From IMG/VR virus record IMGVR_UViG_3300012919_001127, positions 1 through 64,000 of that record: a stretch of DNA of 64,000 nucleotides, one strand, 5' to 3'. Shown piece after piece: positions 1 through 64,000 of the stretch. Source of the DNA: an uncultured virus (IMG/VR IMGVR_UViG_3300012919_001127) (Duplodnaviria; Heunggongvirae; Uroviricota; Caudoviricetes). The notes beneath the pieces are model-generated. The model saw only the letters and a list, made by a program, of their open reading frames with translations, was not told the DNA's origin and did no database searches. A program made the translations under genes and the position numbers. Each line of letters opens with the position of its first letter. Within the stretch, counting starts at the first letter, position 1.

Positions 1-1026
1 CAACTCAGTGATTCCATCTTTGAATGCTGGTCCTACGTTTCCTAATGCAACAAAAGTTCCTTCAAGATTTTCCTTGATAGCAGGATCAACTGCCGCCAAC
101 AAAGCCTGAACTCTTTTATCATTCATTTGTTCTCTCAATGCTTCAGCGGCCTGCTTTCTTGTCATACCTGTAATTTTTGAAAGTCTGTCTAACTGCATGA
201 TGTATTGATTTGTACCTGCGGCTAGTTGTTTTGCATTTCTGCCTTCAACTCCACCTCTCATCTTTTGCAGTTCTAAGTAATCATTTGTAAATTCTGCTAC
301 CTGTTCATTGCTTACACCAAGTGCATTCAAACCTTTAATGTTTGGTTGCATTTCTCTACTTAAATTTGTAAATGCCCTTGCACCAGCTGTTGCTCCTCCA
401 AACAATGCCGCAAGATTGTTAGATCCATCTGATAATGCTCCAGCAAATGTTTCAAGGTTAAATGATGTTTGTGTGGCCATTTTTTGTACTTCAAACAATC
501 CGCCACCAAAGTCAATACCAGCATCACTTAGATTTCTAAATGAATCTATACTCATGTCTATAAAATTGACCAATGATTGTACAGCACCTCCTAGCATAGG
601 TCCAAGTAAAGGTATTGTACTGATCAGTCCTGTGACGTGTTGTGAGAAATCACTGAGCCTATTTCCGCCCATTAATAATTCTTTGCCCAATGCTCCTATT
701 GAAGCACCTGCGTTGGTAAGTCCACCAATAAGCATACCACCAACCCTTGAAGCCATGTTGCCCAATTTTTTGAGTGCGCCTGTTGTATCTTTTCCAGCCT
801 GACCTAGACCTTTTGTTGCTTCAGTGGTTTGTTTTGTTGCTTTTGTTTGGGCCTTATTGGCTCCTATCATGCCCTTGGCATTGGCTCCATCAAAGGCACC
901 CTGAGCTCCACCCGTATTACCGCCCTGCCCAGAAATGGCCTTTAAAAGTAGCTGTAATGTGGCTTCTGAAGCGGCGTTTGACGTAACACCGTCCATTCCT
1001 CCGCCTTGATAAGTAACTTGAACCAT
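1..1026 (-). CDS. Tape-measure-like protein (5' part; runs off the left edge, absent from ORF track)
   Basis: ATG at 1026 reads MVQVTYQGGGMDGVTSNAASEATLQLLLKAISG...; the frame appears to stay open to the window edge. Ala/Gly-rich helical composition (SIDSFRNLSDAGIDFGGGL); next to tail/baseplate genes; ATAAATA late motif upstream. Confidence 0.65.
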   Translation of the reverse strand, partial: MVQVTYQGGGMDGVTSNAASEATLQLLLKAISGQGGNTGGAQGAFDGANAKGMIGANKAQTKATKQTTEATKGLGQAGKDTTGALKKLGNMASRVGGMLIGGLTNAGASIGALGKELLMGGNRLSDFSQHVTGLISTIPLLGPMLGGAVQSLVNFIDMSIDSFRNLSDAGIDFGGGLFEVQKMATQTSFNLETFAGALSDGSNNLAALFGGATAGARAFTNLSREMQPNIKGLNALGVSNEQVAEFTNDYLELQKMRGGVEGRNAKQLAAGTNQYIMQLDRLSKITGMTRKQAAEALREQMNDKRVQALLAAVDPAIKENLEGTFVALGNVGPAFKDGITEL

Positions 1027-1054
1027 ATATTAAAACCCGATATAACTCCAACTC

Positions 1055-1087
1055 ATAAATATTGCATATGAATACTTTATTATTTAT
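1055..1087. promoter_or_regulatory. Pair of T4-type late promoter motifs (ATAAATA + at 1055-1061; ATAAATA - at 1081-1087)
   Basis: Matches the core of the T4 late promoter TATAAATA, in the intergenic gap between divergent genes; gp55 is encoded in this window. Confidence 0.6.
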
Positions 1088-1099
1088 GCGGAGAAAATC

Positions 1100-1963
1100 A
1101 TGCCTAATGTAAAACAAACAGGACCTAATCCGTTACACAAATATTTCAGGCAACCTAAAATATATATCAACTTACCAAGTAATGGTAATTGGTATCCGGA
1201 AGGTGCTATTGAAAAAACGGAGAACAATGAATATCCAGTGTTTGCTATGACGGCCAAAGATGAACTTGCATTCAAAACACCAGATGCGTTGCTGAATGGA
1301 CAATCAGTTGTGACTGTTGTACAGAGCTGTGTTCCAAATATCAAAGATGCGTGGAATATGCCAACCATTGATGTAGATGCTTTACTAATCGCAATCAGAA
1401 TAGCAACATATGGTGAAAAACTTGAAATCAAAACTAAGGTGCCAGTAGCTGGTACTGATAGGGCTTTTGATCTTGATCTAAGAATGCTTTTAGACAAGTA
1501 TCAGAATGTCTCGTATGATTCAACAATGACAACTGGCAATTTGAAGATGACTTTGAAGCCTCAAACATATAGAGAGTTCACAAGAACTGCTATCAAGACG
1601 TTTGAAGAACAAAGGATCAATGCAGTTGTAAATGATCAAGAAATACCAGATGCAGAAAAATTAGAAAAGTTTGCACAGTCATTTAACAAACTAACAAACA
1701 TTACCATTGACATGGTATCTAATTCTATTGTACAGATTCAAGCTGATGACACAGTGGTTGTTGACAAGAATCACATCGCAGAATTTATTGCCAAAGGTGA
1801 TAAATCATTCTTTACTGATGTGGTTGATCATTTGTCAGCTCAAAAAGAAAAGTTTGATGTCAAACCTTTCAACATTGAAACCACAGCTGAAGAGCGTGAA
1901 GCTGGTGCACCTGAATCATTTGAAGTGCCTATTACGTTTGATCAATCAAATTTTTTCGCGTAA
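1100..1963 (+). CDS. Baseplate hub assembly / tail chaperone protein, T4 gp26-like
   Basis: YINLPSNG, MTAKDELAFKTPDALLNG, DVDALLIAIRIATYGE, C-terminal FF; GGAG RBS at 1090-1093. Confidence 0.7.
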   Translation: MPNVKQTGPNPLHKYFRQPKIYINLPSNGNWYPEGAIEKTENNEYPVFAMTAKDELAFKTPDALLNGQSVVTVVQSCVPNIKDAWNMPTIDVDALLIAIRIATYGEKLEIKTKVPVAGTDRAFDLDLRMLLDKYQNVSYDSTMTTGNLKMTLKPQTYREFTRTAIKTFEEQRINAVVNDQEIPDAEKLEKFAQSFNKLTNITIDMVSNSIVQIQADDTVVVDKNHIAEFIAKGDKSFFTDVVDHLSAQKEKFDVKPFNIETTAEEREAGAPESFEVPITFDQSNFFA

Positions 1964-2187
1964 GGATCTTAAGTAGGTCTCTCGAAGAGATCCTAAAAGA
2001 AGTTGAAAATTTAGATAACGAGACTAAAAACTTCAAGCTAGAACTTGCAAGACTATGCTGGTATATGCGTGGGGGTGTGACCCTTGACGAAATGTATGCA
2101 GTTGGTCCTGAGGATCGAGAGATATTCGCAAAACTTGTAAAAGAAAATCTAGAAACTGCTAAAAAGACAAATATGCCTTTCTTTTAG
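1951..2187 (+). CDS. gp51-like C-terminal extension, probably reached by a -1 frameshift from the gp26-like ORF
   Basis: -1 frame is open from 1942 to TAG 2185-2187 (RVRILSRSLEEILKEVENLD...LCWYMRGGVTLDEMY...KENLETAKKTNMPFF); no start codon until ATG 2065; slippery T TTT TTC at 1951-1957. Confidence 0.65.
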   Translation, partial: FFRVRILSRSLEEILKEVENLDNETKNFKLELARLCWYMRGGVTLDEMYAVGPEDREIFAKLVKENLETAKKTNMPFF

Positions 2188-4796
2188 GCTACTTGTTTTT
2201 GTGTAAGTTGTGCCTTAACGGCTTTTTGTAATCCAGCATCACTGATTTGACTTGCTAACGTAGGCAAGTCAATTTGCATTCCTGAACCAAGGTCTTTTCC
2301 AGTACCTGCACTTGCACCTGCTTTAGGTGGTTGACTTAATTGACTTTTAACTTGATCACCTATGCCAGCCTTTTTGATTTGATCAGCTAGTCCTGGTACA
2401 TCAACATCCATTCCTGTTGCTTGTTGTCCTTTGGCTGTGCCTGGTGGCTTAGGTTGTTTGCCGCCTATTGCAGTTTTACCTGCTGTGCCTGGTGGCTTAG
2501 GTTGCTTGTCACCTATTGCTTTTCCAATGCCGCTCTTAGGAGCATCAACTCCGTCTGCTGGTTTTGTTCCAGGCATCTGTATAACTTTGCCTGTCTTGTC
2601 GTCTTTGCCATCTTTGTTAGCATCAACTGGTTTTGCAGTAGCGTCAGTTGACTTTGGATCTTCACCTGGTTTTGCTGTTGCTCCGCCTGGTGTTGGTGCT
2701 TTAGGATCTTCTTCTCCTGCGTCTGGTTTTGCCGCTGGTTTCAAAGGTACCTTTGTGTTTGTTGCTATGGTACCGATGGATTCATCTGATAATCCTGCGT
2801 CAGATAAAATATTAACAATGGTTCCCATGTCTTTTGGTTTGCCCATCTTGGTCCAAGTCTTCATTAATTTTTCTTTGGTAATTTTGTTAGCTAATTGTTT
2901 TGCTCCGCTTTTAACTGCTCCTGCGGCTTTACCTACAGCACCTGAAACTTTTTCTCCTGCCTTGTCCATAGCATCACCAACCTTGTTGGCTCCTGCTTTT
3001 GCAAGTGCTTTCATTTTGTCTAACACCGGACCTTCTTCTAGGTTGTCTTCTAAGAAATCGTTGTAGTCTTCAACTATGCTGTTGTATTTTTCTATGTCTA
3101 TTGATTCTTCTTTTGCATCAGCCTTTTTATCGTCAGCTTTTTTATCGCCTGGTTTGACTTCCATGCCTGCTAATGCGCCGCCAAGTCCAACTGCCGCCGC
3201 GGCTTTAACAATATTTTGCGCCATATCGTCAACTGCTGTTTCCATTGATCCTGACGCTACGTTACTAAACACTTGTTTATATAATTCATCTCTTACATCA
3301 TCTGGTAAATTTTCTAAAGCCTTGTCTAGATTTTCTGTAAACGGATTAGCATCTACAAAAACACTTTTAATTTGGTAAACAGGATTTCCGTCTGCATCAA
3401 CACCTTCAATCATCGATTCAACAGTACCGCTGTATACAGTTCCGTCTGGTAATGTTTTACTAATAGTTGAGTTCCATGTTTGACCAACTTTAATATCATC
3501 CGGTACACCGTCGACTTGTATAGAATCACCAACAACAATTTCATTGGAGGCAGATATACTTGTACCCATCCATTCTTTTTGGGCTACTGCTCTTTCAAAT
3601 CCTTGTGCATTTTGTAATGCTTCAATATCTTCTTCTGTCAGACCAGCATCTAATAATTTTTGTGTGTTTTCAGTTATCCAGGCATTGTCTGGATAGTCTG
3701 CTGAATTTATTCCTGCGTCATTCAAATCATCTGCATCAAGTTTAGCAACAACTTCTGTATCAGTTGCATCTTCTATACCATCACCTGACACATCTGTAGT
3801 TTTTTGTATTTCAACATCTGTGCCTTCAATACCAAATTCGTCTTGCATGGAATCAATAGCCTGATTTAGGTTTCCGCCATCTTCTCCTGCAAGAGCAAAT
3901 ATCTTGTCGTTAACCTGTTTCAATTGACCTTGTAAAACTTCTTTTGCTTCTGCATCAAGATCAGTTGAACGCATCAATTCAGCCATTGCACTTCTTGATT
4001 GTATAAGTTCTTTGGCCGCATCAGCATCTAGGTCAGCCATGCTTGTTGCATCCATGCCGTCAAGTGCTGTTATGTCAATTTCGCCTGAAGCATCATTAAT
4101 GAATGTGTTTGTGATCTCTGGAGGTAACAGCTTGTCTAAAGCATCTCCTAATGCACCTGCCGCCGCACCAATTGCCGCACCTTTAACGGATTTAGCAACT
4201 GCTGTTGACAGTTGATCACCTTTCAATGTGTTACTTGCAAGTTTTAAAAAGAAACCAATTGCCGCACCAGATACAACACCACCACTTGCAAATGCAAGTA
4301 CAGAAGTCATTGCACCAATTACAAATGCCGCCTTGGCTGGATTTTCTTTTGCAAAGCCACCATAACCATCGACAACCTTGAGTATCTTTTGACCCATTGG
4401 GTTGCCTTGAAGTTTTGTTTTTAATTCTGCTTTTAGTTTTTCAAATTGTGCATCAAAGTTTTTTACAGGGCCACTGTTCTGTGCCGCTTTCAATAATTGA
4501 TCTATCTGTGCTTGTAATTTTTTTGCTTGATCGCCAACAACACCTGCGGCCTTGCCTAGTGCAGTTTTGTTGTCGCCACTTTGTACAGCAACTTTTTCTG
4601 CGTTTGTAAAGATGCCATCAATTTGTTTGTCAGTAAGTTCTGCTTCAAATAGTGTGTTGATGCTTTCAACTAATGGCCAAACATTCTTTTCCCATTTTCC
4701 AATATAAATGCGTTGTGCTTCTGTTAGCTCTTGCCAACCTTCCGCAAGTATTGTTTTTGATTTTAAATTATAAGATGTAACTTCACCTAGTTGCAT
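2184..4796 (-). CDS. Large hypothetical virion protein (probable internal head / ejection protein)
   Basis: 870 aa; acidic middle, hydrophobic Gly/Ala helices, Lys/Pro-rich repetitive C-terminus, LxE-type motifs; downstream of a TATAAATA promoter. Confidence 0.55.
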   Translation of the reverse strand: MQLGEVTSYNLKSKTILAEGWQELTEAQRIYIGKWEKNVWPLVESINTLFEAELTDKQIDGIFTNAEKVAVQSGDNKTALGKAAGVVGDQAKKLQAQIDQLLKAAQNSGPVKNFDAQFEKLKAELKTKLQGNPMGQKILKVVDGYGGFAKENPAKAAFVIGAMTSVLAFASGGVVSGAAIGFFLKLASNTLKGDQLSTAVAKSVKGAAIGAAAGALGDALDKLLPPEITNTFINDASGEIDITALDGMDATSMADLDADAAKELIQSRSAMAELMRSTDLDAEAKEVLQGQLKQVNDKIFALAGEDGGNLNQAIDSMQDEFGIEGTDVEIQKTTDVSGDGIEDATDTEVVAKLDADDLNDAGINSADYPDNAWITENTQKLLDAGLTEEDIEALQNAQGFERAVAQKEWMGTSISASNEIVVGDSIQVDGVPDDIKVGQTWNSTISKTLPDGTVYSGTVESMIEGVDADGNPVYQIKSVFVDANPFTENLDKALENLPDDVRDELYKQVFSNVASGSMETAVDDMAQNIVKAAAAVGLGGALAGMEVKPGDKKADDKKADAKEESIDIEKYNSIVEDYNDFLEDNLEEGPVLDKMKALAKAGANKVGDAMDKAGEKVSGAVGKAAGAVKSGAKQLANKITKEKLMKTWTKMGKPKDMGTIVNILSDAGLSDESIGTIATNTKVPLKPAAKPDAGEEDPKAPTPGGATAKPGEDPKSTDATAKPVDANKDGKDDKTGKVIQMPGTKPADGVDAPKSGIGKAIGDKQPKPPGTAGKTAIGGKQPKPPGTAKGQQATGMDVDVPGLADQIKKAGIGDQVKSQLSQPPKAGASAGTGKDLGSGMQIDLPTLASQISDAGLQKAVKAQLTQKQVA
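2434..2519. repeat. 48-bp-period tandem repeat (2 copies) encoding AIG(D/G)KQPKPPGTA
   Basis: gctgtgcctggtggcttaggttg at 2434 and 2482. Confidence 0.85.
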
Positions 4797-4805
4797 TAAA
4801 CTTCC

Positions 4806-5372
4806 TTACAATAATTTTACTAATTCTGCTTTTTGTTGTGCATTCAATCCGTCAAGAGCTTTTTGTATGTTTGCCGGAATAGTTGCACCACCTTTTGCTG
4901 GAGCCGCCGCTTGATCAGTACCTCCTGCTGGCTTGTCACCGCCACCGTATTTTTGTCCTAGTGTTTGCGGAGCTTCAGCATCAGTTCCTGCTTGGGCTTT
5001 TCCAAGATCACCTTTGAATGTGTCCTGTGCAGTTTTTTGTAATATATCATCAACCTGTTTAGGAGTAATCTGTCCTTGCAATCCTTTTAGTCTCGTGGTA
5101 GAAAGACCTTGTTTTTGCATGAAGTCCTGTAAGGCATTTACAGATGGTGCTTTAGGATTGCCACCTGTTTGTCCCATATATTGACGATATTGAGTGAATA
5201 TTTCTTTGGCACGTTTGTTTGCGTCAACTTTTCCAGTCATTCCAGCGGCGGTGCCTTTGGCACCCACGGCGCCAGCCACTTTTGCGCCTACTTTACGTGC
5301 TATGTTACCTATTGCACTACCACCAGGAGCTTCGTTAACTGCATCTGTGCTTGTTATTTGCGTTATTTTCAT
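4806..5372 (-). CDS. Hypothetical protein, probable internal head protein
   Basis: 188 aa, starts MKITQI...VNEAP; AGGAG RBS; exact late promoter upstream. Confidence 0.6.
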   Translation of the reverse strand: MKITQITSTDAVNEAPGGSAIGNIARKVGAKVAGAVGAKGTAAGMTGKVDANKRAKEIFTQYRQYMGQTGGNPKAPSVNALQDFMQKQGLSTTRLKGLQGQITPKQVDDILQKTAQDTFKGDLGKAQAGTDAEAPQTLGQKYGGGDKPAGGTDQAAAPAKGGATIPANIQKALDGLNAQQKAELVKLL

Positions 5373-5394
5373 GGTTTACTCTCCTGTTACTTTA

Positions 5395-5402
5395 TATTTA
5401 TA
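5395..5402 (-). promoter_or_regulatory. T4-type late promoter TATAAATA
   Basis: Exact TATAAATA on the - strand, about 22 nt upstream of the ATG at 5372. Confidence 0.75.
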
Positions 5403-5436
5403 CATAATTCATCGACTGTACCCCGTAAATATTGTA

Positions 5437-5631
5437 ATGCCTCAGACGAGATATAATGTTTTTGAGAAAGGCAACTCAGAACCCTTAACCCAATGTAGCG
5501 ATATGCACGAAGCGGATATTGTTATACAACAGTTAAAGGATGCCAATCCACACAAAGAATATGCAGTGGAACCTGTTGTTGTCTACGATAGTGATGCTTT
5601 TCGTTATGGACGCGATCCGGAATTGCATTAG
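5437..5631 (+). CDS. Small hypothetical protein (64 aa)
   Basis: Start moved to ATG 5437 (MPQTRYNVFEKG...) to avoid antisense overlap; TAAATA at 5426-5431 just upstream; terminator hairpin directly after the stop. Confidence 0.6.
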   Translation: MPQTRYNVFEKGNSEPLTQCSDMHEADIVIQQLKDANPHKEYAVEPVVVYDSDAFRYGRDPELH

Positions 5632-5632
5632 T

Positions 5633-5660
5633 AGTTGAGCTAAAGCTCAACTTTGTTTTC
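5633..5660. terminator. Intrinsic terminator hairpin, possibly bidirectional
   Basis: AGTTGAGC-TAAA-GCTCAACT perfect 8-bp stem followed by TTGTTTT on +, lying between converging transcripts. Confidence 0.7.
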
Positions 5661-6040
5661 GTTGTCACTCAAACAATTTTATTATATGAAATAAGTTGCG
5701 AAGCAACTGCTATCATGTAGATAGTTGAGCCATACTTCGCCCGTCTCCGGGCAAAGCAATGATGCCATCATGTAAGATGAGCTTACCATCTTAACTAAGA
5801 AGATTGCATTTCTGCATGGAGGCGGTAACCCGTCAACCCCCTACTTCAGCCTTCGCATAAGTTACGGAATATTAACACACCCTAGTTAAGCAAAGTGTGT
5901 TAACATTGTGGTTGCTTTTTCTCAGAGCCACGATCTTTTAATACCTAAGTTAGTATCAACCTTGCAACGCACCAGTTCCAGTCATAAGATCAGTATGACC
6001 TCAAGGTGAGTCGAGCTATCCCGACCAAACAATGTTGCTA
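5633..6040 (-). ncRNA. Candidate large structured non-coding RNA (~350-400 nt), family not recognised
   Basis: No ORF of 60 aa or more; GC-richer than flanks; about ten hairpins, GNRA tetraloops (GAGA, GAAA) and G-U wobbles mostly on the - strand; 10-bp loop pseudoknot. Confidence 0.6.
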
Positions 6041-6049
6041 TATAGAATT

Positions 6050-6472
6050 TTATTTTGCCTTGAGTGCTTCTTTAAGTAATTTAGATCCGCCTACTCTCAC
6101 GTTTATTATGCCATTGTAGTATTCATCTGTTTCTAACACTCTACGTTCAAACTGTTCTCTTGCCTCTAAGTAACTTGCTACGCCTCTGCTTGGACAATAA
6201 TGTAATATTTCTCTTGTGAATTTTTCTTCGCCTAGTTTTTCTACGTCTGATTGCAAATGATCTGATGATCCCCAGTAGTCACGCCAGTCACTTTCAACTT
6301 TGCTTCTACGTTTGTTTATCTTACCCTTGAGAGGTGGGCGTGTCTTTCTGAATTTTGCTAGTTTTTTGCCGACATATTTCATACCGTTGGTTGTATTTGT
6401 GATCAAATACACAAATGCTTCACAGTCTTCAGGTAAGTTTTCTACGGTTTTTCCTTGATATGTCCAGTGCAT
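6050..6472 (-). CDS. Stand-alone GIY-YIG family endonuclease
   Basis: AFVYLITNTTNGMKYVGKK (GIY-YIG motif), YWGSS, YLEAREQF (catalytic Glu), YYNG; no C-terminal DNA-binding module. Confidence 0.8.
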   Translation of the reverse strand: MHWTYQGKTVENLPEDCEAFVYLITNTTNGMKYVGKKLAKFRKTRPPLKGKINKRRSKVESDWRDYWGSSDHLQSDVEKLGEEKFTREILHYCPSRGVASYLEAREQFERRVLETDEYYNGIINVRVGGSKLLKEALKAK

Positions 6473-6489
6473 TATAAAGATACTTACAC

Positions 6490-6690
6490 TTAATCTTTAT
6501 TTGGATCTTCTTTTTTGGCTTTGTAGTCGTCTATTATTTCTTTTCTTCGGTCAGTAGCAAGTCTACGTATCTCGCTTAACCATTTTCTAGCAGAACGTTT
6601 AGTGCGTTCGCTCTTGCGTATTTCCCAGGCTTCGTTAGCCTTATAGTATTCTAGATATGCTTTTGTTAACTTGTCGTGTGTATCGTCCAT
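6490..6690 (-). CDS. Small basic helical protein, histone-H1-like (Hc1-type) candidate
   Basis: 66 aa; ARKWLSEIRRLATDRRKEI resembles the RARKxxxELxKLxKxxRKE pattern of Hc1-like proteins. Confidence 0.45.
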   Translation of the reverse strand: MDDTHDKLTKAYLEYYKANEAWEIRKSERTKRSARKWLSEIRRLATDRRKEIIDDYKAKKEDPNKD

Positions 6691-8462
6691 TATGTCATTA
6701 CCTCTACATCATTATCATATGATGTAAATCCATTTTCTTTGATTACTTTCAACACGTTTGTAACACGACTTGCTAATTCTTCTTTGTGTGATATCAAATA
6801 AATGTTCTTTTGACGTTCTCTACCCATTTTCTTCAATACAGCAATGGCATTTTCTACACCATTTGCATCCATACCACTATCAACCAATTCATCAATAAAC
6901 AATAGGTTGATATTTTGATACAAACTTTCCCACACATCTCTAAATGCCCAACTCAATCCTAGTATTAATCTGTTTCTTTCACCTCTTGACAAGTTGTCAA
7001 AGTCTAAATCTTGTCCTAGTTGTGTGATTTCAACAGTTAGATCATTTTTAAACACCACTGTGTGTGGAAGTTGTAGTCTATCCAAATAATGTGTAAGTCT
7101 GTTGTTTAGATATGCTAGATTTTGATCAATAATCTTTTTCCTAATGAAAGAATCTTTGTTTGTCAACAGCTTGTATAAAAAGTCTTGGTGATCCTTTGTG
7201 TCATTTAGTTCATTAACGGCATCCCAGTTTACTTCTTGTATTGCAGTTTTTTCTAAATCCTCAATTTGTTCTGTGTATGGATCAAGTTCATCAGTCTTTT
7301 CTTTCAAACTTTGTTTCAAACTGTCAACGTTGCTTCTGTGTTGATATGCTTCTTTGGCAGTTTCATAAAATGTATTTGGCTTACTGTCAAGTTCGCCTAT
7401 GTCTTCAATAAGTTTTTCAACCTTTTGCATTTTTTCAGCCATGCTTGTTTGATAAACGTGTGCATCACCATAATCTTTTTGCAGTTTATCTTTCATTTCT
7501 TCAAGTTTGTCATCATGCAAGTCTTGACCACAAGCATAACATTTGGCAGTTTCAAGTTCATCAAGTTGTTTACCAAGTTTGTTTACATTATTATCAGCTT
7601 GTTCTAATGCACGTTCAACAGTTGCACGTTCTTTTCTTAAATTAGTAAGATGTTTACTGTTTTCTTCCCAAGTTTTTAGTTTTTCATGATCTTCAAGTTC
7701 ACTATCTATGTCAAGTTGCTCTAATTCACGTATTGCTTTTTCTAGTTTATCTCTGTCTTGTTTGTTTTGTGCAATCCAAGCCTTTTTTCTGCTGTGCAAT
7801 CTTTCAATATTTTCTTTGATCTTATCATTGCTGTTTGTGATTGCTTGTATTCTTGCGTTTTCTTCTGTAAGTTTATCTCTTGTTATTTTTGTTGCCTCTC
7901 TTAATAGATCAGCTTTTTCAGAAAGAATTGTAATACCAAGTAATTGTTCTATTATAGCACGTTGATCGTTTGGCTTTAGTGCTAAAAAGGGCTCTGTGTA
8001 AGTGTTAAGTGCCACAATATGCTTGAACATATCATGACTCATACCTAACAAGTCATTTATATCGCCTTGTGTTTTACGTGAATCACCTTGGCTTTCATCT
8101 GTAAGTTCTTGTTCTTTTTGATCTATGTAAAATTTAAGTGTGTTAGGTTTACGTCCTCTTTCTATTCTATAATCTTTGCCATTTTTAGTAAATGCAAGAG
8201 TAACTAACATACCTTTGTTGTTTGTTTTGTTTACAAGATTATCACGTCTAATGTTTGTAAGTGCTTGTCCGTAAAGTGCATAACTCAAAGCATTAATAAT
8301 TGTTGTTTTACCTGTACCGTTACGTGATCCACTGTCGTCTCCACCTTGATCTAAGTTTTCACCTAACACCAATGTAAGTTGTTGCTTGTTGAAATCTACT
8401 GCCTGTGTTGTGTTACCAACACTCATAAAATTTTTAACTGTCAAATCTTGTATTCTAATCAT
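6690..8462 (-). CDS. gp46: Recombination endonuclease ATPase subunit (Rad50/SbcC, T4 gp46)
   Basis: KNFMS, Walker A NGTGKT, coiled coil with CYAC zinc hook, LSRGE signature, LFIDE Walker B, ISHK. Confidence 0.93.
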   Translation of the reverse strand: MIRIQDLTVKNFMSVGNTTQAVDFNKQQLTLVLGENLDQGGDDSGSRNGTGKTTIINALSYALYGQALTNIRRDNLVNKTNNKGMLVTLAFTKNGKDYRIERGRKPNTLKFYIDQKEQELTDESQGDSRKTQGDINDLLGMSHDMFKHIVALNTYTEPFLALKPNDQRAIIEQLLGITILSEKADLLREATKITRDKLTEENARIQAITNSNDKIKENIERLHSRKKAWIAQNKQDRDKLEKAIRELEQLDIDSELEDHEKLKTWEENSKHLTNLRKERATVERALEQADNNVNKLGKQLDELETAKCYACGQDLHDDKLEEMKDKLQKDYGDAHVYQTSMAEKMQKVEKLIEDIGELDSKPNTFYETAKEAYQHRSNVDSLKQSLKEKTDELDPYTEQIEDLEKTAIQEVNWDAVNELNDTKDHQDFLYKLLTNKDSFIRKKIIDQNLAYLNNRLTHYLDRLQLPHTVVFKNDLTVEITQLGQDLDFDNLSRGERNRLILGLSWAFRDVWESLYQNINLLFIDELVDSGMDANGVENAIAVLKKMGRERQKNIYLISHKEELASRVTNVLKVIKENGFTSYDNDVEVMT

Positions 8463-9471
8463 CTTTGTTTAGGTCTCTATAAATTTGCAACAATTTACCT
8501 TTGTTAAATTGTTCTGATTCAATTGCTTCAATCTCTTTTGCAACTATTTCATCAACACTTTCAAACTTTGTAATGTCGATATCCGAATTCATTTCTTCTT
8601 CTTGTGTGTTTGGTATTAAACTTATCTCTCTACAGTTGTACTGATTGATAAAAGTTTCTTTTATGAAGTTTGCTTCTTCATAACTAATAGGCAAATCAAG
8701 TGTAACTCTTAGATACATCTTAGATTTTAGTATAGTTTCTTTTTCATCAAGCAGTCTTGATAATTTTATTGTTCTATACTTGGGGCAATTCCACCAATTG
8801 ATGTACTGCGGTTCGCCACCATGTTCTAGTATCATCATACCACGTTCATCATCCCACGCATCTGCGTAATTGTGTGGCAATGCGTTACCAATGTAATGCA
8901 CAGGACCTTTGACTTGGCGTTTGTGGAAGTGTCCACTGAACACATATTCTTGATGTTTAAAGTGATCTGCTTGTAATTCACCAGTGTCTGGCATCTGAAC
9001 CATTGCATTCATGTAAAAGTTAGGAAGTTCAAAGTGTCCAAAGATGTATTTGCTTTTTATTTTAGGAATCTTCTTCCATTCATCTCCAACCAACCACGGA
9101 ATAAGTGTAACATCACCTTCTGTCATCATCTCATTTACCATTGTGATGCCTTCAATGTGTCTTGCAAAGTCTATGGAGTTGATATCTCTTTTGTCTTTGT
9201 AGTATAAATCATGATTGCCAGGAAAGAAATAAAATTTTTCAAAAGCCTTGCCTAGCTTTTCAAGACTTCTAATAGTTGCGTCCATGGTCAGCATATTCAA
9301 ACTGTTTCTGTTGTGATGCCAGTCGCCACAAAAGATACCAGTTTCGCAACCGTTTTCTTTGGCTTGTTCTATATACCAATCAATAAATTCTTCACAGTCA
9401 TCATTGTGAATTTTTGAATTAGACTTCAATCCAAAATGGATGTCTGTAAATACTGCCGCTTTCTTAAACAA
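8455..9471 (-). CDS. gp47: Recombination endonuclease nuclease subunit (Mre11/SbcD, T4 gp47)
   Basis: Metallophosphoesterase motifs TDIHFG, GD, GNHD, GHFE, SGHFH; adjacent to gp46. Confidence 0.93.
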   Translation of the reverse strand: MFKKAAVFTDIHFGLKSNSKIHNDDCEEFIDWYIEQAKENGCETGIFCGDWHHNRNSLNMLTMDATIRSLEKLGKAFEKFYFFPGNHDLYYKDKRDINSIDFARHIEGITMVNEMMTEGDVTLIPWLVGDEWKKIPKIKSKYIFGHFELPNFYMNAMVQMPDTGELQADHFKHQEYVFSGHFHKRQVKGPVHYIGNALPHNYADAWDDERGMMILEHGGEPQYINWWNCPKYRTIKLSRLLDEKETILKSKMYLRVTLDLPISYEEANFIKETFINQYNCREISLIPNTQEEEMNSDIDITKFESVDEIVAKEIEAIESEQFNKGKLLQIYRDLNKDD

Positions 9472-9493
9472 AATATTTCCTCGCGATTATCAT

Positions 9494-9522
9494 AGTGTAC
9501 ACGAAATAAGTGTATTTGTCAA
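9494..9522 (-). promoter_or_regulatory. Sigma70-type promoter for gp47/gp46
   Basis: TTGACA (9522-9517), 17-nt spacer, TACACT (9499-9494). Confidence 0.7.
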
Positions 9523-9530
9523 ATACTTCC

Positions 9531-10361
9531 TTATTCTTTTTCTGTTGTTTTGTTTGCTTCTTTAACTTGTCTTTCCCAAGTGCCTTGGTTCTGTCTAGTA
9601 AAAGATGGATTCATGTGATTCATTTCTAGTATATCGTCACGTATGTTTTGATTACGTTTTTCAATATTAATGATTCTCACAAACGAATTTGTTACCGCCG
9701 CTGTGTAATATGCAAAAGGATTATTTGATTTTGATTCATCAAACTGCAAACCTATCTGTGTAAGTTGGAGAATAGCTTGTCCTTTCATTTCATCATTGTA
9801 TGTGTAACCTCTAACGTTACCTCTTGTTGCATATCTTTCACACAACTTCATCCACATCAATGCAAGTTTGTTAGTTGCCATTCCGTGGCTTTTATTAAAT
9901 CTACCATTTGACATTCCGCCTTCCCAATGGCTTTTGCCCACACATATCAATTCATCTTTTTCATTGAATTTGAAATGTTGGAATGGTGGAAAGTTCAATT
10001 TTGTCTTTGTATCAGCTACGTTTTTTGGATTTTTCTTTCTACCTTTTTCTTCTGGAATGTGATCATACGTCATAATTCGGAAAACAACATCAGTTTTTGC
10101 TATTTTTCTGTAGTCTACGGCACAATCAGCCTGCTTGACACGTTCACCTGCTTCTTTCCTTTGCTCATATTCCTGCAAACCAAGCCGTTTTGCCTTGTTT
10201 CTTTTGGCATCTGCTATGGTTCTGATGTTTATTTTGTCTATACTTGGAAGGATTATGTCATAACGTGCAAAATCGTCGTCTGTGTAACTGCAAAACGTGT
10301 TCTTTGACTTATGTATCTCCGCCAGTATATCTCTGTTATTGAGATAGTTTACTCTCTTCAT
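9531..10361 (-). CDS. gp55: Late-transcription sigma factor (T4 gp55-like)
   Basis: NYLNN, YTYNDEMKGQAI, FDESKSNNPFAYYT, F.R.I..EK motifs; gp55-gp47-gp46 order as in T4; GGAG RBS before ATG 10361. Confidence 0.9.
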   Translation of the reverse strand: MKRVNYLNNRDILAEIHKSKNTFCSYTDDDFARYDIILPSIDKINIRTIADAKRNKAKRLGLQEYEQRKEAGERVKQADCAVDYRKIAKTDVVFRIMTYDHIPEEKGRKKNPKNVADTKTKLNFPPFQHFKFNEKDELICVGKSHWEGGMSNGRFNKSHGMATNKLALMWMKLCERYATRGNVRGYTYNDEMKGQAILQLTQIGLQFDESKSNNPFAYYTAAVTNSFVRIINIEKRNQNIRDDILEMNHMNPSFTRQNQGTWERQVKEANKTTEKE

Positions 10362-10417
10362 TGTATTCTCCAAATATTCCGAGTTATAGACGGGGATGTC
10401 TTAAGTAAATAAATATT

Positions 10418-10446
10418 ATTATAAACTACGCACATAACTTTGTCAA
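10418..10446 (-). promoter_or_regulatory. Consensus sigma70 promoter driving gp55
   Basis: TTGACA (10446-10441), 17-nt spacer, TATAAT (10423-10418): perfect consensus. Confidence 0.85.
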
Positions 10447-10447
10447 C

Positions 10448-10453
10448 TAAATA
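10448..10453 (+). promoter_or_regulatory. Late promoter core TAAATA for the baseplate operon
   Basis: TAAATA then AAGGAG RBS before ATG 10474; the same core precedes genes at 15816, 16281, 34599, 39100, 41525 and 51004. Confidence 0.65.
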
Positions 10454-10473
10454 TATGTAAGGAGTTAGCCAAA

Positions 10474-11430
10474 ATGACTACATTTAGAAACGGAAAAATA
10501 TCAAAAGACAATATTGTTCGTGCAGATGGTTTCACTGATCGTGAACGTGCCAACGAATTTGATCTTGGTAACAAGCCAGTTGGATCTGATCCATCAGCTA
10601 ATGGTTTCTTCAACGGCAAAGACCCGTTTGTAAATGGAGTTAAGGACTTTTTCAATCCTAGTGAATTAGCAAAAAGTATACGCAGTAAAAATGCTCCTGT
10701 AGACGGTATAGGTAATGTACAAAAAGCTAAGGAATCTGCACCAGCAGGTTTCAAAAAATCAACGGAACAAGACTGGCGAGTAAAATTAAGTATTCCCACT
10801 ATTGAACCTTTTAAATCCTCTGCCTTGTTGGCGCCTTTAAGACACACTGGCGGTTTAGTTTTTCCATACACACCTTCAATCATTGTATCGCATAGTGCAA
10901 ACTACAATGCTATTGCCCCTACACATACTAATTATCCTTACTATGCTTATCAAAACTCACAAGTGGATCAGTTGGTTATCACTGGTGACTTTTTTGTACA
11001 GAATGGATTAGAAGCACAATATTGGGTAGCGGCTTTACATTACTTAAGAAGTATGTCAAAGATGTTCTTTGGAGGAGAAGCTGACACAATTGGTGCACCT
11101 CCGCCTATAGCAAAACTAAACGGATATGGAGATCACATTTTCAATAACGTTCCTGTAATTGTAACACAGTTTACAACTGACTTGCCGCAAGACGTTGATT
11201 ACATAGCAACAGGTTTTTCAACAGGCAAGGAACAAAAACGTCAAGTTGGTCCACAAGGAAGATACACAGAAACTTATTCCGACGGAAAACTTATGACAGG
11301 ATGGGCACCTACACAATCATTAATTACTGTAACTGTACAACCAGTCTACTCAAGAAGCGAGATTGCACAGTTCAGCTTAAACAAATATGTCAACGGTGGA
11401 TACATTGCCGATGGTAAAGGATTTATTTAA
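10474..11430 (+). CDS. Baseplate / tail tube initiator, gp48/gp54-like
   Basis: LVFPYTPSI, HTNY, YQNS.VD, GAPPP, NNVPVIVT; first gene of the baseplate operon. Confidence 0.6.
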   Translation: MTTFRNGKISKDNIVRADGFTDRERANEFDLGNKPVGSDPSANGFFNGKDPFVNGVKDFFNPSELAKSIRSKNAPVDGIGNVQKAKESAPAGFKKSTEQDWRVKLSIPTIEPFKSSALLAPLRHTGGLVFPYTPSIIVSHSANYNAIAPTHTNYPYYAYQNSQVDQLVITGDFFVQNGLEAQYWVAALHYLRSMSKMFFGGEADTIGAPPPIAKLNGYGDHIFNNVPVIVTQFTTDLPQDVDYIATGFSTGKEQKRQVGPQGRYTETYSDGKLMTGWAPTQSLITVTVQPVYSRSEIAQFSLNKYVNGGYIADGKGFI

Positions 11431-11735
11431 TGCCAAATTACAGAGAGTCAAGTCCTTATGCTGACACAAATTATAATGAGACTAATGCTTACTTAGATCA
11501 TTTTAGGGTCAGACCTATTCCAGCTTCAAGCGATGATGTTGTGTATCAGATAGAACCACAATACCATCAAAGACCAGATTTGTTTGCTTATGACATATAC
11601 AACAATCCAAATCTATGGTGGGTGTTTTGTCAACGTAACATGGACACGATGGAAGATCCTATATATGATTTTAAATCTGGATCTAAAATTTATGTTCCAA
11701 AAGGGGCCGCATTAAAGAATATACTAGGAGTATAG
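11430..11735 (+). CDS. gp53: Baseplate wedge protein gp53-like (LysM-type)
   Basis: RPDLFAYDIYNNPNLWWVF...N...G.KIYVP motif. Confidence 0.8.
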   Translation: MPNYRESSPYADTNYNETNAYLDHFRVRPIPASSDDVVYQIEPQYHQRPDLFAYDIYNNPNLWWVFCQRNMDTMEDPIYDFKSGSKIYVPKGAALKNILGV

Positions 11736-11738
11736 GCT

Positions 11739-14249
11739 ATGAGTGAAAGAATTATAGTTGACCTAGACAGAGCTGGCAAACTAGAAAGCGAAATAGAAAA
11801 AAAATTACAAAGCGGACAGTCCATTGGAAGTGTCATGGACGAATCTCTTGCAGTCGTAAAAAACGAAATATTCCAAACAGAAGAACTAGGTGGTTCAGCA
11901 ACAATAGATGTTGATTCAATTGTTGATGGTAGTACAAGTTCTTACACAGGAGCAACTACAACTAATAAAAAAGTAATTGCCAAGCAAAACACAGAAGAAG
12001 TTGTGCTTGATGACATAGACTATGACGCTAGTTTTAGAAAAATGCGTGACCACAAAGTTGATACAATAAATTTAGTTGAAAACGTGTTACACAAATATAG
12101 ATCTTTCAACACAATATGGTCAATGTTTTGTCTTACACCAGAAGAAATGGCAGATCCAGACAACACATACATGACTAGCGAACCACAAACTGTTTTAATT
12201 AGAGGTGCAGGTGGAATAGGAAATTATCAAAGTGAAAGACGTCCTAAAACAAGATTAGAAAGAGCAGGCGGCAAAGTTGAATATTACATAGAAGATGTAA
12301 ACATCAAATCAATAATAGGATCAAGTGGTCCAACCAGAATGCCTCCTGTGCATAATTTTAATTTTACTGTCAAAGAACCTTACAGCATGGGACAGTTTTT
12401 AGAACTATTACAGATTTCAGCCATGCAGGCAGGTTATGAAACTTACATTGGATCGCCTTTTTGTTTGATGTGCGAATTTATTGGACACACAGACAATGAC
12501 AAAACAGAAAGGGCTGGAAGAAGATTCTTTCCTATCCTTTTAAGTCAGTCCAATATGACTGTTGATGCGGGAGGTTGTGTATATGAAATACCAGCCATAA
12601 CAACATCAATGGGAACCAATGCTGATAGTGTGCAAACAATTAAACAAGATATCACTATCATAGGTGGAACTGTAGAAGAAGCATTACAAAGTGGATCACA
12701 AAGTTTAACAAGAGTTATTAATAGTGCATTACTAGATAGGGAAACAAAAGAAGAAACAACTTTCTCTGACGAATACATTATATTATTTCCAAAATCAAAA
12801 GATCTTTCAAGTCGCAAGTTTAAAGGTGAACAGCAGGGAGATTCAGAAACATCTGCAACTTATGATCCTGAAAAAGAATATGCTTCAAGATACGGAGAAA
12901 CCACAAGTGTGAGACAGGTTGATTATGAGACTTGGGTAAAAAACGTAACAGGATTTGCTGTTAAAAGATCAAAAACTTCAGATGCACTCAAAGCCAACTC
13001 TTTAAAACAAGAAAACATAAATCAAATTGGTCAAGGAAAATTATTAACAGACAAGCTAGGTAAAGGTGGCATACGTCCTGGAAACTACTATGCAAGTTAT
13101 GACAAAGAAAAAAATGTATTTGAACAAGGAGCAATAAGCATTCCACAGGACAAGAGAGCATTCAAGTTTGAAAAAGGAACAAAACTAAATCAAATTATCG
13201 AAGAGATGGTTGTGTCCAGTGAATGGGCTAAAAGCATTACAGATAAAGCAACTGACCCAGAAGGATTTAGAGATTGGTTTACAATTCAAACAAAGATGTA
13301 TTTTGTTCCTGTCAAAGACACAGCAGTTAAAAAAGGAAGAATGCCACGCATATATGTTTTCCAAGTTATTCCTTTCAAAGTACACAGTTCAATTTGGCAG
13401 GCACCAACAGAGCCATCAAAAGGAACAAAGGAAATATATAGAAAACTTTCAAAGGTTTACAATTATCTGTACACAGGAAGAAACAAAGATGTATTAGAGT
13501 TTGACATCAGATACAACACAAGATTTTTAACAAATGCTCCACTTACCAAAGGTAAGGACACAGCACAACAACAAGACAAGGGTGATTCAGCAACAAGTCA
13601 ACAAAATCCTGATGAACAAAACATTACACAAAAAGAAGGTAAGAAGGAAGAAGAAAGAGTTTATCCTGTCAAGAATTTACAGGACAGTGACATACAAGTT
13701 ATTACTTCTGGTATGCGTGGTACAGATGCAAGTACCAAAGACATTATCGCAAGGGAGTTTCATCAAGCATTGATCAATTCAAACGTGGACTTGGTAAGAT
13801 GTAGATTAAAGATAATGGGCGATCCTTGGTTTCTTTCTGACAGTGGCATGGGCAACTATCAAGCAGAAAGCAGTCCTATCATATTCAACACCAAAGACAG
13901 AACCATGGATTATGTGAGAGGATTTGTATACATTGGACTAAACTTCAGAACACCATATGATTACAGCAACAGAGGAATACTTGAAGGCGGAATGGTGGGC
14001 GGAGATTCTCTCAAAGTTCCACAGTTCAGTGGCTTGTATAGGGTAACTAAAGTTGAGCATGACTTTAGTGAAGGTCAATTCACACAGACACTTGAAATAC
14101 TGAGACAAATGAATCAAACAGGAATTGATACCAAACAAAGTTCAGATTCAGCTCAGGACATAGGTGGTAATGTAAAAGGCAAAGATGAAAGCAAGGAAGA
14201 AAAATTACCAGGATCATATCAAGATGCTAGTGGAGGAGTATTTGTATAA
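11739..14249 (+). CDS. Baseplate hub protein (gp27/gpD-like)
   Basis: 836 aa between gp53 and gp5; LKIMGDPWF and FSGLYRVTKVEHDFSEGQFTQTL hub motifs. Confidence 0.7.
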   Translation: MSERIIVDLDRAGKLESEIEKKLQSGQSIGSVMDESLAVVKNEIFQTEELGGSATIDVDSIVDGSTSSYTGATTTNKKVIAKQNTEEVVLDDIDYDASFRKMRDHKVDTINLVENVLHKYRSFNTIWSMFCLTPEEMADPDNTYMTSEPQTVLIRGAGGIGNYQSERRPKTRLERAGGKVEYYIEDVNIKSIIGSSGPTRMPPVHNFNFTVKEPYSMGQFLELLQISAMQAGYETYIGSPFCLMCEFIGHTDNDKTERAGRRFFPILLSQSNMTVDAGGCVYEIPAITTSMGTNADSVQTIKQDITIIGGTVEEALQSGSQSLTRVINSALLDRETKEETTFSDEYIILFPKSKDLSSRKFKGEQQGDSETSATYDPEKEYASRYGETTSVRQVDYETWVKNVTGFAVKRSKTSDALKANSLKQENINQIGQGKLLTDKLGKGGIRPGNYYASYDKEKNVFEQGAISIPQDKRAFKFEKGTKLNQIIEEMVVSSEWAKSITDKATDPEGFRDWFTIQTKMYFVPVKDTAVKKGRMPRIYVFQVIPFKVHSSIWQAPTEPSKGTKEIYRKLSKVYNYLYTGRNKDVLEFDIRYNTRFLTNAPLTKGKDTAQQQDKGDSATSQQNPDEQNITQKEGKKEEERVYPVKNLQDSDIQVITSGMRGTDASTKDIIAREFHQALINSNVDLVRCRLKIMGDPWFLSDSGMGNYQAESSPIIFNTKDRTMDYVRGFVYIGLNFRTPYDYSNRGILEGGMVGGDSLKVPQFSGLYRVTKVEHDFSEGQFTQTLEILRQMNQTGIDTKQSSDSAQDIGGNVKGKDESKEEKLPGSYQDASGGVFV

Positions 14250-15814
14250 TGAGTGATCTTCCACAAAAGAATACCAACATAGATAGAAACTCCAAGCACA
14301 CAACCGTGGTTGCAAAACCAGGTCCATATGAAGCAAGGGTAATCAACAATCTTGATCCTGAATACCAAGGAGCTCTCACTGTACAGCTTTTGAAAACCAA
14401 CACCAGTGGTAACGTTAACTTTGCAGAAGGTCAAGTTTACATTGCCAGATACCTTTCACCGTTTGCAGGACAAACACCATCTTGGGGTATAACAAAAAAT
14501 GATACCTACAAGGATGGACAACAAAGTTATGGTATGTGGTTTGTGCCACCAGATGTAGGCACAAAGGTATTGGTGATATTTGCTGAGGGAAATCCTAATC
14601 TGTGTTATTGGTTGGGTTGTGTTAATGACAAGTTCATGAACCATTCCGTTCCAGATCATGCGGCATCAACTTTCACAACTGACGGCACACCAGATGATCT
14701 CAAGGGTAAAAAATTACCAGTAACAGAATACAACAAACAGATTGAGACTGGTTCAGGCATTGATCCTACAAAATTTAAAAAGCCATATCAAAAATTGATA
14801 ACTGACACATTACAAGCACAGGGCTTGTTGGAAGATGAAACACGTGGTATCACAACATCAAGTGCAAGGAGAGAAGTTCCAAGTGCGGTGTTTGGAATAT
14901 CCACTCCAGGACCTGTGGACAAGACCAGCGGGTCACCAAAGGTTAGAGTTGGTACAAACGAAAACTTTAACAACATATTCAAGGCAAGATTGGGCGGAAC
15001 GTCATTAACATTTGATGATGGAAATGATAAATTTTTAAGAAAAAAATCTCCAAGTGAAGAATCACCAGACTATGCAAATGTAAATGTTGGTGAAACTGAT
15101 GGTGATGTAACAAGACCACACAACGAGTTGGTACGTTTGCGTACACGTACAGGACATCAAATACTTTTACACAACACAGAAGACTTGATATACATTGGCA
15201 ACAGCAGAGGTACTGCTTGGATTGAATTAACTTCAGACGGTAAGATTGATATATTTGCAGAAGACTCAATCAGTATGCACACCAAGAATGATTTCAATCT
15301 TACAGCAGACAGAAACTTTACCATTGAAGCGGGTGCTAATTTAAGTTTGAAAGCATCAGGTGATTATGTGGGAGACAAGATCCTCAAAGGAAGGGTACAG
15401 ATAGAATCAAACAAAAACACAAACATACTTGTAGGCGGTAGCACAAAGATCACAACAACTTCAGACTTTGATGTAAACACAGGTGGAGCAAACAAACTTA
15501 CAGCAGGAAGTACAACTGACATACTCAGCGGAGGCAACCATACAGAAACCGCTACCGAAATCCATATGAATGGACCGCAGGCGGCTACGGCCGCTGTCGC
15601 GTCCGCTCTGTCTACGCACCGCGTACCGGGTCATACGACCTACGGTATTCTTTCACAACGTTCTCCACAAGCTGAACCTTGGTCACATCATGAGAACTTG
15701 AACCCGTTAGCATTTAAAGTTGCTGTAACTGATAGAGATTTGGTCACAACAGTGGCAAATCCATTACCAACACCAACTACTCCAGACGTATTCAAAAAGG
15801 AGTTTAAAGCATAG
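14249..15814 (+). CDS. gp5: Baseplate central spike gp5/VgrG-like (OB fold plus beta-helix, no lysozyme domain)
   Basis: SYGMWFVPPDVGTKVLVIF.EG....YWLG OB fold, RTRTGHQI, WIELTSDG, beta-helix repeats. Confidence 0.8.
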   Translation: MSDLPQKNTNIDRNSKHTTVVAKPGPYEARVINNLDPEYQGALTVQLLKTNTSGNVNFAEGQVYIARYLSPFAGQTPSWGITKNDTYKDGQQSYGMWFVPPDVGTKVLVIFAEGNPNLCYWLGCVNDKFMNHSVPDHAASTFTTDGTPDDLKGKKLPVTEYNKQIETGSGIDPTKFKKPYQKLITDTLQAQGLLEDETRGITTSSARREVPSAVFGISTPGPVDKTSGSPKVRVGTNENFNNIFKARLGGTSLTFDDGNDKFLRKKSPSEESPDYANVNVGETDGDVTRPHNELVRLRTRTGHQILLHNTEDLIYIGNSRGTAWIELTSDGKIDIFAEDSISMHTKNDFNLTADRNFTIEAGANLSLKASGDYVGDKILKGRVQIESNKNTNILVGGSTKITTTSDFDVNTGGANKLTAGSTTDILSGGNHTETATEIHMNGPQAATAAVASALSTHRVPGHTTYGILSQRSPQAEPWSHHENLNPLAFKVAVTDRDLVTTVANPLPTPTTPDVFKKEFKA

Positions 15815-15826
15815 GTAAATATTGAT

Positions 15827-16258
15827 ATGGCAGACTTATACAAAAAAATTACAGTTCCTTCAGGAGAAAACATACAACCAACTACAACTAACCGTGCCTA
15901 TAAAGGTATAAGCACAGTAAATCCTGAGAACAACAGCAAATCATTGTTTGATATAGCATTGATAAAACAAGACATCATTAACAGTTTTCATATCAAACAG
16001 GGCGAAAAGCTGATGAATCCAGAATTTGGAACCATTATATGGGATGCCATACACGAGCCACTGACAGAAGATTTAAAAGAAGCAATAGCAAAAAATGTAA
16101 GTGATATTATTAATAGCGATCCTCGTGTAGTTGCAGGTACCATAGAGTGTGACAGTTACGAGAGCGGAATACTAATTGACGTAGATTTGACATATCTACC
16201 ATACAATATTTCGGAACGTTTGAGACTTAAATTTGACGAAGATGCCGGACAGTTTTAA
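15827..16258 (+). CDS. gp25: Baseplate wedge subunit gp25
   Basis: KQGEKLMNPEFGTII..., DPRV motif. Confidence 0.85.
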   Translation: MADLYKKITVPSGENIQPTTTNRAYKGISTVNPENNSKSLFDIALIKQDIINSFHIKQGEKLMNPEFGTIIWDAIHEPLTEDLKEAIAKNVSDIINSDPRVVAGTIECDSYESGILIDVDLTYLPYNISERLRLKFDEDAGQF

Positions 16259-16305
16259 GTACGCACTTAATGGATTAAAATAAATACTTATAATAAGGAA
16301 AGCAA

Positions 16306-19300
16306 ATGTCATCGACAAATAAACAAAATAGATTATTGTTAGCTGAAGACTGGAAGAAGGTCTATCAGTCATTCAGAAATGCGGAGTTTAAGTCCTACGA
16401 CTTTGATAATCTCCGTAGGACAATGATCAACTATTTGCGTCAAAATTATCCAGAAGATTTCAATGATTACATCGAATCAAGTGAGTACCTAGCATTAATT
16501 GATCTTATTGCTTTCCTCGGTCAAAACATTTCATACAGAATTGACTTGAATGCAAGGGAAAACTTTTTAGAGTTAGCTGAACGTAGAGAGTCAATACTGC
16601 GTTTAGCTAGACTTCTTTCTTATAATCCAAAAAGAAACCAAACAGCAAATGGATTATTAAAATTTGAATCTATTGCAACCACTGAAGATATTGTTGACAG
16701 CAACGGAACAAATTTAGCAAACCAAACAGTATTATGGAACGATCCTGCAAACACTAATTGGCGTGAACAATTTGAAAAAGTTTTAAATGCCGCTTTGCCT
16801 GTAAACAGCATTGTAGGTAAACCAATTAAGTCAGACACAGTTGAAGGTGTTCCAACTTTCCAATATAGATTTGACGCAAGTAACTCAGATGTTCCTGTTT
16901 ATACATTTAGTAAAAATGTTGATGGAAAAAATATGCAGTTTCAGGTTGTGTCAACAGATGTTAACGATGGTATCATTTATGAAGAAGCACCATTGCCAGG
17001 AAACAGTTTAGGATTTTTATACAGAGATGATGGAAGAGGACCAGGAAGTTCTAACTCAGGATATTTTGTACATTTCAGACAAGGAGTGTTAGATACTGGT
17101 ACTTTCCAAATTGATGCACCAAGCACAAATCAATCAGTTGGTTTAGAAGCAACTAACATCAACAACACAGACATTTGGCTTTACAAATTAAATTCAATTG
17201 GTACTGAAGATCAATTATGGACCAAGGTTGATTCAGTAGAAGGAAATAATATTGTTTATAATAGTTTGCGTAAAAGTGTAAGAAACATTTACGGAGTTTT
17301 AAGTAAAACACAAGATAAAGTTGATTTAATTTTTAGTGATGGAACTTTTGGAAACTTACCACAAGGCTCTTTTAGAACTTATTATAGAACATCGTTAAAT
17401 GATCAATATAATATTGTTCCTTCTGATCTTGTGTCAATTAGTGTAAACATTCCTTATACAAGCAAAGCAGGAAACAGTGAAACAATAAGTTTAACACTTG
17501 AACTAAAATACACAGTTGATAACGCAACAGTATCAGAAAGTAATGCAAGTATTAGAGAGAATGCACCAGCAACTTATTATACACAAAATAGAATGGTTAC
17601 TGGAGAAGACTATCAGGTAAGTCCGTTAAGCATAAGTCAAGAAATTATAAAAGTAAAAAGTGTAAACAGAACATCATCTGGCATTTCAAGATATTATGAT
17701 CTTTTAGATGCAACAGGAAAATATTCAAGCACAAACTTGTACGGTGCAGATGGAGTGCTATACAAAGATAGTTTCACAGAAAAGACCAGTTTTACTTTTG
17801 TAACTAAAACAGATATACAAGGAACCATTGCAAATACAGTTACACCATTGTTAAGTAAAAAATCAATGGTAAATTATTTCTTAACAAACTTTCCAAAAAC
17901 ATTAGTTGCTGACCTTGGTGCAAAATGGTCATCAACAAGCACAAAAACAAATATGTCAACAGGAAAATTTGTTGACTCTAATTCAACGCCTTTACAAGTA
18001 GGATCATTTACTGCAAGTGCTTTAAAATTTATTGAACCTGGCACATTAATTAAATTTACTGCTCCTACAGGTTATCATTTTATGGCAGATAATTCACACA
18101 AATTAATGATTGGTGCGGCAGATCATAAAAATGCAATAACTTACAAATGGATGAAAGTTGTTAGTGTAACCGGAGATGGCACAACTGATAATGCAGATGG
18201 GACAGGTCCTATAATTTTAAATGACATAATAGATTCTAATGCAATACTGTCTGAACTAAAACCTAAATTTAGTAAAACTTTACTTGCAGATGTGCAATCA
18301 CAGATGACTGATCAAATATTTGCTTACAAGACATTTGGATTAAGATATGACAGTTCATTAAGACAATGGAGAATGATCACTGAAAACAATTTAGATATTT
18401 CAAGTGCATTTAGTACAGGTAAAACAGGTGACGTCACTGACCAACAACTTGATGCAAGTTGGCTGTTATTATTTGAAACTGATGGAGAGAAGTATACAAT
18501 TACTACAAGAGGACAGAGATATATCTTTGAAAGTAATGAAGAAATAAGATTTTATTACGACAGCACACAAAAAATTTATGATAATAGAACAGGACAGATT
18601 ATAAAAGATAAAATTAAAATATTAAACATCAACACGCAACCTGATTCAACTTCACCATTCAATGTAGATTATCCATGGGAAATATCTTCGGAATATAGAG
18701 ATGGAGATGGATACATTGATAGTAAGAAAGTTGAAGTTACTTTCTTTGATTCAGATGATGATGGTGTTGTAGACGATCCAGAAACTTTTGTAACCTTAGT
18801 AAACGAAACAACAAACGCACTTTCAAAATATGTATTCTTAAAAAAATACACAACAAGTGACGGAATAGAAGATTACAAATACATGGACAATTCAACAGGT
18901 ACAGTAATTATTAAACAAAATGAAAGTTTTGTTGGTGCATTAAGTCAATACACTAATGGACAAGTGTTTTATCTAGTTACAGAAGGAGTGTTTAAAGTTT
19001 ATAATTCATCTTCAGCTTCAATCGATTTAACAACAGATTACAAAGCATACATTGGTAGAGATGGATTAAAGTTCCATTACATACATTCTGCAGATGATGA
19101 TAGTAGAATAGATCCAAGTTCAAGCAACATTGTGGACACATATCTGTTAACAAGAACTTATGACACAAACTTTAGACAATATTTAGATGGTAACATTGAA
19201 AATTTACCATTGCCACCAAGCAGTGATAATTTGTTTAACAATTATGGATCGTCAATTAGTAAAATTAAATCTATCAGTGATGATGTAATATATCATCCTG

Positions 19301-19878
19301 TGAAATACAAAATATTATTTGGAGCAAAAGCAGATGCTCGATTACAGGCAAGTATAAAAATTGTTAAAAACCCAGACCAAGTTGTTAATGACAATGATAT
19401 AAAAGCAAGAGTTGTTACTGCAATTAATCAATATTTTGCTTTAGAAAATTGGGATTTTGGTGATACTTTTCATTTCTCAGAGATGGCTACGTATGTAATG
19501 AACAAAACAGCGCCTGATCTTGTAAATCTTGTAATTGTTCCAAATCAAGAAAGTCAAGCATTTGGAAGTTTATATGAGATTAAATCAGAAGCAGACGAAA
19601 TCTTTATAAGTGCGGCAACAGTTGATGACATAGCAATTATTGATGCCATCACAGCAAGTAAACTTAAAGCGTCAGGCAATGTAGTTACAACAACTACAAG
19701 TGCCACAACAGGCGTAACAAGTGGTGCAACTTATACAACTGGATCAGTTTCAAGTTCATACAGCAATTCAAGTTCTACAAGTACTTCAAGTTCAAGTTCA
19801 AGTTCTAGTTCATCTAGTTCAAGTTCTTCAAGCTCTTCTAGTTCTTCAGGTGGCGGATCCTCTGGGAGTGGATACTAA
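16306..19878 (+). CDS. gp6: Baseplate wedge protein gp6-like with poly-Ser C-terminus
   Basis: SYDFDNLR, DFNDYIESSE, ARENFLELA.RRES, FSDG.FG..P, QNRMVTGEDY. Confidence 0.85.
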   Translation: MSSTNKQNRLLLAEDWKKVYQSFRNAEFKSYDFDNLRRTMINYLRQNYPEDFNDYIESSEYLALIDLIAFLGQNISYRIDLNARENFLELAERRESILRLARLLSYNPKRNQTANGLLKFESIATTEDIVDSNGTNLANQTVLWNDPANTNWREQFEKVLNAALPVNSIVGKPIKSDTVEGVPTFQYRFDASNSDVPVYTFSKNVDGKNMQFQVVSTDVNDGIIYEEAPLPGNSLGFLYRDDGRGPGSSNSGYFVHFRQGVLDTGTFQIDAPSTNQSVGLEATNINNTDIWLYKLNSIGTEDQLWTKVDSVEGNNIVYNSLRKSVRNIYGVLSKTQDKVDLIFSDGTFGNLPQGSFRTYYRTSLNDQYNIVPSDLVSISVNIPYTSKAGNSETISLTLELKYTVDNATVSESNASIRENAPATYYTQNRMVTGEDYQVSPLSISQEIIKVKSVNRTSSGISRYYDLLDATGKYSSTNLYGADGVLYKDSFTEKTSFTFVTKTDIQGTIANTVTPLLSKKSMVNYFLTNFPKTLVADLGAKWSSTSTKTNMSTGKFVDSNSTPLQVGSFTASALKFIEPGTLIKFTAPTGYHFMADNSHKLMIGAADHKNAITYKWMKVVSVTGDGTTDNADGTGPIILNDIIDSNAILSELKPKFSKTLLADVQSQMTDQIFAYKTFGLRYDSSLRQWRMITENNLDISSAFSTGKTGDVTDQQLDASWLLLFETDGEKYTITTRGQRYIFESNEEIRFYYDSTQKIYDNRTGQIIKDKIKILNINTQPDSTSPFNVDYPWEISSEYRDGDGYIDSKKVEVTFFDSDDDGVVDDPETFVTLVNETTNALSKYVFLKKYTTSDGIEDYKYMDNSTGTVIIKQNESFVGALSQYTNGQVFYLVTEGVFKVYNSSSASIDLTTDYKAYIGRDGLKFHYIHSADDDSRIDPSSSNIVDTYLLTRTYDTNFRQYLDGNIENLPLPPSSDNLFNNYGSSISKIKSISDDVIYHPVKYKILFGAKADARLQASIKIVKNPDQVVNDNDIKARVVTAINQYFALENWDFGDTFHFSEMATYVMNKTAPDLVNLVIVPNQESQAFGSLYEIKSEADEIFISAATVDDIAIIDAITASKLKASGNVVTTTTSATTGVTSGATYTTGSVSSSYSNSSSTSTSSSSSSSSSSSSSSSSSSSSSGGGSSGSGY
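19786..19848 (+). repeat. Poly-serine tract (21 consecutive Ser) in gp6
   Basis: Mixed TCA/AGT/TCT/AGC codons. Confidence 0.9.
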
Positions 19879-22800
19879 TGGCCTATAATGCAAACCAAGA
19901 AGAATATCCATTACCGGCAGGAGATCAAAGTAAAGCCCAGCACCGCAGAACAAGTGCGGAACATCTTCCTAAATATTTTAGAACTGCACACAATAAAAAG
20001 TTTTTAAGTGCTACACTTGATCAATTACTAAATCCAGGTGTTGCTGAAAAAATTAGTGCATACTATGGCAGAAGAATAGCAACTGCTCGTAAGGCGGCAG
20101 ACACTTATGTATCTGATGTTAGCACTGAAAGAGAAGAATATCAGTTTGAACCAGCAACTGTAATCAAAGATAATTTAAACAATGTAACTTTTTACAAAGA
20201 TTACAATGATCTTAAAAATCAAATCAAAGCATTCAACGGAACAGTAGACGATGACAGTAAAGCATTTAGACAAGAATACTATGCTTGGAATCCGCACATT
20301 GATTGGGATAAATTTACAAACTTTAGAGATTACTATTGGCTACCAAACGGACCATTGTCAATACCTGTAACAGGACAAGCTAAAGGAATTACAAGTACCT
20401 ACACAGTAACCAGCATTGACAACTTGGATAACAAGGCATACGTTTTTACTCCAGACGGAAAAACAAACAATCCTACATTAAAACTTTATAGAGGTCAAAC
20501 ATATAAGTTTGAAGTTAATACTCCTGGAATGCCTTTAAGTTTCAGAACTGCAAGAACTTTAGACAATGACTATCTATACAGCTCAGGCATAAGTGATAGC
20601 ACACATTCTACTGATGTTGGCACAATAGAATTTACAGTAGACTTACTTGCACCAGACACTTTATATTATGTAAACAGTAATGATATAAATGCAAGTGGGC
20701 TTATTCAAGTATATGATGTTTTAGAAAACTCTGCTATAGATGTTGAAGCAGAAATACTGGGCAAGAAAACTTACAAGATGACCAATGGCTATGAAATGTC
20801 AAATGGTATGAAAGTTAATTTTGAAGGCACAGTAACACCTGCCAAATATGCTACAGGCAGTTGGTATGTAGAAGGTGTAGGAGATGAAATAAAACTTATT
20901 GCTGAACAAGATGTAATGATACCTGGTACATATTCAACAAGCAGAGCCAATCCTTTTGACTCTGAAGGATTTGACAGAAGTCCTTTTAGTACTGCCAGTG
21001 CTTATGCAGATGCACATGATTACATTGTACAAAATAGATCAGCGACAAGTAGAAGTCCATGGTCAAGATATAATAAATGGTTTCATAAAAGTGTGCTTGA
21101 AAATATTGCAACAATACTTGACGAACCAGCAGACATAAATCAAACAGGTAGAGCGGCAAGGCCTATTATAGAATTTGATGCTCAATTAAAATTGTATGGC
21201 TTTGGTACACAGGCAAAAGATGATGTTGATCTATTAGACACATTTACAGCCGACGTGTTTAGTACAATAGAAGGTGCAATAGGTTACAATATTGATGGAG
21301 TAGACGTAGGTGACAATATGAGAATATTGTTCACAGCTGATCCAGACACAAGAGTAGCAGGTAAAATTTTTAAAGTAAAATTTATTACACATAACAACGT
21401 TAGACAGATAAGCCTTATTGAAGAAACAGATTCATCTCCATTAGAAAATGAGTGTGTGCTTGTACAACAAGGAGAAACTTACAAGGGCAAGATGTGGTAT
21501 TACAATGGTACCAAATGGTTAGCTGGACAAGAAAAAACATCAGTAAACCAAAGTCCAACCTTTGACCTGTACGATGTTAATGGAAATGATTTTAAAGATG
21601 CAACAACTTACCCAAGTTCTACTTTTACAGGAACAAAACTTTTCAGTTACAAACGTGGAACAGGAGCCAATGATAGTGTTTTAGGTTTTCCTTTAACATA
21701 CAGAGCATTAGTAAACACAGGAGATATTGTATTTGATTTCAATCTACTTACTGATACTTTTACATATCAACAGATGAACGCAACGTTTTCTGGAAAAACA
21801 GATGTAGGTTTATTAAGAAGATATACAGATAGAACAACATTTACATACGCATCTGGTTGGACAAAAGGATATGAAGAAAGCAAACAGTTGGTGCGTAGAC
21901 AATATATTGTAAACACACAGCTAAATGACTTTGCTATTGATGTTTATAACAGAAGTGGTGACATTAACGATTTATGGGCAAGAGTTTATGTAAACAATAA
22001 AGCAAAATCAAGCGGAGTTGATTACACAATAAACAGATTAAATGGAATTGCTTATATAAGATTTGTAAATGATTTAGCTGTTGATGATATATTAGTTATT
22101 AAAACAAAAAGTGCAACAGTTAAAAATTCAAATGGTGTTTATGAAATTGCAGGAAACTTAGAACGTAATCCTTTAAATGATAACATTGGAAGTTTTACTT
22201 TAGGAGAAGTAAATGATCATGTGTCTAGTATTGTTGAAATGCGTGATGACTTTTCTGGCGTGTTTCCAGGCACTGGAAATTTAAGAGACCTTGGAAACTT
22301 ATCTGCATATGGAACAAGATTTATTCAATCAAGTGGACCTTTTAATTTAGCAAATTATCATGTAACAAGCAAAGATGCAAACATTGTTCATTCATTAAGA
22401 TTTGCAAGAAAAGAATATGGCAAATTTAGAAAGTTATTTTTACAAACAGCAACTGGTTTAGGATTTGATGGAGCAACAAAAATACACTTTGACAAAGTGA
22501 TGGAAGAATTGAACAAAAGTAAAACCAACGATATGCCGTTTTACTTTAGTGACATGATTGGTTATGGAACGTTTAAGAAATCTACACACGTTGTTGAAAA
22601 TACATCTACTCAGTATTATGCTTTGGCAACAAATTTTGATCTTACAGCTTTATCAAATAGAGCTGTCAGCATTTACATCAACGGAGTTCAGTTGATACAT
22701 GGCACTGATTACAAATTTGAATCCGCCTATGCAGGTTTTGTAACAATTACAAAAACAAAAGCTATAAATGATGTAATTGAAATATTTGAATATGAAAATA

Positions 22801-25800
22801 CTGACGGAAGTTACATTCCGCCAACTCCTACAAAGCTAGGTTTGTATCCTAAATTTAAGCCAGAAATTTTTGTAGACAACACTTACCAAACTCCTACAAA
22901 AGTTATTCAAGGACATGATGGAAGTATATTTGTTGCTTACAATGATTTTAGAGACGACTTACTACTTGAATTAGAAAAAAGAATTTACAATAATATAAAG
23001 GTAGAATATGATGTTGACATTGTAAACATACATGACTTCATTGGCGGAGAATCAAGAGATACAGGATTCAGTAGAGCGGCGAGAGACAAAGCATTACTAC
23101 CTGACTTTGTTGAATGGAACAGAGCAGTAGGTGATCCAGATTACACAGACTTTTCTTTCTGGTCAAGAACTAATAGTTTTACATACAATTATAAAAATAC
23201 TAGTTCACCAACGCAAAAAACAAATCCAGGTTATTGGAGAGCAGTTTACAAAGAAGCATATGATACGGATCGTCCGCATACGCATCCATGGGAAATATTA
23301 GGATATAGCGAAGAGCCAACTTGGTGGCAAACTGTTTATGGTGCGGCTCCTTATACAAGTGAAAATAAAATACTTTGGCAAGACATTGAAAAAGGTGCTT
23401 ACAGAATACCTAATGTGCCAATGGTTTACAACGAAAAATATGCACGACCAAACATAACAAAGCATATACCAGTTGATGATGGCGGTAACCTATTAAGTCC
23501 ATTAGACAGTAACTATGCAAAAAATTATATTAGCAATAGAACGCAAGAACCTTTTGTGTTTGGTGATCAAGCACCAACTGAAAATGCTTGGCGTAGAAGT
23601 TCTGAATATCCTTTTAGTTTAGTAACTGCATGGATATTAAACCAACCTACTAAAATTATTGGTTTAGGATTAGACAGATCAAGACTTAAAAGGAATCTTG
23701 CTAAAGAAATAATTTATACAGAAACTAGTAAAAGATTAAGATTAAAAGATATTGTGTTTCCTAACACAGTATCTGATACTGAACGTGTACAAACAGCAGG
23801 TTTGATAAACTATGTCGCAGAGTATATGAATAGCAAAACTGTAAAATACTATAACAACTATCAAACTGATTTGAAGAGTATCACTAATCAATTAGGATTA
23901 AAGATAGGCGGATTTACTGATAAAGCTAAATTCAAACTCATACTTGATAGCAGAACTCCATACAATGAAGGCAATGTTTTTGTACCAGATGAAAACTATC
24001 AAATATTTTTAAACAAGAGTAGTGTAGTTGACCTTGTGCCTTACAGTGGTGTTATAATTGAGAAAGTAGCAAGTGGCTTTATTATTAAAGGTTATGATTA
24101 TGACAATCCTTACTTTAAATATATCACACCAATTGAACTTGCAGATGATCCGTTGGTAAGTGTTGGCGGAGTTAGCGAAGACTTTGTTAGCTGGACATCA
24201 GGACAAGTTTATTCACCAGGATTTATTGTAAAATTTGCAGACGAGTTTTACATGACAGAAACTTTGCATACTGCTGGTGATAGTTTTGAACAAGCAAACT
24301 TTGTAAGATTATCAGAACTTCCTGTAAAAGGAGGCAGACAAGCATTTTTCAGACGTCAATGGAACGAAGGAATAAATCAACAACCAACTGAACTAGCTTA
24401 TGGTACACAAATTAGAACTATACAGGGAGTTGTCGACTTCTTATTAGGATATGAAAGATATTTAAAATCACAAGGTTTTATATTTGAAAATTACAATAAA
24501 GAAATAAACGAAGTTGAAGATTGGTCTTTAAGTGCAAAAGAATTTATGTTTTGGACTACACAAAATTGGCAAGCCAATAGTGTAATTACATTAAGCCCGG
24601 GAGCAATTAATTTACAATTTTATAGAAAGTATCATGTTGCAGATAATTTGTTTGATAATTTTTATGGATACAACTTATTCAAAGCAGACGGTAAAAAATT
24701 ATTACAAGCAAACGTAAATGTTTATAGAGATAATGATAACAATTTAGGTATATCAACTAAGAATACAACAGATGGAGTCTTTGCTGTTAAAGTTCCTTTG
24801 GTACAAATTGAACACGTTTGTTTACTTGACAACAGAACTGTGTTCAGTGATTTCATCTATGATTTAGAACCTGGTTATAGACAAGAACGTATTAAGGTAC
24901 TGGGTTATAGAACAGATGACTGGACAGGTGGTTTAAATATTCCAGGATTTGTATATGATGACGTAAACATTTCAGAATGGGATTCATGGAAAGATTATGC
25001 TATAGGCGATACAGTAAAATATAAAGAGTTTTATTACGTTGCAAAACAAAAGATTCCAGGCAAAGAAGTTTTTGTTGATACTGATTGGCAAAGACTCAAC
25101 GGAGCACCACAGTCTGGGTTACAAGCAAACTTAGATTACAAAGCAAAACAATTTGCAGACTTTTACGATCTTGACACGGATAATTTTGATACAGACCAAC
25201 AAAGGGTAGCACAGCATCTTATTGGATATCAAAAAAGAAAATATTTAGAAAACATTATCAATGATGATGTGAGTCAATACAAATTTTATCAAGGCTTTAT
25301 ACAAGATAAAGGAACACTCAATAGTTTAACTAAATTGTTTGATGCTTTATCTAACACAGATAATGATAGTGTTAATTTTTATGAAGAATGGGCAGTAAGA
25401 TTAGGACAGTTAGGTTCATCGCAATCTTTTGAAGAAGTTGAGTATAAGCTAGATGAAAGTAAATTTAGATTAAGTCCACAGCCGGTCGAATTAGTACAAA
25501 CAGTTACAGGTGACGAAACTGATTTAATTTATAGACAAAGACCATTTGAAACTTATTTAAAACCAGATGGTTACGATCATAGTCCTTTTCCAACAAAGTA
25601 TAAAGATGACGATTACATAGAGACTGCTGGTTATGTCAATAGTGCAGATGTCAAACAAACAGTTGCAAAATATGACGATATTCTAAATTTAACTCTTACA
25701 ACTTTAAATGTAGGAGATTACATTTGGACAGGAACAAGTAAAACAGATGACTGGGACGTTCTGAAATACGTAAGAACAAATGACAAGGTTGTAAAAGTTA

Positions 25801-28800
25801 CTAAAAATGGAACTACAAATGAAGTTGAAATACAACTTAACAACCAAGCAAATTATGTCAAAGATGATATCATTGGTATTGTTGATGTTGCAGATACTGA
25901 AAAGTTTTTCAAAGTATTAAGATCTGAATTAGATACTGTATTCTGTACAGACAATGGTGAAACTTCAGATGTAGAAACTGCAAACGGCTTTGTAACAACA
26001 TTTACATCTGCAAGAGTTGCCAACCTAGAAGAAGCAAACACAAGATTGTTTGCTGGTGAATTCCAAGTTGGTGAATTACTTTGGGTAGACAATGATAGCA
26101 CCAACCGTTGGATTGTTTTAAAGAATACACCGCAACACAGCGAGTTACAAGTTATTAGTAACGTTGAAACTGGAGACTCAAGTACAAACTTTGGAAAAGT
26201 AATTGGTGCTGATGATAGAAACACAACTCTTGTAGTTGGTGCAAGTGAATCAAACAAGGTTTACATATTCCAAAGAACAAACGATAACACAACTTATAAT
26301 CATGCACAGACGCTTGATGCTCCTGCGAATTTATACACAGGTGATGGTAAGTTTGGTACAGGGTTAGATATAAGTTCAGATGCTAAATGGATTGTAATTG
26401 GAGCACCAAATGCCAGCAACGCAAAAACAAAATTCAAAGGCACATTTGCAAGTAACGTAAGCTACACAGAAAAAGATATTATACAATATCAAGAAAACTT
26501 TTGGGAGGCACAATTTCCTATTTCTGCGGCACAGGGAACACTTACTTTTAATAGCTTCTATGATCCTACACAGTTAGCAAAAACAACATGGACAGGCACA
26601 GCTTATCCAGAGATAGTTTATGCAATAAGAGGAAATTATAATTTTAATTTGCCAACGGATCATATTTTAGTGAGAGCACCTACTGTACAATACGAAGGAT
26701 CAGCAGTAGGAGATACATTAGTATTCAATTGGAAACAATATTCTCAAAACTATCCAAATGGCATTTTACCTTTTGGATCATCAGGACCTGCAATCAGTGA
26801 ACTTGAAGGAAACAAAATTATACAAGCAAAAGTTGATGCTGTATTATATTTTGATAATCTTTTAAGAACGCCACAGGTAGGAGATCTAATTAGCACAGGA
26901 TCAGCGATAGGAACTGTAAATGCAATCAGTGTACAGAACGTAAACCAAGCAGTGATTTACATCAGTAACATGAACGGACAGTTTTTAGCAAGTGATTCAG
27001 CAACACTTGGTGGCGTAGCAATGGGTACATACACATTGGTAGAACCTGTAAATTCACAAGCGTCATTTGGTGGTTGGTGGAAAATAGATGTTGCAACTTC
27101 TTTCAACACAACAGTTAAAACAATTACTACACCACAGTTTGTAATACAGGATATCATCACCCAAAATGAAAGCAAGTCTGCAGAAATTTATTACAACACA
27201 ATGGATGATGTATATGCTTTAAACCAAGTTACTGATCCAACCAAAGGCGGAAGGTTAGGACATTTAAGTTTCTACAATAAACAAGGACAGTCAGACATGA
27301 GTCCATTCTGGTTCTTTAGAGGACCTAAGGCTTGGACGGATACTTTAAATGTAGCCAATACGTTTACAATGAGAGTAAATGAAATAAGAGGCGGAGCAGG
27401 ATTTACTTTATATGATCCAGGTGTGCTTGGATTATCTTTCACTTATCTCAATGACACTTTACATACTGTTTATGATTTATGGGACGGATTTGTTGATGTA
27501 ACATTTACAAATTTTGACAACAATGGTAATCCTTTTATTCCACAGGTGGGTGATATAATTGTTGACCAACAGTCAGGAGCAACTGCCACAGTGGCTTATC
27601 TACAGGAACAGTTATTAGATTGTAGATTGTATGTCAAAAATAGAAGTGGATCATTTAAGTTTGGTAATTTACACAGTGATACAAGCACCATTGCAATCAA
27701 AGATGGCGTAAGTGCAGGAGTTGATAGACTTTCAGGTAGACTTGACAATGCAAATATGTCTGGAAGTATTGCAGGTAAACTTGTTGTTGTTAAAAACACA
27801 GATAGTACAATGTTGCCTGTTACTGTACCAACATTTAGAGATGAATTAGAAATTTATGTTTACAACAATAGAACAGTAAATGGTGTTGCAAGAACGCCTA
27901 ACACTCCTAATCCTTTAAACAAAGACTGGGCTCAAGTGTCTGCTTTAAAATTAGATACGACTGGAACTCCTAGTAGCTTTACAAATGAAGGAGCATATTT
28001 TGTTTACGAAAGAATGGGAACAGGACTTTACAGTTTCCAACATGGTTACACAAATCCTCAAAGAGAGTCAAGCAGATTCTTAGGAACTATTGTCAAGTTA
28101 ACAAAATCTACACAAAGCGAATTGTATAGATTATTTGTTTCTGCTCCAGGTAACAATACAACAAGTAACAGTGGTAGAATACATCTAGTCACACATGGTA
28201 GAGATACTGACGGTACAACTTATGAATGGGCTAGAAGTAAAAACTATTACTTCAAGGGTGAATTCAGTGATTCTATTCCTTACTACACAAACGATATTGT
28301 GTTGTATAATGGAGCATTTTATGAAGCAAAAACAAACTTAACCGCAGGTGCTTGGGACGTAACATACTGGACATTAATTGATGCGTTCATTGACTACATA
28401 GGCTATCTACCAAATGATACTAATCTAGCAGTTACTGATGATAGCACGTTTGAAAAAACAAACTTAACAAATTATGCACACCCATTTGCAGTTGCAAAAT
28501 TTGGTGACGTGATTGCAACTGTGGCTGACTTTGACAACAGCGATCCTAAAATTATAATTTATAGATTTATTAGAGGACATTATGGATTCTCACAAATGAT
28601 ACCAGCACCAGTCAATGGCATAGGGTTTGGATCAAGTATTGCTGTAAGCGATGACGGTTCAATGGTTGCCGTTGGTGCACCTTTGGCAGATGATAGAGCA
28701 AATGACAATGGTAAGGTATTTGTATACACAAACAATCTTGGAACGTTTAGTTTAACACAAACATTGTATAGTCCAGAAAAAGATGTTGCTGAAAGATTTG

Positions 28801-31800
28801 GAGCCGCTATAGACTTCAATGGCAATGATTTAGTTGTAAGTTCAAAGGGTGGTGACCTTGTTACAAACACAACGTTTGACAACCTTACAACAACTTTTGA
28901 CAATAACCTAACACAATTTGAAAAAGTAAACAGTGATAGTGGTCAGGTGTTTATGTATCAACAGGTAAAAAACAAATTGCTATACGCAGAAAAATTTAAT
29001 TACAAAAATCCTGCAACTGAAAGATTTGGTGAATTCTTGTTGTTTAATGAAAACCACGTTTATGTACCAATGCCAGAACTGTCCATCACAGATGATAACT
29101 TTATTGGAACATTAATTGATTTCAAGAGAACACGTGATATTATGCCTTGGGCAGTTTTACACAGTCCATTGGATCAAGTTGATTTAACAAAATTCAAAGG
29201 AGTGTTCATATATAATATCTCAGAAAATCCTGTTGCAAGAGCAATAGATTATATTGATCCTATACAAGGAAAGATAGCTGGAGCGGCGGAAGAAGAACTT
29301 ACTTTCAAAACGCATTATGATCCAGCAGTATACACTAACGGTACAGCTTCGCCAACAACTGTAATTGATTCAGAAAATTATTGGAATGACAAATGGGTTG
29401 GAAGACTATGGTGGGATCTAAGCACAGCTAAATTTGTAAATCCTTATCAAGGAAATATAATCTATAATACAGCTAATTGGAACAAGTTATTTACAGGAGC
29501 ATCAATTGATGTTTATGAATGGGTTGAAACAACACTTACTCCTACCCAGTGGGCCGCACAGGCAGATACAGAGGAAGGACTCACAAAAGGAATAAGTGGT
29601 ACTCCTAAAGACACATCAACATTTGTACAGATACAAAAATTTGATAGTGTTGCAAAGAGCTTTTTCAACAAATATTACTATTGGGTAAAAAATACAAAAA
29701 TTATTCCTCAGGTAACGTTTAGAAAAACATCTGCTTATGATGTTGCACAATTAATTCAAGATCCTGCAGGACAAGGACAAAGATTTGTTGCACTTTATTC
29801 TGACAGCAGATTTGGTTTATACAACTGTGAAACACTTGTAAGTGGACCTGAAAATGCAATCAACTTTAGATACTGGACTATTGAAAACAAAGAAATCAAT
29901 ACTCATAATCAATATCAATTGATCACTGAAGGTTTAGATACAAGCAGACCAAACAGAGATCTTGAACGCAAATGGTATGACAGTTTAATAGGTGTAGACA
30001 CCAACGAAAGACCTGTACCAGATACTGTGTTAAGTCCTAAACAAGCATATGGTATTTTAGACAGACCAAGACAAAGTATGTTTAAAAATAAAACAGAAGC
30101 ATTAAAGCAAACTATAGAAAGAGCAAATAGAGTTTTACTACAAAACTTAATTGTAGATGAATACAACTTGACACAGTTCTTAAGTAAAGATCCAACACCT
30201 ACTTTGTTAAGTAGGAAGTATGACAAAGCAATTGACACTTATGCGGAAATAGGTTTAGTAGGAGTTTCCAATGTTATTCCTGCTGTCCTTACTCCAGTGT
30301 TTGTTAACGGAAAACTTACAAGGGTAGATATAACAAACGGTGGTAAAGGTTACATCACTGTTCCTACATATGAGTTTGGTAATGTTGGCAATGGAACTGA
30401 TGCAGAAATTACTTTGACAATGGATGCCAATGGTACTATCACAAGTGCAACAGTAAAAAATGAAGGACAAGATTATGGACCTAACACAACACTTGAAGTT
30501 AGAAAATATAGTGTATTGGTTAGAACAGATGAAAGTGTAAATTCAAGATGGTCCATATACGCATATCAAAGTGTTTCTAAAACTTGGTCAAGAACTACAA
30601 GTTCTGCATATGATGTAACACAATGGTGGAGTTACACTGATTGGTATGATGTTGGATACAGTGAATTCACTGAAGTTGATTATTTGATTGATTACTCATA
30701 TGAACTTGATTCATTGACTGACCAAGTAGGTGATATTGTAAAAATTTCAACCATAGGTTCAGGTGGTTGGTTGTTGTTAGAAAAAATTAGCAACGATGGT
30801 TCAGACTACACAACAAAATATAAAACAGTTGGTAGAGAAAATGGAACTATTAGATTAAGCAACAGCTTGTATGATAGTGCTAATAGTAACATAGGTTATG
30901 ATGGATTAAGTTATGATACATCATTCTATGATAATCAACCAACTAGAGAATTAAGAATTATTTTAGAATCATTAAGAGATGATATATTCATTAATGATCT
31001 TGCTGTTGAATACAACAAAATGTTTTTTGCAAGTGTTAGATATGCTTTCTCAGAACAAGCAAATATTGATTGGGCATTTAAAACAAGTTTCATAAAAGCA
31101 AAACACAATGCAGGAGATTTACAACAAAAAGTTAATTTCCAAAATGATAACTTACCAAGTTACGAGGATTTTGTTAAAGAAACTAAACCATATAAAACAA
31201 AAATTAGAGAATATGTTAGTAACTATACAAAAACAGAATTAACAAACAGTGGTGTTACAGACTTTGATATTCCTCCGGCATACAGCATCAATGATGGTAA
31301 GATTGTACCTGCAAGTCTAAAAGTTAATAATGATTTAATTGTAGGTCAAGATGCTTCTATTACAACTTACCCTAACAAATATTGGGCTGACAATGTTGGA
31401 TTTGAAGTATTAAGAGTAAACATCAAGAATGGTGGTACACAATATTTAGAAACTCCTTTAGTTAAATTTGTAGGTGGAGGTGGTAGCGGTGCTGTGGCAA
31501 AAGCAACACTTGGTACAAATGGAACAATCAAATATATTACCGTAACGAATCCAGGTAGAGGATATCTGTCTGCTCCAACTGTAACCATTGAAGGAACTCA
31601 AGACACATCTGGAATACCAGCAGTTGTATCAGCTCAACTAGGAAACAGTAAAGTAAGATCTAATCATATAGTAAGTAAATTTGATAGAGTAACAGGAACG
31701 TTCTTAATTACAACATTAACGGAAGTTGAAAACTTTACTGGCACCGGCAGTCAAACAATTTTTGATCTTAAGTTTCCTATGGATCTAAGAACAACAACGA

Positions 31801-34601
31801 TTACTGTTACAGTGGCAGGAATTGAATCTTTACAAAGTGAATACAGTATTTCAAATGTTGAAGACACAACTAAATCTTATATAAGAAAAAGAGGAAGAGT
31901 AACATTTACAGAACCTCCAGCAAACAATAGTGCGATAGTTATAACTTACAGCAAATCTATTGAAATGTTGCAAGGACAAGATAGAATCAACTTATTTTAT
32001 AATCCTACAACTGGAATGCTTGGTAATGATGTATCACAACTAATGGACGGAATAGATTACGGTGGAGTTGAAGTTAAGAGTTTCACATTTGGTGCAGGTA
32101 CTGGTTGGTCAAGTGAACCATACTACACAACAAGTTATGACACATATGATAACACGTATGAAGATGAAGTGTTCACACTTGACGGAAGTACTAATCTGTT
32201 TACATTGGCTAAACCATTGGAAAATGGTGTTGTGTACAACGTGTACAAAAATGGTGTTAGAATAGATGACGTAAATTATGATGGAAGTACAATTGGTACA
32301 ACAGGTAATCCAAATGCAGTTATGTTACCAATCACAGGTGCTGGACAAACAACTATACAATTAGATGAAACTAAAGTACCTACTGTTGCTAATGATGTAA
32401 TTGTAATTAGAAAATCTACAAGTGATGGATCATTTATTCCTGATCCAGATGGATATGATACTTTACTTCAAGGTGGAGATCTTGCTTATGCAACTGCACG
32501 TGGTTTAGCGGCAGAAGAAATTGTTGTAGATGGTGATGGTTTTGTAACACCATTGACTTCCAAAGGTCCTGAAGAACTTGTTCCAGGACAGGTGCTTGAT
32601 ACTTTAGATATAAAGGTTTATGATAGAACAGGTGACGGATCAAGTATATTGCACAGCTACAATTACTTGGGTGACGGTAATAACAAAGAATTTGATATTA
32701 ATTTTGTTCCAATGAGTCAAAAAGATGTTTGGATAAAAGTTAATGGCACAATTTACAGTGATAGTCAATTCAGTGTTGATTATCAAAACAAAAAAATTAA
32801 ATTTACAACTGCTCCAGGATTAAATCATCCTGTGCATATTATTACAATGAGCAACAATGGTGAGAAAATACTTGACATTGATACTTTTGTAGGTGATGGG
32901 TCAACAGCACAATTTGTTGTTCCTGTAAAATATAAATCAACTTTAAGTCATTATTTGACAGTAGATGGTGAAACTGTCAACGTAACTTTAGCAGAAACTG
33001 ATACAACTTACACAGGACAAAAAGGAATGAGTGTGTTTAAGTTAGGTACTGCTCCTGCCAATGGTGCTGTTATACAATATGCAATATTCGATAGTGCAAG
33101 TAAAAGTTTCTCACAGATTACAACAGACACATTTACTGGCGATGGAAACACAAAATCATTTACTTTAGCACAGGCTCCGTTTACACAGGAACCTTTAGAA
33201 CATAATGTTATTGTAAAAGTTGGAAACAATATTTTAAATGCAGGATACAATCAAAGATTTGTTGTAAGTGCTACTAGAGAATACAAACTTAAAGACTATC
33301 AAATACCACAAGCTGGTATAGATGCAAACAAAGTAAGAGTGTTCTTGAATGGGGAAGAGATTACAATTACACAAAGCTGGAGTTGGAATACTTTCAATGC
33401 CACTGTAAACTTATTCAGTGATGTTGGTGTTGCAGGAGATATTTTAAATGTTTACATAAGAAATGATGGAGATTACGCATTTGGATATTTTGATAACAAT
33501 GGACTATGGGTAGCTACTCCTAATCAAATACATTTTGATACTGCACCAGCAAACAGTTCACAGGTAACAGTATATCAATTTAGTAAACATGACATTAGAA
33601 AAATAGAAAGAATTAACCTTGATGTTGTAACAAGAAATCCAATTACAATAGGCACGGATAATTATGCTGAATATCATCAATTGACAAATGGAATAATTAA
33701 ATTACGCAAACTTGCCATTGATGCTGAGTATGTTTGGATAGTTGTCAACGGCACATTGTTGACTCCTAGTGTTGATTACTACTTACAAGATGATAGACAG
33801 ACTGTAAGAATTGTTACAGATATAAATGCAAATGATGTTGTTGAGCTTATACACTTCTCAAACGATGTAATAGTTCCTAAATTTGGATACAGACAGTTTA
33901 AAGATATGTTGAACAGAACACACTTCAAACGTTTAGGAGATGATGTTGAATACACATTAGCGGAAGATTTAAATTGGTATGATACAAAGATATTTGTAAC
34001 AAATTATGACGATTTACCTACTCCAAACAAAGACAAACAAATTCCAGGCATTGTGTTTATTGGTGGAGAACGCATAGAATATTACCTGAAAGAAGATGGT
34101 GTATTAAGACAGCTTAGAAGAGGAACTCTTGGAACAGGAGTTAAGACTAAACACAGCAAAGGAAGTATTGTGTTAGATCAAAGCAGAGAGCAAACAGTTC
34201 CTTACAAAGATGAGATATTGACCTTGAATTTTACTTCAGATGGGTCAACGAAGTCATACACATTAGACTTTGTACCACAAGATCCAGAAGGATCAGGTAC
34301 AGTTATGGATTTAGTTGAAGTATTTGTTGGAGGTAAGAGATTACGTAAAAATTCAGTAAGTTCATTCAATCCAGCAACTAATTTGGATAGTCCTGAAGCA
34401 GATACTACACTTCCAGCAGAATTTAGTATGACAGCAGGCAGTACTACCTTAACATTGACTGAACAACCTCCTATTAACACCAAGATTATGGTGGTTAGAC
34501 GTATAGGAAAAAGATGGACTGACCCAGGAACTCCACTAAGATCAGCGGAAAATAACATTGGAAGGTTCTTAAGAAACAAAGAGGTGGCGTTACCTAAATA
34601 A
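19878..34601 (+). CDS. Giant baseplate wedge / structural protein (gp7-like position), 4907 aa
   Basis: LP.YFRT..NKKFL N-terminus directly after gp6; FG-GAP-like propeller repeats, CBM-like motifs, I.N.G.GY...P and F.GDG....F repeats. Confidence 0.75.
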   Translation: MAYNANQEEYPLPAGDQSKAQHRRTSAEHLPKYFRTAHNKKFLSATLDQLLNPGVAEKISAYYGRRIATARKAADTYVSDVSTEREEYQFEPATVIKDNLNNVTFYKDYNDLKNQIKAFNGTVDDDSKAFRQEYYAWNPHIDWDKFTNFRDYYWLPNGPLSIPVTGQAKGITSTYTVTSIDNLDNKAYVFTPDGKTNNPTLKLYRGQTYKFEVNTPGMPLSFRTARTLDNDYLYSSGISDSTHSTDVGTIEFTVDLLAPDTLYYVNSNDINASGLIQVYDVLENSAIDVEAEILGKKTYKMTNGYEMSNGMKVNFEGTVTPAKYATGSWYVEGVGDEIKLIAEQDVMIPGTYSTSRANPFDSEGFDRSPFSTASAYADAHDYIVQNRSATSRSPWSRYNKWFHKSVLENIATILDEPADINQTGRAARPIIEFDAQLKLYGFGTQAKDDVDLLDTFTADVFSTIEGAIGYNIDGVDVGDNMRILFTADPDTRVAGKIFKVKFITHNNVRQISLIEETDSSPLENECVLVQQGETYKGKMWYYNGTKWLAGQEKTSVNQSPTFDLYDVNGNDFKDATTYPSSTFTGTKLFSYKRGTGANDSVLGFPLTYRALVNTGDIVFDFNLLTDTFTYQQMNATFSGKTDVGLLRRYTDRTTFTYASGWTKGYEESKQLVRRQYIVNTQLNDFAIDVYNRSGDINDLWARVYVNNKAKSSGVDYTINRLNGIAYIRFVNDLAVDDILVIKTKSATVKNSNGVYEIAGNLERNPLNDNIGSFTLGEVNDHVSSIVEMRDDFSGVFPGTGNLRDLGNLSAYGTRFIQSSGPFNLANYHVTSKDANIVHSLRFARKEYGKFRKLFLQTATGLGFDGATKIHFDKVMEELNKSKTNDMPFYFSDMIGYGTFKKSTHVVENTSTQYYALATNFDLTALSNRAVSIYINGVQLIHGTDYKFESAYAGFVTITKTKAINDVIEIFEYENTDGSYIPPTPTKLGLYPKFKPEIFVDNTYQTPTKVIQGHDGSIFVAYNDFRDDLLLELEKRIYNNIKVEYDVDIVNIHDFIGGESRDTGFSRAARDKALLPDFVEWNRAVGDPDYTDFSFWSRTNSFTYNYKNTSSPTQKTNPGYWRAVYKEAYDTDRPHTHPWEILGYSEEPTWWQTVYGAAPYTSENKILWQDIEKGAYRIPNVPMVYNEKYARPNITKHIPVDDGGNLLSPLDSNYAKNYISNRTQEPFVFGDQAPTENAWRRSSEYPFSLVTAWILNQPTKIIGLGLDRSRLKRNLAKEIIYTETSKRLRLKDIVFPNTVSDTERVQTAGLINYVAEYMNSKTVKYYNNYQTDLKSITNQLGLKIGGFTDKAKFKLILDSRTPYNEGNVFVPDENYQIFLNKSSVVDLVPYSGVIIEKVASGFIIKGYDYDNPYFKYITPIELADDPLVSVGGVSEDFVSWTSGQVYSPGFIVKFADEFYMTETLHTAGDSFEQANFVRLSELPVKGGRQAFFRRQWNEGINQQPTELAYGTQIRTIQGVVDFLLGYERYLKSQGFIFENYNKEINEVEDWSLSAKEFMFWTTQNWQANSVITLSPGAINLQFYRKYHVADNLFDNFYGYNLFKADGKKLLQANVNVYRDNDNNLGISTKNTTDGVFAVKVPLVQIEHVCLLDNRTVFSDFIYDLEPGYRQERIKVLGYRTDDWTGGLNIPGFVYDDVNISEWDSWKDYAIGDTVKYKEFYYVAKQKIPGKEVFVDTDWQRLNGAPQSGLQANLDYKAKQFADFYDLDTDNFDTDQQRVAQHLIGYQKRKYLENIINDDVSQYKFYQGFIQDKGTLNSLTKLFDALSNTDNDSVNFYEEWAVRLGQLGSSQSFEEVEYKLDESKFRLSPQPVELVQTVTGDETDLIYRQRPFETYLKPDGYDHSPFPTKYKDDDYIETAGYVNSADVKQTVAKYDDILNLTLTTLNVGDYIWTGTSKTDDWDVLKYVRTNDKVVKVTKNGTTNEVEIQLNNQANYVKDDIIGIVDVADTEKFFKVLRSELDTVFCTDNGETSDVETANGFVTTFTSARVANLEEANTRLFAGEFQVGELLWVDNDSTNRWIVLKNTPQHSELQVISNVETGDSSTNFGKVIGADDRNTTLVVGASESNKVYIFQRTNDNTTYNHAQTLDAPANLYTGDGKFGTGLDISSDAKWIVIGAPNASNAKTKFKGTFASNVSYTEKDIIQYQENFWEAQFPISAAQGTLTFNSFYDPTQLAKTTWTGTAYPEIVYAIRGNYNFNLPTDHILVRAPTVQYEGSAVGDTLVFNWKQYSQNYPNGILPFGSSGPAISELEGNKIIQAKVDAVLYFDNLLRTPQVGDLISTGSAIGTVNAISVQNVNQAVIYISNMNGQFLASDSATLGGVAMGTYTLVEPVNSQASFGGWWKIDVATSFNTTVKTITTPQFVIQDIITQNESKSAEIYYNTMDDVYALNQVTDPTKGGRLGHLSFYNKQGQSDMSPFWFFRGPKAWTDTLNVANTFTMRVNEIRGGAGFTLYDPGVLGLSFTYLNDTLHTVYDLWDGFVDVTFTNFDNNGNPFIPQVGDIIVDQQSGATATVAYLQEQLLDCRLYVKNRSGSFKFGNLHSDTSTIAIKDGVSAGVDRLSGRLDNANMSGSIAGKLVVVKNTDSTMLPVTVPTFRDELEIYVYNNRTVNGVARTPNTPNPLNKDWAQVSALKLDTTGTPSSFTNEGAYFVYERMGTGLYSFQHGYTNPQRESSRFLGTIVKLTKSTQSELYRLFVSAPGNNTTSNSGRIHLVTHGRDTDGTTYEWARSKNYYFKGEFSDSIPYYTNDIVLYNGAFYEAKTNLTAGAWDVTYWTLIDAFIDYIGYLPNDTNLAVTDDSTFEKTNLTNYAHPFAVAKFGDVIATVADFDNSDPKIIIYRFIRGHYGFSQMIPAPVNGIGFGSSIAVSDDGSMVAVGAPLADDRANDNGKVFVYTNNLGTFSLTQTLYSPEKDVAERFGAAIDFNGNDLVVSSKGGDLVTNTTFDNLTTTFDNNLTQFEKVNSDSGQVFMYQQVKNKLLYAEKFNYKNPATERFGEFLLFNENHVYVPMPELSITDDNFIGTLIDFKRTRDIMPWAVLHSPLDQVDLTKFKGVFIYNISENPVARAIDYIDPIQGKIAGAAEEELTFKTHYDPAVYTNGTASPTTVIDSENYWNDKWVGRLWWDLSTAKFVNPYQGNIIYNTANWNKLFTGASIDVYEWVETTLTPTQWAAQADTEEGLTKGISGTPKDTSTFVQIQKFDSVAKSFFNKYYYWVKNTKIIPQVTFRKTSAYDVAQLIQDPAGQGQRFVALYSDSRFGLYNCETLVSGPENAINFRYWTIENKEINTHNQYQLITEGLDTSRPNRDLERKWYDSLIGVDTNERPVPDTVLSPKQAYGILDRPRQSMFKNKTEALKQTIERANRVLLQNLIVDEYNLTQFLSKDPTPTLLSRKYDKAIDTYAEIGLVGVSNVIPAVLTPVFVNGKLTRVDITNGGKGYITVPTYEFGNVGNGTDAEITLTMDANGTITSATVKNEGQDYGPNTTLEVRKYSVLVRTDESVNSRWSIYAYQSVSKTWSRTTSSAYDVTQWWSYTDWYDVGYSEFTEVDYLIDYSYELDSLTDQVGDIVKISTIGSGGWLLLEKISNDGSDYTTKYKTVGRENGTIRLSNSLYDSANSNIGYDGLSYDTSFYDNQPTRELRIILESLRDDIFINDLAVEYNKMFFASVRYAFSEQANIDWAFKTSFIKAKHNAGDLQQKVNFQNDNLPSYEDFVKETKPYKTKIREYVSNYTKTELTNSGVTDFDIPPAYSINDGKIVPASLKVNNDLIVGQDASITTYPNKYWADNVGFEVLRVNIKNGGTQYLETPLVKFVGGGGSGAVAKATLGTNGTIKYITVTNPGRGYLSAPTVTIEGTQDTSGIPAVVSAQLGNSKVRSNHIVSKFDRVTGTFLITTLTEVENFTGTGSQTIFDLKFPMDLRTTTITVTVAGIESLQSEYSISNVEDTTKSYIRKRGRVTFTEPPANNSAIVITYSKSIEMLQGQDRINLFYNPTTGMLGNDVSQLMDGIDYGGVEVKSFTFGAGTGWSSEPYYTTSYDTYDNTYEDEVFTLDGSTNLFTLAKPLENGVVYNVYKNGVRIDDVNYDGSTIGTTGNPNAVMLPITGAGQTTIQLDETKVPTVANDVIVIRKSTSDGSFIPDPDGYDTLLQGGDLAYATARGLAAEEIVVDGDGFVTPLTSKGPEELVPGQVLDTLDIKVYDRTGDGSSILHSYNYLGDGNNKEFDINFVPMSQKDVWIKVNGTIYSDSQFSVDYQNKKIKFTTAPGLNHPVHIITMSNNGEKILDIDTFVGDGSTAQFVVPVKYKSTLSHYLTVDGETVNVTLAETDTTYTGQKGMSVFKLGTAPANGAVIQYAIFDSASKSFSQITTDTFTGDGNTKSFTLAQAPFTQEPLEHNVIVKVGNNILNAGYNQRFVVSATREYKLKDYQIPQAGIDANKVRVFLNGEEITITQSWSWNTFNATVNLFSDVGVAGDILNVYIRNDGDYAFGYFDNNGLWVATPNQIHFDTAPANSSQVTVYQFSKHDIRKIERINLDVVTRNPITIGTDNYAEYHQLTNGIIKLRKLAIDAEYVWIVVNGTLLTPSVDYYLQDDRQTVRIVTDINANDVVELIHFSNDVIVPKFGYRQFKDMLNRTHFKRLGDDVEYTLAEDLNWYDTKIFVTNYDDLPTPNKDKQIPGIVFIGGERIEYYLKEDGVLRQLRRGTLGTGVKTKHSKGSIVLDQSREQTVPYKDEILTLNFTSDGSTKSYTLDFVPQDPEGSGTVMDLVEVFVGGKRLRKNSVSSFNPATNLDSPEADTTLPAEFSMTAGSTTLTLTEQPPINTKIMVVRRIGKRWTDPGTPLRSAENNIGRFLRNKEVALPK

Positions 34602-34622
34602 ATACACTTGTAGGATATTAAT

Positions 34623-35237
34623 ATGATAGACAATTTTAATGACAAATCAGGAGTTCTTTTGCAAGGACACATAAAGATACACAATCCAGAATCTGGAGAA
34701 ATTCTGGTTGATAAACGTAATGCTATTCACTATGAAAACATGAGTATTTCATTAGCTGAATCATTAGCAAACCAAGGGCAAGGAATGGTATATTCAATGG
34801 CTTTTGGTAATGGTGGAACATCCGTCGATCCAACGGGTATAATTACATACCTTTCACCCAACTCAACAGGAACAAATGCTAGTTTATACAACCAAACATA
34901 CACTAAAGTAATTGACGATAATTCAATCAACAACACAGATCCTACAAGAAACAAGATTGAAACACGTCACGTTAGTGGCACAAACTACACAGATATCATT
35001 GCAACTTGTTTGCTTGATTACGGTGAACCTTCAGGACAAGATGCATTAGACAATGCAACAGGTTCAGACAGTTTATATGTGTTTGACGAACTAGGTTTAG
35101 TAAGTTATGCAACATCAGGTACAGGTAGATTACTTACACACGTAATATTTCACCCAGTACAAAAAAGTTTAAACAGATTAATTCAAATAGACTACACAGT
35201 TAGAGTACAAAGTTTAACTGGTTTTAACGAGGCGTAA
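34623..35237 (+). CDS. Baseplate-associated structural protein
   Basis: 204 aa; MAFGNGG, FDELGL, THVIFHPVQKS; between the wedge and fibre genes. Confidence 0.55.
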   Translation: MIDNFNDKSGVLLQGHIKIHNPESGEILVDKRNAIHYENMSISLAESLANQGQGMVYSMAFGNGGTSVDPTGIITYLSPNSTGTNASLYNQTYTKVIDDNSINNTDPTRNKIETRHVSGTNYTDIIATCLLDYGEPSGQDALDNATGSDSLYVFDELGLVSYATSGTGRLLTHVIFHPVQKSLNRLIQIDYTVRVQSLTGFNEA

Positions 35238-35240
35238 TAG

Positions 35241-37274
35241 ATGGCTTATACTGTAAATTATACAGACGTTGCTAATAAAGGTAGCATTAGTGTTGAAGAT
35301 AATACTATCAACCAACAAACATCTCTGTCCATACCAGGCAGAAATACCACAGCATACGGAACAGCCATTGCAGAAAACTTTTTACATCTTTTAGAAAATT
35401 TTACAAACAGCACAGCACCAGGTAATCCAGTTGAAGGACAACTTTGGTATGATAACACACCAGGCGTTGATCAATTAAAATTATATGATGGAACAACTTG
35501 GATAAGTGCTTCAGGACTTAAGAAAGCAACCAACGCCCCAGGTGCCGCACAATCAGTGACAGGTGACCTTTGGGTAGACACTGACAATCAACAATTATAT
35601 TTGTACACAGGTTCGGGTTGGGTGTTAGTTGGTCCTTCATTCAGTGATGGACTTTCAACAGGAGTAAGAGCAACTTCTATTACAGGAACAAATAATGTTG
35701 CATACACTTGTTTGATAGTTGAAGTTAGTGCAAAAACTTTAGCAATATATTCAACAGCAACATTTACACCTAAAACAACTATACAAGGTTTCACAACAAT
35801 TAATCCAGGATTTAATTTAAGCACAGCAGACATCACAGGCTCTGGTGCAGGAAAATATTATGGAGTAGCTGAAAAGGCCGAAGCACTTGTGATTGGAAAT
35901 GAAACTATTCCAGCAACAAATTTTATACGTAATGATGCATTATCACAAAGTTTATATCCTATCACAGTAAAAAACAACGGTGGTATCACAGTTGGTGCTT
36001 CAAGTTTTATGACAGTAGGTGTTGAAGGACAAGCAGGAATAATTAGTCACCAAACTTCAGGATCAAACATTGATATCAGAGTAAACAACAATGGTACTAC
36101 TGAAACAGTAATGAGAATAGATTCAACTTCAAAAGTTGGAATAAACAATTTATCTCCAGATCAAGCATTAGATGTTACAGGTAACATACAAGTTTCTAAT
36201 TCAATGCTTGTAGATGGAACAACTGATGCCACTACAATCAATACAGGAAGTTTAATTACAAAAGGTGGTGTAGGAATTGCCAAAAGATTATTTGTTGGAA
36301 GTGATGCCAATGTAGCAGGATTAACGACAACAGGAAATATTGTACCTAATGCAACAACCACAAGGAATTTAGGAACACAAAACGAACAATGGTTAAATGT
36401 ATATGCACAAAACTTTGTAGGTAACCTTACAGGTAACGTAACAGGTACGGTATCAGGACGTTCAGGATCTACAGATAAACTTGCAAGTGCAACTACATTT
36501 AAAATGACAGGAGATGTAACAGCACCAGACTTTACATTTGACGGACAAGATTCTGCAACAAAAACTTTTACAACAAGTATTTCAAATGCTTTTATTAGTA
36601 ACAAAGCAGAAGTTTCAAGTTCAGTATCAACAGATGAATTATTAATTAACAGAACATCTGGTGATACAGGCGTTTATAAAATATCAAGAACAAACTTGTT
36701 CAAAGCTATTCCTACTTTACCAGTTGGTATGATTACACCATACGGTGGAATTACTGAACCAACTAATTGGTTATTTTGTTATGGACAAGAAGTTAATATT
36801 GCTGACTATCAAAATTTATTTAATGTAATAGGATATCAGTTTAAAGACCAGTCATTGGTATCAGCAGGAAAATTTGCTATTCCTGATTTTAGAGGCAGAA
36901 TGCCACTAGGTAAAGATAACATGGGTGGCGGAAGTGCAAACGTTGTTACTGATTCATCGGCTGACACAGTAGGTAGTGTAAACGGACAACAAACACAAAC
37001 ATTATCAACAAGCAATCTTCCAGAACACGAACACGATTTAAGAGGACCAAGTGGAGACCAGTATTACACAATTAGAGATATATCTGGAACTCCAAATGAT
37101 TCACAGGGTATAACTTATGATGCTCCAACAGGCACAGGAGCAGGCCAGGCATATCCTACTTCAGGTGGTGTGTTGACTAACAGTAGTTTAGGTAATTCAT
37201 TTAATATTATGAATCCTTACATGACTGTAAACTACATAATTTACGCAGGGGAAAACACATTTCTAGCAAGTTAA
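35241..37274 (+). CDS. Tail fibre protein with phage tail collar domain
   Basis: PVGMITPYGG...WLFCYGQ...Y..LF.VIG...F.IPDFRGR collar motif; N-terminal ENFLHLLENF anchor domain. Confidence 0.8.
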   Translation: MAYTVNYTDVANKGSISVEDNTINQQTSLSIPGRNTTAYGTAIAENFLHLLENFTNSTAPGNPVEGQLWYDNTPGVDQLKLYDGTTWISASGLKKATNAPGAAQSVTGDLWVDTDNQQLYLYTGSGWVLVGPSFSDGLSTGVRATSITGTNNVAYTCLIVEVSAKTLAIYSTATFTPKTTIQGFTTINPGFNLSTADITGSGAGKYYGVAEKAEALVIGNETIPATNFIRNDALSQSLYPITVKNNGGITVGASSFMTVGVEGQAGIISHQTSGSNIDIRVNNNGTTETVMRIDSTSKVGINNLSPDQALDVTGNIQVSNSMLVDGTTDATTINTGSLITKGGVGIAKRLFVGSDANVAGLTTTGNIVPNATTTRNLGTQNEQWLNVYAQNFVGNLTGNVTGTVSGRSGSTDKLASATTFKMTGDVTAPDFTFDGQDSATKTFTTSISNAFISNKAEVSSSVSTDELLINRTSGDTGVYKISRTNLFKAIPTLPVGMITPYGGITEPTNWLFCYGQEVNIADYQNLFNVIGYQFKDQSLVSAGKFAIPDFRGRMPLGKDNMGGGSANVVTDSSADTVGSVNGQQTQTLSTSNLPEHEHDLRGPSGDQYYTIRDISGTPNDSQGITYDAPTGTGAGQAYPTSGGVLTNSSLGNSFNIMNPYMTVNYIIYAGENTFLAS

Positions 37275-37283
37275 GGATAAACT

Positions 37284-39095
37284 ATGGGATATAAATTAAA
37301 CAAGACAGACGGAACATTACTAGTAGATTTAGTTGACGGACAATTAGATACCACTACTACTTCCATCGGTCTGATTGGAAAAAATTATACAGGATTTGGT
37401 GAAACCCTAAACGAAAACATGATCAAGATGTTGGAGAATTTTGCCAACACATCAGCACCATCTGTTCCATTAAAAGGACAGCTTTGGTATGATACTGCAT
37501 CAGCAAGAATAAAAGTTTATGATGGCACTTCATTTAAAGAAAGTGGAGGTCCTATTGTGTCTACTTCACAACCTAACAACATGGTGTCAGGAGATTTATG
37601 GTTAAACAGTTTAACAAACCAATTATACTTTTATGATGGAACTGATCTAACTTTAGCAGGACCAGTATACACAGCACAGCAAGGTAAATCAGGATTTGAA
37701 ACTGTCACAGCATTAGATACACAAAACAATAGTAAAACAACTGTAAGATTTTTTATAGGTGGCACACTTGTAGGAGTTTTTGCAAACGAAGAATTTACTC
37801 CAGCAGTAGGATACACAGTTCCAGGAATAACTGGAAATATCAAAAAAGGTTTTAACTTAATAGATGGTGTAAACTTTGTATACAGAGGCACAGCGGATTC
37901 GGCCTTGTCATTAACAGATAGCCAAGGAAATACAAGAACACCAGCACAGCTTTTACCAGCAGATTCAAATGGTGTAACAATAGGAACTTTGACAGTTAGT
38001 AACTCAGGTGGACTTACAATAGGAACAGCACAAAACAACATACAAAAAATTGTTGGTACAAGTTATGTTACAGAAAACCAACTTTCAAATCATGATTGGA
38101 AAGTAAGAGTTAGAAAAACTACAGGTTACGTTGATGCAATCGTTGTTGATACTGATCTATCTAATGTAGGAATATTTAAGTCACAGCCATTACATACTTT
38201 ACACGTTGGTGGAGATGTGAAAGTTGACGGACAATTAATTGTTACTGGTACAACTACAAGCATTGATACACAAAATTTAAGAGTTGAAGATAAGAATATA
38301 GAACTTGCAATACAATCAGACAGTACTGTAGGCAACAATGCCGCAGTAGATGGTGGTGGTATTATTTTAAAATCATCAGACTTAGACAAAGAATTTGTTT
38401 GGAGAAACAATACCCAATCTTGGACATCAAGTGAAAACATTGATCTTGCCGCAACTAAAGGTTTCAAGGTCAACGGAAACGAAGTGTTAAATGAGACAGC
38501 TTTAGGATCACAGGTTACAAGTGCATTAGGTTTAACACAGATAGGTACACTTACAACTTTAAGTGTAGATAATATTACTTTAAATGATTATGCCATATCA
38601 ACATCAGGTGGTGGATTGCAGATCACAAGTGATGGTACTATTACAATCACTAACAATCAAAAGATTACAGGACTTGCAAATCCAACTACTGATACTGATG
38701 CTTCTAACAAGTTTTACGTTGATGATTCAATTGACAACGAGCCAGTAATTGTTCCATTGGATATTACAGGACTTACAAACGCCAATATTGCAACAATTAT
38801 AGAAGACATTTATCCAGCGGCAAATAAGAAAAATGGATCATATGCTTATGTTCCAACATCAACATTAACTGGTGCAACAGTCAGTGGTATTGATGTAAAC
38901 TCTGTTGCTAACAAATCTTTCATAGCAGTTGATGCCAATGGTGTGCAAAATCAGAGTGTTTTGCAAGATATTGCGTTTAATAATGCATCAGGTACAGTTA
39001 GTTCATCTGTTGCTAGAGGCCTTAAAAGGTATAAAGTACAAGCAGGAGTATGGGTATTTGACACAGATCTAGGTAGTAGCGGCGGACTGTGGTAA
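37284..39095 (+). CDS. Tail fibre protein (paralogous N-terminus)
   Basis: LIGKNYTGFGE..NEN...MLENF, P..GQLWYD, GDLW motifs shared with the neighbours. Confidence 0.75.
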   Translation: MGYKLNKTDGTLLVDLVDGQLDTTTTSIGLIGKNYTGFGETLNENMIKMLENFANTSAPSVPLKGQLWYDTASARIKVYDGTSFKESGGPIVSTSQPNNMVSGDLWLNSLTNQLYFYDGTDLTLAGPVYTAQQGKSGFETVTALDTQNNSKTTVRFFIGGTLVGVFANEEFTPAVGYTVPGITGNIKKGFNLIDGVNFVYRGTADSALSLTDSQGNTRTPAQLLPADSNGVTIGTLTVSNSGGLTIGTAQNNIQKIVGTSYVTENQLSNHDWKVRVRKTTGYVDAIVVDTDLSNVGIFKSQPLHTLHVGGDVKVDGQLIVTGTTTSIDTQNLRVEDKNIELAIQSDSTVGNNAAVDGGGIILKSSDLDKEFVWRNNTQSWTSSENIDLAATKGFKVNGNEVLNETALGSQVTSALGLTQIGTLTTLSVDNITLNDYAISTSGGGLQITSDGTITITNNQKITGLANPTTDTDASNKFYVDDSIDNEPVIVPLDITGLTNANIATIIEDIYPAANKKNGSYAYVPTSTLTGATVSGIDVNSVANKSFIAVDANGVQNQSVLQDIAFNNASGTVSSSVARGLKRYKVQAGVWVFDTDLGSSGGLW

Positions 39096-39124
39096 AAGAT
39101 AAATAGTTACATAGGGGTTATAGA

Positions 39125-40612
39125 ATGGCATATACTATAGATAGATACAGCGGAGTTACACTTACAACGGTGGAAGACGGTACAGTTGATCAAACTACCG
39201 ATATTAAACTTGTTGGTAAGAATTACGCTGGATATGGTGAAATACAAAACGAGAATTTTTTACATTTATTAGAAAATTTTAGCGGTACATCACAACCACC
39301 GAAAGCAATTTCAGGGCAAATTTGGTTTGATCAAACTGCAAGTAAATTAAAATTTTATGATGGTTCTAGATTTAGAACAACAGGTGGTGCAGAAGTAAGT
39401 GCTACACAACCAGCTGGTTTAGCCACTGGTGATCTATGGTGGGATTCTACTAACCAACAATTATATGCTTACAGCGGATCAGGATATGTTTTAATTGGTC
39501 CACAAGGTGCAGGTGCAACTGTAACACAGATGAAATCTGCAACAATCAGAGACACCACAAACACAAACAGATTAGTTATTAAAGCGATTGTCAACGACGA
39601 AGTAATATTCATTATTAGTGCAGTATCATTTACAATAGATAGCACAGATCCATCAAATGCTGTAACAGGTTTTGATGTAATCAAAAAAGGACTTACTTTA
39701 AGAAACACAATGAACGCAACAGGAGGTGTAACAAGCACCACTGATTACTATTGGGGTACAGCAAGTAACTCATTAAAACTTGGTGGATATAGTGCATCAG
39801 ATTTTGCTTTAGCAGGATCAGGAGCATTCAACAGCCTAGTTACATTTGCAGATGCTGGTATTGCCATTGGTGATTCAAGCGATTTAAAAATTTATGTTGA
39901 AAATGACAATCAAGGAGTAATTCAAAACGAAGTTGGACAAATGATCAAGTTCAAGGTTGATGATGCACAAGGAACTGTGCATGAGCCTGTACGTTTAGAA
40001 GCAACAGGTTTAAATCCATCAGCAAACTTACAATACAATTTAGGAACATCTACTTTACAGTACAACTCAGTGTTTGCAAGTTCTTTCAACGGAACTGCAA
40101 CAAAAGCCGCTACTTTACAAGTAGGTACAAATTTTAGATCAGGATCAACTGCGGCAACAAATAACACGGTTGCAGTTAGAGACGGATCAGGTAACTTGGT
40201 AGCAAACTTATTCACAGGTACAGCTACACAGGCACAATACGCTGACTTGGCAGAGAAATATACAACTGACCAAGAACATCCAGTAGGAACAATTATGACT
40301 ATTCCTACTATGAGAGATGGCGATATGGGTGATGCCGAAATGATAGCTTGTGATTTAGATGGTATACCAACAGGTGTTATATCCGACAAACCAGCATACT
40401 TAATGAATGCTGAGGCAGAAGGTCAAGCAGTAGCACTTAAAGGTAAAGTTCCAGTTAGAGTCACAGGTCCAGTATTCAAAGGCGATCCGATTTATTCAAA
40501 CATCGACGGTGTGGGTTCACAAATTATCCAAGATGGTAAAATGATTGGTATTGCACTTGAAACAAACGAAGACGAAGAAGAAAAATTAGTCGAAGTATTT
40601 TTGAAGGTGTAA
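39125..40612 (+). CDS. Tail fibre protein with C-terminal YADLAE (peptidase G2 / chaperone-like) domain
   Basis: Same N-terminal domain; C-terminal AQYADLAEKY...GVISDKPAYLMN...VALKGKVPVRV. Confidence 0.75.
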   Translation: MAYTIDRYSGVTLTTVEDGTVDQTTDIKLVGKNYAGYGEIQNENFLHLLENFSGTSQPPKAISGQIWFDQTASKLKFYDGSRFRTTGGAEVSATQPAGLATGDLWWDSTNQQLYAYSGSGYVLIGPQGAGATVTQMKSATIRDTTNTNRLVIKAIVNDEVIFIISAVSFTIDSTDPSNAVTGFDVIKKGLTLRNTMNATGGVTSTTDYYWGTASNSLKLGGYSASDFALAGSGAFNSLVTFADAGIAIGDSSDLKIYVENDNQGVIQNEVGQMIKFKVDDAQGTVHEPVRLEATGLNPSANLQYNLGTSTLQYNSVFASSFNGTATKAATLQVGTNFRSGSTAATNNTVAVRDGSGNLVANLFTGTATQAQYADLAEKYTTDQEHPVGTIMTIPTMRDGDMGDAEMIACDLDGIPTGVISDKPAYLMNAEAEGQAVALKGKVPVRVTGPVFKGDPIYSNIDGVGSQIIQDGKMIGIALETNEDEEEKLVEVFLKV

Positions 40613-40616
40613 TTAA

Positions 40617-41507
40617 ATGGCAATAGGTGATATTATCACAGCGGCAAGGTACAACAACTTGCAATCAAGAGTAGCAACGATAATGGGAACAGGGTCAGGA
40701 GACGATGGCTACGGTCAAACTCTAAATTCTGCTCAGGTTGCCGCGAGTGCAACAGTAAACGCAACTGATATGTCCACCCTTTATACAGATATTGCAAATG
40801 GCAGAGTACACCAAACAGGAGTAACACCAACTGAGATAGCTATTATTTCACAATCAGATGTTGTGTTAGATAGTGATACTATTAATAAAAAAGGTGTTGC
40901 ACAATTTGAAAATTTAACTACTACCTTAGAGAATGAAAAGTTTCAAATACATTCATCACAAGGTACAGCAGAAGCGGCCATTTCCGCTCAGTACACATCA
41001 AACTGGAATGGAACATTAGCACACTTAATAGATGTAACATTTACTGATGCAGATCATAGAAGACAATTTTTTAATGCTGGTGGAGAAATCCGTACAGCGG
41101 CAAATATTGCAAAAAACAGTCCGCCTGCTAAAACACTTGACTGGATGACCATGCTTTCAAACATGGGTACAGTGAAAATGGGTTACACTTCAACAAGTGC
41201 AACAGGATCAGGATCAGGTACAACTGTTGGATTTCATGATCTAACTACATCTTTTCAGGACTTATTTGTTAAAAATGGTACTGGTTTGTATGCGGCCAAC
41301 AACTATACACTCAAAGGCAGAATAGTTGGAACCAATCAAGTTCAATTAAGAGCTGAATTTAATGACGCAAACACAGGTAATCCAAACTATGATGAAGATG
41401 TTGAAGGTACTTTAACAAGTACGGTCACTCAATTTAGAGCAACTGGCTCTTATGTTTCTGTTCCAACACCAACTTACCAAACAAACGCTGGTTCAAACTT
41501 AACGTAA
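40617..41507 (+). CDS. Virion structural protein (tail-associated)
   Basis: ITAARYNNLQ, GYGQ, RQFFNAGGEI; Thr/Gly-rich; end of the fibre cluster. Confidence 0.55.
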   Translation: MAIGDIITAARYNNLQSRVATIMGTGSGDDGYGQTLNSAQVAASATVNATDMSTLYTDIANGRVHQTGVTPTEIAIISQSDVVLDSDTINKKGVAQFENLTTTLENEKFQIHSSQGTAEAAISAQYTSNWNGTLAHLIDVTFTDADHRRQFFNAGGEIRTAANIAKNSPPAKTLDWMTMLSNMGTVKMGYTSTSATGSGSGTTVGFHDLTTSFQDLFVKNGTGLYAANNYTLKGRIVGTNQVQLRAEFNDANTGNPNYDEDVEGTLTSTVTQFRATGSYVSVPTPTYQTNAGSNLT

Positions 41508-41553
41508 CCAATCACTTTTTTATCTAAATAGTAGTAGCAACTGGATTATTACT

Positions 41554-41916
41554 ATGGATGAACGATTACAAAAAGCATTAGATTTTTCAAATTACATGGT
41601 AACTCTTAATAACCAAAAGAGAGTGCTAAAGGAACAGTATTTTGAAAACAGAATTCATTACTTTAACGGTGGACAATTTTCTGTAACAAATGAATTGTTA
41701 TCTTTTGTAGGATTGCTATGCGAAAAAGGTGACACAACTAATATCCCTATCATTGACGATAATGATGTTCCTGTGAAAATACCTGATCTCAATGTGTTCT
41801 TTGATGACATCATGGATGTCTACTTTCAATCTTCAAATGAATATCACGCAGAGTATGAAAAAATTAGAACTAAGAGAAAAGTTTCTGGGTTGGTAGACTA
41901 TGACGAAGACAAATAA
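41554..41916 (+). CDS. Hypothetical protein
   Basis: 120 aa ORF, TAAATA at 41525-41530, overlaps the next gene. Confidence 0.6.
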   Translation: MDERLQKALDFSNYMVTLNNQKRVLKEQYFENRIHYFNGGQFSVTNELLSFVGLLCEKGDTTNIPIIDDNDVPVKIPDLNVFFDDIMDVYFQSSNEYHAEYEKIRTKRKVSGLVDYDEDK

Positions 41917-42760
41917 AGGTGCATTAATCTTTGCTAGAAACAATGCTCAGATTGATTATATAAAACAAGCACGTTTTTCTGCACAAAGAATAAGAAAACA
42001 TTTAGATATCCCAACTAGTATTGTTACTGATAGTGTTGAATATTTGCAAAACACTTACAAAGACTACAATGAAGTTTTTGATCAAGTAATAGAAGTACCA
42101 TACAAAACAGAATTTACAAATAAAAAATATTTTGACGGTAGCGGAGTGTTCAAACACCTGCAATTTAAAAATGATTTACGCACAAAAGCCTATGAACTTA
42201 CTCCTTATGATGAAACTTTATTATTAGACAGCGATTATGTAATTGCAAATGATTTGTTTAAAAATTGTTTTGCACAAGAACACGATTTCTTAATATACAA
42301 AGACGCAAAGGATCTTACAAATTTCCGTAACACAGAAGAATTTCAAAAGATAAGTGATACAAGTGTAGATTTTTATTGGGCCACTGTAATATATTTTAAA
42401 AAATCAGAACAAAACAAAATATTTTTTGACCTCACACAGCATATACAAGAAAACTGGGATCATTACAACAGCATATTCCAAGTAAACAAAGGAATATTTA
42501 GAAATGATCATGTGTTTAGTATAGCAATACACATCATGAATGGTTATCAAAAGGGTGACTTTGCACATAAGTTGCCTGGAATAAAATATTATACAGCAGA
42601 TAGAGATATCTTATGGGATCTTGAAGATGATAATTTTTTCTTTTTGTTAGAGAAACAAAATCATCTGGGAGAATATACACCTTTGCGTATCAAAGGTAGT
42701 AGTGTTCATGTTATGAACAAATTTAGTTTGAACAGAATCATAGATAAAGGAGAAATGTAA
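41900..42760 (+). CDS. Glycosyltransferase, GT-A fold (GT8-like)
   Basis: YELTPYDETLLLDSDY (DxD motif), FRNDHVFSIA. Confidence 0.65.
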   Translation: MTKTNKGALIFARNNAQIDYIKQARFSAQRIRKHLDIPTSIVTDSVEYLQNTYKDYNEVFDQVIEVPYKTEFTNKKYFDGSGVFKHLQFKNDLRTKAYELTPYDETLLLDSDYVIANDLFKNCFAQEHDFLIYKDAKDLTNFRNTEEFQKISDTSVDFYWATVIYFKKSEQNKIFFDLTQHIQENWDHYNSIFQVNKGIFRNDHVFSIAIHIMNGYQKGDFAHKLPGIKYYTADRDILWDLEDDNFFFLLEKQNHLGEYTPLRIKGSSVHVMNKFSLNRIIDKGEM

Positions 42761-42948
42761 TGGAAATAATCTGGGCTTTAATGTTGCAGGTATGCAGTTC
42801 GTTAGGATGCCAAGATCAAATGGTTGCAGAATTCAACACACAAGATAATTGCCACATAGCACAATGGCAACATGAACAAATTCCAACTGACGGTCCTTGG
42901 AAAAGTGTTGAGTATAAATGTATACCAAAAGGGAGCATAGGTGCATAA
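42760..42948 (+). CDS. Small hypothetical protein with hydrophobic N-terminus and 4 Cys
   Basis: 62 aa; AAGGAG RBS; TAATG coupling. Confidence 0.55.
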   Translation: MEIIWALMLQVCSSLGCQDQMVAEFNTQDNCHIAQWQHEQIPTDGPWKSVEYKCIPKGSIGA

Positions 42949-43087
42949 GATAGTTTACGTAACAGAGGAACATATTTCCTGTACAGGTGAGAATGATGAT
43001 CACCCTAAGGTATATTACACACTTAAAAGTGGAGAAGCAGTATGTATGTACTGCAATATTAAATTTGTATTGAAAAAAGATGACTAA
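42941..43087 (+). CDS. zf-CHCC zinc-finger protein (NDUFS6-like), 48 aa, absent from ORF track
   Basis: GTG start after a GGGAG RBS; MHKIVYVTEEHISCTGENDDHPKVYYTLKSGEAVCMYCNIKFVLKKDD, with the C..G...HP.VY...C.YC...F pattern; fills the gap exactly. Confidence 0.8.
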   Translation: MHKIVYVTEEHISCTGENDDHPKVYYTLKSGEAVCMYCNIKFVLKKDD

Positions 43088-43913
43088 AGGATTTGTATTA
43101 ATAGCACAAAACAGCGAATATGACTACGTACAACAGGCGTGTGCGTTGGCAATGAGTATACAAGCTACTAATGAAGCAAAGATTTGTTTAATAACCAACG
43201 ATAAAGTGCCATCTAGGTATGAAAAATTGTTTGATGTCATAAAACCTATACCTTGGTCCGATGATGCACAAAGCAAAGATTGGAAAGTAGACAACAGATG
43301 GAAATTGTATCATGCAAGTCCATATGATCAAACTATTGTGTTGGATACAGATATGCTTGTACTACAAAATTTAGACAGTTGGTGGAAATTTTTAGAGAAC
43401 TATGAAGTGTTTTATGTAAGTAACGTGCAAACATATCGCGGAGATACAGTAGTTGACAACTATTATAGAAAAACATACAAAGCAAACAACTTGCCAAACA
43501 TATATGCAGGATTTCATTACTTTAAAAAATGTGCGTTTGCAAAAGAATTTTACACAATGTTAGAAATTGTAATGAACAACTGGGAAATGTTCTATGGCAA
43601 ATATGCAAAGGAACAATATCAAAAGTTTTTAAGTGTTGATACAAGCACAGCCATTGTAACAAAAATATTAGATTGTGAAGATAGGATTACTAACAGCAGA
43701 GTTAAATTTCCTACTTTCACCCATATGAAAACACACATACAAGGTTGGAAGAATGCCAGTGCAACATGGCGCAGTAGAGTAGGTGCTTACTTGACAGACA
43801 ACTTAGAACTTAAAATAGGCAACCATTTACAATCAGGAATATTTCATTACACGGAAAAAGAGTTTTTAGATGATAATAAAATTAAAAAATACGAAAGGTA
43901 TCTGAAAATATGA
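43080..43913 (+). CDS. Glycosyltransferase, GT-A fold (GT8-like), paralog of 41900
   Basis: YHASPYDQTIVLDTDML (DxD), HMK, FHY. Confidence 0.7.
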   Translation: MTKGFVLIAQNSEYDYVQQACALAMSIQATNEAKICLITNDKVPSRYEKLFDVIKPIPWSDDAQSKDWKVDNRWKLYHASPYDQTIVLDTDMLVLQNLDSWWKFLENYEVFYVSNVQTYRGDTVVDNYYRKTYKANNLPNIYAGFHYFKKCAFAKEFYTMLEIVMNNWEMFYGKYAKEQYQKFLSVDTSTAIVTKILDCEDRITNSRVKFPTFTHMKTHIQGWKNASATWRSRVGAYLTDNLELKIGNHLQSGIFHYTEKEFLDDNKIKKYERYLKI

Positions 43914-44500
43914 AACTTTCGATAACATTAAAGAATGAGAGATTCGCTGTGTTTAATCCAGACACAGGGGAGCTACTGTCTTTGCCCAATGAAAAACCAA
44001 CCCAAGGGTCTTACATACCAGTTGCTGAAGAAGATGTAAAACCTATTTTAGAGGGCAGAGACAGTATGCAATTTTATTATGTGCATTATATTAAAAGAGC
44101 AAAAACATATGAGCTAAGACAAAGAGCAAATCATGACATTGATAGTTATTTTGTTGATGATATGATTTATGAAGTGCCAACAAGCAAACAAGATAATGCA
44201 GATATAACAATTACAAAAAATGTAAAAGATACCTGTTGGAAAGTTACAGTAGGAGGAGAGTTGTACGAAAATATACTTGCACAAAAAATAAGTTTGGGCA
44301 ACAGTAGGTTTAGTTTTAGTTGTACCAAGAAGGACGATCCTAATATTTTGTATAAAACAATTAAATTTACATTTGATAAATTGATAGACGGTAAGTACAT
44401 TGTTGTTCCTTTCAGCGAAAAGTTTGAATTTAATAACGATCCTATTGGAGTGTATACGATTAAAAAGTTTGAAAAGTATGCGTATGAGGTGATAGAATGA
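43910..44500 (+). CDS. Hypothetical protein
   Basis: 196 aa, ATGA-coupled on both sides. Confidence 0.6.
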   Translation: MKLSITLKNERFAVFNPDTGELLSLPNEKPTQGSYIPVAEEDVKPILEGRDSMQFYYVHYIKRAKTYELRQRANHDIDSYFVDDMIYEVPTSKQDNADITITKNVKDTCWKVTVGGELYENILAQKISLGNSRFSFSCTKKDDPNILYKTIKFTFDKLIDGKYIVVPFSEKFEFNNDPIGVYTIKKFEKYAYEVIE

Positions 44501-45390
44501 AACTAAACATAGCAGAGCAAGATATTATATTTTTAAGTTATGATGAGCCTAACTGTGAAAAAAATTATGTTGACCTTGTATCTAAATGTCCGTGGGCTAA
44601 AAGAGTGCATGGTGTAGAAGGATCTGATGCGGCACATAAAGCCTGTGCTGAATTGTCAGAAACTAAACATTTTGTTACAGTAGATGGTGACACTATTATT
44701 GATCCTAATTTTCTAAATGTTGTTTTAGACTTAGATGAAATGGGAGTTGATGATGATTATCAATTTAGTTGGTGTGGCAAAATCAACATCAATGGACTAA
44801 AATATGGTAACGGCAGTTTGAAAATGTGGACCAAAGATTTTGTTAAAAATATGAAAACGCATGAAAATACAGATGGCAGTGATGATACGCAAATAGAATT
44901 TTGTTACTTCGATAATTACTACCAAATGAATGACAACTTTAGTGAAAGTATTATTAATGCAACACCGCACCAAGCCTGGAGAGCAGGATTTAGAGAAGGT
45001 GTAAAGATGAGCTTAAACAGAGGAACAAAAGTTCAAGACGTTGCAAACGAAACATGGTGGCAAAATTATCATAGACTATTGATATGGATGAATGTTGGCA
45101 TGGACGTTGTTAATGGTGAATATGCAATACTTGGAGCAAGAGAAGGTTGCTATAAAGTTTTAGGAACAGATTGGGATCACAGTCAGACCAGAGACTTTAC
45201 AATACTAAACCAACTATGGGAAGAAAAATGTTTTAAAGAATCGCCAGCTATAGAACGTATTACGCATCTTGGACAGAAATTACAAGAGCTAGAATTACCT
45301 ATTAGCAAACAACCTCTTGATGCAAAACAAAGTGAATTTTTCAAAACAGTTTACATCAACACCGAAAGGGTGCTTGGTAGAAAGTTTTAA
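44497..45390 (+). CDS. Putative glycosyltransferase (GT-A-like)
   Basis: FLSYDEP, KRVHGV.G...AH, FVTVDGD (DxD), AWRAGFRE; paralog of 53090. Confidence 0.55.
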   Translation: MKLNIAEQDIIFLSYDEPNCEKNYVDLVSKCPWAKRVHGVEGSDAAHKACAELSETKHFVTVDGDTIIDPNFLNVVLDLDEMGVDDDYQFSWCGKININGLKYGNGSLKMWTKDFVKNMKTHENTDGSDDTQIEFCYFDNYYQMNDNFSESIINATPHQAWRAGFREGVKMSLNRGTKVQDVANETWWQNYHRLLIWMNVGMDVVNGEYAILGAREGCYKVLGTDWDHSQTRDFTILNQLWEEKCFKESPAIERITHLGQKLQELELPISKQPLDAKQSEFFKTVYINTERVLGRKF

Positions 45391-46769
45391 TGAGTGAATT
45401 AGGTAAAATTAAACAGTTGATGCCTTTTATCGAAGATCAAACTTCGAAAACATTCTGTTTGGCCAAATGGCATCACACAACAATTTATCTTGCAACAGGC
45501 GAAACGCATAGTTGTTATCACCCTGCTCCGCATAAAATACCTTTAGAAGAACTTAAAAATAATCCAAGTGCGTTGCACAACACAATAGAAAAGAAAGCAC
45601 AACGTAAGATGATGCTTGACGGTCATAAGCCAGATGGTTGTAGCTATTGTTGGAACATTGAATCTATGGGTAAAGACTTTGTAAGTGATAGACACATTAA
45701 AACAACAAGCATTTACACAGAAGAAAGATTAGAAGAAATAAAAACAAAAGCCGCGGACTTCAATGTCAATCCAGAATACATAGAAATAAGTTTCAGTAAC
45801 GAATGCAATTTCAAATGTGGATATTGTCACCCTAAAGCATCAAGTAGATATTGGAATGAAATAAAACAACATGGACCTTATGCAAAGTCTACTGTTCATA
45901 GACAGGACATTGATTGGTTCAAGGTATATGCAAAGGAAGAAGAAAATCCTTACGTAGATGCATGGTGGGAATGGTGGCCAGAAGTAAGCAAAACTTTAAA
46001 TATTTTACGTATCACTGGTGGTGAACCTTTGATGCACAAAAGTTTATGGGAACTGTTTGATAGATTAGACAAAGATCCCAAGCCACACTTACAAATAGAA
46101 GTAAACAGCAACATGGGTGTTAAGCCCAAATTGGTACAAAAATTAACTGATACTGTTAAGAATTTGAAGAAAGATGGTAAGATTCGCAGTTTTAAATTGT
46201 ACACTAGTATTGATACATGGGGACCTAAGGCTGAATATGCCAGAACAGGTTTGGATATTGCTTTGTGGGAAAAGAACCTTGATTATTATCTAAGCAATAC
46301 AGGTTGGCCAGTAACGTTTATGATTACATTTAATATCTTTAGTGTTACAAGTTTTCATTTGCTATTGGAAAAAATACTTGAATGGAGACGCAAGTACAAC
46401 AGTGATAATAACAGCACCCAATGGCAACGCATAAGATTTGATACACCTCATTTAAAGGAACCAACTATATATGACATGAACATACTGCCAAAGGAAAAGT
46501 TTATGCCATTCATGTATAAACATTTACAATTTATGCAGGCACATCAAGATGACGCTGACAGGACAAAATTTAGTTCATTGGAAGTAGAAAAATTTAGGCG
46601 TGTTGTTGTTTACATGGCATCAACACATTATGAGCCATTGAAGTTAGAACAAGCACACAAAGACTTTTATAATTGGTTCACTGAATTTGATAAACGTAGG
46701 AATTGTAGTTTACCAGGTACGTTTCCTGAACTGAAAGGATTTTACAATGATTGTTCCAAAATGGTATAG
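45390..46769 (+). CDS. Radical SAM protein with N-terminal SPASM/twitch-like cluster
   Basis: CNFKCGYC, TGGEP; N-terminal CLAKW.H...SCYH...CSYC. Confidence 0.9.
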   Translation: MSELGKIKQLMPFIEDQTSKTFCLAKWHHTTIYLATGETHSCYHPAPHKIPLEELKNNPSALHNTIEKKAQRKMMLDGHKPDGCSYCWNIESMGKDFVSDRHIKTTSIYTEERLEEIKTKAADFNVNPEYIEISFSNECNFKCGYCHPKASSRYWNEIKQHGPYAKSTVHRQDIDWFKVYAKEEENPYVDAWWEWWPEVSKTLNILRITGGEPLMHKSLWELFDRLDKDPKPHLQIEVNSNMGVKPKLVQKLTDTVKNLKKDGKIRSFKLYTSIDTWGPKAEYARTGLDIALWEKNLDYYLSNTGWPVTFMITFNIFSVTSFHLLLEKILEWRRKYNSDNNSTQWQRIRFDTPHLKEPTIYDMNILPKEKFMPFMYKHLQFMQAHQDDADRTKFSSLEVEKFRRVVVYMASTHYEPLKLEQAHKDFYNWFTEFDKRRNCSLPGTFPELKGFYNDCSKMV

Positions 46770-47670
46770 TTTCAAACCTCATCACAGTCATAATGACGGA
46801 ATGTTTATTGATTGTAAAAAGATCATAATAAATCACAACAACATCAAACCGCCACACATTAATCAAAACGTGCAAAATACAGAGTTTTGGATCAAACGTA
46901 AAAGAAAAGAATGCACAGTTGTTCTAGGAGAAAGTTGGACTTATGGCGAAGCACTATTAAACCTTGTGTCATCTAACCTACAAAAGTATGATTTAGAAAC
47001 ACAAATAAAATATTGTTGGGGTCCCACAACTGCAACATTACTAGATACAGATTATTATCAGTATGCAGTTCCAGGTAACAACAATGCAACTATTTTTGGA
47101 GCAGTTGAAAGGATTTTAGAAACTGTGAGTCCTTTGTATGATACTGTGTATTTGCTGATACAGATGACAGAACCATCTCGTGAAGAAATTATTGTAAATG
47201 ACTTGCAGGAACAAAAACATCCACTTGCAAAACTATACGATCAAGATTATGTAAAAGGAATGACAGTGAAGGAATGGTGTGTAGAAAATGAAGATATAAT
47301 GTTTACACAACTTAAAACAACATTATTAAAATTTAAAAATGTAAAAACAACTGCTTGGAAAAACTTTTGCACATTACAAAATAAAAAGGATTATAATTTT
47401 AAAATTTTAGAAGAAACATGGATTGAATTTAGTGCAAGAATAAATGGACACAAAGTAAATAGCCCAGACTTTTATGTTGCAGGGTGGCTTAATAACCATT
47501 TAAAAACATATTCAGGAATAGAAAATACTCCTAAATACTTTAATGAACAATTAGATTTGATTGAAGCATCAAATAAATTTTTACATGATTGTCACGACCA
47601 CATACCACACCCTGGAGTAGGTGCACATAAACTTTGGGGTTATAACGTGTTTCAACTTATGGACAAGTAA
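46747..47670 (+). CDS. SGNH-hydrolase-like protein
   Basis: VLGESWTYG, AVPG.NN, C-terminal HP...AH. Confidence 0.55.
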   Translation: MIVPKWYSFKPHHSHNDGMFIDCKKIIINHNNIKPPHINQNVQNTEFWIKRKRKECTVVLGESWTYGEALLNLVSSNLQKYDLETQIKYCWGPTTATLLDTDYYQYAVPGNNNATIFGAVERILETVSPLYDTVYLLIQMTEPSREEIIVNDLQEQKHPLAKLYDQDYVKGMTVKEWCVENEDIMFTQLKTTLLKFKNVKTTAWKNFCTLQNKKDYNFKILEETWIEFSARINGHKVNSPDFYVAGWLNNHLKTYSGIENTPKYFNEQLDLIEASNKFLHDCHDHIPHPGVGAHKLWGYNVFQLMDK

Positions 47671-48845
47671 TGAGCAAAACAATTTGTATTTTACCATGGA
47701 TTCATATGTACGTCAATGCCGACGGAAATGTTTTGCCTTGTTGCATAGGTGATTATAAACAACCTCTAGGTAATACACACAACAGAAGCATAGAAGATAT
47801 ATGGAACAGCCATGAATACAAAACATTAAGAAAACAATTAATGAATGGTGAAAAGCCTAGTGTATGTCATCAGTGCTGGAAACACGAAGAAGCAGGCAAC
47901 AACAGTTCACGCATCAGTAACAACAAAAGATTCAAAGAAGACTTTCATATTGTGGATAAAACAAATACTGATGGTAGCTTAGACACCATGGATCTACGAT
48001 ACTTTGATGTGCGTTGGAGCAATATTTGTAATTTTAAATGCAGAACTTGTAGTGCAACATACAGCAGTAATTGGGCAGTTGAAGATAATCAACATGGAGA
48101 CAACAAACCTGTGTACATATTTGCAGGAGGTGACAGCAACGATAGTTTATACAATCAGTTTAAACCTCACTTTAAAAACATAAAAGTTTTTTATTTTGCA
48201 GGTGGTGAGCCATTAATGACTGACAAGCATTATGAAATATTAGAACATTTAATTGAGACAGGCAACACAAAAGTTACATTAGAATACAATTCAAACGTAA
48301 GTAGATTAAAATACAAAAACAAAAGCATAATAGATTTATGGAACAAGTTTGAAAATGTTACTGTAAGTGCAAGTTTAGACAGTTGGGGATCACGTGCAGA
48401 ATACATACGTGAAGGAACTGACTGGGACAAAGTTGAAAGCAATTTGCAAACAATTAAAGAAAAATGTCCACACGTTAAGATAAGTTTTAACACAGTTGTA
48501 AGCATTTTTAATTTATGCACTCTAACAGATTTTTTAAAATACATCACAGCAAGGGGATTCAACACAAACAATGGCAGTTTGTATAACATTGTTGATCCTA
48601 ATTATTATAGTGTTAGTGCCATGCCACAACAACTTAAAAACACAGCCAAAAGCAAGATTGAAGATTACATGAACGACAATCCTGGCAAATTTTCACATCA
48701 ACTTAAAGGTGTTTTGCGTTACATAGACAATAGCAAGTTTGATGAAAATGCTTATAAGCTATTCAAAGCAAAAACTTTTTATTATGATAAAATTAGGAAT
48801 AGAGATTTTGTTGAAACATTTCCTGAATTAGTAGATGTAATTTAA
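47670..48845 (+). CDS. Radical SAM protein with N-terminal SPASM/twitch-like domain
   Basis: CILPWIH...G.V.PCC, CHQC, CNFKCRTC, AGGEP. Confidence 0.92.
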   Translation: MSKTICILPWIHMYVNADGNVLPCCIGDYKQPLGNTHNRSIEDIWNSHEYKTLRKQLMNGEKPSVCHQCWKHEEAGNNSSRISNNKRFKEDFHIVDKTNTDGSLDTMDLRYFDVRWSNICNFKCRTCSATYSSNWAVEDNQHGDNKPVYIFAGGDSNDSLYNQFKPHFKNIKVFYFAGGEPLMTDKHYEILEHLIETGNTKVTLEYNSNVSRLKYKNKSIIDLWNKFENVTVSASLDSWGSRAEYIREGTDWDKVESNLQTIKEKCPHVKISFNTVVSIFNLCTLTDFLKYITARGFNTNNGSLYNIVDPNYYSVSAMPQQLKNTAKSKIEDYMNDNPGKFSHQLKGVLRYIDNSKFDENAYKLFKAKTFYYDKIRNRDFVETFPELVDVI

Positions 48846-49720
48846 ACTAAAGTTAATCTATTGTCCGGTTGAGATGGTGCTACAATTTTAGTTTCGTAAA
48901 AAAACATTTTCATCCAACGTTCATTCATCTTGTATACATTGAAGAATTCTTGTCTTATTTCATATGGCCTTGCCGCGTCTTGCAGTAGTTTCTTCCATTT
49001 ATCAAATGCTTCACTTACTGCGGCATCAGTAGTATCTTTCCAGTCATGTTTAAAAACTTCTTTCAGGTAAGCATAATGTTCAAAAGGATTAGGATGTCCA
49101 TCTTTGAAATATCTGTTTATTAATTTAGAATCTTGTTTAAATTTTTTCTTAAGTTGATTGCTGTATAAAACATCATAGAAGCTGGGTATTAGATTCTCTA
49201 ATGTTTCATGATACAATGCGTGTAACTTATTAAGTTCAATATCTTCTTTCTTAGTCTCCAGATCCCATTGATCTTTAAATGCTGTAATATCCAACATTTG
49301 TAAAAAGTGCCATTGTGTTTTATGTTTTAGCATTTCATGAGCCGCCTTTATAAAAGCATAGTCACGCAAAGATGCACCATACTCTGTAAAGTATTTGCGT
49401 ACAAATTCTAAATCATATGTTGTTTGTGAATATATGTTTCCAGGCGTAAGCCATTCATCTGTGTATCTATCTTCTCTGCTTACATTAGTCCATTGTACCA
49501 TAACTAGATCTTCATGTGTAAAATTATACATGGCATCTGCCTGCATTAGTGAATTGAATATGTAATAATTACCTGCACCTGCTCTGCCAAAGTTGTAAAA
49601 TTCAATTGGCTCTAATTCTTTCGCAAGTACGTTTGCCCATGTGCCCCAGTTGTATCCTGTGAAGCTACAACCAAATGTAAACAATCGTTTGGGCTGATTA
49701 TGTATTAATACTTTTTTCAT
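48842..49720 (-). CDS. SGNH-hydrolase-like protein
   Basis: FGCSFT, NFGRAGAGN, VQWT...RED, DGHP...H. Confidence 0.6.
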   Translation of the reverse strand: MKKVLIHNQPKRLFTFGCSFTGYNWGTWANVLAKELEPIEFYNFGRAGAGNYYIFNSLMQADAMYNFTHEDLVMVQWTNVSREDRYTDEWLTPGNIYSQTTYDLEFVRKYFTEYGASLRDYAFIKAAHEMLKHKTQWHFLQMLDITAFKDQWDLETKKEDIELNKLHALYHETLENLIPSFYDVLYSNQLKKKFKQDSKLINRYFKDGHPNPFEHYAYLKEVFKHDWKDTTDAAVSEAFDKWKKLLQDAARPYEIRQEFFNVYKMNERWMKMFFYETKIVAPSQPDNRLTLV

Positions 49721-50987
49721 CTGCTAACTTTCTCATTAAACATACTGCTTGTTTGAATTGTTTTTTCTTGTACTTACCTTTTAACATAACTTCAAAATTG
49801 TGTTTAAGGACATCTGAATTTTGAAATTTCCAATTGATTTGTCTATCTAAAGGCATCTTCCTTATATTATCAATTATGCCTTGGCATTGTGTCCATAATG
49901 CTCTCCATCTTTTTGTGTTGTCTTTTATGTCATCAAAACTTAAATTAAACCAATCCTTGTAAGTGCGATAACCATAATCATTTAGTTTTTGATTTGCTCC
50001 TGGCTGTCCCCATATCACAAAAGGTTGCATATGGTACATACTTCTAAAAGTCTTTTCACTCCAGAACAAACTAGTACCTAAGTAATCTTCTACAAACGTT
50101 TCGTTTACTATTTGAAATAAAGTTGAATCATGCAAATTGCTGTGCAATCCAAGTGCATGATTAGTTTTAAAATCTTCTGTGTCAACTGTAAGTGGTAATG
50201 CTTTTTTAAATTTACCAAGATGCTTTTCTGTAATACCACTGTTCTTAGGCAAATTATTTGAGTAAAAATTAAGGTTGTCTGTAATTTGATCGTGGCTTAC
50301 AAGTCCGTCTTTGAAATATTCACTGTTAAAAATATCATATGCACTTAAAGTTCTGTGAGGCCTATTAACTCTGCTTAGGCTTAAAAATATTTTACCAAAC
50401 TTTTCATCTCTGTATAATTTTTTTGTTTGTTCTACACTGGTGTTAAATCTTTTATGAATTACATCAGCATAAGGAAAGTTTTTATCATTTAAAGGAATTG
50501 TGGATATTTCAACTTGTCCTTGTACCCCAAGTATCATAGGTTCAAAATTTAAGTATGGAAAAACATTAATACTTTTTTCTATTCTATGTACCATATTGTA
50601 TCTTGTTAGGTTTTCAACATCTTTCATATTACTGCTGAAAAAGAAAATTCTTTCAGGATCAACTCCATATATTTTTGCATTGTGGTACAGCATATCATAA
50701 TATGGTTCTTGGTGTATTGTGCTGAATCCTTCTGTACTTGCATCAAACACAAAAAAAGTTTTTTTATTCTTACGTAATTTTTTACGAGCTTTTGGTTTAA
50801 TATATTGGAATATATCAGTGGTTGTCGTCCATTGTTTTGGATATGAAATAAGCACACACATCACTGTGATATCGTCACTAGGTATTTGGTTTAGGACAAA
50901 TGCTTCACGTAAATTAACAGTCGTAAGAGTAAATGTAGGTTCTACTACATATTGGTTCTGTGTTAGAAAGCCGTGAATGTGTTCCAT
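49698..50987 (-). CDS. Hypothetical protein, possibly glycosyltransferase-related
   Basis: LSLSR..RPHR, IVNET, SEKTFR...QPFVI.G motifs (SEK is reminiscent of GT10-like folds). Confidence 0.45.
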   Translation of the reverse strand: MEHIHGFLTQNQYVVEPTFTLTTVNLREAFVLNQIPSDDITVMCVLISYPKQWTTTTDIFQYIKPKARKKLRKNKKTFFVFDASTEGFSTIHQEPYYDMLYHNAKIYGVDPERIFFFSSNMKDVENLTRYNMVHRIEKSINVFPYLNFEPMILGVQGQVEISTIPLNDKNFPYADVIHKRFNTSVEQTKKLYRDEKFGKIFLSLSRVNRPHRTLSAYDIFNSEYFKDGLVSHDQITDNLNFYSNNLPKNSGITEKHLGKFKKALPLTVDTEDFKTNHALGLHSNLHDSTLFQIVNETFVEDYLGTSLFWSEKTFRSMYHMQPFVIWGQPGANQKLNDYGYRTYKDWFNLSFDDIKDNTKRWRALWTQCQGIIDNIRKMPLDRQINWKFQNSDVLKHNFEVMLKGKYKKKQFKQAVCLMRKLADEKSINT

Positions 50988-51003
50988 AGTGTTTAATTTT
51001 CCA

Positions 51004-51023
51004 TAAATACTACTATATTTATA
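51004..51023. promoter_or_regulatory. Pair of late promoters (TAAATA + 51004-51009; TATAAATA - 51016-51023)
   Basis: Both motifs lie in the 62-nt gap between divergent genes. Confidence 0.7.
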
Positions 51024-51049
51024 TACGCATTTAATGGTAGGAGATTAGT

Positions 51050-52222
51050 GTGAAGATTAGTTTTTTAGGACTAGGTAAACTAGGTTTACCTTGTGCAGAA
51101 GCAGTTGCACAAAAAAATCATGATGTAACAGGTTATGATGTAGTAAATGTAAAAAGTGACCTTGTTGCAGTAAAACAAACAATCAGAGAAGCTGTACAGG
51201 ATAGAGACATTGTCTTTGTTGCTGTACCAACACCACACCACCCTGACTATGATGGTCGTCAACCTACCGCACATTTAGAGCCAAAAGATTTTTCTTATGA
51301 TATAGTAATTGATGTATTGCGTGAAGCCGACAGGCATATGAATAATAAACAATTATTAGTTTTAATATCAACAGTTTTACCTGGAACGACTAGACGTGAA
51401 TTTGTACCATTAATAAAAAATGCAAGATTCATTTATAATCCTTATCTCATTGCTATGGGTACAGTGGCATGGGATATGGTCAACCCTGAGATGGTAATGG
51501 TAGGCACTGAAGACGGAACCAAGACAGGTGATGCAAAACAATTAATTGACTTTTATGCAACAGTGATGGAAAATCACCCTAGGTATGAGGTAGGTACTTG
51601 GGACGAGTGCGAGTGTATTAAAATATTTTACAACACATTCATAAGCATGAAGATAGGATTTGTAAACATGATACAAGACGTTGCTGAAAAACAAGGCAAC
51701 ATTGATGTTGATGTAGTGACAGAAGCACTTGCGTCAAGCAAACAAAGAATAATAAGCAAACGTTACATGACAGCAGGAATGGGCGATGGAGGTGCTTGTC
51801 ACCCAAGGGACAATATTGCATTACGTTGGATGGCACAAAAATTAGATCTCAAGTATGATATATTTGATGCAATCATGAATGCAAGAGAAGTACAAGCAAA
51901 AAATTTAGCTATGTATCTTGTAAAATTAGCTGAAGAGAATGATTTACCAATCATGTTAAATGGTGTTGCATACAAACCAGGAGTGCCATATGTAGATGGT
52001 AGTTACAGTTTACTGGTTGGTCATTATTGTAAAGAATTAGGATATGACTGTATGAAAGTTGATCCTCATGTGTTTCCAGACAAAGGCCCTTATAGTGCGG
52101 TGGTGCTATTGGCACATGAAGAATTGTATTGTAAATTAAATGACGACAGCATCATTGTTGATCCATGGAGAAACTTCCAATCAAAAACATTTAAAGTAAT
52201 ACATTACGGAAATACTAGATGA
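51050..52222 (+). CDS. ugd: UDP-glucose/GDP-mannose family 6-dehydrogenase
   Basis: GLGKLG Rossmann, VAVPTP, ISTVLPGT, YNP, KIFYN, GGACHPRD catalytic Cys, AYKP. Confidence 0.88.
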   Translation: MKISFLGLGKLGLPCAEAVAQKNHDVTGYDVVNVKSDLVAVKQTIREAVQDRDIVFVAVPTPHHPDYDGRQPTAHLEPKDFSYDIVIDVLREADRHMNNKQLLVLISTVLPGTTRREFVPLIKNARFIYNPYLIAMGTVAWDMVNPEMVMVGTEDGTKTGDAKQLIDFYATVMENHPRYEVGTWDECECIKIFYNTFISMKIGFVNMIQDVAEKQGNIDVDVVTEALASSKQRIISKRYMTAGMGDGGACHPRDNIALRWMAQKLDLKYDIFDAIMNAREVQAKNLAMYLVKLAEENDLPIMLNGVAYKPGVPYVDGSYSLLVGHYCKELGYDCMKVDPHVFPDKGPYSAVVLLAHEELYCKLNDDSIIVDPWRNFQSKTFKVIHYGNTR

Positions 52223-53097
52223 GTAGAATATTAATATGCGGCGACAGTAATAGTCTGGGCGAATGGGGGACAGTGATTCCTGGACCAGCTGTGGCAAACA
52301 ATGACCATCCAGATATATTTAAACCATACAACAAAGAAGAATATTTAAAAGAACCTCATGCAAAACCTTTCAATGTAGTGTGGCCAGGGTTTGGTTATGA
52401 ATTAGATCAAAAAGGTCATGCAACAGTAAATTATAGCATAGGCGGTGGAACTAATATTGAGGCAATATTCAAAGTTGAAGAAGCACTAGGACTTGCTCCA
52501 CCATTTACCAGTCCTGTATTTTACAGCCCTGATGTTATAATACTCATGCTGACTGAGCCTATACGAGATTTGACTCCACCACGTTGGCCTCCAGAAGCAG
52601 GTTTAAAAGACTTAGAAAAATATTACGTGCAAAGAGATGAAGCTGTAAAACAAGCAACAAGTATAAAAGATTTAAATGATAGATTGTTAAAAATAATCTT
52701 TGATGGAGCTCAAAAAATATACAACGAAACAAACATTCCTTGGATAATAATTGAAGGTTGGGGAAAATGTCCTGCTATTGACGACTACACTTTCATAAAA
52801 TATATCCACAAAGATTGGATGTCTAAATTACTAGGACATGAGATACCATTAATGAGCAGTTGGCCAACTGTTAATTTATTACGCAGAGCAAGACCAGATC
52901 TTGCAGATGCTAGTGCAACAAAATTTTTACAAAAACATTTACCTATAGAGCAAAAGGAAACAGAATTTAAAAAAATAGTTGACGATTATGAACGCACAAT
53001 AAACACCATGCAGGAACACAAACAGTTTCCAGACAACTGTCATCCTGATAGATTCATACATCAACAACTTGCTAAAGAATTGGAACCTTATGTATGA
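52219..53097 (+). CDS. SGNH/GDSL-like protein
   Basis: ILICGDSNS, N.SIGGG.N, DNCHP...H. Confidence 0.6.
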   Translation: MSRILICGDSNSLGEWGTVIPGPAVANNDHPDIFKPYNKEEYLKEPHAKPFNVVWPGFGYELDQKGHATVNYSIGGGTNIEAIFKVEEALGLAPPFTSPVFYSPDVIILMLTEPIRDLTPPRWPPEAGLKDLEKYYVQRDEAVKQATSIKDLNDRLLKIIFDGAQKIYNETNIPWIIIEGWGKCPAIDDYTFIKYIHKDWMSKLLGHEIPLMSSWPTVNLLRRARPDLADASATKFLQKHLPIEQKETEFKKIVDDYERTINTMQEHKQFPDNCHPDRFIHQQLAKELEPYV

Positions 53098-53773
53098 TAT
53101 ATGTTTCATAAGTTATAACGAACCTGACGCAGAGGAAAGATACGAAAAGCTATCTAAACGTTTCCCTAGAATAAAAAGGGTACACGGCGTCAAAGGTATT
53201 CATCAAGCTCACATCACTGCCGCAAAGAAATGCTCAACAAAAATGTTTTGGGTCATAGATGGTGATGCTGACTTGTTACCCGAATTCAATTTGGATCATG
53301 TTGTGAACGAATATGATTTAGATTGTGTCCATGTGTGGCGTAGCCGAAATCCTATCAACGATTTAGTCTATGGTTATGGTGGCGTAAAACTCCTACCAAG
53401 ACGACTAACCATGAACGTAGATGTAAACAGCAGTGATATGACTACTTCAATATCAGATAGGTTCAAGGCTATGCCAGACGTGAGTAACGTTACTTGTTTT
53501 AACACAGATGAATTTAGCACTTGGAAAAGTGCATTTAGAGAATGTGCAAAATTAAGTAGCAAAACAATTAACAGACAAGAAGAAGGAGAAACAAATGAAA
53601 GACTTAAAATATGGACCACTAAAGCTAATGGAAGATTTTGTGAATTTGCGATTCGAGGTGCTAATGCTGGTATGGAGTTTGGCCTTTCTGATGGGGTTGA
53701 CCTTCGGCTAATAAATGACTTTGACTGGTTACGTCAACGTTTTCATATGGATGAAATGAATGATACCATTTAA
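53090..53773 (+). CDS. Putative glycosyltransferase (GT-A-like), paralog of 44497
   Basis: MYDICFISYNEP, RVHGVKGIHQAH, WVIDGD, WKSAFRE; start moved to ATG 53090. Confidence 0.55.
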   Translation: MYDICFISYNEPDAEERYEKLSKRFPRIKRVHGVKGIHQAHITAAKKCSTKMFWVIDGDADLLPEFNLDHVVNEYDLDCVHVWRSRNPINDLVYGYGGVKLLPRRLTMNVDVNSSDMTTSISDRFKAMPDVSNVTCFNTDEFSTWKSAFRECAKLSSKTINRQEEGETNERLKIWTTKANGRFCEFAIRGANAGMEFGLSDGVDLRLINDFDWLRQRFHMDEMNDTI

Positions 53774-54722
53774 AAGGATTCAGAAACTAGGACATACTAA
53801 TATGTTAAACAAGAAGTTGTTTAATGTAAGCTGGATCCTTGGACGTTTTTGTAATTATGATTGTAGTTATTGTTGGCCCTATGCAAGAAGTAAAACACTT
53901 GATCATAGACCCTTTGAAGTTTACACAAGAACAATAGATGAAATAAAACGTCAAGCAAAAGCAAATGGATTTGACCAGTTTCATTTTAGTTTTAGTGGAG
54001 GCGAACCAACTACATACAAAAAATTTATAGATCTAGTTAATCACTATGAGGACTTTGAAAGTGAATATCTAAGCATACACATGACAAGTAATTGTAGTCC
54101 GGGTAAGCGTTGGTGGAAACGCTGGCTTGATGCAACACATTATCTAGATAGAAGAAGCATCACTGCAAGTTTTCATGCAGAATTTGCCGATGAAAAAGAA
54201 TTTGGTGATAAACTTTTATATTTACAGGACAACGATGTCCTTGTAACAATCAATCAGGTAATGGTGCCTGAACACTGGGAGGAATATTATGAACGAAGTA
54301 AACGTTTTGGTGATAGGGGGCTTCACGTTACACTCAAGCCTCAGTCTGATCCTACTGCTAGTTTTGTCGTGGGCGGTTATACGGAAGAGCAAAAAAACAT
54401 ATTGCAACAGGACAATCAACAAACCACACCGCAAATCATCTTGCAAGATGATAATGGAATAGAGTATTGGATTGATCAAGCAGAAAGATTAAATGCTTAT
54501 GGCTTCAATAAATTTAAAGATTGGAACTGTTGGGCAGGTTATCAAAGTTGTATAATACGAGAACCAGGCGGTGAAGTTAAACGTGCATATAGTTGCCATG
54601 ATGAGCCTTTAGGCACGTTAGACGACGGATTTGAGCTGTTTAAAGCACCAATGCCGTGCGTTACTCCGACCTGTGTAAGTAGTGCTGATAGCAAGATACC
54701 AAAGGAGAGAGTCAATGTATAA
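53760..54722 (+). CDS. Radical SAM protein with C-terminal Cys cluster
   Basis: CNYDCSYC, SGGEPT, WNCWAG, C..P.C. Confidence 0.9.
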   Translation: MIPFKRIQKLGHTNMLNKKLFNVSWILGRFCNYDCSYCWPYARSKTLDHRPFEVYTRTIDEIKRQAKANGFDQFHFSFSGGEPTTYKKFIDLVNHYEDFESEYLSIHMTSNCSPGKRWWKRWLDATHYLDRRSITASFHAEFADEKEFGDKLLYLQDNDVLVTINQVMVPEHWEEYYERSKRFGDRGLHVTLKPQSDPTASFVVGGYTEEQKNILQQDNQQTTPQIILQDDNGIEYWIDQAERLNAYGFNKFKDWNCWAGYQSCIIREPGGEVKRAYSCHDEPLGTLDDGFELFKAPMPCVTPTCVSSADSKIPKERVNV

Positions 54723-55266
54723 AATGGTTGAATGGAATGAAACTTTGGATCTAGAAGAATTTTATCAGGAAGCAGAAAGAAGGGGTCATAGGAACAATGC
54801 AAATCAAAAATCTATGATTGATTGTTTTAAAAATGAAGACAAATGGAATGCGTGGATATTGTACAAACATGAAAAAGCTATTGGTAGTGTTGTTGCACAT
54901 ACATTTCCTGAAATGAATGGATATAGAATACTTGCAAGAACCTGTGTGTTGGATGGAGTGCGTGACGGAAAAGGATTAGGAACTGGTAGAAGATACATAG
55001 TTGAACATCAAAATTTAACAAGTCAATATTTTGTTCCGACTTGTATAGAGTGGTGTGGTGTAGATTCAGATATGTATGTAACCAGCAACAACGAAGAAGC
55101 AGGTTCACAGAGGTTAGTAAATAAAATATACTTTCCTTTGTTAGAAAAGCAAGGTGAATTTAGTAAAGTAAAGGAAATAAATTATAGAAACACAGAACAG
55201 ATTGTTTGGAAACTAAACGCACATAAGTTTTTAGAAAATTTAAGAAAGTACCCATGTATAAAATAG
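54715..55266 (+). CDS. Hypothetical protein, possibly GNAT acetyltransferase-like
   Basis: AGGAG RBS before ATG 54715; RDGKGLG resembles the GNAT acetyl-CoA loop. Confidence 0.4.
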   Translation: MYKMVEWNETLDLEEFYQEAERRGHRNNANQKSMIDCFKNEDKWNAWILYKHEKAIGSVVAHTFPEMNGYRILARTCVLDGVRDGKGLGTGRRYIVEHQNLTSQYFVPTCIEWCGVDSDMYVTSNNEEAGSQRLVNKIYFPLLEKQGEFSKVKEINYRNTEQIVWKLNAHKFLENLRKYPCIK

Positions 55267-56246
55267 AAGATATCAAAGCAATACATTTAGAAGTCACAAG
55301 TAGGTGTCAAGCAAAGTGTCCTATGTGTGCAAGACGTATCAATGGAGGTCCTTTGAATCCTTTTATGGGGTTAGATGAAATAAGCATAGACAAATTTATG
55401 GAATGGTTTCCAATAGACTTTATAAAACAACTTAATCATCTTGCAATATGTGGTAACTTAGGTGATCCTATTGTCGCAAAAGATACTTTGCCTATATACG
55501 AATATTTGAGAGAAGCAAATCCTACCATGACTTTACAAATGCACACAAACGGAAGTGGTAGAACTAAAGAGTGGTGGCAAAAAATTGCAAAACTACGAGT
55601 ACAAACTGTTTTTGCAATAGATGGACTAGCAGATACTCATGCCAAGTATAGAATAAACACTGATTGGAAAAAAATAATTGACAATGTAATGACTTTTGTT
55701 GATGCTGGTGGAAAAGCAAGATGGGATATGCTAGTGTTCCAACACAATGAACATCAAGTTGAAGAGTGTAGAACTTTATCGCAAAGATTAGGTATGGAAA
55801 GTTTCACTATAAAACACACAACACGTTTTAAAGATGGTAAGTTTGATGTTCTTAATGAACAAGGACAAACAATAGATACATTATATCCAACAGAATTAAG
55901 TAAAAAGATGATGGGCAAGGTTAAAAAAGCATCTGCTGAACAGCTACCTACAATAAAATGCAAAGCAGTGAAGGATAGTATGCTGTATGTAAGTGCTTTA
56001 GGTAGTGTAACTCCTTGTTGTTGGTTAGATCAGCAGTTTTATCCGCATACACATGAGAATAGAATAGATTACATGAACAAAATTAAGGTTTGGCCTAACT
56101 TAAATAATACTACTATGAAAGATATATTTGCAAGTGGCTACTTTGACCTTATAGCTGGTTGTTGGAATACAACAGGCTTGAAAGAATGTTCAAAACAATG
56201 TGGCAGTTTTGACAAATTAAATGAACAATTCGTAGAAAGGACGTAA
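55254..56246 (+). CDS. Radical SAM protein with C-terminal SPASM/twitch domain
   Basis: CQAKCPMC, GNLGDP, HTNG, G.V.PCC, C...C. Confidence 0.9.
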   Translation: MYKIEDIKAIHLEVTSRCQAKCPMCARRINGGPLNPFMGLDEISIDKFMEWFPIDFIKQLNHLAICGNLGDPIVAKDTLPIYEYLREANPTMTLQMHTNGSGRTKEWWQKIAKLRVQTVFAIDGLADTHAKYRINTDWKKIIDNVMTFVDAGGKARWDMLVFQHNEHQVEECRTLSQRLGMESFTIKHTTRFKDGKFDVLNEQGQTIDTLYPTELSKKMMGKVKKASAEQLPTIKCKAVKDSMLYVSALGSVTPCCWLDQQFYPHTHENRIDYMNKIKVWPNLNNTTMKDIFASGYFDLIAGCWNTTGLKECSKQCGSFDKLNEQFVERT

Positions 56247-56247
56247 A

Positions 56248-56538
56248 ATGATATTTTGGATAGGATTTACAGTGATGGTGTTGAATGAAGGATTTGTAAT
56301 AATGCGTCATGTACACCCTTGGTTTGCTAACAAAAGAGATCATCTAATTGCAACGTATGGTGCGAAGTGGAAAAAGTTTCACGCAACACTTGATTACGTA
56401 TGGATAGGTGGTGTCAGTTTAGGAATACTGTTAGATTTTTCTAATTGGAAATTATATGCAACAGCATTAGGAATCTTTTGGGGTATAGTTGCCGTAGGTG
56501 TTTACTTACCACTGTTAATAAAGAAACTTAAAAAATGA
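56248..56538 (+). CDS. Small membrane protein
   Basis: 96 aa, about three hydrophobic segments. Confidence 0.6.
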   Translation: MIFWIGFTVMVLNEGFVIMRHVHPWFANKRDHLIATYGAKWKKFHATLDYVWIGGVSLGILLDFSNWKLYATALGIFWGIVAVGVYLPLLIKKLKK

Positions 56539-57272
56539 AAAAGAAAACACTTGCATACATAATTGGCGGTGAAGCTAGATTGGTAGCAGAAACGTTTAGA
56601 CAAGATGAAATTTATCAACAGTTGTGTGAGAAGTACAAGGTGCATACGTATATACACAGTTGGACACAGCTTGGTAGATGGACCAAAGCGAATGAAAAGT
56701 ATCGTTTTGGTACAAGGCCAGAAACCTCAAAGTTTTATCCGCCTGATTTTGAGATAGTAAAAAATTACAGGGAAGTTATCATGGAAGAGTATAGCATATA
56801 CAATCCTAGGTTTATTGAAGTTGAAGATTATGATACATCTTTCAATGTTGAAAACTTTCCTTGTGGACAATATATTAGCAGGGCAAAAGCATTTAGAAGC
56901 ATAGCTGGATTTAATTTAAAGAACGCAGAAAAATACGATTATGTTTGGTTAGGAAGATCTGATGCGGCGGGCAAAGGTCAGTTGCCAGAGTTTCAAAAAG
57001 GCAAAATACATTGTCCTGAAATAAGTTTTGATGACAACATTTTTAGAGCCGAAGATTGGTATTATGCAGGACCATATGATATGTTTAAAAATTTAGTTGT
57101 ATGGGCAGATGATCCTATTACATCAATACAATCGATAATTAACAATCCTTGGATTATGGAATTAGGAGATAGAGTAAAGAATACACACGTTTGGCAAGCC
57201 ATACTTACTGGTGATGCAGGAGAAAATATTTTTTTAAGAGATGAAATAAAATGGAAACTGTTAACTTACTAA
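56535..57272 (+). CDS. Hypothetical protein (possibly glycosyltransferase-like)
   Basis: GG.AR, YIHSW, YDYV..GRSD, DWYYAG. Confidence 0.45.
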   Translation: MKKKTLAYIIGGEARLVAETFRQDEIYQQLCEKYKVHTYIHSWTQLGRWTKANEKYRFGTRPETSKFYPPDFEIVKNYREVIMEEYSIYNPRFIEVEDYDTSFNVENFPCGQYISRAKAFRSIAGFNLKNAEKYDYVWLGRSDAAGKGQLPEFQKGKIHCPEISFDDNIFRAEDWYYAGPYDMFKNLVVWADDPITSIQSIINNPWIMELGDRVKNTHVWQAILTGDAGENIFLRDEIKWKLLTY

Positions 57273-57835
57273 TACTTGATTACGATGGCACACTTGCAGA
57301 TTGCAAGGAACTGCATCAACAGGCTTTTAGAAAGGCTTGTATGAAAGTGAATAACGCAATACGTTATACTGACGAAGAAGTAGAAGGAATGCCTACCTTT
57401 GTTAAGATTGATTATTTGAAAGCAAAAGGATATCAGTTTGACGAAACACTATTAATGGATCTTAAACAAGAATATACAATGAATGATATTAGCAAATATG
57501 TTAAGTTTGATCAAGAACTAAAAGATATATTTGTTAGATTAAGCAAAAAATATAGACTTGCAGTTTGTTCAAATGCTACTCGTAAATTTGTAGATAAAAG
57601 TTTAGCAATACAAAAGTTAGATATGTTTGAGCCTGTGTGTACAGCAACAGAACACAAACCTAAACCAGAAGTTGATATGTATTACAATGCCATGTATCAT
57701 TACGGAGTATCGCCAATGCAAACAGTAATATTTGAAGATAGTCCACTAGGAATACAAGCGGCAACTTCAACCACGGCTACTGTAAAGCAAGTTAAAAATG
57801 TAGAACATTTAAAGGGGTTGTTGAATGAGTATTAA
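57251..57835 (+). CDS. HAD-superfamily phosphatase
   Basis: LDYDGTL, CSN, KP.P, IFEDS..G. Confidence 0.88.
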   Translation: METVNLLILDYDGTLADCKELHQQAFRKACMKVNNAIRYTDEEVEGMPTFVKIDYLKAKGYQFDETLLMDLKQEYTMNDISKYVKFDQELKDIFVRLSKKYRLAVCSNATRKFVDKSLAIQKLDMFEPVCTATEHKPKPEVDMYYNAMYHYGVSPMQTVIFEDSPLGIQAATSTTATVKQVKNVEHLKGLLNEY

Positions 57836-58529
57836 GTTAATAATGCCTATGGCAGGTGATGGAAACAGGTTCAAAGAAAAAGGATATGATATACCCAAGC
57901 CTTTGGTTCCTGTAAAAGGTATACCAATGTTTCAATATGCTGAACAACAGATAGGTATTGACTTTGATGAACGTATTTTTATAGTGCGTAAGGATCATAA
58001 CATCACTGACAAAATTAAAGATTTATATTCTAATGCAACAGTCATAGAACTGGACCAACTTACAGAAGGTACTGCTTGTACACTTTACAAAGCCAAAGAA
58101 CTATTCGCTGAAGGAGATAGTGTGTTTGTTAGCAACTGTGATCAAAGTGTTGCATGGGATAGCAACAAGGTTAGAATAATTATAGACAATGGTATAGATG
58201 GACTTATAGCAACCTTTACGTGTCCGGATAAAAATCCTAAATGGAGTTATGCAAAAACAGTTGCAGACAAAGTTGTAGAGGTTGCAGAAAAGAAAGCAAT
58301 ATCAGACAGAGCAACAGTAGGATATTATTATTGGCGTGATGCAAAACAAATGTTTAGGAACATAGATCAAATGATTGAAGCTAATGATAGGGTCAACAAT
58401 GAATTTTACACTTGCCCTGTGTATAATTACACTATTAAGGAAGGTGCAAATGTGTGTGCATTTGATGTTGTTTCAATGCAAGGTATTGGGACACCAGAAG
58501 ATCTAGAAAGTTACATAAATGAAAATTGA
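57825..58529 (+). CDS. Sugar-phosphate nucleotidyltransferase family protein
   Basis: PMAGDGNRF...PKPL, EGTA, NCD, VAEK, EFY, GTPEDL. Confidence 0.85.
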   Translation: MSIKLIMPMAGDGNRFKEKGYDIPKPLVPVKGIPMFQYAEQQIGIDFDERIFIVRKDHNITDKIKDLYSNATVIELDQLTEGTACTLYKAKELFAEGDSVFVSNCDQSVAWDSNKVRIIIDNGIDGLIATFTCPDKNPKWSYAKTVADKVVEVAEKKAISDRATVGYYYWRDAKQMFRNIDQMIEANDRVNNEFYTCPVYNYTIKEGANVCAFDVVSMQGIGTPEDLESYINEN

Positions 58530-59127
58530 TATTAATGACATAAAATTTTGGATGGATGCAATCCGCAACAGTGATGATAGAGATCGCACACTTGAAACTT
58601 TTTGGGGAGGGCAAATCAAAAGCAAGTTGTGGTTAATAGAACAACTTGAGAAACACAAAGCAATTAGAAACGCAGAATGTATCATACACGGAGGTTGGAA
58701 TGGATTGTTGGCTTGTATGATATTCAATAGTGAACTTGGAATAAAACATATTACTAGCATAGACATAGATCCTAAATGTAAAGAAATTGCATCAACAATG
58801 AATAAACGTTATGAGATGGAAGGTAAATTTGAATCTGTTACAGCAGATATGTGTGAATATGAATACAAAACTAATCCTTATTTTGTAATTAATACAAGTT
58901 GTGAACACATAACACAGGAACAATATAACAAGTGGTTAGATAAAGTGCCAGGTGATGCACAGATTGTTTTACAAAGCAACAATTATTTCGAACTAGAAGA
59001 ACACGTGAATTGTATGAAAAGTCTTGCAGATTTTGAAAGAAAAAGTAAATTAAAAGTTTCTGAAAAGATGGAACTTGAATTACCTAAGTATACAAGATAT
59101 ATGTTAATAGGAAGGAAAGATGACTAA
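58519..59127 (+). CDS. Class I SAM-dependent methyltransferase-like protein
   Basis: IHGGWNG, SIDIDP, ADM, INTSCEH. Confidence 0.7.
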   Translation: MKIDINDIKFWMDAIRNSDDRDRTLETFWGGQIKSKLWLIEQLEKHKAIRNAECIIHGGWNGLLACMIFNSELGIKHITSIDIDPKCKEIASTMNKRYEMEGKFESVTADMCEYEYKTNPYFVINTSCEHITQEQYNKWLDKVPGDAQIVLQSNNYFELEEHVNCMKSLADFERKSKLKVSEKMELELPKYTRYMLIGRKDD

Positions 59128-60424
59128 AACTTTTTGCCCTTTGCCTTGGATACATTTAGCTACAAGACCTAATGGAGATGTTAGAGTGTGTTGTACTGCC
59201 AATGCCAGTGGTGCAGGTAAAGAAGATGAAAAGACAGCAGGACTTGTTAAGAAAGATGGTATAGCAATGAATTTGCGTGACCATACAATAGAAGAAGTGT
59301 GGAACAGTGAACACATGAGAAGAACAAGACTGCAAATGTTAAATGGCGAAGTGCCAAGCAGTTGCGTAAAATGTTTTAATGAAGAAGCAAAAGGTATAAC
59401 AAGTAAACGCCAATGGGAAACTGAAGAATGGAAACAACGTTTAGACTTTAACAAACTTATTGCAAGTACACAAGATGATGGTACTGCACCTGTAAATATT
59501 CCTTACTTTGATCTTCGTTTAGGTAACTTATGTCAACTTAAATGTGTAATGTGTAGTCCACATGATAGTTCAAGTTGGATCAAAGAATGGAAACTACAAT
59601 ATCCACAGTATAAAAACAAAGATTTAATTGCAGATCAAGGCTGGGACGATCAATATGATTATACTTGGTACAAGAAAGGATCTTTTATAGATTCGATGAA
59701 AAGTCAAGCAAAGCACATACAGGAACTATACTTTGCAGGTGGTGAACCATTATTGATACCTGAACACTATGCAATATTAGAATTTATGGTTGCGGAAGGA
59801 TATGCAAAAGACTGTAATTTAAGATATAATTCAAATGGTTTAGAATTACCAGACAAATTATTTCAGTTATGGGATCATTTCAAAGAAATTAGATTTAATT
59901 TTAGCATAGATGCTTACGGAACACGTAATGAATATATACGTTATCCAAGCAAGTGGTCGGACGTTGAAACCAACTTAAAAAGACTTGATCAAAATACAAA
60001 GGACAACACAGTTATCAATATTGCCTGTGCAGTACAATTATTAAATGCAGGGTACATAGATGAACTAGCTGAATGGAAAATGGATCAAGGATTTAGTAAA
60101 ATCAATCCTTCAATGTTCGGCGGAGGAATAATAGGAACACATTTAGTCTATTTGCCATCATACTTGAACGTACAAGTTTTACCTAAATCAGCTAAAGATT
60201 GGATTAAGGAAAAAGTAGAAACTTTTATAGATAGACAAAAATTTAATTTAGAATTTAATCAACATCCGTATGGAGCACAACGTTGGCATGGTTTGTTAAA
60301 ATACATGATGCAAGAAGACTGGAGTCACAAGTTACCAGCTTTACAAGAATATTTAAAAGTAACAGATGAAAGACGTGGGACAGATTTTAGAAAAACGTTT
60401 CCTGAACTAGGACAGTTTATATGA
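59120..60424 (+). CDS. Radical SAM protein with N-terminal SPASM/twitch-like domain
   Basis: CPLPWIH...G.VRVCC, CVKC, CQLKCVMC, AGGEP. Confidence 0.92.
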   Translation: MTKTFCPLPWIHLATRPNGDVRVCCTANASGAGKEDEKTAGLVKKDGIAMNLRDHTIEEVWNSEHMRRTRLQMLNGEVPSSCVKCFNEEAKGITSKRQWETEEWKQRLDFNKLIASTQDDGTAPVNIPYFDLRLGNLCQLKCVMCSPHDSSSWIKEWKLQYPQYKNKDLIADQGWDDQYDYTWYKKGSFIDSMKSQAKHIQELYFAGGEPLLIPEHYAILEFMVAEGYAKDCNLRYNSNGLELPDKLFQLWDHFKEIRFNFSIDAYGTRNEYIRYPSKWSDVETNLKRLDQNTKDNTVINIACAVQLLNAGYIDELAEWKMDQGFSKINPSMFGGGIIGTHLVYLPSYLNVQVLPKSAKDWIKEKVETFIDRQKFNLEFNQHPYGAQRWHGLLKYMMQEDWSHKLPALQEYLKVTDERRGTDFRKTFPELGQFI

Positions 60425-61011
60425 GAAAAATAATTGTAACAGGCAGTGAAAGTGTAATAGGAAAAGCTATAATGGAGGGTCTGTGGTGGTTTGTTGATGA
60501 TTACGAGATAATAGGACTTGATAAGAAAAATGGTCAAGATGTGCTAGACAATCTTGAGCTGATAGCAACAGCAGACATACTGATCAACAACGCATATATT
60601 CCTGTAGATCAAAACGCATTGTTTATGGCTTGGTGTAAGACAAACAAGGACAAGGCCAAACTGTGTGTAAATATTAGCAGTCAAATTGCTAGTGCAGAAG
60701 ATCCTAGCAAGTTTGCAACAGAACAGTATTACATAGATAAAAAGTATATGGACGAACAGAGTGTAGAGATAAACAAGAATCATTGGAAGTGCAAAGTTAG
60801 TGTAATAAGCCCTAACATCACTAAATCAAATTTATCTGAGCTAAACCTAGCAACGGGGCCTTTTAAAAAATGGGTTGAAAATTTATATAGTACCCACGAA
60901 AAAAATGGTACTTTGATAAAAGAAGAATCAATATCAAATTGTGTAAAATACATAATTGAAAGTTGGTTAGAAGGAACACACATTTCAAGAATAGAGGTTA
61001 GGAACCCATGA
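60421..61011 (+). CDS. Short-chain dehydrogenase/reductase-like protein
   Basis: IIVTG...IG, LINNA, NISS, YxxxK (YYIDK). Confidence 0.65.
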   Translation: MRKIIVTGSESVIGKAIMEGLWWFVDDYEIIGLDKKNGQDVLDNLELIATADILINNAYIPVDQNALFMAWCKTNKDKAKLCVNISSQIASAEDPSKFATEQYYIDKKYMDEQSVEINKNHWKCKVSVISPNITKSNLSELNLATGPFKKWVENLYSTHEKNGTLIKEESISNCVKYIIESWLEGTHISRIEVRNP

Positions 61012-61919
61012 AACTAACATACAAAGATCCTGCAAAAAATAATTGGTTCCTAGTCAGTTGGACATTGTCTAACAAGTGTAATTATAGATGTGAATACTGT
61101 CCAGACATATTACATAATGGAAGTACAGGACAACCTCAATGGTCAACTGTAAAAAGATTTGTGCAAAACTTTAATTTAAAAGATAAAAAAATTTGTTATA
61201 GATTAAGTGGAGGAGAACCTACTTATTGGAAACACTTTATTGATCTTGCAGAACTTGTTAAAGAAGAAGGTCACAAGTTTACCTTTATAAGTAATGGCAG
61301 TCAAAGTCCTGAGTATTTTAAAAAGATTGCTCCTTACACAGATGGTATGATGTTAAGTTATCATAAAGCATACGCAAATCCTGAACATTTCATAAAAATT
61401 ATAAATGAAAGCAAAATAGAAACTGTGATAAACATGATGTTATTGCCTTGTGACTTCGAAGAAATTTTTGCACTTGCTGAAAAAATTTATAGCTCAACTG
61501 CAAGAGCTAGTATAGTTCCTAAGGTTATAGTTGACAAAACAAGTTCTGAAAACATCACAAATGAAGTTATGACATACACAGAAGCACAAAAACAATTAAT
61601 TAAAGATTGGCCTTTTTCACGTAAAGTAAATGATGAAGAATTACATAGGGGTGCTATGATGTTAAATGATGAAGTTGTAAATGCTAATGATTTAATATTG
61701 CAAGATAAAAACAAGTTTAGTGGTTGGAACTGTTGGGCAGGATTACACGGAGTCAATATAGATATGTGGGGAAATATGTATAGGGCTGACTGTCAGTTTG
61801 GCGGAGCAATAGGAAACTTAGAAAGATACAAACTGCCAAAGGAAAAAATACTTTGTGGCAAAGAAAGATGCAGTTGTTTAAGCGACATATACATAAGGAA
61901 AGAAAATGAAAAAGTATAA
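61008..61919 (+). CDS. Radical SAM protein, paralog of 53760
   Basis: VSW.L..KCNYRCEYC, SGGEPT, WNCWAG, C....C.C. Confidence 0.9.
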   Translation: MKLTYKDPAKNNWFLVSWTLSNKCNYRCEYCPDILHNGSTGQPQWSTVKRFVQNFNLKDKKICYRLSGGEPTYWKHFIDLAELVKEEGHKFTFISNGSQSPEYFKKIAPYTDGMMLSYHKAYANPEHFIKIINESKIETVINMMLLPCDFEEIFALAEKIYSSTARASIVPKVIVDKTSSENITNEVMTYTEAQKQLIKDWPFSRKVNDEELHRGAMMLNDEVVNANDLILQDKNKFSGWNCWAGLHGVNIDMWGNMYRADCQFGGAIGNLERYKLPKEKILCGKERCSCLSDIYIRKENEKV

Positions 61920-62097
61920 AATTGGATTAATTCAGGCAGTTATAGTTTTAGTGCCAACATACTTGGTAGCATATCTCACAGATAAGATGGTTTATACCAT
62001 TCCAATGTTAGCGGCCGCAAGTTTTATTGCCGCATCATTTAGTAAAGACACAACTACTAAACGTATTGATGATATCTCTAAAGAAGGTAAAGATTAA
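61906..62097 (+). CDS. Small membrane protein
   Basis: 63 aa, two hydrophobic segments. Confidence 0.55.
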   Translation: MKKYKIGLIQAVIVLVPTYLVAYLTDKMVYTIPMLAAASFIAASFSKDTTTKRIDDISKEGKD

Positions 62098-62648
62098 TGA
62101 AAATATTAGTTACAGGTAATCCAAACTATGAAGGACTATGCAAAGGTATATACGAAGCATACAATCATAATTTTGTAGAATTTATAGGAAGATGGAATGG
62201 TTGGGATCTTACAGATTATGAAAAGGTAGCAAATTATGCCAAGTCATATGATGTATTTGTTAACAGCCAATACGGTCCTAACGGAGAACAAGTTGAGATG
62301 TTAGATGCTGTATACGAAAAGTTTGATAGCGGACACATAATTAACATAAGCAGTACAAGTTCTTACTGGGGTGATGGTTACAGTCCTAAAAATTACGTCG
62401 AAAATAAAACTTTGCTTGACGGAAGAAGCAAAAGGTTAGCAAAAAATGTATGCTGGGGTGACAGTAAAATACGGATCAGTAATATTGCTTTTGGTCAACT
62501 AAACAGTCAAAGTCAAAAAAATAAAGATGATAATAGACACAAGATAAGTTTGCTCGAAGCAGGAAAATATGTGAAGTGGGTAATAGATTCACCTCGTGAT
62601 ATTAATCTACATTATATCGCTTTGGATCCTATCCAAACAGGGGAGTAA
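62097..62648 (+). CDS. Short-chain dehydrogenase/reductase-like protein
   Basis: ILVTG, DVFVN, INISS, YxxxK (YVENK). Confidence 0.65.
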   Translation: MKILVTGNPNYEGLCKGIYEAYNHNFVEFIGRWNGWDLTDYEKVANYAKSYDVFVNSQYGPNGEQVEMLDAVYEKFDSGHIINISSTSSYWGDGYSPKNYVENKTLLDGRSKRLAKNVCWGDSKIRISNIAFGQLNSQSQKNKDDNRHKISLLEAGKYVKWVIDSPRDINLHYIALDPIQTGE

Positions 62649-63753
62649 GTTCTGGACAATGATCTAGTACTTTTGTGTTTCTAATTTTATCTAAATCATT
62701 TGTGTAGTTTATAAAAGCATCAATATACTTAGGTGCTTGTTCAGATTGTGTATAATTTATCTTAGGTAATTTAAAATCAATCTTATCTAATATCTCGTTA
62801 GGCAAAACTCTTGGATTCAAATAAGGAGGGGCTGTAACCACATTGTTGAAATATATTTCCCAGTTGTCTTTTTTGTTTTCTTCAAACCACCAATGTATTT
62901 TATCAAGGTGTGCTATGTTGTAAGCCATCACAGTCACAGCAATAATTATTCTATCAAAATCATATTGTTTTAAATTTTCATTTAGTTGTTCAAATGTAAA
63001 ATTTTTTCCGCCTCGAATGTATTCATATAAACCATCTGTGCCTTCCAAACTCACAGTCCATTTTGTTTCCTTGTATTGTTTGGCCAATTGAGCGACTTCT
63101 TCATCTACTATTGTGCCATTAGTAGTCCAGTCTATAGTTATGTTCTTTGCTATTCCTAAATCAATAAATTTTTTAAGTATCAACTTATTTGCAGGTTCCA
63201 TGTAAGGTTCGCCACCTTTGATGCTAAGATATCTCAAGTTCATGAATGGTGTTGGATCCTCAAACAGTCTAGCAACTATTTCATCGCTTTTATTGGTGTA
63301 TCCGAATTCTGGATCATCTATTCTACGTCCATAGGGGTTACCGTTTTGTGCTAATTTAAGATCATCTTTTACCCAAGCACTTGAATTTATTCCATCGCAC
63401 ATTCTACACTTTAGGTTACAGATATTGCTCATATTGAATTCCAAAAAGTAGATATCTGTGAAGTTTTTGGAGTAATCATAATTGGTATTTTCTAGCATTG
63501 GATTCAAAATATCTTTGAAAAATAATCTCCTGCTATGACCCACAGAGAGCTCTTTTAAAGCACATTGTTGACACTCGGGCGGTAAGTGGCCCGCTCTTAT
63601 TGAATCACGTGTGTATGACGCTGTATAGCTGTTTAAAAGGTCATTTAAAGACGATTCTAGCACGTTTCCGTAACGTTTTAAGTACACACCATCAGGTACT
63701 ATGTCACCATTAAAACGTACCAAAATACTATGCCATGGTGCGAAGCATTTCAT
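62629..63753 (-). CDS. Radical SAM protein with N-terminal twitch-like domain
   Basis: CFAPW, CQQC, CNLKCRMC, KGGEP, TTNG; GGAG RBS before ATG 63753. Confidence 0.9.
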   Translation of the reverse strand: MKCFAPWHSILVRFNGDIVPDGVYLKRYGNVLESSLNDLLNSYTASYTRDSIRAGHLPPECQQCALKELSVGHSRRLFFKDILNPMLENTNYDYSKNFTDIYFLEFNMSNICNLKCRMCDGINSSAWVKDDLKLAQNGNPYGRRIDDPEFGYTNKSDEIVARLFEDPTPFMNLRYLSIKGGEPYMEPANKLILKKFIDLGIAKNITIDWTTNGTIVDEEVAQLAKQYKETKWTVSLEGTDGLYEYIRGGKNFTFEQLNENLKQYDFDRIIIAVTVMAYNIAHLDKIHWWFEENKKDNWEIYFNNVVTAPPYLNPRVLPNEILDKIDFKLPKINYTQSEQAPKYIDAFINYTNDLDKIRNTKVLDHCPELTPLFG

Positions 63754-64000
63754 CGTATTTTTCTCCAAAAGCTGATCGTAGATCGCTTTCCATTTTTGTT
63801 TGAATTTCCTGTGGTGAATATATTCCTACGTTATCCCAATCTACAAGATAAGTGTTATCTCCATCTAAAAGTATATTGCTTAACACCCAATCATAGTGTG
63901 CATATGGCAAAGTTTGATCTAATGTTTCATTACAAAAAGTGTATATCCTTTTAAAAAATTTTGGTGTGTGTGGCACTTTGTTTGCCGGCGTGCCAGGTAC
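63728..64000 (-). CDS. Kinase / phosphotransferase-like protein (3' part; open past the right edge)
   Basis: Frame open from 64000 (VPGTPANKVPHTP...); HYDWVLSNIL and LVDWD match the HxDxxxxN and D-x-D kinase motifs. Confidence 0.6.
   Translation of the reverse strand, partial: VPGTPANKVPHTPKFFKRIYTFCNETLDQTLPYAHYDWVLSNILLDGDNTYLVDWDNVGIYSPQEIQTKMESDLRSAFGEKYDEMLRTMA

What the first reader, a model, noticed from the sequence alone, without database searches (positions are those of the whole stretch)
5633..6472. Stand-alone GIY-YIG nuclease followed by a ~400-nt highly structured candidate ncRNA: possible nuclease-RNA system
Seen: the ~420 nt after the GIY-YIG stop is the largest non-coding gap in this gene-dense window, and on the - strand it is packed with helices. 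They include GUCGGG/CUCGAC (6025-6010), ACCUUG/CAAGGU (6007-6002 with 5964-5959) enclosing GUCAUA/UAUGAC (5999-5981), a 9-bp UUAACACAC stem (5903-5872), GGGGG..CGG-GUUA-CCG..CCUCC (5841-5818), UGCA-GAAA-UGCA (5816-5805) and CUUUGCCCG-GAGA-CGGGCGAAG (5756-5735). Two GNRA loops and most G-U wobbles work only on the - strand, the same strand as the nuclease. The 140-aa nuclease has only the catalytic domain plus a Lys/Arg-rich insert (KFRKTRPPLKGKINKRRSK). Known: GIY-YIG homing enzymes such as I-TevI use separate DNA-binding domains, and compact nucleases paired with adjacent RNAs exist (IscB/HEARO, TnpB). Inference: a co-transcribed RNP in which the RNA acts as scaffold, guide or substrate, or else a new large phage RNA.
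Basis: partly seen in the sequence, partly recalled or inferred. Interest (0 to 1): 0.85.

Follow-up and report, generated by a model that had tools for sequence, protein, structure and literature searches.

The report
New folded RNA in marine phages
The stretch after this small nuclease gene encodes a real, heavily folded RNA of about 350 bases that is conserved in hundreds of uncultured aquatic T4-like phages and matches no catalogued RNA family, but it does not look like a dedicated partner of the nuclease.

Summary
Window 5632-6049 is the largest ORF-free gap in the window. Its minus strand folds far better than shuffles (z -5.6, against -2.8 for the plus strand).

The same RNA lies directly after the GIY-YIG gene in 74 of 80 related phage contigs; the other 6 end too early to tell. 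On 41 sequences, 49 of 86 base pairs change on both sides, and the covariation score is 0.348 against 0.157 in shuffles (0 of 500 reach it). Two long-range pseudoknots are supported.

The window RNA matches no Rfam 15 family and no tRNA or tmRNA.

The RNA proper spans about 6043-5694 and ends at its own terminator-like hairpin. The last 60 nt of the gap belong to the terminator of a convergent gene.

Its most conserved part carries two copies of one 6-nt core (ACAUGA here). The two copies always change together, and neither pairs with anything inside the RNA.

A dedicated nuclease-RNA complex is not supported:
- one sublineage has an unrelated PD-(D/E)XK nuclease in the same slot with an essentially unchanged RNA;
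- homologous GIY-YIG genes in Melnitz and cyanophages have no such RNA;
- one locus has the RNA without a nuclease.

Best reading: an autonomous, co-transcribed phage RNA that offers two identical binding sites. Its function is unknown.

The parts
5694..6043 (-). Structured RNA gene, about 350 nt. It runs from the conserved AUAG just before P1 to the H11 terminator-like hairpin.
   Evidence: Iterated nhmmer profile: 74 of 80 GIY-YIG loci carry it directly after the stop codon on the same strand. Covariation. No Rfam match. ARAGORN finds nothing.
5964..6038 (-). 5' three-way junction. P1 is 6038-6034 with 5968-5964. P2 is 6026-6020 with 6015-6009. P3 is 6008-6005 with 5973-5970. P3a is 6000-5994 with 5986-5980.
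   Evidence: P1 and P2 are 100% paired with 2 compensatory pairs each. P3 and P3a have compensatory changes in all 4 and all 7 pairs; part of the subgroup-2 rows is misaligned, so only 75-76% of cells pair.
5871..5956 (-). Hairpins P4, P5 and P6. P4 is 5956-5953 with 5944-5941, with a conserved CUAAC loop. P5 is 5931-5928 with 5911-5908, loop CUCUGNGAAAAAG..CAA. P6 is 5904-5895 with 5880-5871.
   Evidence: P5 is 100% paired with 3 of 4 pairs compensatory. P6 has 6 of 10 pairs compensatory. P4 is supported by eye (AUAC/GUAU, AGC/GCU, AGAC/GUCU) but is misaligned in A2.
5790..5890 (-). Pseudoknot PK-A. The P6 loop (5890-5882) pairs with 5798-5790 and ties the 5' domain to the 3' domain.
   Evidence: helix 9: 94% of cells paired, 6 of 9 pairs with changes on both sides. 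It was first suggested by RNAalifold.
5825..5865 (-). Pseudoknot PK-B. GUAAC (5865-5861) pairs with GUUAC (5829-5825) in the loop of Hb.
   Evidence: Found by an all-against-all column scan. helix 10: 100% paired, 4 of 5 pairs compensatory.
5799..5847 (-). Ha (5847-5844 with 5802-5799) encloses Hb (5841-5837 with 5822-5818) and H8 (5816-5813 with 5808-5805).
   Evidence: Ha is 98.7% paired with 4 of 4 pairs compensatory (GAAG/CUUC, GGAG/CUCC, GGAA/UUCC, GUAG/CUAC, AAGG/CCUU). Hb is 100% paired. H8 has 3 compensatory pairs.
5767..5777 (-). Twin motif, unit A: CUUACAUGAUG, core ACAUGA at 5773-5768. It appears single-stranded.
   Evidence: the core is the same as in unit B in every RNA examined. 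No complementary partner exists inside the RNA.
5735..5756 (-). H10, a GC-rich 9-bp clamp hairpin between the two twin units (CUUUGCCCG-GAGA-CGGGCGAAG).
   Evidence: helix 15: 94.5% paired. It changes to GAUGGAACC/GGUUCCGUC in the other large subgroup.
5712..5722 (-). Twin motif, unit B: UCUACAUGAUA, core ACAUGA at 5718-5713. It lies inside the most conserved stretch of the RNA.
5694..5708 (-). H11 hairpin followed by UAUUU. This is the likely 3' end (intrinsic-terminator-like) of the RNA.
   Evidence: Terminator scan. It covaries by eye as GUUGC/GCAAC, GUGC/GCAC and AUAAC/GUUAU, but is badly aligned in A2 (35.6% of cells paired).
6050..6472 (-). GIY-YIG nuclease gene, 140 aa, catalytic domain only, SegE/I-TevI type.
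   Evidence: PF19835 at 118.8 bits against a cut-off of 25; phrog_447. AlphaFold2 model with pLDDT 86.9; best PDB fold match is the I-TevI catalytic domain (probability 0.85, E 0.28). Median dN/dS 0.10.
6490..8462 (-). Upstream genes of the same strand block: orf66 (6490-6690) and the gp46/SbcC-like recombination nuclease subunit (6690-8462). gp47/SbcD-like follows at 8455-9471.
   Evidence: The gp46 C-terminus lies upstream of the nuclease and RNA in 54 of 54 loci with enough flank.
5437..5652 (+). Convergent 64-aa ORF (5437-5631) with its own terminator hairpin (5633-5652). This bounds the RNA locus and is not part of the RNA.
   Evidence: A homolog is present in 16 of 54 loci.

Best explanation
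Window 6043-5694 (minus strand) is the gene of a previously uncatalogued, doubly pseudoknotted structured RNA of about 350 nt; relatives reach about 550 nt. It is the last element of the gp47-gp46-orf66-nuclease strand block in a large lineage of uncultured marine and freshwater T4-like myophages.

Shown:
- The RNA exists as a conserved, covarying, strand-specific structure.
- It starts a few bases after the nuclease stop codon and ends at its own terminator-like hairpin.
- It has a swappable structured 5' domain that docks by a pseudoknot onto a conserved 3' domain.
- The 3' core is unit A, then the H10 clamp hairpin, then unit B, then H11. It displays two copies of one 6-nt core (ACAUGA in the window) that always change together and pair with nothing inside the RNA.

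Inferred:
- It is transcribed as the 3' part of the nuclease mRNA.
- It acts as an autonomous, stable, trans-acting RNA whose two identical single-stranded elements are binding sites for one partner present twice or as a dimer. That partner could be an RNA-binding protein of phage or host, or a second RNA. The RNA would then be a decoy, sponge or assembly platform.
- The neighbouring nuclease is a conserved phage enzyme of the recombination block, not the RNA's specific partner.
For: Structure. 37 of 91 RNAalifold pairs are compensatory in 16 sequences. On 41 sequences, 84.6% of cells pair against 72.8% in shuffles. 49 of 86 pairs change on both sides. The covariation score is 0.348 against 0.157 (0 of 500 shuffles reach it), and slid controls give 0.06-0.14. 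Many G-U pairs make the fold strand-specific.

Spread.
- 74 of 80 GIY-YIG loci carry the RNA; the other 6 have 273 nt or less downstream.
- 305 of the 481 loci held carry the 3' core, with 151 distinct sequences.

Not catalogued. Rfam gives 0 matches for the window at gathering scores and nothing credible at E up to 10. Further Rfam scans of 20, 14, 12 and 10 related loci gave only RF01718, in two loci.

Ends. A terminator-like H11 was found. RNA-library contigs bridge the nuclease stop and the RNA start in three studies. The stretch is held by 19 RNA runs among the 20 rows, which come from 17 studies.

Twin motif. The core is identical in both units in 190 of 195 distinct RNAs by alignment column. 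The other 5 are gap artefacts that also agree in the raw sequence. Eight variants occur: ACAUGA, GCAUGA, AGAUAA, GCAUAA, CGUGA, UCAUGA, ACUUGA, AUAUGA. No consistent intramolecular complement exists.

Independence from the nuclease.
- The PD-(D/E)XK swap leaves the RNA unchanged.
- GIY-YIG homologs occur without the RNA.
- The RNA occurs without a nuclease in L150.
- The GIY-YIG gene is under purifying selection: median dN/dS 0.10, maximum 0.20.
Against: No partner for the twin motif was identified, so the decoy or platform function is pure inference.

Almost every RNA locus with enough upstream sequence has a nuclease gene immediately upstream: 58 GIY-YIG, 4 PD-(D/E)XK and 1 none of 63, and 64 of 64 GIY-YIG. 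The rows of the two scans overlap. No 'empty' slot was seen in the gp46 context, and when the nuclease was replaced it was replaced by another nuclease. This fits functional coupling as well as it fits plain synteny.

The expression evidence rests on assembled contigs from RNA libraries. These cannot show strand, ends or abundance, and may contain DNA.

I built no covariance model. The alignments are MAFFT and nhmmer alignments, and several helices (P4, P6, H11) are partly misaligned.
Confidence: 0.5

Rival explanations
1. Nuclease-RNA module. The RNA works together with whichever nuclease is encoded just upstream. It could be a regulator or inhibitor, a recruiting scaffold, or an R-loop or branched-structure former on which a structure-specific nuclease acts within the recombination block.
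For: A nuclease gene sits directly upstream in 62 of 63 and 64 of 64 RNA loci with room. In 10 of 10 loci the GIY-YIG gene is displaced in place by a PF24608 PD-(D/E)XK nuclease, with the RNA beginning about 14-33 nt after that gene. The transcripts appear contiguous in RNA-library contigs. Both superfamilies include structure-specific DNA nucleases (recalled knowledge).
Against: The adjacency is one inherited synteny (gp46 upstream in 54 of 54), so the counts are not independent. An RNA that scaffolds a protein should change when an unrelated fold replaces that protein, but the PD-(D/E)XK-linked RNA aligns along its length with GIY-YIG-linked ones and has the same twin cores. The GIY-YIG family works without the RNA in Melnitz and cyanophages. 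L150 has the RNA core without a nuclease. No guide-like variable single-stranded segment was seen.
Confidence: 0.2
2. Homing-endonuclease slot. The nuclease genes are free-standing homing endonucleases that settled beside, and target, the conserved RNA gene, as T4 SegB sits in the tRNA cluster. The RNA is merely the conserved landing site.
For: The Pfam family is named for SegE, and the best fold match is the I-TevI catalytic domain. Two unrelated nuclease families occupy the same slot. Cyanophage homologs lie next to tRNA genes. The RNA contains long invariant stretches suited as targets.
Against: No sporadic distribution and no empty site was found among the RNA loci sampled. The gene is intact and under purifying selection (dN/dS 0.10). 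The protein has no DNA-binding domain beyond the catalytic domain: it is 140 aa and the Pfam domain covers residues 3-123. Its homologs keep a fixed place after nrdB in Melnitz and in the two cyanophages examined, which suggests vertical inheritance.
Confidence: 0.15
3. Cis-acting element of its own locus. The RNA could be a replication-origin or primer RNA (R-loop, ColE1 RNA II-like, as an earlier agent of this scan proposed for the same family). Alternatively it could be a 3'-UTR element that stabilises or controls the nuclease mRNA.
For: The RNA is contiguous with the nuclease mRNA and lies at the end of the strand block next to an AT-rich spacer. Earlier finding e1-5735907 (unchecked AI note).
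Against: There is no turn in cumulative GC skew at the locus; skew follows gene orientation and turns near 11 kb. About 350-550 nt with two pseudoknots and twin single-stranded motifs is far more than an mRNA stabiliser needs. The RNA core also occurs in another gene context (L150).
Confidence: 0.1
4. A divergent member of a known RNA class: tmRNA (Melnitz-like phages carry a permuted one), a group I intron around the GIY-YIG gene, a ribozyme, or a riboswitch.
For: In Melnitz a permuted tmRNA plus a glutamine riboswitch sits in a similar layout: a PD-(D/E)XK gene, small ORFs, the RNA right after a stop codon, then a convergent small ORF. Hb has a G-U at its third pair, followed by A. The twin cores always contain UGA or UAA.
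Against: ARAGORN finds nothing in the window or in 54 related loci of this family. Rfam tmRNA, intron and ribozyme models are silent. There is no sequence similarity to the Melnitz tmRNA locus. The Hb G-U is not kept in other subgroups. No exon follows the RNA. The spacing of the twin cores is a multiple of 3 in only 6 of the 13 spacings checked, so no reading frame links them.
Confidence: 0.05

Closest known systems
Orphan large structured RNAs found by comparative genomics in phages and bacteria (GOLLD, ROOL, HEARO; names recalled)
   Same: Hundreds of nucleotides long, many covarying helices and pseudoknots, phage-borne, discovered from sequence alone, function unknown.
   Different: No sequence or model similarity: Rfam 15 holds those families and gave no match. 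This RNA is fixed at the end of the gp47-gp46-nuclease block and carries a twin single-stranded motif.
Polynucleobacter-1 RNA motif (Rfam RF01718; Weinberg et al. 2010, PMC2864571; table row and supplement alignment seen)
   Same: In two relatives (L065 marine at 59 bits; L328 freshwater at 98 bits) this catalogued orphan motif occupies the 5'-domain position, between the GIY-YIG stop codon and the conserved 3' core of this RNA.
   Different: The window's own RNA does not match RF01718. The Rfam model covers 141 positions and not the 3' core. Chromosomal copies in 13 of 121 Polynucleobacter genomes were not seen to carry the GIY-YIG gene or the 3' core; 12 of the 18 matches could be checked, 11 of them chromosomal and 1 the MAG contig itself.
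Protein-sequestering small RNAs with repeated single-stranded sites (CsrB/RsmZ type; recalled)
   Same: Repeated identical short single-stranded elements displayed between stable hairpins. This is a working analogy for the twin motif.
   Different: Only two sites, a different motif, a much larger pseudoknotted body, and no known protein partner. The analogy is untested.
Free-standing GIY-YIG homing endonucleases of T-even phages (SegA-G; SegB in the tRNA cluster; recalled) and I-TevI
   Same: GIY-YIG catalytic domain of the SegE Pfam family; best fold match to the I-TevI catalytic domain; sits beside a stable-RNA gene.
   Different: No DNA-binding domain, no sporadic distribution, strong purifying selection.
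RNA-guided compact nucleases with adjacent RNA
   Same: A small nuclease gene next to a long structured RNA on the same strand.
   Different: A different nuclease fold (GIY-YIG or PD-(D/E)XK, not RuvC/HNH). No guide segment was seen. The RNA is unchanged when the nuclease family is swapped. There is no transposon context.

Membership tests
SegE-type GIY-YIG nucleases (Pfam PF19835) | Match to the family profile above the curated cut-off | tested here: met
   118.8 bits against a cut-off of 25, E 2.2e-34, residues 3-123. Also phrog_447 at E 1e-37.
SegE-type GIY-YIG nucleases (Pfam PF19835) | Conserved GIY / YIG tyrosines, and the Arg, Glu and Asn of the active site (roles recalled) | tested here: met
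   Y22, Y33, G35, R87, E103 and N120 are invariant in 23 sequences. The GIY-YIG-like fold has pLDDT 86.9, and the best PDB match is the I-TevI catalytic domain.
Free-standing homing endonuclease (Seg/I-TevI type) | Separate DNA-binding domain joined to the catalytic domain | tested here: not met
   The protein is 140 aa and the catalytic-domain profile covers residues 3-123. No other Pfam domain was found.
Free-standing homing endonuclease (Seg/I-TevI type) | Sporadic presence or absence among close relatives (empty sites) | tested here: not met
   No empty slot was found: 58 GIY-YIG, 4 PD-(D/E)XK and 1 other-context locus of 63, and 64 of 64 GIY-YIG. dN/dS is 0.10.
Free-standing homing endonuclease (Seg/I-TevI type) | Site-specific cleavage of the nuclease-less allele | not testable with these tools
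   This needs an enzyme assay.
RNA-guided nuclease with adjacent guide/scaffold RNA (IscB, TnpB type) | RuvC or HNH nuclease fold | tested here: not met
   Pfam and the fold search give GIY-YIG. The alternative partner is PF24608 PD-(D/E)XK.
RNA-guided nuclease with adjacent guide/scaffold RNA (IscB, TnpB type) | A variable, unstructured guide segment at one end of a conserved scaffold | tested here: not met
   The variable part is a structured 5' domain with covarying helices. The 3' end is the most conserved part.
RNA-guided nuclease with adjacent guide/scaffold RNA (IscB, TnpB type) | RNA and protein form an obligate pair | tested here: not met
   The nuclease was swapped with the RNA unchanged. 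Protein homologs occur without the RNA. The RNA occurs without a nuclease (L150).
Any Rfam 15 family (including tmRNA, group I/II introns, ribozymes, GOLLD, ROOL, HEARO) | Covariance-model match at the gathering score | tested here: not met
   0 matches in the 64-kb window. Only a chance snoRNA hit at E 6.3 on the other strand.
Polynucleobacter-1 RNA (RF01718) | Covariance-model match at the gathering score (37 bits) | tested here: not met
   Not met for the window RNA. Met only for the 5' domain of relatives L065 (59.4 bits) and L328 (98.1 bits).
tmRNA | tRNA-like domain with a CCA end and a tag reading frame | tested here: not met
   ARAGORN finds none in the window or in 54 related loci of this family, but it does find the Melnitz tmRNA. 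There is no similarity to that locus.
Replication-origin / primer RNA (ColE1 RNA II-like) | Origin signature at the locus | tested here: inconclusive
   Cumulative GC skew does not turn at 5.6-6.1 kb. Skew in such phages follows transcription, so this is a weak test.

The most novel reading that the evidence does not exclude
The RNA and the interchangeable upstream nuclease form a new kind of two-part phage system. A modular RNA has a 5' domain that is exchanged between lineages; in freshwater relatives this domain is the same motif that the putative Polynucleobacter host carries on its chromosome. Through its twin sites the RNA captures a host or phage factor, and it directs or restrains a structure-specific nuclease of the recombination block. 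This would be an RNA-controlled nuclease that is neither CRISPR-like nor OMEGA-like.
Probability: 0.15. Interest if true: 0.88.

Novelty: new variant of a known kind. Interest (0 to 1): 0.68.

Why it matters
Large, intricately folded non-coding RNAs are rare. Most that have been understood turned out to be ribozymes, riboswitch-like sensors or cores of ribonucleoproteins.

This one is abundant. It lies in a lineage of aquatic T4-like phages with no cultured member carrying it. It also has unusually clean comparative support, including two pseudoknots.

It offers a concrete handle for experiments: two identical 6-nt elements that have changed in step at least seven times.

It also shows that the catalogued orphan motif Polynucleobacter-1 is, in phages, one interchangeable domain of a larger RNA. 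That links a host-chromosomal RNA motif to a phage RNA.

Finally, the finding corrects an attractive but unsupported idea, that a minimal GIY-YIG nuclease here is RNA-guided.

Tried and rejected
1. tmRNA reading. ARAGORN and Rfam are negative. The Melnitz permuted tmRNA locus has a similar gene layout but no sequence similarity. The two PD-(D/E)XK proteins are unrelated by BLASTP.
2. Group I intron around the GIY-YIG gene. No Rfam hit, and no same-strand exon follows.
3. A long-range AGAU/AUCU helix proposed by RNAalifold. It has no compensatory change, and its last pair is broken in 18 of 39 rows.
4. A GUCG/UGAC helix in the second subgroup. It is invariant and absent in the first subgroup.
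5. An intramolecular partner for the twin cores. None is consistent.
6. Local hairpins around each twin unit. They fail in L052, L081 and the second subgroup (by eye).
7. A reading-frame interpretation of the twin UGA/AUG. The spacing is not a multiple of 3 in 7 of the 13 spacings checked, and there is no start codon in the second subgroup.
8. Targets complementary to the twin motif elsewhere in the window. 4 matches against 3.3 expected.
9. Search of bacterial and archaeal genomes with the 20-mer.
10. RegA as a candidate partner. PF01818 was not found in the 75-kb record, which is only a fragment, and the control genomes did not ring either, so this says nothing.
11. T4 endonuclease II as the closest nuclease. 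No sequence match to any solved structure, and it was not seen in the listed Foldseek matches.
12. Read laying. Only assembled contigs were available, so uncovered parts and depth say nothing. One contig in X8 skips 5972-6063, replacing them with 82 other letters; I take it for a variant or another phage.
13. GC skew as an origin test. No signal.
14. I did not try to build a covariance model, because the RNA is longer than the size the tool says it calibrates in time. I used an iterated nhmmer profile instead.
15. Five literature searches found no description of this RNA.
Full report
WHAT IS THERE

The window is a piece of an uncultured T4-like myophage, an IMG/VR record of 74,999 bases. On the minus strand lie, in order:
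- gp47/SbcD-like (8455-9471)
- gp46/SbcC-like (6690-8462)
- a 66-aa ORF (6490-6690)
- a 140-aa GIY-YIG ORF (6050-6472)

After that comes 5632-6049, the largest ORF-free stretch of the whole window at ORF cut-offs of 60, 80 and 100 aa. The GIY-YIG protein matches Pfam PF19835 (SegE_GIY-YIG) at 118.8 bits and phrog_447.

The minus strand of the gap folds with z = -5.64 against dinucleotide shuffles. The plus strand gives only z = -2.76. Rfam 15 gives no match in the window at gathering scores and nothing credible at E up to 10 around the gap. ARAGORN finds no tRNA or tmRNA.

THE RNA IS CONSERVED AND COVARIES

Searching IMG/VR with the GIY-YIG protein gave more than 599 relatives, of which the best 80 (77-100% identity) were kept. 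An nhmmer profile of the gap was iterated on these loci. It finds the element directly after the stop codon, always on the gene's strand, in 74 of 80. The other 6 contigs end 273 nt or less after the gene. No consistent ORF fills the stretch.

RNAalifold on 16 sequences predicts 91 pairs, 37 of them with compensatory double changes. I then wrote down a structure of 16 helices and counted it on a 41-sequence MAFFT alignment (A2). The structure includes two pseudoknots and one test helix. Results:
- 84.6% of cells pair, against 72.8% in shuffles.
- 49 of 86 pairs change on both sides.
- The covariation score is 0.348 against 0.157 (0 of 500 shuffles reach it).
- Sliding the partners by 1-3 columns drops the score to 0.06-0.14.

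P1, P2, P5, Hb and pseudoknot PK-B are 100% paired. Ha is 98.7% paired with all 4 pairs compensatory. PK-A is 94% paired with 6 of 9 pairs compensatory. P4, P6, H11 and part of P3/P3a score lower because MAFFT misaligns one subgroup there. Frequent G-U pairs make the fold specific to the minus strand.

ANATOMY (window coordinates, minus strand)

- A 5' domain: a P1-closed three-way junction with P2 and P3/P3a, then hairpins P4, P5 and P6.
- The P6 loop (5890-5882) pairs with 5798-5790 (PK-A).
- A 3' domain: GUAAC 5865-5861 pairs into the loop of Hb (PK-B), and Ha encloses Hb and H8.
- The core: unit A (5777-5767), clamp hairpin H10 (5756-5735), unit B (5722-5712), and H11 (5707-5695) followed by UAUUU. 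A scan flags H11 as terminator-like.

The hairpin at 5633-5652 belongs to the convergent plus-strand ORF 5437-5631, because its T-run is on the plus strand. The RNA is therefore about 350 nt, not 420.

ACCUUG/CAAGGU gives way to P1 and P3. The inner CGG/CCG hairpin gives way to PK-B.

SUBGROUPS AND MODULARITY

The 3' domain is recognisable in every copy. The 5' domain comes in several unalignable but internally structured forms, giving RNAs of about 340-560 nt.

In two relatives the 5'-domain position is taken by a catalogued orphan motif, Polynucleobacter-1 (RF01718):
- L065, marine, 59 bits.
- L328, 98 bits. This is a 9-kb contig binned with a Polynucleobacter MAG. It has the same gp46 - small ORF - GIY-YIG synteny.

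RF01718 also occurs in 13 of 121 Polynucleobacter genomes searched. Loci were returned for 12 of its 18 matches. The 11 chromosomal ones show neither the GIY-YIG gene nor the 3' core, and the two I annotated lie next to DUF6641 genes. The 2010 paper that defined the motif lists it only as a candidate cis-regulatory RNA of Burkholderiales and fresh water (PMC2864571; I saw the table row and the supplement alignment).

THE TWIN MOTIF

Units A and B share an 11-nt element: CUYACAUGAUG in unit A and UCUACAUGAUR in unit B. Across 195 distinct RNAs the 6-nt core is identical in the two units in 190 by alignment column. The other 5 are gap artefacts that agree in the raw sequence.

Eight variants occur, always in both units: ACAUGA, GCAUGA, AGAUAA, GCAUAA, CGUGA, UCAUGA, ACUUGA and AUAUGA. 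The triplet UGA, or UAA, is never lost.

Several simple explanations fail:
- No segment of the RNA is consistently complementary to the core.
- The spacing of the cores (51-70 nt) is a multiple of three in only 6 of the 13 spacings checked, so no frame links them.
- The window holds no excess of complementary sites.

Two copies that change in step without pairing to each other or to a third segment are what one expects of two binding sites for the same outside partner. This is my inference and is untested.

IS IT A NUCLEASE-RNA SYSTEM?

Searching from the RNA side gave two samples.
- A 20-mer of unit B returned 80 loci. 68 carry the RNA and 12 are chance matches. Of the 63 with enough upstream sequence, 58 have the GIY-YIG gene and 4 have a PF24608 PD-(D/E)XK nuclease in its place. 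One (L150) has the RNA core in a different gene context with no nuclease.
- A second pattern for the other subgroup gave 80 of 80 with the RNA and 64 of 64 with the GIY-YIG gene. Contigs overlap between the scans.

All 10 IMG/VR relatives of the PD-(D/E)XK protein sit in gp46 - orf66 - PD-(D/E)XK - RNA.

So the adjacency is nearly universal, and the one replacement seen put another nuclease in the slot. Against a specific partnership stand these points:
- All these loci share one synteny (gp46 upstream in 54 of 54), so they are not independent observations.
- The RNA next to the PD-(D/E)XK gene aligns along its length with GIY-YIG-linked RNAs and has the same twin cores.
- The GIY-YIG family exists without the RNA. 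In phage Melnitz (72% identity) it follows nrdB with a 148-nt gap. In cyanomyophages (about 40%) it also follows nrdB and lies near tRNA genes.
- The Lys/Arg-rich segment is shared by those RNA-less homologs and models as a confident beta-hairpin.

The nuclease itself is intact and constrained. Median dN/dS is 0.10 and the maximum is 0.20, from 172 usable pairs of 400 sampled among 94 distinct gap-free genes. It has only the catalytic domain. Its best PDB fold match is the I-TevI catalytic domain (probability 0.85, E 0.28; no match at E 0.001 or better). The absence of empty sites, together with this constraint, argues against a typical come-and-go homing endonuclease.

EXPRESSION

Of the 20 public runs listed as holding 5600-6500, 19 are on record as RNA, and the 20 rows come from 17 studies. 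I laid four of them; all are kept as assembled contigs.
- Contigs bridge the nuclease stop and the RNA start in X5 (5975-6348), X8 (5943-6156) and X16 (5838-6124).
- In X1 two contigs meet at 6022-6051.

This fits co-transcription. It cannot show strand, ends or level, and DNA carry-over is possible.

OTHER READINGS TESTED

- tmRNA. Melnitz-like phages carry a permuted tmRNA with a glutamine riboswitch (PMC9004378, passages seen). In Melnitz it sits in a similar layout after a PD-(D/E)XK gene. There is no similarity to the present RNA.
- Origin or primer RNA. An earlier agent of this scan met the same family in another genome and proposed this reading. I find no GC-skew turn at the locus, which is a weak test.
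- Literature. Five searches found no description of this RNA.

VERDICT

The finding is a real, abundant and uncatalogued pseudoknotted phage RNA. The most economical account is an autonomous RNA, co-transcribed at the end of the recombination-nuclease block, with a modular 5' domain and a conserved core offering two identical binding sites. A functional tie to the upstream nuclease remains possible (about 0.2) but is not required by the data. What the RNA does is unknown. The twin motif is the place to start.

Noticed in passing
L065:2992-3136; L328:1947-2082; G039:C1:2130772-2130906 and 11 other Polynucleobacter loci (L337-L348): The orphan Rfam motif Polynucleobacter-1 (RF01718) is, in two phage loci, the 5' domain of this larger RNA. 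In 13 of 121 Polynucleobacter genomes it stands alone. In the two loci annotated it lies next to a DUF6641 gene and inside a roughly 640-nt non-coding region. The trailer after H11 in L328 (UGAGCGACAAGCGAAA...) also resembles the end of that chromosomal region (72% over 65 nt).
   Followed up: partly
window 5437-5652 (+): A convergent 64-aa ORF of no known family, with a clean intrinsic terminator (5633-5652). A homolog follows the RNA in 16 of 54 related loci.
   Followed up: partly
phage records KX349298.1, NC_048804.1 and many others; phrog_447: This GIY-YIG family is annotated 'NAD synthetase' in many cyanophage and other myophage records and in PHROGs. The Pfam match, the conserved catalytic residues and the fold say it is a GIY-YIG nuclease, so the label looks like a propagated misannotation.
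   Followed up: partly
L361 (MZ577097.1 44781-46593): In phage Melnitz the permuted tmRNA plus glutamine riboswitch lies right after a small ORF's stop codon, downstream of a PD-(D/E)XK nuclease gene and before a convergent small ORF. This is the same layout as the RNA locus studied here, but without sequence similarity.
   Followed up: partly
L324/L325 (PBPT01000016.1, 335 kb; PBPT01000082.1, 153 kb): Two very long contigs binned as a Neomarinimicrobiota MAG carry the gp46 - orf66 - GIY-YIG - RNA block. CheckV rates the 75-kb window record as only 20% complete. Part of this lineage may therefore be very large phages, or the contigs may be mis-binned.
   Followed up: no
L074:2939-3583: One relative has about 650 nt inserted between the GIY-YIG stop codon and the RNA. 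L008-L011 and L041/L042 have a 66-80-nt insert at the same place.
   Followed up: no
L150:693-1446: The conserved 3' core, with a different 5' part, lies in a 750-nt non-coding region of an unrelated-looking contig, between a Cys-rich 108-aa ORF and a 97-aa ORF, with no nuclease nearby.
   Followed up: partly
window 2184-4796 (-): An 870-aa ORF rich in Ala/Gly/Lys/Asp low-complexity repeats, with no PHROG match, lies downstream of the locus.
   Followed up: no
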